This document shows, in pieces, positions 1-64,000 of a DNA stretch of 64,000 bases; the first letter of the stretch is position 1, and each line of letters starts with the position of its first letter. The notes below the pieces were generated by a model. The model did not search any database, was not told where the DNA came from, and saw nothing but the letters and a program-made list of their open reading frames with translations. The position numbers and the translations under genes were made by a program. Source of the stretch: Octopus vulgaris (Eukaryota); the NCBI GenBank assembly GCA_951406725.2, contig OX597823.1:66464001-66528000 (forward strand), given 5' to 3'.

Positions 1-694
1 TGAACGTCCCTCGTATGTATACAAACACATTTTCGCTTTTATGACACATATTCCTCGGGTGTTCCGATTTGAAGAAAAGGATAAGAGAATTTATTTTGCC
101 GGTGTGTGCGGGGGTAGTGGAGGGGAGATAAAAAATGTATTCTCCCTCTGCACAAGGCTCTTTCCCTTTACAAGCAAGTTATATGTCTGCTATATTAGAT
201 ACATTTATTTATATGAGATTATACAAGTTAATTTATTAACAATTATTTATTTCTTGGTTTAGTTTATACAATATATATCAGTGAATATGATTTACGAACT
301 TATGATAGTATGTTTCTTACGTTTTATTTATTTGTGTCACTGTTTTTTCCTATATCATTGACGATGGATTTCTCTTACAATGCGGTTGCCAGAGAGTACT
401 TCCTTGTGATAAAACCAAGAGCGGCAGACATTTTCATTTAAGAAAACCACAAACTTGTTACAGCTAAAGTCCACGGCGACAGAAGCGCCCATCAAGTAAT
501 ACCACTAATTTTGCAGGAAGAATTTTGGCTGCTACTGGTACCACAATTAATTTTGATTCCTATGATGAATGAGCGTTAACTATTATATACACACATGCAC
601 ACTCGCACAATTATACACACACTCACAAACACATATATATTCATATGTATTTTATATGTGTGCTTGAGTGTATGTGCATGTGTGTGTTTTAGGG

Positions 695-890
695 CTTGTG
701 TGTGTCCCATTTCCACTTAATAGATGATATTGGGTTGTTTAGTCCCTAATTTATCAGTGTAGCAAAAGTGAAGTATAGAATAAGAAACAAAATTATAAGT
801 TAGCACTGGGGTCGATTTGTTGGATGAAACCTTTATAGCGTGGTGACCTAATATGGCCGCATTACTAACTGAAACAAGTAAAATATAAAC
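695..890 (+). mobile_element. Degraded 3' half of tRNA-derived SINE family A
   Basis: Diverged match to the 3' half of the copies at 3343-3770, 16923-17285 and 58277-58687 (…CTGGGGTCGATTTGTT…ATGGCCGCA…ACTGAAACAAGTAAAA). Confidence 0.65.
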
Positions 891-2989
891 AGAATAATAG
901 TTTGTTTTTTGTTGTTTTTTTTCATTCCGTAATATACATTGGGTTTTTTCATTTATACATTTGTAATTTATACTCCGGAAAGAAGCATATGATTTGACTA
1001 ATTCCCAACCATATTAGACAATATTTGCTAAGAGTGTTTGACACTTTTAAAGGTAGTGACCCTCTCTTAAAGAATGGAAATCACATTCTTATAAAATAGA
1101 AAATCTCGTTGTCAATATCAATTTTATTTTATTATACTTATCTAATATTGTACAATATGTTAGGTTATTTTGTTCGTTTATAGAATATAAGTGTTATAAA
1201 GACATGCATATATCTATGTACACATGTATGTATGTACGTGTGTGTGTTGGGTGTGTGAGTATCCAGGAAGAAAGAGGCATACAACAAAGGATGTGTACGC
1301 TAACAACGTATTGCATCACAGAAAATTTCAACTGAATTCTCTAAATCTGATTTTAAGTCATTCCTCTTTACATTAAATCTCAGTCTTAGGTGCCTAATTT
1401 GACGAGAGAAAGATTGAGGAGAGAAAGATATCAGGAGCATCAATCCTAGCTATATAAATTTAAACTCAAGTATTTTCCTTTAATTCATATCCGTGATTAT
1501 TTTTTCAATGAGGTATTGTTTATGATTAGAAAACTAACAATAAGGTGGGAAAAGAATACTAATTGGTGGAGAGAAAGGATAATTCCAGAGATGACAAATT
1601 AATTTCGTACTGACAAAATGATAGTTAATGATTAATGGAACAATCTTACCTTTATTAGCAGGGATTATCGCTAATATGGAAATATTTTATTATGTTTAAA
1701 ACTTTTCAGCCACGTGTAATCTTTCCTAAGCCTTGCCGATTCGAAGTCATAGAATTTTGGAAGTGGGAAAAAATGTTATAAAACATTTTTGTCATTTTCC
1801 TAATTAAAGAAACTCAAGCAAAGCAAAGACAAATAAAATTCGTGAGTTGAAGATATGAGTTTATATAAATGGCGTATGGAATGGTGCATTCAATTGGTTT
1901 TACCAAGTTTATTTGAGACGGATATAAATGTTGACCAGCCTAAAGAGAGAGTGAGTATGATCTCACAAATTGACGCATATAGCAACAAAATGCTTTTTAC
2001 ATCACATCACGTCTGTTTAGAAAAGACTAGCACATTATAAAGGAATTCAGAGACTGCTCTCTTTGACAGAAAATTTTAAGAATGGCACGATTGGAATTTA
2101 CTTGATTATAGATATGCGCCTGCGCCGTCAAAATTTACTTGAGTCTCTACGAGAGCATTTAATATTTGAAAAACCTTCACTAAACGTATCGAAATATTTC
2201 ATTTTCATTTTTCACTACTTTCGATAAACTGTTGAAAATAATTTTGCAAAAATGATACCTGTGTATATGCTTGCATGGTTGTGTAAACATATATGCATAT
2301 ATAGGTATGCAACTGTGTGTGCGCATGTGTGTGCGTATGTGTGTCTGTGTGTGTGTGTGTGTTGCATATAGATGTATACTCGTATGTATATGTTAATGCA
2401 TATAATACGTCAGCCTCATTATAATTATGAAACAATAGATTGAAAATTATTATTTGCCCGTAAGGTTAGTTTGCTGCTTTACCGGGGGCTTATTTCTGTG
2501 AAATTGCGTGTGATAACTGGCATTTAATTAAATTGTAGTAATTAAAAGTGACTGCGGGCATGGCGCAATTGAAAAACGAATTTATAATCAAAATTACTTT
2601 AGACGAAATTTCACTCTTGCAGATTAATTTTCAGAATCAACAATGCACAACCGTAACCGACAGAGCCACAAATGCGACATGAAATTTACCAGCGCAATAT
2701 TAAATTTTAATGCGATCATTATATTTTTATTACAAATTTCTACGCTGCCTTTTATATAATATTTATTTCCAATATTCTTTAACTTCATTCCTTGCAGTTT
2801 CTATAATCTTCCTCATCTTTTCTTCTAAACATGCTGTTTTCCTCGCGCTTGCCGCTCCCTTACTATTTGTGTGTGTATGTGTATATATATTGATATAGAG
2901 AGAATACACGCAAAAATGTATACATGTATTGTTATACTTGCATATACATAGATATAAGTATAATGTGTAACCTAGATAAATAGATAGCT

Positions 2990-3047
<58 letters not shown>

Positions 3048-3088
3048 TATATATATACACATACACGTGGATGGATGGATGGATGGAT

Positions 3089-3113
<25 letters not shown>
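2990..3113. repeat. Compound (GATA)n/(TA)n/(GGAT)n microsatellite
   Basis: Read directly from the sequence. Confidence 0.95.
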
Positions 3114-3119
<6 letters not shown>

Positions 3120-3342
3120 CCTTCACATATGTGACCTGCCAATTTTAATATCTAATAGAAAATTTCAGGAAATTCTTTGTACCTTAGAAACAATCTACGA
3201 GATTTGAAGTCAGTCATACAAATGCCAAGCTTGAATCCCTTCTCTCTTCCTCGACCTTTGCAAATTTCTACCTATCAAAAATAATGAAAAAGTTTTATAT
3301 AATTTTTATATTCTCTTGACTGAATCCTGTTTCTCTCCTTTC

Positions 3343-3482
3343 AGGTAAAACGCTTGCTTACCAACCATATGGTTCCGGGTTACAGTCCTACTGCGTGGCA
3401 CCTTAGGGAAGTGTTTTCTACTATAGCATCCGGCCGAACAAATCCTTGTGAGGGGATTTGGTAGACGGGAACAGAAAGAAGT

Positions 3483-3536
<54 letters not shown>

Positions 3537-3770
3537 ATGTGTGTGTGTGTCCTTGTGTCTATGTTCCCCACCACCCACTATCACCTGACAACAGATGTGG
3601 GTGTGTTTATGTCCCCGAAACTCAACAGTTTGACAAAAGAAACCGATAGAATAAGTACTAAGCCTAAAAAGAATAAGTCTTAGGGTCGAATTTTTCGACT
3701 AAAGTCGGTTTCCCAGGATGTCCACATTCAAATGACTAAAACATGTAAAAAGAATAAGAAAGAATAAGAA
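3343..3770 (+). mobile_element. tRNA-derived SINE family A with internal (TA)n/(TG)n tract
   Basis: tRNA-like head (GGTAAAACGCTTGCTTACCAACCATATGGTTCCGGGTTACAGTCC), internal microsatellite and AAGAAT tail. Collinear with the copies at 16923 and 58277. Confidence 0.85.
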
Positions 3771-3774
3771 TATG

Positions 3775-3817
<43 letters not shown>

Positions 3818-3821
<4 letters not shown>

Positions 3822-4766
3822 TAAGCAATTAAGGGTTTAGCAACGAATTGCCTCACCACACACCGAATTTAGAAATAGCAGTCAAAGAGTTATAGCTATT
3901 CTTTCTACTAAAAGGGAGATCTCAGTAAAAACACAGCACTTGAAAGGCAAACACAGACAGGTAAGAGAGAATGAAATGACGGCAATCTATCATACAATTT
4001 TAAGTCACCTACGGACGTACGTTTCGAAATCAAGTTTTAGGAAAGCATAAGAATTAGATAATTCTACCTTACACAACTTCTCTTCTCATCAGCGTAGGAC
4101 ACTACAATTATGAATAATTGTATATTAATTTTTGAGATACTAGAAGGCATCATCTCAACTCAGTATCAGAGCGAGCTAAAGCTATTACCAGTACCACCAA
4201 ATTCAAAGTGTGAATGAAAGTTTGTGTCACCAGCCCCTTCCCTCCCGCGTGTAGCCAAGACAAGATGCTGTGGTCATTTACTGGGATGAAATATGGTTAT
4301 CAGTAACAATAAAGGGTGAAATTAATTAATTTGGAATAATTATTAATTACACCAAGTGGATTTCGGCATGTAAAAGCCTCATTCGAGGAAAATTTAAGTA
4401 ATACTAAGCAATTAAGGGTTTAGCAACGAATTGCCTCACCACACACCGAATTTAGAAATAGCAGTCAAAGAGTTATAGCTATTCTTTCTACTAAAAGGGA
4501 GATCTCAGTAAAATCACAGCACTTGAAAGGCAAACACAGACAGGTAAGAGAGAATGAAATGACGGCGATCAATTTTAGTAGAAAGAATAGCTATAACTCT
4601 TTGACTGCTATTTCTAAATTCGGTGTGTGGTGAGGCAATTCGTTGCTAAACCCTTAATTGCTTAGTATTACTTAAATTTTCCTCGAATGAGGCTTTTTTA
4701 CATGCCATAATTAATTCTACTTGGTATATATTATATATATTATTCCAAATTTAATTAATTTCACCC
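3818..4766 (-). mobile_element. Hammerhead-containing non-coding retroelement (retrozyme-like or Penelope pLTR) with partial tandem and inverted arm
   Basis: 170-bp direct repeat 3818-3987 / 4401-4570 (period 583, 2 mismatches seen). Inverted repeat 4314-4496 / 4573-4766. Hammerhead core at 4008-4098. Bounded by (TA)n on the left, with another (TA)n about 120 bp to the right. Confidence 0.75.
4008..4098 (-). ncRNA. Type I hammerhead ribozyme
   Basis: Minus strand reads CCUACG-CUGAUGA-G…(long stem II)…C-GAA-AC(GUAC)GU-C-CGUAGG. This gives a 6-bp stem I, a complete catalytic core, a G10.1:C11.1 pair, a short palindromic stem III and a GUC cleavage triplet. Confidence 0.85.
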
Positions 4767-4879
4767 ATTTGTTTGCTTATCAAAATTGTTACTAAAAGAA
4801 TTTCACCTATTAAATTTAAATTACTTCAATTATTTATATTTCTTTATATATCACCACTCGTGTTCGACATCTCCTTTTT

Positions 4880-5023
<144 letters not shown>

Positions 5024-5399
5024 CTGTTGTCGTCGTCTTTGTACCTTTTGCTGTTGCAGATGTTGTTGTTGTTGTTGTGTGTGAGTGTGCGGGAAAGACA
5101 GTGAATGTAAGCCACTTGTCTTATTTCTAATCTTTGTTGTCAATAGAGAAATATCGGTTTCTAACTTAGATCGAATGTTCTTTCATTAGAATTTCAATAA
5201 CATCTACAGGTTAATTGTGTATGTTTGTGTGCATGTGTGCAATGTTTTTTCTCTCTAGTTTCAGCTCAGAGTTGCGGCCATGCTGATGCACCACCGTTGT
5301 TATTATTAGTAATTAATGCATATCTGTATCTATATTCTTGTTTTACGTCTGAATACTCATACGTATACTTTCACGTCTAAACACATACACAAGAACTTA

Positions 5400-6050
5400 T
5401 ATTGTTAAACTTTTGGAAAGTTATACATATTTTTACAGTTTCATTGGTAGCTTCGGTAGCTTATAACTATAGTATTGTAATTAGCTATCTCATTTCTGGT
5501 TTTGAGAAACTCAATATCTCAAGACGCTGAGACAGTATGTTACATATACAAATGCTGAGGCTGTTTATTATACATAATTTCTGGTGCTGTTTGTTACTTA
5601 TATAAGCGTACATATATAAATCTAAACTTGCAATCGGAGTGTAGTTTATGTAAATTTCTCAACAGTCCAGCAAAGGCATTTTCTTTTTTCTGATCTTTAG
5701 CATTATGTTGGCTAATGCTCCTCAGCAGATTTCCACAAGTGGACATAGTTTCTCTACTCTCTGCCAGTTGTTTATATCTGATCCGTTGTGTTTGTGTTAT
5801 ATTTTTTCCCAGGGATATACCAACCATATTCTTTTCATATTATAAGTGATCGTGGTCTCTACCGCTATGTAGGTTCTCATATATTTGATTTCAGTATCAT
5901 CCTCCCGACAAATGTCACTTTACACAGGTTTTGGCCACAGATAACAAAATGGCATATTCGGAGGACTTTTGTGATGTAATACTTTTTAATTCTCCGGTCT
6001 AAAAAATAATTAATGTGCATCGTTCGGAATGTTAGCGTTCCAGAACACAC
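5400..6050 (-). pseudogene. Decayed 3' end of a restriction-like-endonuclease (REL) non-LTR retrotransposon
   Basis: Minus-strand pieces KKENAFAGLLRNLHKLHSDCKFRFI and (I)EFLKTRNE…TVKICITFQKF resemble REL LINE C-termini (EKENTYAELLRNLQLLYPDYKFRFIP…GTVKICKTF). Multiple frameshifts. Confidence 0.6.
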
Positions 6051-6392
6051 AAATTCAGGTTATTATAACCAAACTGTAAACAGAACAGTCCGGTGGCAAA
6101 ACAAAATTCTTAACAAGCTCGAACCTGCGAACTTTGAAAGAGCATATCATAAATAATAACTGGATACAACTATATAATTCTAATATATATGTAAATTGCA
6201 TTGTCTTTGAACATCTGCAATCATTTTTGCACAACCTTTCGCTTTCTATCCGTAAATGTATGCAAATACACATACTCACACACTCACACATACTCACACT
6301 CACATGCAGTCAAATATAATTATGCAAGTGTGTATGTATATATATATTCATACGTGAGTGTTTGTGTATGTGTGTACATGTATATGTACATA

Positions 6393-6441
<49 letters not shown>

Positions 6442-6589
6442 ACTATTATTATTATTATTATTATTATTATAACTATTATTATTATTATTATTACCATGAT
6501 CATGATGGTGAGGATACAAATAATAATGCTCATGATCATAATAATGAAGAATAATAATATTAATAATAATAATGATGATAATAATAACG

Positions 6590-6675
<86 letters not shown>
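6393..6675. repeat. (TTA)n followed by (AAT)n, opposed trinucleotide tracts
   Basis: Read directly from the sequence. The two tracts are reverse complements of each other. Confidence 0.95.
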
Positions 6676-6676
<1 letters not shown>

Positions 6677-7043
6677 GAAGATGGCGGCGGCTATGGATTT
6701 GGGTAAAAGGTGAGGACGAAACCACACGTAAGTGACTATAATATAAATGATAAGCTTGAAAGAAATTTGATGAGATGCCTACACTTCAGGGTGTTTCTTG
6801 TTAATATACTACAACAATTGTGCTTAATTGGCAGGGATGATCTTCCCACTATTTCTGATGTACTTCACTAATTGAGTGGTTCCAGAGTATTCTCAAATTT
6901 AATAATTATTAGCAATGAGAGGATTTAGTTACGTAACGCTTTGATATATACTCACAACCTAATATGCATATAATAATCGTGAAATAAATATATTCATATA
7001 TACAAAATACAAACACACACACATATTATCCATACATGTACAC

Positions 7044-7092
<49 letters not shown>

Positions 7093-7271
7093 GATTATAC
7101 AGATAGATGTATTGATAGATACATGGCTAGATATGTGTGTATATATATACACACACACAAACACAGATTATACAGATAGATATATTGATAGATACATGGA
7201 TAGATATGTGTGCGTATGTTCGTATGTGTGTATATATTCATCTATATTTATCTGTATCTATGTACACACAC

Positions 7272-7316
<45 letters not shown>

Positions 7317-9532
7317 TGTAAATATGCATTTATATTTTCATGTAATGCATGTAATATGCATGAATACGCTCAAAGATATAGACAGGCTAAATGAACATAT
7401 ACACATATACACGTTTATATACACATTCATACTTATATATACTATGCACAGAGACAACGCGCGCGTGTGTGTATGTGTTTGTCTGTGTCTTTCTCTGTGC
7501 TTATCAGTATGTAAGTATATATGTATATACGTTTATACACAATTTCTTTTACATTCATATTTATTTATTTTTAAATAGAAATAGTGATATTAGAGGTGTC
7601 TTGTGAAAAGACAACATTTGCTAATTAGAAATTTGCCCTGAGAGATAAGGCATCATTTTCACTGTTAATTTATTAATTTACTTTAACAATTCTTTTTCTA
7701 ATGCAAAAAGAAAATTATGCTCGAAGGTAAATTGGCAACATGAATTTATATTTCGTAAATGTAGAAATATATCATATTTATTAATCATTTATTTGGAAAG
7801 AAAAATAAGTCACATTTTTCTTTGTAATTTTATAAATAACAAATCAATAATTTATTATTTATAGCTGTAAGAAAATATTGCAATTAATCTTATTTTGTGA
7901 TAATGCATAATTTGAGATATATAAGATTAGTGAAAATTGAAAGTTCAACGAAGAAAATAGGTTAGAATACGTCGCAAAAGTTACTTCAAACTAAAATCAA
8001 CTGATCTCGGCAGATATAGTAGTATTGTATAAATCAGACATACGTCTGAAATTATGATAATTAAATATGCATCTACAATAAACAATGAGATTTCCTACCG
8101 AACCACACAGAATTCGCAGAAAGTGTGTTATGTAATATTCACTCCATATTGTATAAATTGCATGCATGATTCATATAAATACAACAGAAGGTAATATAGA
8201 AAATGTTGCTGCGCCAGGATGATTTGACTGATTAATTTTACATATTTTCATTTCACATTACTTTAGTCAACTCAGCTGAAAATGTGTTCCAGCAAAATAA
8301 ATAGCTAGTCGTTAACCTACGACACAGACCCGTCTAGTTCATTCGCGAATACCAGAATAAGTAGTCGTGTAATATGTTTGTAGGTTCGTGATAAATGTAT
8401 TTTAATTATTACTGCTAGGCAAGAAAGGGGAAATGACAAGAGTTAATTTAAAGTAAAGCATAGAATAGAGTGACGAGTTTTGATTTTCAAGAACGAATGT
8501 TACAATCAGATTAGATGTCATCAGCAAAACTATCAAATGGTTACGATTACAAAATGTATATATGAATAATAGCGGAGAATTCTAAGAATGAATGAAATCA
8601 TAAAAGCTATCTGGCGAAAGATGTAAAATAATTGTTGGAATTTCAATACAATGGGTCGAAGAAATATTACTAAATCGAGATTTGTGCTAATTCAAGTAAA
8701 TGTGTGTATCGGACTCGGTCCGGGTGTGAATATTGAATTCAAAGTCGATATTAAACATGCGCATTTCAAATATGTTATGTACTTGTTATATGGTATCATT
8801 TTTCTATAGTAGTGACACCAGATTACAATCAATAGTTGGATTGATTATTTATGTGTGTGCGCGTGTGCGTTCGTGTGTATGGATGTGTGTGTAAGAGTTG
8901 TGAGTATGTCTGTAGGTATGTGTGCGTGTATCCTTGTGTCTGTGCATGTAAATATGTTGGGTGGCTGCTGAAGAGTTCATTTTGCAAGCCATCATATGAT
9001 GTTTCTGTCTGAGGAAACCCCCGCACCAACAAAGACCCGCTTAGAGTAGCTGAGACTGGTAAGAGTGAAGGAGAAAGTTATCAGAAACAGGATACCTGGC
9101 GCAAATAATCTCCAACGACAGGAACAGAAATTTCCATAGAACATGTATTGAACTTGTCTCAATGCAACAGTTCAGAAGCTGTGTGACCTTGGGAGAGTAA
9201 GCATGTGTGCATGTCAGCTAATGTCGAAAAACACCTTTTGCGGAGATTACTTCTCTAAATAGATGAGTTATTAATTGTTTGATCGTTCAGGAATATGGTC
9301 ATAACATATTGCATTTTATTAAAATAATACATAAATACTTCGTTAGAGATAGAAACAAATGAATATAATTCATAAGATCTATTGCAGTGACGTTTGTTTG
9401 TTAAATTATTTAACGGTACCTTATGGCACATGTTTTACACAGTACAACATGTGCTTTTTCCTATATTTTGGGTGTTTTCATTGAAACATGGATTTTCAAC
9501 AATGGAAGCATAGTTTTCTCTTAATATACGTG

Positions 9533-9790
9533 TTATTACCTCCGCCAAGGATGTTATTATTATGCCATTGTTGGTTTGTTCGTCTGACTGTGTGTTTGTT
9601 TGTTTGTTAGCAACATAACTCTGAAAGTTATGAATGGATTTTGATGAACTTTTCAGGCAATGCTCAAAATATGACACGAAACACATGCTTAGATTTTGGA
9701 GGTGATACGGTGTAAATCAAACAATAGGGGTGACGATGGGCATACTGCTTGGCAGAGGTCTGCACTTTCCGAGTGCTAAAGTTTCTAGTT
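9533..9790 (+). mobile_element. HINE/Helentron-type non-autonomous rolling-circle element
   Basis: Starts TTATTA-CCTCCGCCAAG (9539-9549) and has the subterminal inverse CTTGGCAGAGG (9748-9758). Also has a (TTTG)n tract, a 3' hairpin GCACTT-TCC-GAGTGC and a CTAGTT terminus, which is the DINE-1/HINE architecture. Confidence 0.7.
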
Positions 9791-9812
9791 TTTCGCTATT
9801 GTGCATTTTTTC

Positions 9813-10325
9813 ATGAAACGTGAACTGTCTTCGAATGAAATTTTGAGTATTCTTGAAGAGGAAGATGACGGCTCATATGATATTTTCATTGAACCCCACG
9901 GAGGCTACGGATCTGACAGCTGAGGATTCGGAGAAAGAAGATGAAACTAACACCGGTCAACACACTCATCATCTCTCAGGCAGTCACCTTCACGTCCCAG
10001 TAGAATTGCAATCACGAAGTACGAAAACAAAAGATAACGACGTGAGGCAGAAAGAAAGTTCTGCTGAAGATAGACAGGCATCAGGTGCGAGTAACAAATG
10101 AGAAAAAAACAAATTACCTAGAAAAAGGCCCAAATACTAGTGATGCCCTCCATTTTTCCTGAATGTGTAACTATTCAAAACACAGAGATTTTAGTGAAGT
10201 GGAATTATTTGAGCTATTCTATGAAAGAAATGACAAAATATTGCTTGAAAAAGAACAGGACTGATATAAATAAATCCTTGCAATTCTCATAGTTTCAGGA
10301 TTATAAACAATTACCTCGTCGCCAA
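9813..10325 (+). pseudogene. piggyBac transposase N-terminal remnant (PGBD3/PGBD2-like)
   Basis: ATG at 9813 gives MKRELSSNEILSILEEEDDGSYDIFIEP. After frameshifts: ATDLTAEDSEKEDE…HLSGSHLH, IFPE…NYSKHRDFSEVELFELFYE and LAILIVSG…YKQLPRR. This is the motif order of PGBD3-type transposases. Confidence 0.7.
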
Positions 10326-11418
10326 TGAAGCTATCAGTTGTACTTTTGTACCCTTATTATCCTAGCGGTGCCATATTGAACCTGGGTTTATTTAAGAATG
10401 TATTTTGAATTTTATATTTCTGGCTTCAAATCAATGTAACTGGTGTGTAAACTAACCCTTAAACAAAGTTTCAGCAAAAGCTGAAGTAAAAAGCTATACT
10501 CGCAACAAATGGCTTAAACACCTGTTCTCTCAATATTTCTGGATATATTAGATATATGCATGCATGCACAGTCGTTATTAGTCATAGATATAGAGTATAT
10601 AATATTTTCTATATAAACCCACACACATATATACACGCTACTGGTTCTATTCTCTAGATATATACGTAAATATATAAATAATTAATCATTTATAAATTTA
10701 TTTAATAAAGCAATAAATATATATTACCTGAACTCTGACAGAATATATTTAGTAGATACTTGGATATAATTTTGGATTACAATACTATATTTTCAAGTGT
10801 AATATAATAATGATTAAAAATACTATGTATAACATATATAGAATCTACTACGAAGTAGTGTAACCACAATCCTTACATAATTAGAATTGAATTTATATAA
10901 ATATTCAATTAACCTTCTAATTGATATTTTTATCTAATAAAACTCTCTATAGATTATTTAGTAGTTTTTTTAGGTAAACACAACGGTAAATATAATACGC
11001 ATAATCTATATCACAGAGCCACGTAATACACAATTCTTTCATTATCTTTCACGTACACTTAAAAAATAAAATAAAATAATAATAAATCAGTCCGAATTTT
11101 TTATTACATTGATAAATTTTAATTTCTATTACAAATTCAAAAACTAAGGATTACAATATTTTTAGTTTTATTTCTTTGCTATATTAAATTATAGAATCAC
11201 ATATATATATATATAAGTATATTTTCACATATATAAAAACAAATACACTCATACGCAAGGACATATAGCCATAATATACACAAACACATATACATACGCT
11301 AATAATGTATATATATATATGAAATTATGCATTTCTTAACGGGTATACAATTCAAATTTGACTACAAATTATTATACATAAATAAATGAATTTGATTTAA
11401 TAAGATTTTATGGCTACC

Positions 11419-11457
<39 letters not shown>

Positions 11458-11577
11458 AAGCGAATATATTCAATGAGAATGCAGTATACTGAACTTCGTG
11501 TAAGTCCTCTTCGTAGGGAAATGTCTAAAACCGTAAATTGTTTAGACATTTAATAAGAGAGATTATGTATTATAAAA

Positions 11578-11796
11578 TAAGAGTAGGAAAAATTACATCA
11601 AACAATCATCACAGAGATATACGCCCAGAATGATATTGTATTAATATATATATATAAAGTATGATTTTTTCAAAGGTTTAAAAAGTTTTTAAACAATCAT
11701 AGTCATATATTTATATATATAACTATTTATACAATATTATTTTGGGCGCATAACTTCTGTGATGATTTTTGATGTAATTTTGTTTTCCTGCTCTTA
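11578..11796. repeat. Imperfect ~65-bp inverted repeat with ~87-bp spacer
   Basis: 11578-11641 TAAGAGTAGGAAAAATTACATCAAACAATCATCACAGAG…GCCCAGAATGATATTGTAT matches the reverse complement of 11729-11796. Confidence 0.75.
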
Positions 11797-11799
11797 CTT

Positions 11800-11818
11800 T
11801 ATTATTATTATTATTATA

Positions 11819-11862
<44 letters not shown>

Positions 11863-11907
11863 CATTTTATTATTATTATTATTATTATTATTTTATTATT
11901 ATTATTA

Positions 11908-11968
<61 letters not shown>
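11800..11968. repeat. (TTA)n microsatellite
   Basis: Read directly from the sequence. Confidence 0.95.
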
Positions 11969-11972
<4 letters not shown>

Positions 11973-13103
11973 CATTGCTTTTCTTTCATTCATATTGTGT
12001 CTCCATTTATATATTTAAATTGTGAATAGTGAATACAGAAATACACAATACTTTTCACACGTAAAGGCAATTAATCATTTAGTTAAATATTTAGAGACTG
12101 TACTATTTTGGGAGTAGTGATAATTTTTCGATATTGATATCTAACGGTAATTCGTGACGCTAAACTTTCGTAGCGAAGAAGCCTAGTTAAATGAAATACA
12201 ATGTGTATATCACCTGTAGCAATTTAATCAAACGGAAAAATGAAAGACTAAATGACAAAAGGTAAATATATCATAAAGGTATTTAGAAAGATACTCGGAA
12301 GTTTGTACTAATTATTTACATTTTTGTAGTTCTTTGCAAAATTGTCAAATACAGAGACGTGATTTACGCTGACTTTTACTGGACCTCTCAATCTGATGCA
12401 AAGAATATAGAAGACCGATTCCCAGAACATAAATCTGATCACACTCTTTGTGATCTCATCACACAGGTGCTGTTAAAGCATGATATATGGTTTTAGGGGT
12501 GTATAACATCCGAGAAAATTAATAACCACTGCGACAGGTATCTACGGTGTCTATTTATGAGATCACATCAGATAAAATCGTGCGTGTCCCACAGCAGTGA
12601 TAGCCTACCTTCGCTATGAGGTACAGCTCAATGGAATGGAAGCCCTGAACCATCTTTTGTTGAAACAGACTTCTTGATATCACAGATACGCCTGTGCATG
12701 TAGTTAGATAGAAGCTCATATCTTATGATGTTTGTATAACTAAAAGGCAGCGAGGATATTAGACAATCATCTACAGAATCTAGTAGAACAATGGACGTAT
12801 CTGTTTTAAGTTATTGAGAAATTATTTACAACTTGTGTAGATTCTAACAATTATTTAACTTCAATGAATTAACTAAGGTAGACTGACAAATGTAGTTTAC
12901 CAAGTAAATGATAATGATGTTTGTGTAATTAAGACAACCAAACTTCAATGAAATTTATCACTTAGTTTTTTTTTCATTTTCTCTGTTCCCTCATCTAGCT
13001 CTCATTTTTTGTTTACGCACTTACGCATACACATATATAGATGTCTATGTATACATGTATGTACGTACGAATGTACTATGTGCGTCTATACACAATGTGT
13101 GTA

Positions 13104-13140
<37 letters not shown>

Positions 13141-13236
13141 GTATGTATGCATGCATGTATGTATGTATGTATGTATGTATGTATGTATGTATGTATGTAT
13201 GTATGTATGTATGTATGTATGTATGTATGTATAGTT

Positions 13237-13630
13237 GGTCTGAGAATAACAGCAGAACTAAATTATCAGTATTAAACTGCTCTGACGTGATGCTGGAACA
13301 AATTACAGGGAAACACTTCCCACATAGAAGGTCTAACTATTTATCGTCATACATAAATATAATTCGAATCAACCATCCTGTATAATCAATAACTTCGACG
13401 GTGTTCTGTTGTGTCTGGGGAGAGTCATTTTCTTTTTTTGCCTTATAATTTAACACACTCACAGGTAAAACACACGAATTCACATAAAGAATCTTGCAAA
13501 CCAAATCCCAAAACGAAATATTCGAGGGTATCATTAAAAAGGGAATTTCCAAACCTTTGACCGCTAAGGATACGTTACCATTCTATAACGAACCCCTGAA
13601 TTCTAACGAATTTAATGAAGAGCTTCTGTA
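13237..13630 (+). pseudogene. Penelope-like element reverse transcriptase C-terminal remnant
   Basis: GLRITAELNYQ/VLNCSDVMLEQITGKHFPHRRSNYLSSYINIIRINHP…YNEPLNSNEFNEEL resembles the PLE RT region [40 protein letters not shown]..SNHP…YNEALKKSGF. It begins right after a (TATG)n tract. Confidence 0.65.
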
Positions 13631-16600
13631 GGTGTTATTATCAGTACAGAAGTACACCAAATAAGAGAAAGCCAGAAAAAATATCGACAGCTTAAACCTA
13701 CTGTTAACCTTGAAAGTATTAACAAAAGTTGCAGTCACCTTCATAACACTAAGCGGTGATAAAATCTCAAGAGACACAAATATCACAAATAATTCTGCGG
13801 AGACAAAAGTCAAATACAACGAACAAAAGAAAAAAAAGAATACACAGACCATCCAAATATACCGTATAGATAGTCATACGATTGTCAATAGTTATTTCCA
13901 AAACTAACTGTCTCCGGTGAATATGTATAATGTTATGTACCAACAAAATGTGTCGTAAATATTTTCAATATACCAAATAAATGTGGGTTTCTTATTTCTA
14001 AACCAATGGCATCCGTCATCTAGTGAATATTTCATCAAAAATATTTTAGAATTATTTCCTATCCCCATTCATGTTCAACTATAGGAATATTATTTATTGT
14101 GCCTTTCCTTTGTTATTTTACGTCTTATGTTGTGCATGTGAAAAAAATTAAACCTCGGGATCTCCCTATGTTCTATTTTTTTTTTTTGGCAGTTGGAAAT
14201 ATGTTGGCGCGTGTTTTGAAGTTAATTCTGCCAGGAATATTGAGAACACTTAACTTTTAAAAAGTTTTAAATGTCTTAAGATAACCATTTCTTCTAAATT
14301 TAAGAAATGAAGTAGAAGATCAAATGCTCTGAAGCACGTTAGCAGTAAAAAGAATCAATAACAATTAGGCACTCAATGTTGTGACAACTTTTCGTGTTTT
14401 CTTCTCTGTACTGAGTTGTCCAATGTCCAATGCTTTGCGTTAGATAGCAATGCTAGTACCAGATGAGATATTCGTGTTATTTAGTGCTTTTATTATTGCG
14501 TTTTTGCATGTCAAATAATGATTTTCTCTGTATATATATCAGTGCCTTTCATTGTTTACATTAACATTCTTTCCTTTAGAATGTTTTTAATCCTTTGCTT
14601 TTCTGTTTTTATAAATATTAGGGTCATAATTGCTATGAACATTGTGGTTACATTTTTCAGCGCATTGAAAACCACTAGTAAACACTACAAAAGGGATGTT
14701 TGCGATAAATTGCATGTATTCTAAAATGTGTTACGACGGACATTCATTTTTCATCTAAAGTAATAATTCCAATGTTTTGATGTCTTATGTTTGTAAATAG
14801 GACAAACAACTTCATAGAATGATAAGGAGAAAAGTTTGCTTAGTGGATCTCTATGAAAACGTGTTGCCAAAATAAATAACAATAATCATGATGATCCTCA
14901 GCATGCAAATTAACATTGATCCTCAGCATGCAAATTAAACTAATTAGCGTTAAGTTTAGAAAGTAACAAAATACCGGTTTTGAATTTTTTACCTATGAAT
15001 TTACCTTCGGACAGCTTAACCTTCGTGACTTCACTACCATAATATTAAAATTTCTCTTATGTGGATTGGCAAAAGTTAATTAGGATTTCTATATTTGAAA
15101 ATGCAGGGAACATCCTGAGTAACACAAATCGTGGAGGAATTTTGCAAAATGTTAGGGTAATGGAGAACTCTGATTTGACAAATTACCAACATAACTTTCT
15201 TAATCCCATTTTTCCATTACCCATAATGTTTGATGTCGTGTCATTTCATGGAAGAAACAGACTTATTTACTATATTTTACATTCTACAATCGCATCGTTT
15301 CTGTCACTTAGCCACAATCGACACTATTAGTTTTATATGATCTGTGTAAATCAACTTCATGGTACCTATCTCTCCACAACACATTGGTTTCTTAACCCGT
15401 AAAAATCGGACATTTGAAATTTGTGAAATGTAGTGATGAAACAGGCAATAGGACAAAATTCCTGGAAAAAATTATAGAAAGTTCCTTTACATTCTGTAAA
15501 ATCGCATGACAGCCTCTTGCCATAATGTGAATGTAGTGCAATGTATTATCCTCTTATAATTTACTGTTTGCTTAATGAAATTATATCAAAATGGTTGTAT
15601 ATGATAATCTGTTGGACGATGGGGAATTTTTCTCTCTAACATAAAAGTGCGTCTCTTTACAGTTTGAATCTTTGCCACGCTAGTTTTGAGGTTTATCGTT
15701 CATATGGAGACAAAAAAAATGCTGGGGTAGAAGTAAGCACTTACCTCACCCCCTTCAAGTAAGGCATATGCCTCAATTAATTTACAGTCTTTATATAAGA
15801 TATTTATGTTAAAGTCTTCCTAGTTATCAAAGACAGAATTCCCAGCTTAATGCATACGTCTAATATGCTGAAACTGTAACGGTTTACTAATTGATTGTTC
15901 TTGCATAAACTTCATACTGCTATCAGGGTTATCTTCTTTGGAAAAGATCTATCAAAGGAAATATTTGAAACACTCCTTTCTTCCACAAATTCAAATGAAG
16001 TATTTGTAATGTGTATGACAGTGGACTTTTACAAAGAACATCGTTTTTTAAATGTGCTTTGATGTTGGCATATAATTATTATACAATTGTGTTCATGTCA
16101 ATACGGTGGCAGACGCGCCTATTGTTGTCGATTCCTATCGATTCAGATGCCATGTATAACAGTGGTGCTCTCAAAGGACACAAACAATATGAATAAGTGA
16201 TATCAGAAAGAAATGAGAATTTGAACTCTGTTGTGTACTGCCACTACTATTTTTTGTTGCTGCTACTACTACTACTGCTACTGCTGCTGCTGCTGCTGCT
16301 GTTGCTACATTATAGAATTGTGGCTAATAGATTGTCGAATCAATAGAGCAAAATGCCCGGAAGAATTAACATAGGGTTCCTTTACATTTTGTGCTCAAAC
16401 CCATCAGTGATACCATCAATGCATTTCATGTCATCTTGATCGATATGATAATTATCAGCCATGTATTTGGGATCCATTAAGACAATTCTAAAAATCAATA
16501 TTGCCACAATGTTTAACTGGCGATGAAGTATAAAGAGTTATCTCACACTGAACCAAATCCATAATCTGCTTTCAACTCCTGTTGAAATAGATGCTATTAG

Positions 16601-16922
16601 CTATTCCTCAGTGCTTAAAATGTGAACTCAATGAATGTCACGCAGTTTAATTCCAGTTCCTATAAATATATATTTGTCAAAACGATGAAAATCAATAAAT
16701 TTGGTATTTAAATAATTGTGACTGAAATTGTTTATGTCTACCAGTTAGAACTTTGTATGTATATTTCGTGATATCACATATATTAAAATGGATGATTCGG
16801 TATAATTTGTACATATATATATATTTCTTTTAGGAAAAAACATTACATTTTCAACATTTATTCGTACCCACTTTATTCAAAAGCACTAAATTCGGCCAGT
16901 TTCGTTCTTATTTATATTTTTC

Positions 16923-17285
16923 AGGATATATGACAGTGGCTGCGTGGTAAGTAGCTTGTTTCACACTGGGCAAGTATCATCTACTATAGCCTCGGGCCGA
17001 CCAAAGCTTTGTGAGTGGATTTAGTAGACGAAAACTGAAAGAAGCCCATCGAATATATATATGTATGTATATATATGTGTGTTTATGTTTGTGTGTCTGT
17101 GTTTGTCTCCTCCAACATCGCTTGATAACCAATGCTGGTTCGGCAAAAGAGACCGATAGGATAAGTACTAGACTCACACAGAATAATTATTCCTGGGGTC
17201 GATTTGCTCGACTAAAGGCGGTGCTCCAGCATGGCCGCAGTCAAATGACTGAAACAAGTAAAAGTAAAAGAGTAAAAGAGTAAGA
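16923..17285 (+). mobile_element. tRNA-derived SINE family A (internally deleted)
   Basis: GTGGCTGCGTGGTAAGTAGCTTG head, body CTACTATAGCCTCGGGCCGACCAAAGC, and 3' end GGTGCTCCAGCATGGCCGCAGTCAAATGACTGAAACAAG followed by (TAAAAG)n. Confidence 0.85.
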
Positions 17286-17530
17286 GTGCCATAATCTTCT
17301 ATATGGAATAAATCCAAAGTAAGGTTGTCTCTGAAAAGCTTATACACACCTGATGCCAACTATAACAGTTGAATTTAATGTTTTGAAACTGTATATACTA
17401 ACGTAACGTTGGTACAGCTCTTTCAACCACAACAGCGATAATAAAATTTCTTGGCAGTCGATATAGTGAATCCGAGTTCCATACAAAATGCCAACCCACC
17501 AATTCGTTGTTTCTTATTCTATAAACTCAG

Positions 17531-18288
17531 TACACGAGGTCTGATCAATAGGTATCCGGACTGTAGTCATAGTAACGAAACTGAAGCACACAGAGTGAAA
17601 CCACTTGGCCTTCAACTATGCTGTGCATGCACATTAAGTTTTAACATTGTAGCTCACTTCTGCTCTTTACAGCAGTGCTTGGAAGGAACGTGTGTCGCGT
17701 ATTATCGTCGCATTGACTATGACAGGGAATGTTGTCATGGCGATACCTGCTCAGAGTCCTACGCAAAATTGCAGAAACTGTACGGAGAGGTGTGTATGAG
17801 CCGCACACAAATGTACGAGTGGTTCATACGTTCCCAAGATATCGATATTGACGACCGTTCTTGGGAGACCCGCAACCAGCAGTCTATTATCACTGAAGAT
17901 TCGAGTATGACACGCGCGGCTGCGAGGTTTGTGCTAAGATTGCTTCCATCTGTCGAAAAAGACACTCGGCTTTCAGTTGCACAAGTTTTCCTGGATTCTG
18001 TCAAGAATGAAGAATTTTTTTTGAAAACTTTGCGTAGATCTTTGAGCAGATAACGCCAAGCTTTTTGTAACATTTGATGCAGATTCTCTGCTCAACTTTC
18101 TCTGTCATGGTCAATGCGACAATCACTCGCTACGCACCTTCCTTCCAAATACAGTTGTTAAAAGGAAAAGTGAGCTAGAATGTTGAAACTCGGTATGCAT
18201 GGGTCAATCTGTGCCAAGCGGTTTCACGCTGCATGCTTTAGCTTCGTTGCTACGGCAATAGTCCGGATATTTATTGATCAGACTACTA
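17531..18288 (+). mobile_element. Non-autonomous mariner derivative with ~250-bp inverted arms
   Basis: Left end TACACGAGGTCTGATCAATAGGTATCCGGAC and right end GTCCGGATATTTATTGATCAGAC. Internal peptides GDTCSESYAKLQKLYGEVCMSRTQMYEWF (mariner HTH) and IITEDSSMTRAAARFVLRLL (WVPRLL-like linker). No DD34D domain. Confidence 0.85.
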
Positions 18289-19163
18289 TTTCTTTGTTTA
18301 AAGAGTTAACATAAGGCATGGCCTTACAAAATCTTTTCAAAATATATTTACACAGTTATATTTGTATGAATGCCTTTATATGTATATCGATTAGAACTAC
18401 GTGTTTACAACCATACATTCATCCGATATTGTTATGAAGAAAAAAATGTCGAGGCAACAGTTATTAAATTATTATATTGTAAATATGTAGAAAAATTTAG
18501 ATTGAAAGAATTTCTAACAATTTCAGTAGCAACAACACACTGAAATAGCTAATCTTATTAAATCATTCTTAAAGAACATATACAGATAATATTGTGCCTT
18601 TAACCCTAACGACCGACCATCGTACATCATTCTGTAAAGACATCTGAAGGAAAAGAAATAAAAACAAAATGTGTAACGATAAAAGAGTGACTATATTTAG
18701 TAAAAGATACAAAGAGTTCTTATCTTTTATTTAGAGATTATGAAAGTATTGAAGTTTGTAATATCGATAAATATGTATGACACCACATCTAATAAAGTAC
18801 AGAGTTTTCATAATTTTCCTTGCGTATATCTATTTCTCTCTCTTCTCTTTCTTCACTATTCTCTCTTTTCTCTCTGTAAATATATATATATATATATGTG
18901 TGTGCGTGTGTGTGTGTGTGTGTATAAGTGTGTGTGTATGTGCAGTATATAGATACCAACAAAAGACTTGATATATGTATGTATACAATCACACATACAT
19001 GCATACAAAAGGATATGGTATATAATTGTTTATCATTCGTTTGTTACTAGGTTAAGCAATGTGTTTATACTTATTAATTTTTTATGTACCCTATCGTACT
19101 TTCTCAGTAAGTTACGTTTATCCTTGAAGGAAGATATATATACTCACACTCGCACACACACAC

Positions 19164-19232
<69 letters not shown>

Positions 19233-19237
<5 letters not shown>

Positions 19238-19465
19238 CTTTACTACCCACAAGGGGCTAAACACAGAGGGGACAAACAAGGACAGACAAAGGGATTAAGT
19301 CGATTACATCGACCCCAGTGCGCAACTGGTACTTAATTTATCAACTCCGAAAGGATGAAAGGCAAAGTCGACGTCGGAGGAAATTTGAACTCAGAACGCA
19401 ACGACAGACGAAATACGGCTACGAATTTCGCCCGGCGTGCTAACGTTTCTGCCAGCTCGCCGCCT
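19233..19465 (-). mobile_element. tRNA-derived SINE family B, tail type B2
   Basis: Minus-strand head AGGCGGCGAGCTGGCAGAAACGTTAGC, box-B-like GAGTTCAAAT, core GCCTTTCATCCTTTCGGAG and tail CCCCTTGTGGGTAGTAAAGAAATA running into (TA)n. Confidence 0.9.
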
Positions 19466-20294
19466 TCAATATATATATATAAGTTTTCCGCTTCTGATGA
19501 TGATCTCAATAACCCAAAAATGTCAACGATACTTTTCGCAATTGATCTCTGGGGGGTTTCATATTCTGTATCTTGTTTCATGTATTGAGATCACAACGGA
19601 CAACATTATTCGCGGCGGGAAATTAGAATGTTTATATTGGGATAATCTCAAGATCTAAACTTCGCTACTCATTCGAGCACTCCAGCTTAATTTGTTGACA
19701 GTTAATCCTAGATGTCTTGCGGTACTTCATTCCACGAGGTTTTGTCCGAGAAGCGTGTGTATGGTAGCTAAAGTGAAGTCTGTTCAACGAATTCGATTAA
19801 TTCAAATTTATTCTCTTTTAGATGTGTATTGTGTTTTTCTACCTATCGGATGACAGCAAGCAGATCATATACGAGATTTTTCCAGGGCCCTACTTCGTCG
19901 ACGATATTCAGAAGTTTACAATCAACCGGGAAGAATATAAGGTTGCTATTTGATGACAAAGATGTTATGAATGTAAATATGTAAATGTATCTTTACATTA
20001 TGAATGTAAAGATGTTATGAATATAAATACTTAATAGGAGTGAACCCGATATTGTGTGTGCGTGGGGGTGGATGTGTGTGTATGTGTGTGTGTAATTTGT
20101 CTTCTATCTTTTAATTGTTTCACGTATTAGACTGCGGCCATCATGGGGCACTGCCTTAAGTTTTACTCCACAAATTTGACCCGATGACTTATTTTTAGAA
20201 GTCTAATAGTTATGCTATCGAACCACTAGCTTATGAGGATGTAAAACAGCAAGATCGGCTAACACGTGGTGGTCAGGCACAGATATACACAAAC

Positions 20295-20386
<92 letters not shown>

Positions 20387-20399
20387 TGTATGTATATAA

Positions 20400-21053
20400 A
20401 TTTAATTACAGGTTATATTAACCTCGTGAAGGGTTGGTTGCAGCCAAGGAAATACTGCTTCAATACCTAGTATTTTGGGGGAATGAAATTCCCTTAAAAC
20501 TATAGCTATATATTCTTTTCTACTCTAGGCACAAGGCCCGACATTTTTGAGGAGTGGGCCAGTCGACCCCGAAAGAATGAGAGATAAAGTCGACCTCAGC
20601 GGAATTTGAACACATATCGTAAAGACAAACGAAGTACCGCAAGGTATTTCGCTCGGCGTTCTAATGTTTCTGTCAGCTCACCGCCTTACAACAGGTATAT
20701 GTTAAGCATATAGTTTATAGCCTTTTAAAAGAAAAGAAAATGGAGATATAGAGGTTAATAATTGTTTATTATTCATAACAAATTGACCATCTTTGCTTCT
20801 TATAGCCATTTCAAATAATAATCAATAATTTAATTACAAATTTGTATATTAAATTTATAATTATGTGTCATGAGTATAATTTCATCAGAGAAAAAAACAC
20901 ATCTACCTTTGGATCTTGTATGTGGATCTATCAATTCATTTCAGCAGTCTCAATAATTAAATTAATGAGTGTTAATTGAAAAATGCCAGTAAGAAGTGAA
21001 GATGACCAATCTGTAGTTAAACTTCCTTATCTCCATTTTTTCTTTTCTTCTTT

Positions 21054-21055
<2 letters not shown>
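20400..21055 (-). mobile_element. PLE pLTR-like insert with inverted repeat and hammerhead-like core
   Basis: Inverted repeat at about 20725-20815 / 20970-21055. Minus-strand UUCU-CUGAUGA-A…U-GAA-AU(GGCU)AU-A-AGAA at 20797-20892. Flanked by (TA)n-type tracts on both sides. Confidence 0.55.
20512..20687 (-). mobile_element. SINE family B, tail type B1 (internally deleted)
   Basis: Tail TTTTCTACTCTAGGCACAAGGCCCG and head …CTGTCAGCTCACCGCCT. Collinear with the copy at 34590-34803. Confidence 0.85.
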
Positions 21056-21110
<55 letters not shown>

Positions 21111-22324
21111 GACAGGGTTCTTTCAGTTTTTGTCTATCATATAGCCCGAGGCTATAGTAGGAGACACTTTCCCAAGGTACCACACACCAGGACAATTTCT
21201 TTATTACACAAATTGTCCTGGTGTGTGGTACCTTGGGAAAGTGTCTCCTACTATAGCCTCGGGCTATATGATAGACAAAAACTGAAAGACCCCTGTCACT
21301 TTCCCAAGGCACCACACACCAGGACATCATGTCGTTGAGAAGCAAACTTCTTTCCACATAGCCACGCCTGCGCCTACACACAAGTAATGTTTATTACCAT
21401 TTCGATGAGCCTCCTCCATCTGGTTATCGATGCAATCTGCCCCCTATATATATTGCAAGTAGGGAAGCGAACACCTACCATATTGACATACATCGTGCAC
21501 GTCTAAGATTAACTTTCTCTGCATCTCGCTTTTACTCTCTTACTTGAAGTAAGGCATGACTGGAGAAGTCACTCAACCAATCAAGCAACTAACAAACCAG
21601 CCAAACATCCAACCAATTACCCAACCAACCAGTATCTATATCAGCTATTCTTATAGAAATATAAATGTTAAATCGGTCATATGAATTATATTAATTATGC
21701 AAAGATATGAAGACATTTCTAGATTTACATTAAAATCAATGACATTCATTAGATTTCCTACTTAGTCACGTTACTTTCTGTGGATTTGACATGAGGTTAT
21801 TTCCGTTCCAGTTATGAAAGATTTTTGATTAAGAGTACATTAAGTTTTTTTTTCTATAATATATCAGCCAATGCTGTATTAAGCACAATTTTCTTTGGTA
21901 ATACGTTTTAAGATTTGGTAGAATTTTTATAATTTCGCTTTGAGGAGAAATGTCGATATTTTGAGACACAAACTTTCAAATTAAAAGGACAGTTGATAAT
22001 GCATTTTATTTTGTATTCTATTTATTTATGGCTTATAGCAAAGCTCATACGAGTAAAATATTGAAAATAATTTTCAATTTTCACTATGAACAAACTTGGT
22101 CCAGACTGAAAGTTTTTTAGTATTTTTAGCTGTTTTATATGCTTCAGATCATTTCGTGTGTAGGTACAGTGAAAATAATGCAAGGTTCGTTTATTGGCAT
22201 TGTATTCTAGATAATTATTAAAGAAAACCACTGTAGTAGACTTAAAAAGACAGGATTAAGAGTGCATTGTATTGCTGCGAAACGTATCGCTGGATACAGA
22301 AAAAGCAGAGCAAAGAAGCAGAGC

Positions 22325-22376
22325 GAAGAAGAAGAAGAAGAAGAAGAAGAAGAAGAAGAAGAAGAAGAAGAAGAAG

Positions 22377-22419
<43 letters not shown>
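22325..22419. repeat. (AAG)n/(AAC)n microsatellite
   Basis: Read directly from the sequence. Confidence 0.95.
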
Positions 22420-22759
22420 GCATTAAGAGACCTTAAGATTTGTTTCCATAGTTTCGAATAATTGGGACCATTGCACCTCAAGTGAAATCATGGCGAATGT
22501 TTACCAGAGATGAAAAGTGGAAGGGAAAAAATAAGGCTGAGAGAAACAGACTTATAAACCAGTGCAGGACTGGATGATAACCAAAGATGACATCAATGTT
22601 ATTTGATCTCGGAGAACAGGAAATCAAGACGAATAATATAATGCAATCTAACCGAACCCCTAATTAGTCTGCCAGTAGACTGCCTTGGCTTAAATATACC
22701 AGTGGACGAAATTACATGGAATTACCTGCAATAGGTGTACAGACTTTATATTTTGTAAA

Positions 22760-22842
22760 AGGCATATTGGAAAACAAAGCATCTAAAGAAGGCATATTTA
22801 AAAACAAAACAACCAAAGAAGACATATTGTAAAACAACTAAA
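22760..22842. repeat. 30-bp minisatellite, about 2.7 diverged copies
   Basis: GGCATATTGG at 22761, GGCATATTTA at 22791 and GACATATTGT at 22821, each followed by AAAACAA. Confidence 0.75.
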
Positions 22843-24079
22843 CAGACACGCAGGCACAGAGTGTATCCATGCGAGTGTTATAATTATACAATCAACACGT
22901 AGAAATCGTAGCCTATATAGAATATTTTAGATGCAATATTATACCAATATAAAAGGACAAGCAACATTCTACCAAATAACTAATATTCTCAAAATGAATG
23001 TGCTATGAGGACATGAATAACTAAGCGTTCATTACCTGCTGAAAAGAACAACTCTATTCGTTCCTGCCACCAGAGAGACAATTACTCTGAACGTTTATAC
23101 GAGATAGTTATACAAAAAATATCCTTCAATAGATTAAATACATGGAAACAAAAATATTTGGAGCTTAAATAATGACATCTTCCTCCAAATTTAATGCAGT
23201 ACAGATAGAAGATCGAGCAATATACCAGTGGATTTCGCCTAAATATTAGATTGCCCATCAAAAGTTCATCTAAAGGCAAAAGTAATAATAGCTATGCCCA
23301 AATTTACTCCCTAGATAATCATTTTATATAAATCAAATATTACGGAGTTAATGGATCTGCTACCTGTGAAAGATATAAAAGTGCGACTATAATAGATTTA
23401 TTATAGAAAATTATCATACAAATGTTCAGTGCTTTCGAATGAAAATTGCAGTAGTGAAACATTGCACTAAATTCAATTATCTGGACCGCAAATTTAAGTA
23501 AAACTCATATAAATATTATAAATACTAAATGAAAATATTCGCTTATAGTAACGTAGGTTCACACAAATATTCCACTTGGGCTTTAAAATTATTATTAGCA
23601 ATATGGAAAGAATAATTACGTGTGAGTTTTCAAATAACAAAAATAAAACTTTCGGAAAGTAAATGGCATACTTTATAGACACTGCTTTTAATATAATTAT
23701 TTCGGTTGACGTAAAATTACAGTAGGTGCAGAACTGCTTCATCTCTTTGAGAACAACGATCTGGAGTATGTGTTGATATTTTGATAATATTCAAAATGAG
23801 ACAGTTATCATTTTTGTGACGAATGTTTTTTCTTGTAACAGGAAACATTCATCATTTTTCCTCATTTCTATCTTTCTTGTCTCCAGCATTTTGGTCACAA
23901 AATATATGCGATCTATCTTATTTATCTTAATATTTTTTTTCCTTGGAAAGAACGTCGGTTCTGTCATTGCTTGTATTTTTTTATCATTTTTTTCGTAAAG
24001 GCAAACATATATATTGACTGTTCCTTTTCGAAAATGCAACATCTTCTTAAGCATAGTTTAGAAGAAACATGACATTGAC

Positions 24080-24712
24080 ACAGATGGAAACATCACGTTT
24101 CCAGACGAATTTTTCATTAACGAAATTAAAGTATAGAAAATACAAATTCAATTAAAGGCTTCAAGGGAATCGGTAATATAGCTCACTATATTGATACAAT
24201 ACATGAAGAGAAACATGTATGTCAAACACTAGATAATTTCACGGTCAACAATGAAGAAAGGCTTCTTAACATCTCTTATATTAAAGAGATGTAATTTCAA
24301 AGATTTCACCTGATTATCGTCGTACGTTTGTGGAATTTAAGTGGATAAATAATGTAATTATCGGCACACGAGTGCATATCATTCAAGTAGGAGTCAACAG
24401 TATACAACATAATTACCATGGAATGTGATAATTACGGGAAATTTGACATTAATTTAGTCGATACAAACACATGCATCATTCATGGCATTTCAAATTTAAT
24501 AAATTCCAATACGTCTTACATTAGCATTGAATGAGAAGAAATTACAGAGGCAGACTCCGTACAAAATTTTATTATATTTCAAGCACAAAATATTTATTTC
24601 ATGGGCAACTGTATTTTGTATAGCGGAAACTACAAATATGTGTATAGTTGTTATCATTGCAATGTCAAGCAAAATCAAAAACATTGTTTACGACGAAGTG
24701 TTACTTGAGTGA
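24080..24712 (+). pseudogene. Helitron RepHel Pif1-type helicase C-terminal remnant
   Basis: In order: GTRVHIIQVGVNSI (cf. GTRLIVTQLGDNVI), IPIRLTLALNEKKLQRQT (cf. FPVRLAFAMTINKSQGQT), frameshifted HGQLYF, and terminal KIKNIVYDEVL* (cf. KTKNVVYKEVL). Confidence 0.75.
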
Positions 24713-25032
24713 ACTGCAATTCCATTAGAGATCAACGATGCATATTTTTACATGATTAGTTATATAATAAATGTTTTTATAGCAAAGAGACTTCAGAGAA
24801 AAGATAAAATAAAATCTCTTTAGCTTATACTTTATGTATTTCCAGCTTTGTATGTTTTTCTACGAAAGTTACTGTACCCGTGTTTGTGTTAGTGTGAGCG
24901 TGTGTGTGAGTATATATGCAGTCATGTGTTAAATTTTCTTCCAAATATCTTACTATCCAAAACACTAAATCCGAAATCGAGCATCGGGAAGTGGACCTGT
25001 AGAAATACTACTACTACTACTACTACTACTAC

Positions 25033-25110
<78 letters not shown>

Positions 25111-25111
<1 letters not shown>

Positions 25112-25785
25112 AAAGTACAGAAAGGACATGCAGAAGGATCACGCAAGGATTACACAATCAATTCCATGTACTCACAGAAGTTGCTGCTAAAAATAGGTGG
25201 GATTGTCTGATGAAAGGAACCATAAGTAAAGAGACCGAGCTCTGGCCACGAACTGGAGGGTGAACCTGAGGAAGAGCAAGTGTCTCCACTGTGCCGCGTC
25301 TGCGAGCTGAAACCGCAGAGAGTGTCAAGCTGCAAAATCCTCTGAGATTTCCCAAACTAAACAGATCAGGCGCTAGAGCATAACTGACCGGACGTAGTGG
25401 TGGTGGACAAGGTGCACCACGGATGCTACATAGTTGATGTTACACTCCGCTTTGACCTACGAAAAGTCAAGAAGAAAGGCAAAAACCCTCTGAATTACGA
25501 AATAGTCCTCCTATGATAACGAAGAAGGTGAAGATGGTGTCAAGTATTGATTAGGTCCCTGGGAACAGTATCAGAAGGCACCAAGAAAAATATAAAGGAA
25601 ATTGGAATAGAGTGCCCAGGAGAAGTTACGAAAGGTTTGCTTCCTTGGCACGGTCAGAATAATCAGGAAAATATTAGACAGCTGAAAAGAACGAATATCA
25701 TGGTACCATAGGCTGTAGGTAGTAAGCTTGCTACGCATGGAAGATTCCAGGAACTTTAACAAAACCTGTGATAAAGAGATAATAA
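25111..25785 (+). pseudogene. R4/Dong-type LINE 3' remnant (zinc knuckle and REL domain)
   Basis: RLHNQFH…MKGTISKETE, SPLCRVCE, KIL*DFPN*TDQALEHN*PDVVVVDKVHHGCYIVDV and LRKVCFLGTVRIIRKILD. Bounded by (AAT)/(GAT)n on both sides. Confidence 0.75.
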
Positions 25786-25804
25786 TGATGATGATGATGA
25801 TGAT

Positions 25805-25935
25805 GAGAAGAAGAAGAAGAAGAAGAAGAAGAAGAAGGAGAAGGAGAAGAAGAAGAAGAAGAAGAAGAAGAAGAAGAAGAAGAAGAAGAAGAAGAAGAAG
25901 AAGAAGAAGAAGAAGAAGAAGAAGAAGAAGAAGAA
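25805..25935. repeat. (AAG)n microsatellite
   Basis: Read directly from the sequence. Confidence 0.95.
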
Positions 25936-26505
25936 ATGCCCTGATGCAGTACCAGGCAGTGGCTCTCGTGGCTTCAGATCTTAACTGATTGGAAGTGTTC
26001 TGAGGTACATTGTTTTGTCTTGGTATAAAAGATGGGCTACAGCAAATATTCCGCTCAATACCACAGATTTGCTTGTCAGTTGTTTGACCTTAACCAGTTG
26101 AGCATGTTCCTTAGTAGCTGACGATATGTTCATCTCTGATAACGAGCAGAAGTAGTGGGCGAGCATCATAACCATGTGTTGAGGGGAAATCTCTCGGGTT
26201 TGGATAATTCACCTCTGGAAATATGGGTATTTTGTTCAGCATCTTTAAACAACCCTTATTCACGAACCTTTTGAGTGTGATGGCCTACTCTACCTGAAGA
26301 TAATTGTAACTGGTCTCCACCTGCAAAGTCATGCGCTGTTTATCTTGATATGAGATCAGTATGTCGCGCGCATATGGTTGTGATGCATGTGCCTGGTGCA
26401 CTCTTATCAGACGGGTAGTCATGATGGGTATACCGGGATTCTATATTTTACCCCAGTGTCATTTTGATGGCATGCACTGCTCTCTCACTCATTAATAATA
26501 GTAAT
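25936..26505. mobile_element. ~560-bp interspersed repeat ending in an (AAT)-like tail
   Basis: Non-coding, higher-GC block AATGCCCTGATGCAGTACCAGGCAG…CTCTCTCACTCATTAATAATAGTAAT inserted between microsatellites. I recall it as an abundant octopus repeat; not verified. Confidence 0.5.
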
Positions 26506-26509
26506 CGCA

Positions 26510-26745
26510 AAACCAACAGTTAGAAGAGTCACAAAATACAGAAACTGATGGGCTATGAAGCTCTGAGAAGAGAGTTATTAAGGCTATAGTTAATGTAAAG
26601 ATTGTATAAAGTTCCGATATTTGTTGGTGTGCTGATTATAGTGACCCTCCCCCTAAAAGAAGACATTTACTCCAAATGATAGGGTAAAAAAGAAAACAGA
26701 GCACATCCAGAAAACAACAATACATGGAAGTTCAAGGAGCGTTGG
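26510..26745 (+). pseudogene. Second, older R4/Dong-type LINE C-terminal remnant
   Basis: YEALRRELLRL*…KVPIFVGVL…HIQKTTIHGSSR resembles KYQDLKREIKRLW…VPVVVGALG…IQKTALLGTAR. Confidence 0.5.
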
Positions 26746-29700
26746 CAAAGGAGTCACGGCAAAGCTCTTGAGATAAGAAAAGGAAATACCATTTTAGTTT
26801 ATGTGATGCGAAAAACTGGTACACTAATTACACCTCCAGAGGGGTCGTTTGACATGCGGAGACACTGAATAATTTCTCCAGCAAGTTTCCAACAATATCA
26901 AATCAAAAAGAAAACGAAACCGATAAATAACCGATAGAACTATGAAAAGAGAACCGGGAAAATATTACTCAGTATACTTTAAGGTGGTGCCCCAGCATGG
27001 CAGCGAAAACTGTAACAAATAAATGATAAAAGATGTGAAAAGCTTATTACAGATGTTTATGGAATCCGGTGTTCCCACACCACATATAAATATCTCCATG
27101 GAAATCAATACGATGCTGTCCCTTGCATCAAATAAAAAAAAAGCAGTAAAATTATTACCTAACGAGAAACCTGATAATATAAATAAAGAGCTTGACTTTG
27201 ATCCTTCAATCTCGCAAATAATACATAGATATGGGCGAAAATGTTTCTATATCCCCAGAAAATGAACACAGAACATTATATGCCTATAAGAGTTTCAAGG
27301 AAAGTACTGCAGATCTTTGTGCACTGTAGAACTCCAACAGAAAAAGATACATTCTCCAAAGGAATATAGATCAGATGTTGAAACAGGACATAAAAGAAAT
27401 TATGCATCACGAAAACGGAAGTAACGATCACAGAAGACCCAACAACAACAAAGAAAAAAATAAAAACACAGAGGGTGTAATTCCCCACGATAGGAGACAT
27501 TTAAAACAAACCAAGAATAGAAAAAAAAATGACATTACAAATTCAAAATCCAGAAGTACACAGTACAGGCCAACAAAACTCAAAACAGAATTGCACGCAG
27601 AAAAATATTAATGAAATGGAATATGTGGAAGATAGAAAATGTGAAATTCGTCTATATGCATATATATTAAAATGACTGACAGTTTGCTTCTACCACGTAT
27701 TAACATGAACAATATCTTTCCAAAGAGCTGCCATACAATTTCCATATTCGAATTTTCATTGAAAGCATTTTTCTATACTCGCGAATGTTATAAAAGAAAA
27801 TTGTTCAAGGTAACGTATCCTAAAATCAGGAGATTTTTCTAAGCTAAATTCTTAACCAGGTAATTATGCTTATTGGGTTATTAAAGCACAGAATGAATCT
27901 GTAAATGTTTACGCAATCTTGTATATTAGGTAGATAAAGTTATTAAAGGTAATCTTCTATAGTAGCTATATTAGCAACATGTAAAAAAACAATGTGTATG
28001 CATATATGCTTTTTTCTGCATGTTTGTGTGCGCGTGGTTGATTTTTCTACAGTATTTAGAAATATTACATAGACGTTAACATGTATTCAATCTAAAGAAG
28101 AGCGCCGTTGTGTGCTTAATAAAATACAATAACAGCAGATGTAACTCGCTAAATCAGGAAGCATTTTAGTCGGTCGTCAGCTATGTATTAAACGTTAAAA
28201 ACTATATTAAATATTTGATTAAATTAAAAAAAAACTCTCGTTTCAACTCAAAGTAGGTCTAAAACAAATACTTCATAAAAGCCTTAAAATACTTTCTGAT
28301 AACATATTCACGGTGCCAATACTACATTTATTTTGCAGTTTAGAAAGAATTTTCTAACCTTCCCTCTGTAGTTGTAAGTTAGAAGAAGCTTGTAGGTTTA
28401 ACGATGTCTAGATAAAAGTATAATTACACCGGTAAAAGAAAGTGGAAAATGTAAAAGTGTTTTCGGATTAATGTTCGTAGAATGCTATCTACACGCATTA
28501 AGATTGTTGTGGCGTCTGTCAAGCGTGGCGTATTAAGTTTTTGAAGAATAATTCCACTCCTCTTCGCCTGGGAACAAAATAAATTCCATCGTATGTTGCA
28601 AGATAATTCTTCCATTTTCAGAGAATATTTCTATTACATAAATGTATAACAGGCGCTTTCGAATGGGTGTGAGTGTGTATGCATGTATGTATGTATATAT
28701 ATATATATAACCAATACAGATGGCTCACAAGCACATATTAGTATATAAGTCATGGCAATTTATGAATCACAATAGTTGAAAAGATATTTGATATGTCATA
28801 TACATGATGCTTATCAACGTGCCACGTGTAATTCAGTGAGATTCAGATTTCATATCGCATCATAATCAACTTCGTCTCCATCATTTAGAGAAAATAATAA
28901 GGTACCTACCAGAGATGTTTCACTACTGATAAAATAGACAATGCATCCCAGCTGTAACATTGGGATCAGATTAGAAATTAGATTTACTGTATGCACCATT
29001 ATATAAGACGATCTACTTCGACCGGGTCCACTTTGCTTTGCTTATGTCAGTAATTAGAAGTCAATATTTTGTCACGTCCCTCTATTTCTAAGTTCAATTC
29101 CAGTTGAGCTTTTCTTTGTTCTTTCCTTGTGGGATCAATAAATCAAGTACATAAGAGGCGTGTCTTCCAAATATTGTAGAATATGTTATCTTCTAAGTTT
29201 TCTTTTATACGTAATGAAACTTCGTGAAACTAGATATCAGACAAGAATAGAGGTTAAATCAATCCGTTGTCCTTCTCTTGTAAAGCGCTTGAAAAGCTGT
29301 CAGTATGAGATATTTCATTAACTGTATGGAATATTATGGTATTTCGAGGAAAATATATGAAGGCGTCACCCAAAATTTTATTTCAAACGCAAGAAAGACG
29401 CCACAAACTTCAAAATTGGAATTTCCTAAAAATAGAGATGAAATAGAATAATTTTAAAATAGTTGTGTGTATGATGCATGTCAGAATAATTGAATAAGAT
29501 TTAATAATATTTAAACATTACTTCAATGATTGATAGATCAAAAAACAACTTTTGTGTTTAAGAAAATAAAACGCAAGAAATATATATAAGCTCTGTATAG
29601 TGTCAGAGACAAATTTTATGAATATATATAGTTATATGAACCACGAATGACTCGATCTATTTCACAGCAAATAATTGCCGCGACATGTTATTTCTTTTCC

Positions 29701-30847
29701 TTATCGTATCATGTGCATTCCTATATGAAATGATGAGATTTCTCCGTAGATCGAAGACAATTATGAACAACGCTAATCGGTTCTGGAAACTTATCGCGTT
29801 CCCGTTAGAGGTTTCTACATCAATGTAGCAATTTCCAGACAAACAAGCAGCTAGTTAGTTTAAATACTTCAAAAATGCAGGAACTACTGAGAATTGGACA
29901 ACTGTTAGTGTTTGAAGCCTGTCAACATGAATCTTAGTTTATATAACAGCAGGTTATGGTATAATAATATAAGTAACCTATGTATTTTGATTGTCCATTG
30001 TTCTTTTAAGATATTAGAATCTTATTTGGATCAATTTGGTAACTATGTTTATACAGACGTATATAGTCTGATCTTTGCTTCAAGCGCTGTGCTTTAGCAT
30101 ATACTATTCCTTTTGATGTGTCCAACATGAAAATGGCCACTGATCTCCTATGTGCTAACAAGTGTGACGACAGTGGTGTGATTCAATCTGCCGAGTATCG
30201 GACATAGTATCACTTATTTGCATACATGTATGTTCTGAGTTTAAATCTTTTCTATGCCGAATATTACATTCCTTTCCTTGGAATCGGTAAAATGAATACG
30301 AGTTATAGACCAACGATGAAGCTTCTCCGTAGTCACTCGACAATATAAAAATATCTGCTAAATTTTCCTCGAATAACATATTTGTCTTAAAAACAAGAGA
30401 AGAAAGAAAAGAAAGCCTTTACTTACATTGCTTTGCTTCAAAAGAAGATAACATGGACATTGCTAACACAATTTTAGTCATGATCAGCTCTTCCAGAACT
30501 CACCTGAGTCTAAAGAAAAGCAACAATTGCCAGTTAGTTACTAGACTTGATATAATCGGCATATCTCTCGCCCAAATTATTTGACCTTTTTCAAATATTT
30601 GTAATAGCTGCATATATATTGCACGAATATGTAATCAGTGAGCACGAATTGAAATTACTTCGTTATGAATTTTGCAATTTGATGGTTTCATCTAAATTGA
30701 AAAGCCATACAATGTGTCGACGGGTATTAGTATGTAATTTCGAAATACCTTACTTGGCGTTTCGTTTAAGGAAAATAATACCGAAAGAAAGATTAGTATT
30801 GAAGAAGGAAGAGAGAGACGTGGGGTGGAGAAAGAGATAGATAGATT

Positions 30848-30891
<44 letters not shown>

Positions 30892-33649
30892 TAGTGTAAT
30901 AATTGGAGAGAATGAGAGAAAAACATGATGAAATCGTTTTACTTGTCAAAATAGATGAGTATACAAGAAATATAATTTGTATCCCGAAACCAATCGTATA
31001 TTGCTGATCGTCAAATCTTATTTTAGTGTTCATGTTTGGCCTCAGAGTGTTAGACGACATCCAGTATACAATCGTTTCACCACCATTCAGTCACCAGGCG
31101 AGTCATTAAAGAAGTATTTATGTTGTAGCTTGGGCTGTTAGGCTAAGGAGTTAAATCTCAAATTTACATGCAATGTACCGCATTGAAAAGAAGGCGGCAT
31201 ATAAGGGATAATGTAGCATTAGATATATTGAGCTTTAAAAATCCGAGAAGAAAGTCATATCTGCAATACTGATTTGAACTCAGTTTTAAAGTGTGATCTT
31301 CACTCCTTATTTTGTGATTGTAATATATTAGTGTGTTATGTTAATTCACTTCTTCAGTGATTCTTGAATACACCACAAATGATAACAAAATATACTTCGG
31401 TTCCACTGTGACAACTGGGCTGATGGGGATGAACTATATTATTACGCAATTAGTTCTATAAAATTACGAAATATCAGCTGTGTGATTAATCGAGGTGAAC
31501 ATACGTATTCCGCATCCTTGTTTATCCATCTACATTGACGTGCAGGATAAAGAAATGGTGTTTCTAAGCTTCATAATGGTTTCAAAAGCAGTATCTTCTG
31601 TTTCTTAGTATAAGTTTCTCATATTTATATTGACTTTCACCTTATATTCAGTAATAAAAGGAATGTACAAAACGCAATGATCATTCAAATGCATATTCTG
31701 AAAGTAACTCGTCTTCTACGCAAAAATCTTACTCAGCAGAGATTTCCTCACCGGCGATGCACTTGTATCATCACTGAATCGAACTTTCGAGTCCTGTTAG
31801 AAAAAATCAGGTGTGCATTGTTGTACCCACTTCTTCACTGCCAACTTCCCATCGCTTCTGTAACCAAATTATTGGTTACAAACACTGCACTTCATTAGAC
31901 CGAACCGGTAGATTTAGGAGGACGTCGGATCTTCCGACTTTTTACCAAGTATTTAATTGGTCGTCCATTCTCATAATGAATGCGCCTCATTTTCAGATTC
32001 TTGTTTAGTGTATTCCTCTGAATGGCTTTTCCAAGATATTTGGGTGCTTTTTCGGATCAGTCTAGTTCCAAAGACGTTATGTTAATGATGTCGGGTCATC
32101 CCATAAAATCGGTCACCATGATTTTTCTGTGCAAATCGCTGGCTCTTGAAATTCTTAGACTTTGGAGATGTGTGACATCATTTCATCGACGGAGCCTTTA
32201 TTAAAATCATTTAGTCCACTTGCTGGCGACTCGAGCCAATGGTCATAGCTGATAGTCTCTCAGTGCGTGGTTTATTCTCAATACTTCACCGCTCCTCGTT
32301 TTAATTTCCTTATCTATTTTTACACATTGACCTTGTTTAGAAGTTAATTCTGAAAATCACATGTAGGTGTCTTTGGATGTCGGACAACATACACCCCTCC
32401 TTCATCGGGAACTCAATTACGACAACGTTATGACTGCTCCGAACACATTTGCTGCTAATGAAAACTTTGCAAAAGAGCAAGAAGTTGCATTACAATTAAG
32501 TGTTAATATATCAACATTTGCAATTCAAACGATCTATGACAGGTAATAAAAATTGATGTCCAATTTTGCATTACTTTTGGCATAACTTTTTATCATTACC
32601 ATCAAGTTATAAATCCGGATAGTATAACCACCCGTGAATCGCACATTTTACTAGTTATTAATATAAAGCAGCGGAAAGGGGGTGAGGTGGTATAAACGTT
32701 GGCTCGCCATGCAAAATACGTAACGACATTTGGTCTGACTACGCTCTGTATTCAAATTCGGCCTTCGTTGGCTTTGTTTTTCATCATTTCGGAGTCGATA
32801 AAGTGATACCAGTTGAGAACTGAAGTTGACGTAATCGACTTGCTTCCTTCTCTAAAATTGCTGGACTTGTGCTGAAATTCTTAACCCGCCAATCATTTTC
32901 CCCTGTGTGCTAACGATTGTTAGGACGTCGGAAACTATCTAAAAGTGTTCGTTTCCACGCTTTACGCTCTGGTTTCAAATACCAGGACTACAACACACCA
33001 CCAGCCATACATACACTACTTGGGCTTTGCTCGAATGTTCTATATCAATACCTTGCAAATAAATATATGACTCTGAAAACAGTAGTTCGTTCGAGCCTTT
33101 CACAATCTGTTTCTGGGTAATGTACATGTTGTTTACGTTTCGATTACAAATCCCGACGAAAATTAATTTCCCTCACAACATTCCGGGTACGATTAAATTA
33201 TACCACTGACATACAGAAGTTGACAAAATCACAGCTCCTTCCTGCAATATATCAACAGTTGTGCCAAATCGTTCATGCATATAACCAACAATTAAAATAT
33301 CTAAGTCTCGAAATTGACTTAATCGATCGGCCTTTACTAGAAATAAATTAAAATAAACTAGTTATTAATGAACCACTATGTCGGATTGAATCGACTACTG
33401 CATGGTATCAAAATAGTTTTTCATTAAAACTAGTTTGTTGAACATGAAAATTGTTCGGCATCAAGAAATGAATTCGCGTACTTCCGCTTAGATTTCGGCA
33501 CTTGCATTACTCACACACACAGATGGTGGTGGTGGTGGTGGTAGTAGTAGTAGCAGTAGTAGAAGCAGCAGCAGCAGCGGCAGTAGCAGCAGCAGCAGCG
33601 GCAGTAGCAGCAGCGGCAGTAGCAGCAGCAGCAGTAGTAGTAGTATATG

Positions 33650-33982
33650 GGTATACTTTGTAACAGTGCGTCACTGCATCCACCGTTTGCTAGTGATTCC
33701 CTACTCCTGGCGGATGACCGCTTTGCACCACTCAGGTGACCACTCACCAACCAATGGGTCTGTTCAGTTACCTGCTGTTGGTGAGGATTTTACTAAATCG
33801 GAGTGAAAGTCTTTCAGTCAACTTCTATGATACGCAGAGGAAACGTTGAGTCTATTTTGTTCTCCACACAGCACTGAAGTAAAGTTAAATGAAGTGTTTT
33901 GCTCAAGAACACAACACGCCTCCCAATCCGGCAATCGAACCCACGATCGCCAGATCAACAGCCTTAACAAGTAGACCACGAG
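33650..33982 (-). mobile_element. tRNA-derived SINE family C-like
   Basis: Minus-strand GTGGGTTCGATTGCCGG…GTGTTGTGTTCTTGAGCAAAACACTTCATTT shares its head and core with 54683-54930. Confidence 0.7.
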
Positions 33983-34589
33983 CGAATGAGAAATAAAAGA
34001 TATTTCATACTTTAACTAAGATTTTATCTTTAAACTTCTTTTCTACAGAAAATATTACTTGCTCTCAACAATGCATGTTTTGACTAGATTATTTTTTTGA
34101 AAATTTCTATCTTGTAATAAATGAATAACAAAATATCTGAAATTGTGAAAGATTCAAGTTTTATTTTCTTTGCTGTTCGTTGACTACAGTTTGATATACC
34201 ATAATCTGTCTGGTGAAATGAATATGAATTTAGATGTAATTTTTTTTCATGGCAATAACAGATTAACACCATAGATATTTGAAACCCGAAAAGAAATATT
34301 GTTGAATCACTGTTAATACATTTCTTTATTTTCTGATGCAGTGAAATGGAAAATTTATTTTCATATAAATTATTTTGTTTTATATTTTTCATTGAACATC
34401 AACTTACTAAAACATGTTGATATAAAGTTTCTGTAAATAAACATAAAAAGTTATTCTAAAAGTTAAGTAGGCTTTGATTGCAAAATTGTTTCTAGTTTCT
34501 ATTCTTTAGCAATATTCAGATCGTTCCGATTCTCTTATTATCTTCAGGTGTTCTATTTCTGGTTATATACATGTTCCCATCTCTTTTCT

Positions 34590-34803
34590 AATTCTCTAGT
34601 CTAGGCCCAAGGCCTGAATTTCTCGGAGAGGGCGCCAGTCGATTAGATCGACCCCAATACGCAACTGGTACTTAATTTATCGACCCCGAAAGGATGACAG
34701 GCAAAGTCGATCTCGGCGGAATTTGAACTCAGAACGTAACGGCAGACAAAATACTGCTAAGCACTTCGCTCGGCGTGCTAAAATTTCTGCCAGCTCGCCG
34801 CCT
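34590..34803 (-). mobile_element. SINE family B, tail type B1, full length with probable TSD
   Basis: Complete head, core and tail. Flanking near-repeat TACATGTTCCCAT (34568-34580) / TACATATTCCCAT (34804-34816). Confidence 0.9.
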
Positions 34804-37800
34804 TACATATTCCCATTTCATCGCTTCCATTCTTTAATCATTTCCCACATTCTTGTAGTACACTTTCTTGTAACAATATAGGACATTTAATCGAATTTCA
34901 CTCTACAGAATAGTAAAAGATAATGTATAGAAAATATAATCTAATTTAACAATATCTAACTATGGAAGAGTTGTCAGAATAGGTGGTGTTTATTAAGATA
35001 TACCTTCATGATCAAGATTTGTAATGCATTCACAGGAAGGAGTCACAGAAATGAATAGAAATAGTAAAGGTATTTTAAAGCATTTAACCAATAAATTAGC
35101 TTTCGTTAGAGAAGCAACACCCTAGCTCAAGGAAGATTAAATATTTAGAAATCACTAAATTTCAAAACAGAGAAAAACATGGAAATATTAGAAAATTTGA
35201 TATATTTAATCTCTATTTGTAGAAAACAATTAATTATTCCAAAATATTTTCAAAATAAGGGATAACTAGACACTTCACCATCCTTTAGATTATCATATAA
35301 TTTTTGTACGTTTCTTTACCAGTCAGTAAATCAAGTTTCCATCTATCCTTCAAGATGATAGTATATTGGAATCTACTGAATGGAAAATTTTCCTCCCTTT
35401 AAATATTGGCATTTGGCCAAGTGAAAAGAAATGAGTATATATAAAATGCAAACTGTGGGTTTGATATAAAATCAGTCAGGCAGGAAATCGTTAAATACAA
35501 TGCAATTGTATTATGACGACGTGAGAGAGAAAGCGCTTAAGACCATTGAATATTTTGATAAATTGCAAGTGATAATAGATTAGTTTATAGTCGCCCGGGG
35601 GATATTTTTCCAAAATTTAATCCGAAATATTTTATGCTTCTCAAAGAATATTTACGAGAATGGTCAAATTGAGCCAATGATATATGTAAATTAAAATAAA
35701 AGTTGCAATTGAGAAATCAATTGAATTTAATTTTTCCAGATCAAATCTGCTCGAGGAAATCTTTAATCATATATCTTTTTTTTTATTAATTTCACAATTC
35801 ATTTGCGATAGAATGTTTTTAGTGCTACTTTATCTATTATCTTCTCTTTAACAAAATGAGGTTCTGATGTTAATCCTCATGTGACACCCGGGTCGATTGC
35901 TCGGCCTAAGTGATACAAGCTGTACGAAATTTGAAGCCGATCCATCGGTCCGATGAAACAAACCTTTTGAAGTATAACCAGGGATCGTTTTTCAGTAGAT
36001 ATAATCCAAAACTATATCATACATTTCGTTTTACTTACTAATAAAGTAGTTTTAGGCCTTTATCCTTTCTTTTCTGCGTGTACCCATCAATTTCAAGCTC
36101 AACAGAAAATAAAAACTTTGGTGCTTTTGGCTACACATACCAAAACACCGTAAGTCTCAAAAATTTGACTATTAAGTTTAGAAAATCGTGACCAGTCTCA
36201 CGCTTCCTCTCTCAATACATTTTCGCTATCATATACAAATAATTTTTTAAATGTTTATTTGTTTATATTTATTTTTGACATGGATCGTGTGTTTTATGTA
36301 CATATGTAGACACAAGCAGGCGTATACACCTCCAAGTAACACTCAACCCCGCCCTTGACCCTTCACTATATCTATGATCTGTCAACTGAATGAAGGGAAA
36401 ACTGTTCCAGCACCCATCTGGCACTCATTTACATATGCAACATGAAATGAGAGGCTTTGCTAAAGGATACAACGCGGATTCCAGTGCAGAAATTAAAGTT
36501 ATAATGTCATGATGATGAGTTGATCCCCCAAGTCAAGTAGCCCCTACTTGACTACGTGACTTCCCGAAGAGACAAAATCAGAAAGGAAATTCATTATTTA
36601 CTTCTACCCACCTAGATCTTGCGTTGGATTCTCGGGAAGAAATATACTAAAAAAGTAATTCGATAGATTAAAATACGTTAAGCGAAAATATCGATGAAAA
36701 GGAAGTTGCTTATTGTTATTGGCAAACGTAGATCTAAAACAATATTTTTTCCGATTCGTTTTATTGTTTGGTTTAAGTTTTGGCTTTCATTCATCCTGTT
36801 TTCTTGTAGCCTTCTTCTGCTTGTTTTTTTTTTCTTTTGCAAATGTAAGAAATCGCTATTAATCGCGTTAGAGAGGTACAGGTATGTAGATGGCAGTGGT
36901 GGTAGGATACAATGAGGCTTTTAGCTACGATATTTTACAGTCTAAGATCAAATCTCAAAGGTAGTCGATTTTGACTTTCATTCCTCCTGCATCGAAGTAA
37001 AATACTTTGTTCGACTATAACTTTTCCCAAACATTTAAAACGAATCTGTTATCCTACATATAATACGCAAAATACCTGGCAGCAAAAAGTTTCGATCATT
37101 TTCTCTCAGTTCTGACCTCGTCCACGTTCACTTTGTCATTTATCCTTCTGGGATCGCTAAAATAAGTATCGATCATTTTGTTGCAGGTTGATATAAGCGT
37201 TAATAAGCACTTCACTCTCAAATGATAAAAAAAACTGTTTCGTTTTATGAATATTTTAGAAAATACAATGTTTGTGAGTGGCAGAAAGAAGACCAACACA
37301 AGTTAGCTGCTTAGCAGTGTTTCGTTTTGTCCATCTATATTTCATGTTGAAATCTCAACCATGTCAATTGTGACAGGAATGTTATTTAGTTTCTCTTATC
37401 ATTTTCATTTTTAGCAAAATTTCTTTCGTGCTTTCAACAGTCCCCTGATAACATATAATGAATATCTGACACATACTGATGGACATTTTATGTTTTCTTT
37501 AGAAATCGCTCGTGTATCAGCAATGTAATAAATCAAGTCCAATTTTATTCTATTGTGATACAATCTTGCTTATAAAGTTTGCTCTTGTTGTTTTCTTACC
37601 CTTCAGATTTTGTTATTTTATATATACAAACAAAAATATATCGGTTAAAAATCTAATTTCTTTTCTTCCAGTGAATATAGGAAAACGAAATTGCTTACGA
37701 GAGGTTACAACGATTTCAAGCAACATTTCCTCTCGAATAATTGTTATATGATATATGAACGCCGTATCAATTCGGGAAGTGATCAGTCATTAATATTACT

Positions 37801-38032
37801 GATATCAATGAGTTATGAAACGTATTTATTCAGACGTCTTGTAGATAATTTTATGACTAAATGACTGAATAACGCTAAGTTATACATTGAGTATTTAAAA
37901 CTATATTTTTAAACATGTAATTTTAAAATAACACTTTTATACTACGTTAAAACATCTATCATTAATTTGATACCAGCAACATCGCTTCGACCAGCAGCTG
38001 AGCTGGTTGATTTTATGAAGTACTTTAAATGC

Positions 38033-38300
38033 TTTTCTACTCTAGGCACAAGGCCGACAATTTTGGGGGAGTAGGACCAGTCGATTAGATCGACCCCAGT
38101 ACGCAACTGGTACTTAATTTATCGATCCCAAAAGCAAAGTCGACCATGGCGGATTTTGATCATAGAACGTAAAGACAGACGAAATACTTATTTCTTTACT
38201 ACCCACAAGGGGCTAAACACAGAGAGGACAAACAAGGACAGACAAACGGATTAAGTCGATTATATCGACCACAGTGCGTAACTAGTACTTATTTAATCGA
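38033..38300 (-). mobile_element. B1-B2 composite SINE, left part, interrupted by the gag-like element
   Basis: B1 tail and core to …GACGAAATAC (38186), joined to a B2 tail TATTTCTTTACTACCCAC…ATTTAATCGA (38300). SINE head sequence resumes at about 40125. Confidence 0.85.
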
Positions 38301-40124
38301 TGGGAGTAGATCTCTTGGCTCCCTTAACTGGTTTTCCGTAGCAACAATGACATCAGGTTCCGTAGCAACCTGATGTCATTAAGGAAGCGACCTTGCTTCC
38401 ATCTTGACCCCAGGCCTCGCACATTCAAACAACCAGCATGAATACAAGCCATCTGCTTACCTTAACATCAGTGTCTTTCGGCCTTGTCCATTTCCTTTAC
38501 CCGGGTTTGTAGGGTGGTTTGTCATAGGTCCTCGTACATGGACTTACTGAAGTCCAACCTCGGGGTGGGGCGGCTATGTCTATGGGAAAATATGATTTTA
38601 ATATTACAAGGTTTATATCGTTTATTCGTATTATCATAATTCCTTCTGGAAGTTTAGTTTAATGTTCTTTGAAGATTTCTTCTGCAGGAATATTTCTAAT
38701 TCGAGTTGTTAATTGTAGTTCGTGGCATTTATTGCCACTAAGAGTAACTTGTTTTGTCATATTTTTCCGGGGCCGCAGGGGAGATGTGATCTTCCTGTGT
38801 TGGGCAGAAGGGATGTACGGGGGAGGGTTATCGGGAATGGAGGATGGGGATTGTAGGGGTGAAATATCAGGGCTTGAGGTTATCGGGGTTGGAAGGAGAG
38901 GATATTGGTTTTTTTTATTGAATAGTGGTAGTGGGGGGGTAGTTTGAGTTTCATGTGTGTCTGTTAAGGAGGTTTTTTGTTGTTCGATCTGTATGTTTAA
39001 GGGTGGGATTGAAGTTCTTCCTTTTGGTTAATTTCTTCCATTTTAGCGTTGACCATCCTTCTTCACTCCCAGCTGGTTGCGTGTTTTCATTGCTGGGAGC
39101 CTGCTGATCTTTCTTCTGTGTCTCTGTCTCTTCTGGACCCTTTTTTTTTGGGGGGGGGCTTTCCACCTTACTGGTAGGACAATTTGCCCGACTGTGGCCT
39201 TTCTCTCTACATACGAAGCACCGGGGTCTTCTCCCCTCCACCATTACCCGTAAGGTGGTTTCTTCTCCGAGCTGTATGTTCTCTACGATCTTTTCCAGGC
39301 TCTGTGGCGCTGCTTGGATAATGACCTCGAGGCCTTTCCCCTTCCAGCTTTGCTGGTGTATTTTTGAGGCCTGTAATATCGTTATTTCTACTCCTATCCC
39401 TATTAGTAGGGCTGGAAGTAACCATGATACGTTTATTTCTGGCGGAATCACTTCTATCGGGATTCTTAGCGTGCGCGTGCCTAAGTATGTTAACAGCAAC
39501 TCAATGTCCAGGGTTCTCAAAGGTTGCATTGAATGTGTTTTTGCTTTCTCTTCACTTTTGAAATACACCACTACCGTGGCAAAGCGTTTGCCTCTGGTCA
39601 AGTGTTCTATGTCCTGCCAGATCAGCTGTAGGCATTTTCTATAGCTATGTTGGTGCTTTGTCTAGTTTCTTTTCCTTTTTCTTTTTTTTTTTTGCCGTTT
39701 CTTCTATAATTTCACTCGAGATGGTGGCTTTTACATCGTATCCCCCCTTTGAAAACATGATTTGGTGCTGTATTAGTTCATTTTTGTCAATACATAATTT
39801 TCCTTTTTCCCTCAAGCCGCAGCTGCAAAATTAATCTTTTTTGCCGGTTCGACAAGTTTTTCTGCTGTCGGCATACTTAATATTTCACAGTTTTTTCACA
39901 GTTATTTTCCTCTACAGAGAAAGTATTCATTTTTAACATAATAAATTGTGGAAAAACGCCACAAAAATGGATAATTCTGCCCTCACAGAGGGGAATAAAA
40001 GTTCACTCCATGTGCCACGCGCAGAACGGTATTATCAACAACACAAAGAAAGGAATGCAACAACAACAATTCTAGCACTAACCTTTAAGCAAAACACAAC
40101 ACAGAATTAATCACCAGTAACAAA
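38301..40124 (-). mobile_element. ~1.8-kb retroelement carrying only a gag/ORF1-like region
   Basis: Sharp boundaries inside a SINE. Contains a CCHC-knuckle ORF and no RT or endonuclease motifs. Three hairpins at the 38301 end. Confidence 0.65.
38951..39601 (-). CDS. ORF1/gag-like nucleic-acid-binding protein fragment with one CCHC zinc knuckle (L1/Tx1-type ORF1-like); probably the 3' part of a frameshifted longer ORF
   Basis: 216-aa ORF with VMVEGRRPR-CFVCREKGHSRANC (CX2CX4HX4C), preceded by an RRM-like alpha/beta region and followed by a basic/acidic disordered tail. A possible upstream ATG near 39874 is separated by frameshifts in poly-A runs. Confidence 0.7.
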   Translation of the reverse strand: MTRGKRFATVVVYFKSEEKAKTHSMQPLRTLDIELLLTYLGTRTLRIPIEVIPPEINVSWLLPALLIGIGVEITILQASKIHQQSWKGKGLEVIIQAAPQSLEKIVENIQLGEETTLRVMVEGRRPRCFVCREKGHSRANCPTSKVESPPPKKKGPEETETQKKDQQAPSNENTQPAGSEEGWSTLKWKKLTKRKNFNPTLKHTDRTTKNLLNRHT

Positions 40125-40160
40125 ACCGCTAAGCATTTCGCCCGGCGTGCTAACGTTTCT

Positions 40161-40388
40161 TATTTCTTTATTGCCCAAAAGGGGCTAAACATAGAGGGGA
40201 AAATAAGGACAGACAAACGGATTAAGTCGATTATATCGACCCCAGTGCGTAACTGGTACTTATTTTATCGACCCCGAAATGATGAAAGGCAAATTCCTCG
40301 ACGGAATTTGAACTCAGAACGTAACGGCAGACGAAATTCGGCTACGCATTTTGCCCGGCATGCTAACGTTTCTGCCAGCTCGCCGCCT
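40161..40388 (-). mobile_element. SINE family B2, full length
   Basis: Collinear with 19233-19465. Its tail abuts the SINE head fragment ending GCTAACGTTTCT. Confidence 0.9.
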
Positions 40389-40402
40389 TATTGGAAAAGA
40401 AG

Positions 40403-40710
<308 letters not shown>

Positions 40711-41239
40711 GGAAAACGCAGTATTTCTATTTACATAAAAATGAAATTCCACTATTGACTGGTATGTTAAGATAAATAATAGGATGCTGGTTTCAAGGCA
40801 TTTATATTTAAATAATTACACTTCGTTTTCTGCGGATATTTGCATATTCTTCTTTATCCTATTCAGTCATAGTGTTTAAAGAATTTTATTATAAAACGTG
40901 CCATTTTTTTTAAATGACAGTATATTATGATTTTTTAAATCAGGCTGAAGTCAACTTAGCCGTTCATCCTTCCGGAATAGATAAAATGAACAAACAATTA
41001 ACGAGTGGGCTTGATAATATAGACTAACCGCTACACACCAACACCACCGGCCTTGTTTCAAAACTTGAACAATTATTCATGAATGCATATTTGAATGTCA
41101 ATTATCGACAATTGTCATCAAGCACATGAATTCAATGATTCTCTGTAATATCTCGTCTACTCAATAGATTTCTGGTAGAAACAATAAAATGTCACATATA
41201 TTTTGAATGTTAGTATTTGAGTCATTGCGGATTCACTTC

Positions 41240-41830
41240 ATATTATTTTTTGAAGGATGTGTAGCTTAAGTAATTCCAAAAAATCTATTTGAACTGCTGA
41301 TTTACATTTCTGAGATTACATATTATGGGAAATAATGGGGGGAATGTTTCTTTTATACTTTATCAAATATTAACATCTCTCCCGCCAAGATTCAACCTCC
41401 GAGCTTCATCAGAAACCCTCCTTTATTTGTTCTTTTATATGTATTCATAAATAGTAAATAAATAAGCCTCCAAAGATTAGATTCCGCATAACATTATAAT
41501 GCACGTATCAGAGGTGAAACGACAAAGTCGGATATTACAAAGCATAAATGGCGTGAAATTGGCAATAATATGTCACTATGTGATAAAGTTTTCATTATAG
41601 ACAAAGAACAATGGAAACCAACGGGAAATACATGAAACATTCCAAATCGCATAGAGAAATCAATTAGAACACGTAGCGCTAAGTATAAGCCAATATATTG
41701 TCATTACCTTTGGAAATTCTATAATGTAATGAGATAACCGTATTAGAACGCCGCATGAAATGAGGTTCAGTGACAGCATCTAATGAAACCAGGGAACGTG
41801 AATATACGAATCACAAATATTGTTTCTGTT
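41240..41830 (+). mobile_element. Penelope-like fragment copy 1 (inverted pLTR-like piece plus GIY-YIG C-terminal half)
   Basis: PPKIRF…HYNARIRGETTKSDITKHKWREIGNNMSLCDKVFIIDKEQWK resembles the PLE endonuclease RPLKVRLEEH..AV.RGE..KS.MA.H.W.E.GNH.P.WD.V.IIDRE..W. Minus-strand CTGATGA at 41406-41412. Confidence 0.65.
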
Positions 41831-42097
41831 TAGCCTTCGTTCAACATTAAATTGATCTCTGATAATACTTATGTAGTCATATAAAATCATGCGTACATAT
41901 GCATAGAAATATATATATATATATATATATACATATTCATAGAAATGGTAAGACAACAATAGAATGAAAGAGAACTCGATATTATGTAAATAGAGGAATT
42001 TATCTGTAAATGTAATATGTGACAATTATTCGGTAGACATGATAAAACTCCGACTTTCGGATGACGGGGCGACAACCCACGCCGCCATTTCCTCAGT

Positions 42098-42196
<99 letters not shown>

Positions 42197-42203
42197 ATAT
42201 ATC

Positions 42204-42420
42204 AGGCGTGCTGGCAGAACCGGGCGAAATGCGTAGGCGTATTTCGTCTGCCGTTACGTTCTGAGTTCATATTCCTCCGAGGTCGACTTTGCCTTTCATT
42301 CTTTCGGGGCCAATAAATTAAGTACCAGTTTCGCACTAGGGTGGATGTAATCGACTTAATCCCTTTGTATGTCCTTGTTGGTCCCCTCTATGTTTAGCCC
42401 CTTGTGGGTAGTAAAGAAAT
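42204..42420 (+). mobile_element. SINE family B2
   Basis: GAGTTCATATTCCTCCGAGGTCGACTTTGCCTTTCATTCTTTCGGGG…CCCCTTGTGGGTAGTAAAGAAATA running into (TA)n. Confidence 0.9.
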
Positions 42421-42639
42421 ATATATATATAGTCCTTTGTACAGTAATATGTCACAGTATACAGACGCACAACACATATATATTTATACATATATATATA
42501 CATATATTTACGCATAGGTGTACATATAAAGATAAATAGATGCAGCCATATTAATATACATACATGCATATATACATATATATGTGTGGATAGATAGATA
42601 CATAAATACATATAGCCAATCTATGTTTCACTCTAAGTT

Positions 42640-43456
42640 TCACGTCCATAAAACACTTAGTTTTACAACGTTTATTTAGGCCCTAAAACCCGTTGGCCTG
42701 CGGCCTCTCTAGAAGTGGCTTCTCTACAAAATGATGGAGGAAAATACTTCATTATTCTATGTCAACAATTAGAGATTGTGTTCGTTTGACCGCTAGTAAT
42801 TGACCATGTTGGTATGTGGATCCAAGGATGCCTGCAGGAATTTCTTGAAGTGCAAGCAGAGTCTGATGACCTCTGTCCAGAAGTTAAGGTTGTACCTCGT
42901 GTCGAGGAAGTCTTTTAATATCATCGTCTGTTTTGACTATGCACAGTTTACAACGCTTGGTCCCATTTATGTAGGGCCTGGTGATCTTCCATGTTATTAC
43001 GTGTAGGGTTCCGTCGTCTTTCAGCCGCCATACATGGCTGGCTAACAACTTGGCGTATATCTTTTCCAGGATCCTGAAAGAGGGTCTGTGTTTGGAGAGG
43101 CGCTGTTTGAACGAGTTACTGGAAAATCCGATGTATCTCCGTGTGCAGGTGTTGGCTATTCTGTTTCTGTTGATGTTGACGCTGCTGCTAAGATTGTTGC
43201 TGGTGCTGGTGTTGTTGGTATTGGCATTGTTGGAGATGGCGCTGATACTGGTGCTGGCGCCGGTGCCGCTAATATTGGTGTTGGGGACACTTTTGATGGT
43301 GACGCTATTGCTCGTGTTATAGCTATAGCCGTTGGTGCTTCTTGGAGCTGTTCTCGGTGCTATCATGGTGGATGATGTTATCGATGTTGTTATTGTTATC
43401 ATTGGTGATGGCTCTACTGCTATTTGCGTTCAGGATAAGGCCGTTGATGTTGCACG
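42640..43456 (-). pseudogene. Penelope GIY-YIG endonuclease 3' part with upstream S/T/N-rich low-complexity region
   Basis: ORF 42884-43402 contains RRYIGFSSNSFKQRLSKHRPSFR…LASHVWRLKDDG…ITWKITRPYINGTKRCKLC, a typical PLE endonuclease C-terminal half. Confidence 0.8.
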
Positions 43457-43457
43457 C

Positions 43458-43730
43458 ATTCCCAACAGACACAACCTAAAGGTCACTTTTAGCTACGACC
43501 CCAATATTAAGAGCATTTTAGTCAACACGCCTAGGCCACGACCAGAAGCGGGATGCTCATGCAGGGAGTGCAACTGATGCCCAGGTGTAGGCCATTGTAA
43601 AACCAAGGCAATCGCCTGCAGGAGCAGTATTGACAATACCAACAGCACCAGCAGGATCCCAGGCAAAAATAGCAATAGCACCATCGCCTGCAATAACAAC
43701 AATAACAACAACAACGGCTGCACCGACCGT
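43458..43730 (+). pseudogene. Inverted upstream part of the same Penelope ORF (RT-EN linker and Cys motif)
   Basis: IPNRHNLKVTFSYDPNIKSIL…CSCRECN*CPGVGHCKTKAIACR resembles IFNRNTVKVSYSCMPNIKSII…CNCR….CPL.G.CLTKSIVY. Confidence 0.75.
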
Positions 43731-43891
43731 ATATATTTTTATTTATATACTCTACTGCTCTATAACTTAGAGCGTCCTTCTCTTTAGGATCTATTATATG
43801 TATGTACATACATACATACAAACATACATACATACATACATACATACATACATACACATATATATTATTATTATTATCATCATCATCATCA

Positions 43892-43953
<62 letters not shown>

Positions 43954-44190
43954 AGCAGCTTTAACTATAATCTTATGTGTATGTAGATGTGTGGGTGTTT
44001 GAGTGTGTGACTGACTGTGTAGGCGTGTATGAGTTTGTGCATAATAGCATAGGCAAATGTCTGGGCATGTATAAACAGTACACGTATATGCATGGACTTG
44101 CTGAAATATCACAAAAAACTGTTACTCAGAGTTTTACTTCCCGTTCGTCGGACAAAACTGAGTAACAGTTTTTGTGATATTTCTGCTGCT

Positions 44191-44335
<145 letters not shown>

Positions 44336-44509
44336 TATTAGATAAAATATTTAGATAATGGTTAATCGTCGTACAATTTTAAATTAGATTGCACTATATG
44401 CATGTGCCTGTGTGTGCCTATCTGCCTGTGTGTGTGTGTATGTCTACCTCTGAGTGTAGAGAGAGAGAGGGAGAGACTGGTATACAGAAATCTTTCTCCC
44501 AAGACATAC

Positions 44510-44721
44510 GATTATAAGACAGATTTCACGGATTCTGTGGCCTATATATTCCACCGACAAGATGGGACTCCGGTTCGTGGCAGCATTACTAATTTTTGCA
44601 AGTTGAATGGAGCAACGCGAAATAAAGTGTTTTGGCCGTGAAAGCAACGCCTCGCCCTGTCTAGGATTCGAAACCACTATCTGATGATCATGAGTACAGT
44701 ACACTAAGCCATGCGCCTCCA
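44510..44721 (-). mobile_element. SINE family C
   Basis: Minus-strand GGAGGCGCATGGCTTAGTG…GTGGTTTCGAATCCTAGAC…AAAACACTTTATTTCGCGTTGCTCCATTCAAC, collinear with 54683-54930. Confidence 0.8.
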
Positions 44722-44724
44722 GCT

Positions 44725-44871
<147 letters not shown>

Positions 44872-45149
44872 ATGTGCGTGTGTGTGTATGTATCCATACT
44901 TGTCTGTGCCTTATTATTTCCACTCTCTCCTTTCTCACCCCTTTTGGTGCTATATACATTTCTGAACTACATTACACCATTCGGGATATTTATATGGAAG
45001 AATAACTATTCATGTATGTAACATTAAATGCCGGCGGAGGGCAGTCGTCGTCAGCAGAGTCAGTGCACTGAATTTCACAGTATCTCTTTTTATGAATTTA
45101 AATATAAAACAATAACATGATTCGTATATGGTCCTACATGGAACGGATT

Positions 45150-45720
45150 TAAGTCATCGTCTTATTATTTTGAGGTAGGATGTGTAGTTTCGTCAATTCA
45201 TAAAATTTATTGCAAGTTATATTTCTGAACTTAGATGAGAATTAATGTGGGAAATATTTCTGTTATATTTTATGGAATATTTACATCCCTCACGTCAAGT
45301 TACAACCTCTGTTCTTCATCGGAAGAAGACCTCTTTTCCATGTGCTCATAAATGGTGAATATATGAGACTCTTAAGATGAGCTGTTATAATATTTGTATG
45401 AGAGGTGAAACGATGACGTCAGATATTACAAAGCATAAATGGCGTGAAATTAGAAATAATATGCCACTATGTGATAAACTTTTCATTAGAGACAAAGAAC
45501 AACAGGAAATACACGAACCATTGCGTATAGCGTTGAGAAATCAATTACAACACGTACAACTCAATATGGTGCCATTACTGAAATTAGGTTTATATTGACA
45601 AACATTCGTCTTCTGGAGCGTTATAATATAACAGTGTGAGAACACTGCAGGAAATCAGCTTGATTGACAAAATCTAATAAATCCAGAGCACGTGACTATA
45701 AGAATGAGAATTATCGTTGT
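45150..45720 (+). mobile_element. Penelope-like fragment copy 2, paralogous to 41240-41830
   Basis: Shares GAGGTGAAACGA…GATATTACAAAGCATAAATGGCGTGAAATT…CACTATGTGATAAA and the upstream segment with copy 1. Translates as RGETMTSDITKHKWREIRNNMPLCDKLFIRDKEQ. Confidence 0.65.
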
Positions 45721-46712
45721 ATTCGTTCAACTCCCGTTTAACTTTGATTGAAAAGATCTATAGTCGTAGTTCATGCCTGGATTTAACCTTTCTCTTCATG
45801 AGTACTCTTGGCTATATTATTCAATTTTCTCTTCCTTGTTTTCTCGGGGGGGGGGGGTTTCGCCGCTATTTTTAGTACGTCGATTTCATCATGTATTTCT
45901 ATCAGAGTATTTCTACCAGAAATTTAGAGGATTTTTCACTCACAAAAATTTGTGATTTTATAACAACTTTGAATGATAAAGAATACAAAATGATTTTTTC
46001 CCGCTTTTCTCTCAAAAGAAACACACTCAAACTTATATACACACACTGCATGAGCCATGCCACACACTCACTAATACGCACACATGCATTTGCGTTTAGA
46101 CAAACACGCACACACACACACATTTAGAGATACACACAAATATATATGGACGGACACATGAATGCATATATATTTTTCTGTCTGCTGAACTCGGGATTTG
46201 AGCAAAAAGGCTGTGGAAGCTGTGAGTATTTGACAGAAACTTTCATGTATGCGCGGTCTGATGAAGTGAAACTTGAAGTAGACAGGCAGATGGTCGGTTT
46301 GTGAAAATCAGATACGAAAAGTTTCGTATTATCGGAGGAGTGTTAAACAAGTTGAGAAGAGGTGATAGTTTTATTTAGATTTGCCTTGAATGGAACTGTA
46401 GTGAATGGAGACGATGAAAGAAAGGATTACTCAGTATATTTAGTGAAGTTGAGGCGAAATCGTTAGCGCGACGAACAAAGTGCTTTGCGGCATATCTTCC
46501 AGCTTACATGCTGAGTTCAAATGCTGCTAACATCGACTTTATCATTCAGCCTTTCAGAGTCGATAACATAAGTAGCATTTGAGCTTTCTGATCGATGTAA
46601 TAAGCATCTACCTCCTCAACATTGCTGCTCTTGTGTCTATAGGAGAAATAATTATTTAGTGAAGTTCGTCCATTTGGTAAGTACGTAGGCCGAGAGAAGT
46701 GAATATTAAAGA

Positions 46713-46938
46713 AAGCGGCGAGCTGGCAGAAACGTTAGCACGCCGAGCGAAATGCTTAGAGGTATTTTGTCTACCGTTACGTTATGAGTTCAAATTCCAC
46801 GTGGTCGACTTTGCCTTTCATCCTTTCGGGGTCGATAAATTAAGTACAAGTTACGCACTGGGGTCAATATAATCGACTAAATCAGTCTGTCCTTGTTTAT
46901 CCCCTCTATGTTTAGCCCCTTGTGGGCAATAAAAAATA
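46713..46938 (+). mobile_element. SINE family B2, full length with 18-bp TSD
   Basis: Perfect flanking direct repeat AGAAGTGAATATTAAAGA at 46695-46712 and 46939-46956. Confidence 0.92.
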
Positions 46939-48163
46939 AGAAGTGAATATTAAAGAGTCTAGATTGACACCTTTTCTAAAACGTTTTTTTCTAAAAATCT
47001 TTCTCCATTTGCTACTGGTTATTTTGAAATATTCCTTTATTCTTTTATGAATGACTCCTATCACAGAGAAAAAGTTCTCGATATTATTTAAGGGGTAATA
47101 TTTTATTGTGTATAACCACTCTCCTGAGAGTGTTGGGCAAAATACCTTACAGACTTTTTGCAACGCTTGATGATTTGGATTCAAATGTTGTCCAAGTCAA
47201 TTTTCCTTTTTCCACTTCGGTGTTAATAAAATAAAGGATTCAAATATTGAGTCGAAGCTGTGGACTGATACAATTGGCAAACTTTTCGAGAAAGATATTA
47301 CGATTGTAACGAATATACTTAGCGTCTTAGATAAGTCTGCCAAAAGAGGTATTCCTGTAGCGTGGATTAACACTGATTGGCCGAGTTTGAATATGGCATG
47401 TTTCAGAAAGAATTTGAAATTCAACTGTAGATTTGAGAGAGTTTCCTGCGGTTTCTACCGACTGATTCTACGTTGTGGTTCGATTAGCTTGAAATAGCAG
47501 CTACGTTTCCTTAAAATAACACTACCAGCTTATGAACAAAAATACACACTGATGTACATGATATAATAATGACTTAAATGTGCTTAATTAGGAGTATGTT
47601 TAATCAGTGCTCATACTAACAACAGCTAATTTTAGCGCGACACTTAATCACACGACGCTCTGGAAATATCAAGCAAAATTACTCCAGAGTCTATTATCAT
47701 CAGCAATTATATTCATGGCTGAAATACATTTGATTATAAGTCCGTTTCATCAGAACTTACTTTGGGAAAATCAACAACCAATTTACAAATTAGTTCTAAG
47801 ACATATTAGAAATAGCAGTTAAATCTCACTCGAATCATCCCCCACCGTCTTGAAAAATCAAAGACACCTCTGTCGGGTAATTTTGACCTTTATATGCAAA
47901 ACACATAATGGTTTTGAATAGACAGATTTAACCAACAACAAACTTTGAAACGTGTACAGCTACAGAGATATTTTTGTTCCCTCTTATTGGTTCACTGTCA
48001 CAGTTGCAAAACTGTGAATGTAATCAGTTTAATCAACTCCGCTACTGGGGCTGATTAAATCATTTCATCGACCATCGAGTGTTGAATAACAAATTTCGCC
48101 TTGGATGATTTCGTGCTCTGAAGGCATAACGATGAAACAAGATATTCGCGTATGAGAACTACA

Positions 48164-48211
<48 letters not shown>

Positions 48212-48214
48212 CTT

Positions 48215-48307
<93 letters not shown>

Positions 48308-50034
48308 GAAAGAATTGATTTCATTCCTAAATCAAGCACAGTATCGAATATATCGAAGGAATGAGTAAACTCGACTGAATGGATACAATGTCAATGCAAT
48401 AATACTGATTTTGTCGAACTTAGGAAGATTGTATGGCTGAATATACAATAGCGTAACTCGATATTGCAATTAATTTCATCCGCAATTTATCGCTTTTGCA
48501 CCTCAATTAGAATACTCGATGGGAAAAACTATTCAAAGAGCATATTTTGTATAACCTCCATCGTGTCGGTGAATAGTGAGTCACTTATTTGATTATGCGA
48601 TATTTCTGGCAAAAACATACCCAAGATTCTCCTTCTGTTATTTTAATTCATTTATTGATATATTTATTTATTTTGCCATCAGTTACATTGTATCGATGTG
48701 CAGCACTTTTGGTAACAAATCATAAGAGGTTGAAAGAGATCAACGATTACATAACGCCAGTAGATGTCATTTCAGATCGGTAGCACTGTTAACTTTAATA
48801 GGGAAAGAATAACCTAAGAAAAATATATCACCAGGAAAAAGAAAAAATGCGCATACCAAAAGCAATTGCTTTGAATCTTCTCAAGCTAAAATACAAAGAC
48901 ATTTATTAAAGCAGGCAAATATAATTTGTAAGGAAGGATAGCAGAAAAATAATTCTGCATAAGGGAAGGTTTGAGAAAAGAAATACTAATCATTTTAATT
49001 TAGAGAATGAAGAGATTTTAATGAAATGTTTCGCAAGAACAATAAAAAAAAGACAGAACAAACACATTGAGCGCACGCTTATACACACAGATTTGGAATT
49101 GGAAGTCAATCGCTATTCTATGATTAAGTATCGTTCGAAATTTTGACAACACGACGCTTCCAAACCCTTTTTCCTAACAATTCAGAGATTACGTAAGTTC
49201 CATTATTTGTCACATAAAATAAATTACATTTGGCATTGAGTTTGATATTGATTTTTTTTTTTTCGTTTTTTTTTTTTTGTGTGTATTAGCAGAGGTAACA
49301 GATTTATTAGTTGAGGAGTTTCGATAATTGAATAGATCGCAATATACGGATAGCAATTATGGTATCATTCTCGTGAGTAATGAAGGTCAAAGAAAACTCT
49401 GGCGCTCTTTGAATTCGCTACGACGTTTACGTCGTGGTGGACATCAGAAAATAAATAAATACTAAGAGCAAGGTCAATTTCTATTGTACCATATTCCAGC
49501 GCGAAAGCTTCCAGCATTATTATTTCTTTTCAAATATTGTCAACGAAAGAATAGAAAAAAAAAGTGAAAATTACTTCGAAAGGGATCTACCAACATGGTA
49601 ACCAAACGGCATGCTGTAATACAGTTGAAAAACTGTGAAACACGTACTTAGCTGAATCACAATCTGGTGATTGAAGAAATACTCGACTACGATAAGAAAT
49701 AACAACATAAAACCTTATTTTTTAAATATTTAGCTTAGATGATTCTTTCTGTGAAATCGTGCATTGAAAGAAATTTTGTTGTGTCTTGTGTGAGGTTGCG
49801 TAAGTCATTATGCCAATATTAATAACGCACGCACAGATTAAGTTGTATAATAAGTGAATATGCCAGTGGAACCCATCCTAGATACCGCGGAATACATTGT
49901 ACAGAGCTAAAATATAGTATAAAGCTGATAAATACCAAGGGATGATGTCTGTAAAGGCCATGGGAACTTAGCGAGTAGGTCTACGAAGGCCCTGATGGGA
50001 AACAAACTCAGCATTAAAATCGTTGAGTGACCAG

Positions 50035-50245
50035 AGAGATCCCTCAGACCACAATTATATAAGACAATACCACATGCACTAATAGGAACTGAGTGGCGTG
50101 TACCTTTAACCCCAATATTAATTGTAAGTCCAGGTAAGTAGTCTCCAGCATAAAGTATATGAAGGGGTATTGTAAGGACAGGAATACAGCATACATTGGG
50201 GAGACGTCTAGGAGTTTAGCAGAGAGGCTAAATAAAAAAAAAACA
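50035..50245 (+). pseudogene. Penelope-like GIY-YIG N-terminal remnant
   Basis: IPQTTII…NRN*VACTFNP followed by KVYE/GYCKDRNTAYIGETSRSLAERL resembles IPYVKG…GI.T.FKP…VYEIPCKDC..VYIGETGRSL..RL.EH. Confidence 0.7.
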
Positions 50246-50629
50246 CCTGGTGGGTGTATGACAGAAAACAGTCGTCCAATCAGCATGCCAGATCTGCATA
50301 GCGACACATTACACCGAATCGACATCCGTATTTTATACTGAACAGGAAATATACGTAGCTAGTAGTAGTACTTCTAAGCCACTGTTACCGCCCACGCATA
50401 ATCATACATAGGTGCCTCCGTGTGGAGAGACAGGTAGGTATGTATGTATGTTGGTACGTATGAATGTATGTATGAATGGACATGCGTAGATAGGATTAAA
50501 TGACAATAGAATTCAGGTAGGTTCATAAAACTATACACGTAAATTTGTACACATCCATTTTGTAAAATCAATAGAGATATACGCGTAATTTTGTTTCGTA
50601 TCCATACAGTTCATGAACACGTACAGACG

Positions 50630-50636
50630 CACATGC

Positions 50637-50686
<50 letters not shown>

Positions 50687-51635
50687 ATACACACACACTC
50701 TCATATACACTCTCAGACACATATACATACATATAAACACAAGCATACGTAAGCATACGAAAGCACACATCACGCAAACACACGCAACCACACACAGACA
50801 GATGCAGGTGCGCGCACATCGACACATATACACGCAGAAGCACACTTGCACACATGTACACACACGGACGTAGAAACTTACATACATATACACACAGATG
50901 ATTGCATAGTAAAAAAGTACACCTCCAGATACACACAAATTGGAATACACTCAAATACGAAGCCACTTATACGTTCACGCACACAAACACACATACGCAG
51001 AAAAACACACACGCACAAGTACGCGCATACACAAGCATTCACAGACCAATTAAAAAGAAAGATAAAGCCAGATACGCATGCACGCTAAGATACACTCAAA
51101 TAAGAAAACATTCGGGGGTTCACACACACACACATACGAACATGTCGAACTGATTCAAACTCAGGAATACATACACACATACATATGCACGGAAATACTC
51201 CCAAACACACGCACCCACACAGATTATCACACGCACACACGCACGCACACACACACACACACACAGACATACACACACACTGTATTCTCTCCTCCAGCTC
51301 CCTTCCCTCTCTCCACATAAAAGGACTGCACTCTTAACCCATAAATCTTCAGTAGACACGAGAATGACTGAAATTGAAAAAGACAAAGGATTGACCCCTT
51401 AAAGAGGTCACGGATGGCTAGTGACACACAGCTACAAAGACAAACACACAAGTAGTCACACGGATGTACACACAACGACACATACACGATCGCGCGTGCG
51501 CAGGTACACAAACGCGCACACACACACACAAAACCCTTCTTTTACTCTCACCCTTACCTTCTCTTCTAAACAAACAGACATCTACACACACACACGTACA
51601 CACACACACACACGCTCACACAAACACACATACAA
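50630..51635. repeat. ~1-kb degenerate (CA)n-rich low-complexity tract
   Basis: Read directly from the sequence. It is the source of the many H/T and C/V pseudo-ORFs. Confidence 0.85.
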
Positions 51636-52484
51636 ACATCCATACAGAAAGACAGAAAGACAAATTCTTAGACGTCTCAAAAGAGACGAAAGCAGGCCTT
51701 GGAGCGAGTAGGAAAATCGCGGGTCACTGAAAAGGTTGCGAACAGTAACGAAAGAACTTTGACGAACAAACTACCGATTGTTTGCTTAACCAACACGTAA
51801 ACCAAACGACCGAGTAGTTACTTGGTTAGATATTTAACAATTAACTAATAAGAATGAAGTGGGATTGAACAGGTGCGTGTGTTATCATTATTGGCGTAAT
51901 GACGTAAAACCTATGAAGTTTACAAATACATTCTACATTTCGAAAATCAACAGAGGATGCTTCACCCATCCCCGTGAGTGTGGCGTCATCATAATGTGGT
52001 ATTTGTAACATCTTGCTATTTATGCTATCTCATTTTTCTTTTATCCGCTTCTTTTCTTTTCTTGCGGTTCCTGACCATTTGTCCCATTTCCTGCTCTCAA
52101 GATGATGAATTGATGATGCGGCTCATAGCTTATCGCCGGTCCTATTATGGTGTTCGTAACCTCAACAGATTTTGATTTGGATGTACCTGTAGCAGTTCAT
52201 GGTGAGATCATGAACACCTTCAGCAGATGTTTTAGCCAATCAGATAAAAAGACGAGCGGTATTTGTTTCCGACTCCCTGTGATCTGAGTTGAAATATCAA
52301 GTTGTCCGTAAAGTTCTGAGCAGTTTCCAGAATTTGTCTGTAAGTCCTTCATGCAACAATTCTAATCTTAATATAACTCATACTTCAGAATTACTTGCAG
52401 TATTGAAGCCTGTCACCTACGTTCCAGGTTAAAATTCAGCATATATTTTACTCCTTTCAGCCTTAATTACCATTTAAACAAAAC

Positions 52485-53056
52485 TGCATTGGCCAGTATT
52501 CTATCGGTGACATGCTTCTGAAACGCAAGGAAAAAAAGTTTTTCCTGGAGCAACTGGTAACTGGAGATGAAAATGGATTGTTTACGATAAGATATAGAGA
52601 AAAATATCTGGAGCGTGCGTGAGGATCCTCCAAAACACCTTCCAAAGCTGAATATTCAGGTCCCCCAAAGTAGCTTCCAAAGCAGAATATTCATTCTAAA
52701 ACAGTTATGCTTTGAGTCTCGTGGGATTTCAAAGACATTATTTACTATGAGCTATTCAACAAAATTCTGATGTGTACTGCCATCAGCTCGCAAATTTCGA
52801 TCAAAAAATCAAGGAATTGAGGCCAGCTCTCTCCAACAGGAAAGAGGTAGTTTTTCACCAAGACACTTCCCGCTTTATCCTTGCGGGTAACACTTTGGTT
52901 ACCCGCAAAAATTACATACACTTGTGTAGAATCTGTTTCCCCATTCACCATACCCTACGACATTGCGCCATCTGGCTAGCGTTTGTTTTTCTTTCTGCAG
53001 AACACTCTAAAAGGAAAAATCATTTAAGGATTTAGAAACCACTTAGCATTTTTCCA
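52485..53056 (+). pseudogene. Mariner transposase catalytic-domain remnant (mellifera-subfamily-like)
   Basis: SIGDMLLKRKEKKFFLEQLVTGDE/WIVYD, IHSKTVML*VSWDFKDIIYYEL, NSDVYCHQL…IKELRPALSNRKEVVFHQDTSR and HSPY…DIAPSG*RLFFFLQNTLKGK. All three DD34D motif regions are present but degenerate. Confidence 0.85.
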
Positions 53057-54650
53057 TTGATTCCTAAGTATTTATATGTCTGGGTTTGGTCTTATTCTCT
53101 TATTTCGTTTTCTTTATCTAGCGTGATAGTGTTACTCTTAACTTGTTTTCCTCTTCTTAGAGTTGTTTTGGCAATTTTTTCTGAGCTGAATTTCATATTT
53201 ATTTCCTTGGTTAATCCATACACGGTTAGTAGTAATGTTTCCAGTTGTAATTTATCATTTGCAGCATAGTGTTTTATATCATGCATATACACAAGAGAGT
53301 TGATTGTTTTATCGTAGCAGATGTATCCACATCCGGTTCTGCTTAGCAAGTTTTTGAAAGGCGTCAGTGTCTACTCTTCTAATGGGAATGGATTTAGGTT
53401 TTATGATTCCCTATTTTGTCTGGAGCTGCAATACTCTTTGTCATTTACTCATGACATGTTTTATGTATCTTATTATTGTTGGTTCCATCATTGTTAATGG
53501 CTAGTGTTTCCAAGATCCATGTGTGGGGAATAGTGTTAAAATACTCCCGATAATCAATCCAAGCCATGCTTAGACCCCCTCTGTTTCTTTTGGCTGCATT
53601 CAGTTATGGCTTGATTGATCAATAACTGGTCTTTACAGCCATATGTGCTTTTGAAGCATCCCTTTTACTCTTCTATAAACAAGTTGTTTTCCTTCAGCTG
53701 TTTGACCATTCTCTGCAATATTATTGCAGTTAAAGCTTTATAAGTCGTAGGGAGACATATTATGGGTCTGTAGTTTTGTGGCTTTGTCGTAACAGTGGAT
53801 TTGGGAATTAGGATGGTTTTCCCTTCTGTCAGCCATTCAGGTGTTGTCTGTCACTGAATTTCTTGGCCACCATCTTATGTATCCCTGTTAGATATTTAAT
53901 CTAGAAATTGGGGATCTTGTCGTGCCCGGGTGTCTTCCAATTGTTTAAGTTTTCCCAGTGCCTCGGTGACCTCTCTTCAGTTGTTATAAGCGTTCACAGT
54001 TGTTCAGTTGCTGTGTTTGTTGTTTTAATTGATCTTTTCTGGGATTGTTCTTTCACCGACCATACTTCTTTCCAAAATTCTTCCACTTCAGTAGTTGGTT
54101 CTGCATTCATCTCTGGTTTACTCTTATACATTTTTTAGGGGAATCGTTTACGACTGAAGTTGAACTGTTTGTTTTACTCAAAGAATCGTTGACGTTTCTC
54201 ATACCAGCGGATTCTTGGTATATTTACGAGAATATCTTGATGTAGCTGTTCTTTTGCCTCTGGTATACCTTGTTCAGTTATTTTGTTTTTCTGTTGTATT
54301 TTTGTTTTTCTAGTTCTTTAGTAGTGTTGTTTACCTACCAATTGCTCTTATTTTCAATTTTTTTACTGGAAATTAATTTCTCCCAGCACTTGTTTATGTT
54401 GTGATACTCCTCTTTCAATATACTTGAGCGAGTATCCAATTACTTTAGTGGCCACAGAAGCTGCCGCATATATTATTTCATTTAGTCTGTTGCGATTATT
54501 TCTATGACGAGCAGATCTCTTATTATCAACTTTAATTTTGGTGAGGTACAATCGGTGGACCGTACTGAGTTTTGTGGCTTTTAATTTATACTCATTTTAG
54601 CATATCATAATCATGGTTTCTGTCTTCAATGTTTCCAATTTTTAGGTTTG
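53057..54650 (-). pseudogene. Older R4/Dong-type LINE reverse transcriptase remnant
   Basis: PGHDKIPNF, PEWLTEGKTILIPKS…PQNYRPIICLPTTYKALT, YGCKDQLLINQA, LSMAWIDYREYFNTIPHTWILETL and INSLVYMHDIKHYA (YMDD-like)…MKFSSEK…TYKYLGI. Confidence 0.85.
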
Positions 54651-54682
54651 TTCCGCATTCCTTCTCGTTTTATAGATTATGT

Positions 54683-54930
54683 GGAGGCGTGTGGCTTAGT
54701 GGTTAGGGTGTCAGCATCATGATCGTAAGATTGTGGTTTCGATTCCTGGACCGGGCGACGAGTTGTGTTCTTGAGCAAAACACTTCATTTCACGTTGCTC
54801 CAGTCCACTCAGCTGGCAAAAATGAGTAACGTTGCGATGGACTGATGTCCCGTCTAACTGGGGAACACATACGCCATAGAAACCGGGAAACCGGGCCCAT
54901 GAGCCTAGCTAGGCTTTAAAAGGGCGCATT
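54683..54930 (+). mobile_element. tRNA-derived SINE family C, full length
   Basis: Box A TGGCTTAGTGG, box-B-like GGTTTCGATTCC, core GTTGTGTTCTTGAGCAAAACACTTCATTTCACGTTGCTCCAGTCCACTCAGCTG and an AT-rich tail. Confidence 0.85.
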
Positions 54931-54960
54931 AATTTATTTTATTTTTATAAATCATCATAA

Positions 54961-54991
<31 letters not shown>

Positions 54992-55002
54992 AATAATCAT
55001 TA

Positions 55003-56749
<1,747 letters not shown>

Positions 56750-58276
56750 TTTAAACGGGAGATTATCTTTAAGAGCAAGTTTTTCACGCTAAAGCACTCC
56801 ATACTTCCGAAGCCGAAGAGGAGCCCTCCTCCACTACGTTACCTATTTAGAGAGAAGAATATCTTCAGCGGAGATAAAGTTCCTCCAGATTCGACGTCAC
56901 GTGCTTTGGGGACGGCGTTGCCCCATCGATGTGAAACGCAACGGTGGTGTTTACGTATGGGACCACAGTAGATATCTTCCTGCAGATAGAAGCAGATTAA
57001 TTAGAAAGGATCTCAGATATTATCCAATAGAGTGGAGCCGCTTTTGCAGTTGGAGGCAGAAGACTAATGTGCCATTTGTGTGGTGCAAGGCATTAAACAG
57101 TATTCTTTGATGATACTACAAGGTAAAAAGTCAAGTGATGCACCACAAGAGTAAGCCCAAAAAAGCAGGAGATTAGCAAATTACACTGCAAATAAAAAGC
57201 CAGAACGCAACAAGTCACTACAGTATCTTCCTCCAGAAAAGTCACATATCAAAATGAATAGTTAATGAAATAAATACCAGTAATAAATAAGGGCATGGCG
57301 GATATTCAGATGACATATATTCACTGCATTCTTTTCAAACGTTACTTTATTTTCCATCGCGTCAAAAGAAATCGATATTATACTTTACTTCTTTCAGTAA
57401 ATATGTAGTATATTATCAGTGTATATATTTTTAATAGTTCACCATATTGAAAGGCGATATGATACATTGCTGCAGATTTTAGGTTTTGCTGAATTGTGCT
57501 TTAGTGAAAGTATTTTAGTAATAAATCATTGTAGTCATTGATTATCTTCACTTGCTTTTCTTTCCTTTCAGAGATGAGCCATAAAATATTGAAACATAAT
57601 CTTATATAAATACGAGGCATGCTTATGTTCATTCATGCACCATATAATTAGTATATTTTAGTGTAACCGCGAAATTGGTCCCATTACACTGTGAAACATG
57701 TTAAACGAATTTAATGCTCAATAATGGTAATAAAACTGCCCCGAAAATCTGTATATAATATCTCTTCAGACTTTTTTATTATCATAAATCATTGATAACG
57801 CTCTATACTATACATTAAAATCGTCCCTGTTTATAAGCTACTAAATAATAAAACTGAAGCAAAACGGAGGATCGAAACCATTTACCGAATTGATATGTGT
57901 TTTCCAATCCGTGAATGCTTGTAAGGAGCTTATCAAATTCTGTGTTTAGTTGAAAAGGTATGGAATAATTCAAATGTTGTGGGAAAGGAAGTACTCAAAA
58001 GATTGGCTCCAGCGAGGAAAAATATTTTTGTTTTTTGGAATATTTATTATTTCTTTTTCATTTAGCTGGTTTCAAATTAAATCACATAGACATGCACACA
58101 CACAAAAGTACGTATATACATACATGTGTGTGTGTGGTATGTATCTAGATAGTATTCTGGGCAAAACGATTACTCAAAGAAGAATACATCACAAGGCATC
58201 AGTAATGTACATAATTCCTCATCTCTTAAATATAGATCTGTATGACCAGCATATATCGCAGTCATTAGGATCATCC

Positions 58277-58687
58277 TTTACTCTACTCTTTACTTGTTTT
58301 AGTCATTTGACTGCGGCCATGCTGGAGCACCGCCTTTTAGCCGAGCAAATTGACCGCAGGACTTATTCTTTGTAAGCCTAGTACTTATTCTATCGGACTC
58401 TTTCGCCGAACCGCTAAGTTACGGGGACGTAAATACACCAGCATCAGTTGTCAAGCGATGGTGGGGGGACAAACACAGACATACAAGTATATACAGACAT
58501 ACATATATATATATACATATATACGACGGGTTTCTTTCAGTTTCCGTCTACCAAATCCACTCATAAGGCTTTGGTCGGCCCGAGGCTATAGTAGAAGACA
58601 CCTACCCAAGGTGCCACGCAGTGGGACTGAACCTGGAACTATGTGGTTCGCAAACAAGCTACTTACCACACAGCTACTCTTACGCCT
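58277..58687 (-). mobile_element. tRNA-derived SINE family A, full length
   Basis: Minus-strand head AGGCGTAAGAGTAGCTGTGTGGTAAGTAGCTTG…GTTCCAGGTTCAGTCCCACTGCGTGGCACC, an internal TA/TG tract and a (AGTAAAG)-type tail. Confidence 0.9.
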
Positions 58688-59640
58688 TTAGTGAAACTTT
58701 TTCCCTATATGTTGCATAAATGAATATGTCATAATCTGTCTTGATACCTGTTGTTTTGCTGTCCTTTTATACTATTAAACATGCACTTGGATGATCGACA
58801 TATTAACTATAGACATTTTTTCACTGAGACATCACTGCATTTAAACTTGCATTTAAAATTTGAGCTTAGGCCCAAACACGATCTATGCACTAATTGTATG
58901 TAGCCATTACCTCAAGTCATCAGACACTATATTACCAACATAACTATTGTTGTTATGTAAAGTTATATATAGAAATAATTTAACATTTGACTGACGAATC
59001 ATGCAATACGTTTTGCTTAATACATGCTTAAGAATTTTCACAAAGAAAAGGCTGATAGAAACTTCGAAGATTCAGTTTACCAACATCAGCGGATAGTTGA
59101 AGATGTTGGTATCTACAGCTAACGACTGCATCCACGAAATTGGATAAACAAAAAAAAGAAAGCCCATAACGGTAAAAGTGCTTCCTTAAACTGCCCTATT
59201 TCGACAGGGTGACAGGGACAATCTCAGAATGATGGAAGCTTTTCCCATAAACAAACAGTTCTATATTTAAGAGATGAGGAATTATGTACGTTATTTACAT
59301 TATTTACATTTGACGGATATTTGTATAGACGTGTTGACGATCGGCAGTCAGGCCAAGAAAGAAAGGTCATGCCTGGCCGGACACCGGTCACGTGGAAAGA
59401 AGAGAATTGGGTAGGGGACAATGGGATTGAAGGATTAGATATCAGAGACAAAGGAAAAGTTGCACAGGATATAAAGGAGCGGAAAATAGTGGGAGTTAAA
59501 GAAAGAGGGCGAAGAAATGTGAGAGAGGTGGAGCGAGAGAAAAGAAGAAAAATGAAGCGGGGGATAAAAGAGAGAGTAAGAGTCGTACAAAATTTAGATA
59601 CATACCTAATATTAGGTGAACGCAAGAGTGTACGTACGCC

Positions 59641-59700
<60 letters not shown>

Positions 59701-60062
59701 AATTGAACAAAAGCGCAATAGAGGGCTTTGAAACGTTCGGACAGATAAACGACACAAAGGCGGACAAGAGAAACAACAATTAGAAGGACAGGCAAAAAAG
59801 ACAGGTCATTCTTGGCTTTCTTTCTACAGTTAAGTATCACAAGTCACGACTATTTCGGACAGTTACACTTGATGGTTGATTCGATCTGGTTGTAAGAAAG
59901 CTAGCAAATGTGTACAGCAACAAAAACAAAAAACAAACAAACTAAAAACGGAGATCATGGCGCAGAATTACGATTACAAACAAGAAATAACAGGCCTCTT
60001 TATATGTGTGTGTGTGTGCGCGCGCGCGTATTTATATGTATGTATGTATGAATGTATGTATG

Positions 60063-60107
<45 letters not shown>

Positions 60108-61894
60108 ATGTACATATAGGGTAATTACCTTTTATTACATTACCGAAATTCATTTTATTCATCCCTTCACCCCCCCCCCCCCAAGGTGACAATGTGTGAC
60201 GATGATAACTTTGGTAATACTTCCTTATGAAGTAGTAATCGTCAAAAGCGCCAATAGATAACGTAATAAAGATAGTACGTTCCTCTATTCTGTTCTGCCA
60301 TCGTGCCGCCACTTACATGGAATGACTTATTGATTCTATACATTAACTGATATGTTATGCCTTTGTAGTTAAATTTTAACTGAAGATACGTTTTAATAAA
60401 TATAACGTGACATCGCGTTTGTTCATTAACTTCTATTCATAGATGCAGCTAAAATGGAATTATTCCTAAATTCATATTAAAAGTGAAGGTCGAGTCTTGA
60501 CTATGTTTACTTCTAAGATGTATAATGTTATCCGTTTACAATACAGATTGAGCAGCAAAGTATATGATGGTTTTGATATACATTTTCCTTTTTTCTTTTG
60601 GTGAAACAAACATATGAATAAGAATATAAAGCTCCGTCTTAAATCTTTTCCACATAACATTTAAGTGTATAATCTCCACGACGAATTAAATTACATTATC
60701 ATAACTAAGATTTAAGGTGGGGAGCTGCTACAATCGTTCAATACCAGGAAATTGCTTTGTATCGCTTCTTCGTTATCCCCTGAGTTCAAATCCAGGCGAG
60801 GTCAAATTCGTTTTTCATCACTGTGGTTCCATAAAATAGACCATTAATTAAATACATGATCTTTGGTAACGTCTAAACTCTTACAGTCAAATCTGGAGGT
60901 TTTGTGCTTTGGTTAAAATACATTTTGCGTAATGCTTAAGGCAGTGAATTGGCGTAATCGCTACAGCGATGGCAAACGTTCCTTCGCTTATTTCATCCCA
61001 CACTTTACCTTCGGATTTCGACTACCAACAGCGTTAGTTTTGCTGGTAATCGCTAACTTCCACTCTGAAATGCCATGTGCCAAGAGTTTCAAATATGTTA
61101 TCATTGATCATGCTTATATTTTATTATTCAGAGATTGATAAAGTACTTAATTACCAGTAATATACTTCAGTGCATGTAATGAGCTTTATCAATTTACGTC
61201 TATATTTCAGAAATTCATTATTAGAAATAAGACTAGTCGAAAGCTGGTGGTATTGGATAAACGTTATAGTAACAAAATTAATATAAAGCAATATATAAAT
61301 TACATTTTCTGTGTTCAAACTTTGTATTTTTTCATTGTGACACGATAAAGTAATTTCAAAACGTAGTATCTCACATCGTATCGGCGATATATCTACCATA
61401 TAAATTGGTTGACTTTTCCAAATGAATAAAAACATCGTTATTGCGACAAGGTTCCTAGGCAACAATTTTCAGGTACCGCAATATTGAAATAGTTTCACTA
61501 TTAGTTTAAACAAAGAAAATACACTCCCCAACGTTATCATTGAATATTGACAAAATATTCTTTTCCATTCAACATTTAGCTATACAGATTTGTGAGTGCC
61601 GGAGGGAAACATATATGTTAATCATAGATACTGCAAAATGTCATTTACTCGCTTTCAAATATTATCAATTCAACTATCAGTCTGACAGCTTCTTAACTAG
61701 GTAATGGAGCACATATGAGCTCCTCATTTTATAAAGAGATCCCGTAGAGGGCCTGCACTTAGTAGGCTGGAATGATGTATGCCGTTGTAGGCCCGATAAT
61801 ATATCTGAAAAGTTTCTAATAGAAATAATTTCACAGAAATAAAATTCTTTTTAAATGTTGTGGCACATATATCATATATATATATATATATCCA

Positions 61895-62070
61895 TGATAG
61901 ATCGCTAGCCACTACACATTCTGTATTTTCTCTCCTTGTTTCTTTATGTGGAAGACCGCAGGCTCGAAACGTTAAAAACTTTTTCACTTACCGAGCGTTA
62001 TACTAATACATCTATTTGTTGTCTACACCACCTATCTTCGTCTTTTGTTTGTCTGTGAATTCTCCCTCTA
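61895..62070 (+). mobile_element. Short PLE-pLTR-like fragment between (TA)n tracts with decayed hammerhead motif
   Basis: TCTTTATGTGGAAGACCGCAGGCTCGAAACGTTAAAAAC (61941-61979) retains GAAGA…GCTC-GAAAC-GT of a minimal hammerhead but lacks CUGA. Confidence 0.45.
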
Positions 62071-62076
62071 TGTATA

Positions 62077-62129
<53 letters not shown>

Positions 62130-63140
62130 ATTTATTTATTTATATATACAATAAATATATAGAACGCCGAAAAATATTTTAATAGATACAGTTATGGAGA
62201 ACTGAAATCTAAGACCGATATCCGATTTTTAAAAAATTCATTTCTGAATGAGCTTGAAATAAACATTTTTTTTTTAAAATTAGTGTGGGGTATGTAGTAA
62301 TGCTGCTATAGGTTCACACAGAACATGTTCATAGTTTGCTTTTTTAAACAGCATATATTTATATTGCGTATAGTATCAACAACTTTTATTTTACATCGTT
62401 AAAATTCGTTATATTCATTTCATTTTGAGCTGAATTGCAATAAATCTAGCCGAGTGAATTCCAAAACATTCGTTCTTTTAAATTTTTTACGTCACTCTTA
62501 GGAGAAACACTCTCAGTTGCCAGGTTTTGTAATCTTTTTCCAAGCTGTTTCTTTTTATATTTTATATTTTTTTGATAGCAGCAATTATTAGGACTGGTAA
62601 TTCTGTGAATATCGTCATTGCATAAGCTCCAGGCAACGCCTCTTTTCTCCATTTCCGATTCCATACCCATTTTTCTTTTTCAGTTACGTCCTACTTGCAT
62701 ATTTTCTTTCTATTCAAATATTCTTCTCTCAAATCCGTATTTATGGCTGTGGATGTAATGCTGCTGCATTAGGTTTTTGAGAGACTATTTATTATTTCTA
62801 ATTTCTAGCCTCTAGAAATATTTACCACTCAAATCTACCCTCGACAAGTTGACGGAAATCGAATTAACATCATAATTACGAAATGCGTTTTTATGTAAGA
62901 AGGGAAAGTATCTATTTTCATCATTAGGGAAGGTCGCGCCCGTAACATTTTACAAGGCAATCGAGGGAGGTGGAATGCATCCTCCAGCCAGTGACCTGGC
63001 CTGAGTGCTCGCTACAGTACAAACCCCGATAAAGTTAAACCCGGTAAAGGATTGAAACTAGCATCCAATTAAGCCGCGGGAGTATTTGAGTTTAGAAAGC
63101 AATGACTGCTAAGTATCTGATCTGACGTTCTAACATTTCC

Positions 63141-63328
63141 TATTTCTTTACTACCACTAACGGATTAGGTCGATTACTGGTACTTAATTTATCGATAACT
63201 GGTACTTAATTTATCGACCCCGAAAGGATGAAAGGCAAAGTCTACCTCAGCGAAATTTGAACAGCGGCAGACGAAATACGATTACGCATTTCGCCCGGCG
63301 TGCTAACGTTTCTGCCAGCTCGCCGCCT
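63141..63328 (-). mobile_element. SINE family B2 (with deletions and a small internal duplication)
   Basis: TATTTCTTTACTACC tail, duplicated ACTGGTACTTAATTTATCGA and head …GCCAGCTCGCCGCCT. Confidence 0.85.
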
Positions 63329-64000
63329 TATGACGTTCGAACATTTCCACTAATAAGTCGCTCAGGGTTGTTACTTTATTTCTACCGAAATAAATTGAAT
63401 TTTAATTCAGTCGCATTTGAACTCGGTGATGAGAGTAAAAACAAGAAGAACGCAGAATTCTGTCCGACCCATTAACAGCTTTGTCAATTAATGAAGGGCG
63501 TGGAGAGAAACGCTACTGCCGTGCTGGAACTCCAATTCATTTTAAGCCCCTGTTGACGATTTTAGTTCACAATTTTGTGTCTCGTGAAAACGCAGCGAGT
63601 TTGATATATTGAGCAGCAACATGAGTTTGTATACGCGTTGTACTACATCATAGAGAGTTAAATGTCGTTACCACAAATTCTCAATGTTACTGAAAATTCA
63701 ATATCGTCCAAAAATTAGACCCATTTATAAATTTTTATTGGAAATGTAATCATTTTCAACCGGTTGAAGACGCAAAGTAATCACGTTTATTGCTCGTTTG
63801 AATAATTTAATGGACGACAAAATCGCTTGATCATTAACTGAACTCCAGTGCACGTTTGCCATTGACTTCTTTGAAGTATGACAATTTGCTCGGTATACAT
63901 TGTTCTGTTATAAATATAGAAACGTCTCAGAAATGTACCAAAAATACATTGGTTTCACATACAAAATGTATGATATTTCTTTTCGCTTACCTAGCATAAG

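Follow-up and report, generated by a model that had tools for sequence, protein, structure and literature searches.

Insertions of Penelope-like elements (PLEs) have been described as partial tandems next to which lies an inverted, 5'-truncated copy, with a tail of 30–40 bp at one end, and several PLE clades show a bias for (TA)n, the endonuclease-bearing (EN+) Neptune, Hydra and Naiad elements being TA-targeting (Craig et al., 2021, PMC8557442). The protein of the anole PLE Poseidon PAc cleaves both strands of AT-rich DNA and extends them, begins reverse transcription (RT) from two internal sites whose spacing equals the tail, and can cut within its own pLTR, with unprocessed RNA as its main substrate and hammerhead cleavage dispensable in vitro (Frangieh et al., 2024, PMC11167929). 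Minimal hammerheads in PLE pLTRs have been described as well, together with the proposal that circles are copied for more than one unit (Cervera and de la Pena, 2014, PMC4209133). The same authors defined the non-LTR retrozymes, showed their circles in coral, mussel and axolotl, and named PLEs as the likely mobilisers (Cervera and de la Pena, 2020, PMC7229834). Most recently, units of 51–972 bp and pLTR homology for many Xenopus families have been reported, along with a criterion of two complete hammerheads for an “active” retrozyme and in vitro cleavage of 1 of 9 Xenopus retrozyme dimers (Li, Clavereau and Pollet, 2026, bioRxiv 10.64898/2026.07.22.740005).

The link between retrozymes and PLEs is already published (PMC7229834; bioRxiv 10.64898/2026.07.22.740005), and the element presented here adds no new mechanism. 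So far, the case for PLE mobilisation of animal retrozymes has been built on co-occurrence and on pLTR homology, and local tandem expansion is the alternative route. In this element, a non-coding unit whose hammerhead is of canonical type displays the PLE inversion and tail signature. In the literature on octopus and cephalopod hammerheads, ribozymes and retrozymes we found no earlier description of such a family. The giant squid paper reports 235 Rfam hammerhead-1 loci (PMC6962438), and the part of the O. vulgaris repeat paper drawn on here gives 190 PLE families with no mention of ribozymes (PMC13282606). The family may already be catalogued in the O. vulgaris repeat library, Repbase or Dfam.

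The window analyzed is a 64,000-nucleotide stretch of Octopus vulgaris DNA, and the features discussed below are collected in Table 1. A repeat search of the window sequence finds a 583-nt unit present 1.28 times head-to-tail. The raw direct repeat (3818–3990 and 4401–4573) has a period of 583 and 98% identity, with mismatches at positions 3931, 3984 and 3988; since the latter two sit inside the inversion junction with its 6-nt filler, the repeat proper is 3818–3983 and 4401–4566, which is 166 nt with 1 mismatch. An earlier reading of the letters alone (hereafter the sequence-only reading) had proposed a partial tandem of about 1.3 units with a 170-bp repeat, a period of 583 and 2 mismatches, and this architecture holds, the span it gave being 4 nt longer. 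The truncated second unit ends 30 nt before the equivalent hammerhead cut site. At the left end, the element adjoins the (TA)n tract that had been put forward as its insertion site, with positions 3818–3820 assignable either to the tract or to the element. This left flank provides the AT-rich target feature of PLE insertions, at one locus and in a window with many such tracts. BLAST finds no further copies of the unit within the 64-kb window.

Table 1. Positions of the element, its ribozyme motif and the neighboring features, numbered from the first letter of the window.
Feature	Position	Strand	Remarks
(TA)n tract at left junction, likely target	3770..3820	.	TRF and sequence
Complete non-coding unit	3818..4400	-	36% GC; variant contigs throughout in 4/4 runs
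Second unit, upstream, 5'-truncated	4401..4566	-	pseudo-LTR-like direct repeat
Junction filler between 5' ends of the two arms	4567..4572	.	6 nt
Inverted 5'-truncated copy	4573..4668	+	equivalent to 4496->4401; 100% identical
“Tail”	4669..4706	+	36 unit-nt plus 2 slipped T beyond left-end stop
Decayed in-register continuation of unit	4707..4815	+	equivalent to 4364->~4276
Type I hammerhead	4004..4103	-	descriptor and folding; putative ribozyme
Helix I	4098-4093 with 4013-4008	-	6 bp
Hammerhead core	4092-4086	-	
Helix II	4085-4026	-	4 bp, then 2x2 loop and long extension; 21 pairs predicted
GAAA	4025-4022	-	
Helix III, palindromic tetraloop	4020-4017 (tetraloop)	-	2 bp
C17	4014	-	predicted cut 4014/4013
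Predicted long-range stem	4450-4441 with 4371-4362	-	10 bp; encloses left-end equivalent; tail end in 3' arm
Neptune-type GIY-YIG endonuclease remnant	42932..43324	-	inverted piece 43434-43688 (+)
Weak GIY-YIG-like stub	~50018-50338	+	HMM iE 0.14; atlas 0.95
LINE-like C-terminal (zf-RVT), CCHC-knuckle ORF1-like and Tc1/mariner transposase fragments	55169-56750, 38951-39661, 17445-18053, 52751-53035	-, -, +, +	
Short repeat family 1	19223-19472, 34637-34810, 38187-38300, 40157-40392, 42220-42431, 46709-46942, 63196-63331		
Short repeat family 2	3344-3765, 16967-17285, 58273-58667		

On the far side of the junction, 4573–4697 is the reverse complement of 4372–4496, perfect over 125 nt, and the inverted arm continues to 4706 with two extra T before it decays. 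Of the arm of about 190 bp that had been claimed at first, the perfect 134-nt part stands, while the remainder is decayed. The arm overshoots the left-end stop by 36–39 nt, a range that reflects the ambiguous left end and is taken from this locus only, and the decayed homologous flank makes its exact end less sharp. By analogy with described PLE insertions this overshoot is a Penelope-type “tail,” a feature that is new relative to the sequence-only reading. The partial tandem, inverted truncated copy, one-sided 30–40-nt tail, AT-rich target and position of the hammerhead upstream of the inferred RT starts are all shared with EN+ PLEs and PAc; the unit differs from them in having no RT-EN ORF, in a hammerhead that is not of the minimal type, and in inferred RT starts that lie about 190–230 nt 3' of the cut site. 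The insertion anatomy (partial tandem, inversion, 36–39-nt tail and TA target) thus fits the copying by a PLE RT/GIY-YIG protein that had been suggested, the step itself being deduced from this anatomy.

The ribozyme motif was located with a descriptor scan, which finds one complete type I hammerhead in the unit, on the minus strand, as the single match across both strands of the 64-kb window. When the unit was dinucleotide-shuffled, a relaxed match appeared in 1 of 5000 cases and a strict match in none of 5000, so the claim of one intact hammerhead per unit, with a cut at about 4014/4013, is borne out at the level of the motif. Relative to the minimal hammerheads of metazoan PLE pLTRs (PMC4209133), the type I topology, a palindromic helix III suited to dimers and a long helix II are the same, but here there are 6 bp in helix I and 2 bp closing helix III, no extra base precedes helix II, and helix II is roughly three times longer. 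The palindrome of the helix III region comprises 8 nt and pairs with itself at −9.8 kcal/mol. The 2x2 internal loop is placed at the usual position of loop 2 and so may substitute for it. The fact that the constrained active fold has an energy of −18.6 kcal/mol, 3.5 kcal/mol higher than the minimum of −22.1 kcal/mol, counts against activity. In the ensemble of the circular monomer, the pair probability is about 0.95 for helix I, about 0.4 for the base of helix II and about 0 for helix III. The ribozyme strand as a whole folds with a z of −4.2 (linear) or −2.8 (circular) relative to shuffles, against −0.7 for the opposite strand in the circular case. Rfam reports no hammerhead in the window at gathering score and no hammerhead family among 12 matches up to E = 10, probably because of the long helix II; judging from this element, long-helix-II hammerheads escape Rfam.

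A hairpin at 4385–4360 (minus strand) was considered as a second ribozyme and set aside, as it has no intact core or helix I and does not align to the real motif. Its core-like flank lies beside the tail end, and it could be what is left of an ancestral minimal hammerhead, or else belong to an RT start signal.

The unit is non-coding, as had been supposed: the longest Met-initiated ORF on the circularised unit has 35 aa, and no significant PLE protein or HMM match was obtained. Specifically, tblastn of the unit gave a best E of 0.07 against 22 full-length PLE-type proteins and of 0.018 against 150 shorter PLE-type matches, and HMMs built from those proteins had no match in the unit, these tests covering Neptune-type proteins only, with two long fusions left out (22 of 24 used). 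The unit contains no ORF or remnant of RT plus GIY-YIG between pLTRs. A 23-codon ORF following the hammerhead was entertained as a PLE N-terminus and received no support from tblastn or HMMs with the 22 Neptune-type proteins. Four short motifs of the unit gave 0 matches in the supplement of Craig et al. (PMC8557442), and an exact 19-nt motif scan of viral contigs gave 0 loci; one metagenome-contig locus with the exact 19-nt motif was discarded as chance, since its likeness is confined to those 19 nt in a locus of 57% GC.

To describe the family as well as the single copy, we turn to sequencing runs. Part of the stretch is contained in 20 of the 24 runs listed (four coded species labels, eight studies, best share 0.55), and four runs were aligned at 85% likeness, with X1–X3 taken as DNA (the kind of X1 being without record) and X13 as RNA by guess. 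Contigs over the unit number 3785 in X1, 2381 in X2, 1592 in X3 and 176 in X13, the last of which were not counted as evidence of transcription, none of the listed runs that contain part of the stretch being recorded as RNA. Summed depth ranges from 3.9e4 to 8.1e5 across the 17 bins of 3822–4433 in X1–X3, save for one X3 bin at 2.7e4, and single joints have 15–99; although summed depth is itself no copy number, we infer from this hundreds to thousands of copies. That the element belongs to a multi-copy family, as proposed before, is supported by the fact that variant contigs cover the whole unit and no bin lies at single-copy depth. The share of contigs that continue into unlike sequence is 0, 0 and 0 in X1–X3 and 0.04 in X13, and 20 of the 24 listed loose ends are, by eye, variants of the unit itself (352 more exist). 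Among the listed loose ends and pieces we did not find a dominant exit from the unit into an ORF.

The 583-nt cycle can be followed through these pieces. The 32 listed ones (of about 8000) bridge 494 of its 583 bonds at 31 letters per side, 554 at 20 and 574 at 15; without X13, the 24 remaining listed pieces bridge 385, 516 and 556 of 583 at the same three lengths. The unit junction is crossed by one piece (X2 record 23, 4303–4429, with 16 other letters). Since nearly all listed pieces carry several other letters, they derive from other copies, which argues that the 583-nt cycle is a property of the family and not a local deletion of a coding PLE. This bears directly on a reading in which the element is debris left by the pLTR of an autonomous PLE, the period of 583 nt arising from an internal deletion here or in a few copies and most family members being truncated ends of coding elements. 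Such a reading draws on the observations that PLE copies are mostly 5'-truncated stubs and that hammerheads occur in pLTRs, in some cases with a small palindromic helix III (PMC4209133), that the 190 PLE families make up 6.83% of the O. vulgaris genome (PMC13282606), and that the per-site depth in X1 falls to about 700 at 4073. However, the depth dips fall where letters found in this copy alone lie clustered, and pieces of other copies span them. Depth stays above the single-copy level in every bin of the unit, no dominant loose end leaves the unit among those listed, and similarity to PLE proteins of Neptune type is absent in any frame. The unitigs are short, so a minority ORF branch could be hidden. 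We consider the debris reading decidedly unlikely.

The joints between contigs provide a further view of the family. Among the 15 joints listed (at least 15; 6 more exist), 13 are inversions, comprising 10 that jump into the arm, and are therefore head-to-head inversions, and 3 strand changes; the other 2 are deletions. Near-symmetric fold-backs account for 8 of the 12 mapped inversion joints, at varied positions. Each joint rests weakly on 1–2 contigs with sides of 18–50 letters, so that only their pattern counts. The repeated occurrence of inversion joints across other copies, at many positions, speaks against an origin not driven by a PLE, whether as a satellite, as a SINE-like element mobilised by a LINE or as a DNA-level duplication, with the arm as a repair or assembly artefact. 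The noisy outer arm, without support from the runs, and the LINE and Tc1/mariner remnants that the window also holds would be in keeping with such an origin, but the arm duplicates sequence that had already been copied, the tail is one-sided, and there is neither a tRNA head (0 tRNA genes found) nor a poly(A) end in the unit. We therefore regard this possibility as very improbable. Taken together, the high copy number, the near-complete colinearity, the lack of a dominant ORF exit and the inversions make a non-autonomous element, and not the pLTR of a coding element, the most likely identity, and we hold it very likely that the element is non-autonomous and PLE-mobilised, whatever the shape of its template.

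Two local features of the runs can be added. One joint to the opposite strand, in a single contig, is broken at 4016, 2–3 nt off the predicted cut. At 4290–4330, X1, X2 and X13 show a drop in summed depth to the left of about 4326, and position 4298 is the end of one long contig; the step near 4326 may be a further 3' end of the family or merely a divergent patch.

The sequence-only reading had called the family young, which suits the insertion but does not extend to the family. The segments of the insertion are nearly identical, with 1 difference in 166 nt and 0 in 125 nt, and the near-identity of the three segments means that the insertion is recent or homogenised. The family itself is heterogeneous: of the X1 contigs, 692 have a likeness of at least 99%, 1260 of 95–99%, 1464 of 90–95% and 369 below 90%, such that 1833 of 3785 are less than 95% alike. 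At 17 of 31 listed sites of the unit (at least 2.9% of 583), this copy has a letter other than the majority one in two or more of the three DNA runs, and minority alleles at 3902 and 3956 are common to all three segments of the insertion. Within the hammerhead, pairing is kept by a variant at 4082 that turns a helix II G-U into A-U in all depth of 4 of 4 runs, and by one at 4095 that turns a helix I A-U into G-U. Up to 38% of depth carries a variant at 4028 that disrupts a pair of helix II, and the core position 4091 is altered in 22–30% of summed depth in the DNA runs, the latter counting against the explanation favored below.

The explanation that we favor, and consider probable, is the recent insertion of a high-copy 583-nt hammerhead element mobilised in trans by Penelope-like RT/GIY-YIG machinery from a linear RNA template of more than unit length. 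A locus with more than one unit would be transcribed on the ribozyme strand, and the PLE protein would bind the region 3' of the hammerhead and nick both strands of AT-rich DNA. RT would begin inside the RNA at two sites about 36–39 nt apart (the equivalents of 3818–3821 and 4365), one per target strand, with the 4365 equivalent, which would be the start of the right cDNA, lying 36–39 nt further 3' than the 3818–3821 equivalent of the left. The left cDNA would extend for 749 nt, past one uncut hammerhead, and halt 30 nt short of the next site, the right cDNA would halt after about 134 nt, and a head-to-head joint would connect the two. Precursor RNAs would have their 5' ends trimmed by the hammerhead, which would probably act either as a dimer paired at its palindromic helix III or with the help of protein, and may also release monomers that circularise. 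The predicted 10-bp stem spans both inferred RT start sites, and one family variant turns a G-U of this stem into A-U (place 4625, equal to 4444). We detected no DNA match between the unit and the PLE remnants of the window, and comparison with them did not reveal an autonomous partner with matching termini.

This insertion is compatible with a linear precursor that begins at an upstream cut as well as with 1.3 rounds of copying around a circle, and the linear template is favored modestly. The circular case corresponds to the classical retrozyme cycle, in which 583-nt monomers arise by self-cleavage from tandem loci, are closed into circles by ligation, and serve a PLE RT as template for more than one round of copying. 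Other copies show the unit closed on itself, the canonical helix sizes (6 bp in helix I, 4 bp at the base of helix II, 2 bp in helix III) are those of the circle-makers in coral, mussel and axolotl, the fold of the ribozyme strand is, as given above, more stable than that of its shuffles, and the alleles common to the three segments, including the minority ones, are as expected of one template copied twice. A homogeneous tandem source would share alleles too, however, and a two-hammerhead locus was not seen. In addition, the copy halts 30 nt before the second hammerhead site, as would a linear RNA from an upstream cut (a single case, with a chance of about 5%), and cleavage is dispensable in the only PLE studied in vitro (PMC11167929). 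On this evidence we find the classical cycle rather unlikely. Since the family has many dispersed copies, the distribution of their ends in one long-read genome could decide between a linear and a circular template.

The comparison to described non-autonomous elements is informative for classification. With animal non-LTR retrozymes the unit shares its non-coding nature, a GC content below 45%, a canonical-type type I hammerhead with a weak palindromic helix III, the head-to-tail repeat, co-occurrence with PLEs and proposed PLE mobilisation, and its 583 nt lie inside the 51–972 bp range. It exceeds, however, the 150–450 bp of the retrozymes of Cervera and de la Pena (PMC7229834), its helix II is greatly extended, it has 1.28 units and one hammerhead in place of an array, its PLE inversion and tail are directly visible, and its circular RNA is putative. 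The Chlamys non-autonomous element MRC1 is similarly non-coding, with pLTRs and head-to-tail insertions, and is moved by a PLE, as we suppose for the present unit, but Chlamys elements are algal, mostly without hammerheads, and have 3' similarity to a known partner (PMC8557442). In its presumed way of working the element resembles a retrozyme or a non-autonomous PLE. No hammerhead-bearing second unit is present at our locus, and the window has one hammerhead. This single hammerhead places the locus outside the published “active” criterion of two complete hammerheads, and we therefore file the element as a retrozyme-like non-autonomous PLE derivative.

The decayed extension at 4707–4815 does not fit the preferred linear-template model. 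It has 86% identity over 57 nt at 4713–4769 and weaker in-register similarity to about 4815, and it is almost bare of contigs at a likeness of at least 85%, with a depth of 14–16 in two X1 bins and 0 in the other bins, where the lack of coverage in bins 4722–4829 is not counted as proof of absence. Either an older copy was the landing or priming site of a new one, at the homologous position, or the extension is assembly noise from the palindrome. The former would suit a variant in which the 583-nt circular RNA is itself copied for more than one round by the PLE protein, as an octopod retrozyme with a long helix II that homes into older copies, the RNA just beyond the tail pairing with the nicked target DNA there. 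If true, a homing circle would be a direct genomic link from animal ribozyme circles to the PLE mechanism of tail and inversion, though we judge it quite unlikely. Immediately outside, 4830–4880 holds the end of a different high-copy repeat, next to (TA)n at 4883, with a summed depth of 7e3–1.1e5 in three runs and no other copies in the window.

The window offers some context on possible partners. The best match of the endonuclease remnant at 43.1 kb in an HMMER search is an Octopus bimaculoides protein with 51% identity, in support of an octopod host, and a word-index protein search with the same remnant gave no match. The Neptune label follows from the longer matches, which carry a C-terminal EN and a Cys linker (as described in PMC8557442). 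Judged by this protein similarity, the remnant shows that PLEs exist in the genome. Downstream of it, about 42660–42625 on the minus strand, lies a segment that we take, by eye, to resemble the decayed 3' half of a minimal hammerhead. The weak stub near 50 kb is probably from another PLE clade. PLE remnants had been called abundant in the window, which proved too strong: two were found, one clear EN and one weak and GIY-YIG-like, and an RT remnant was not detected. The window also carries LINE-like, ORF1-like and Tc1/mariner fragments, all under Pfam cut-offs, and two dispersed short repeat families with several window copies each, which are likely SINEs (Table 1).
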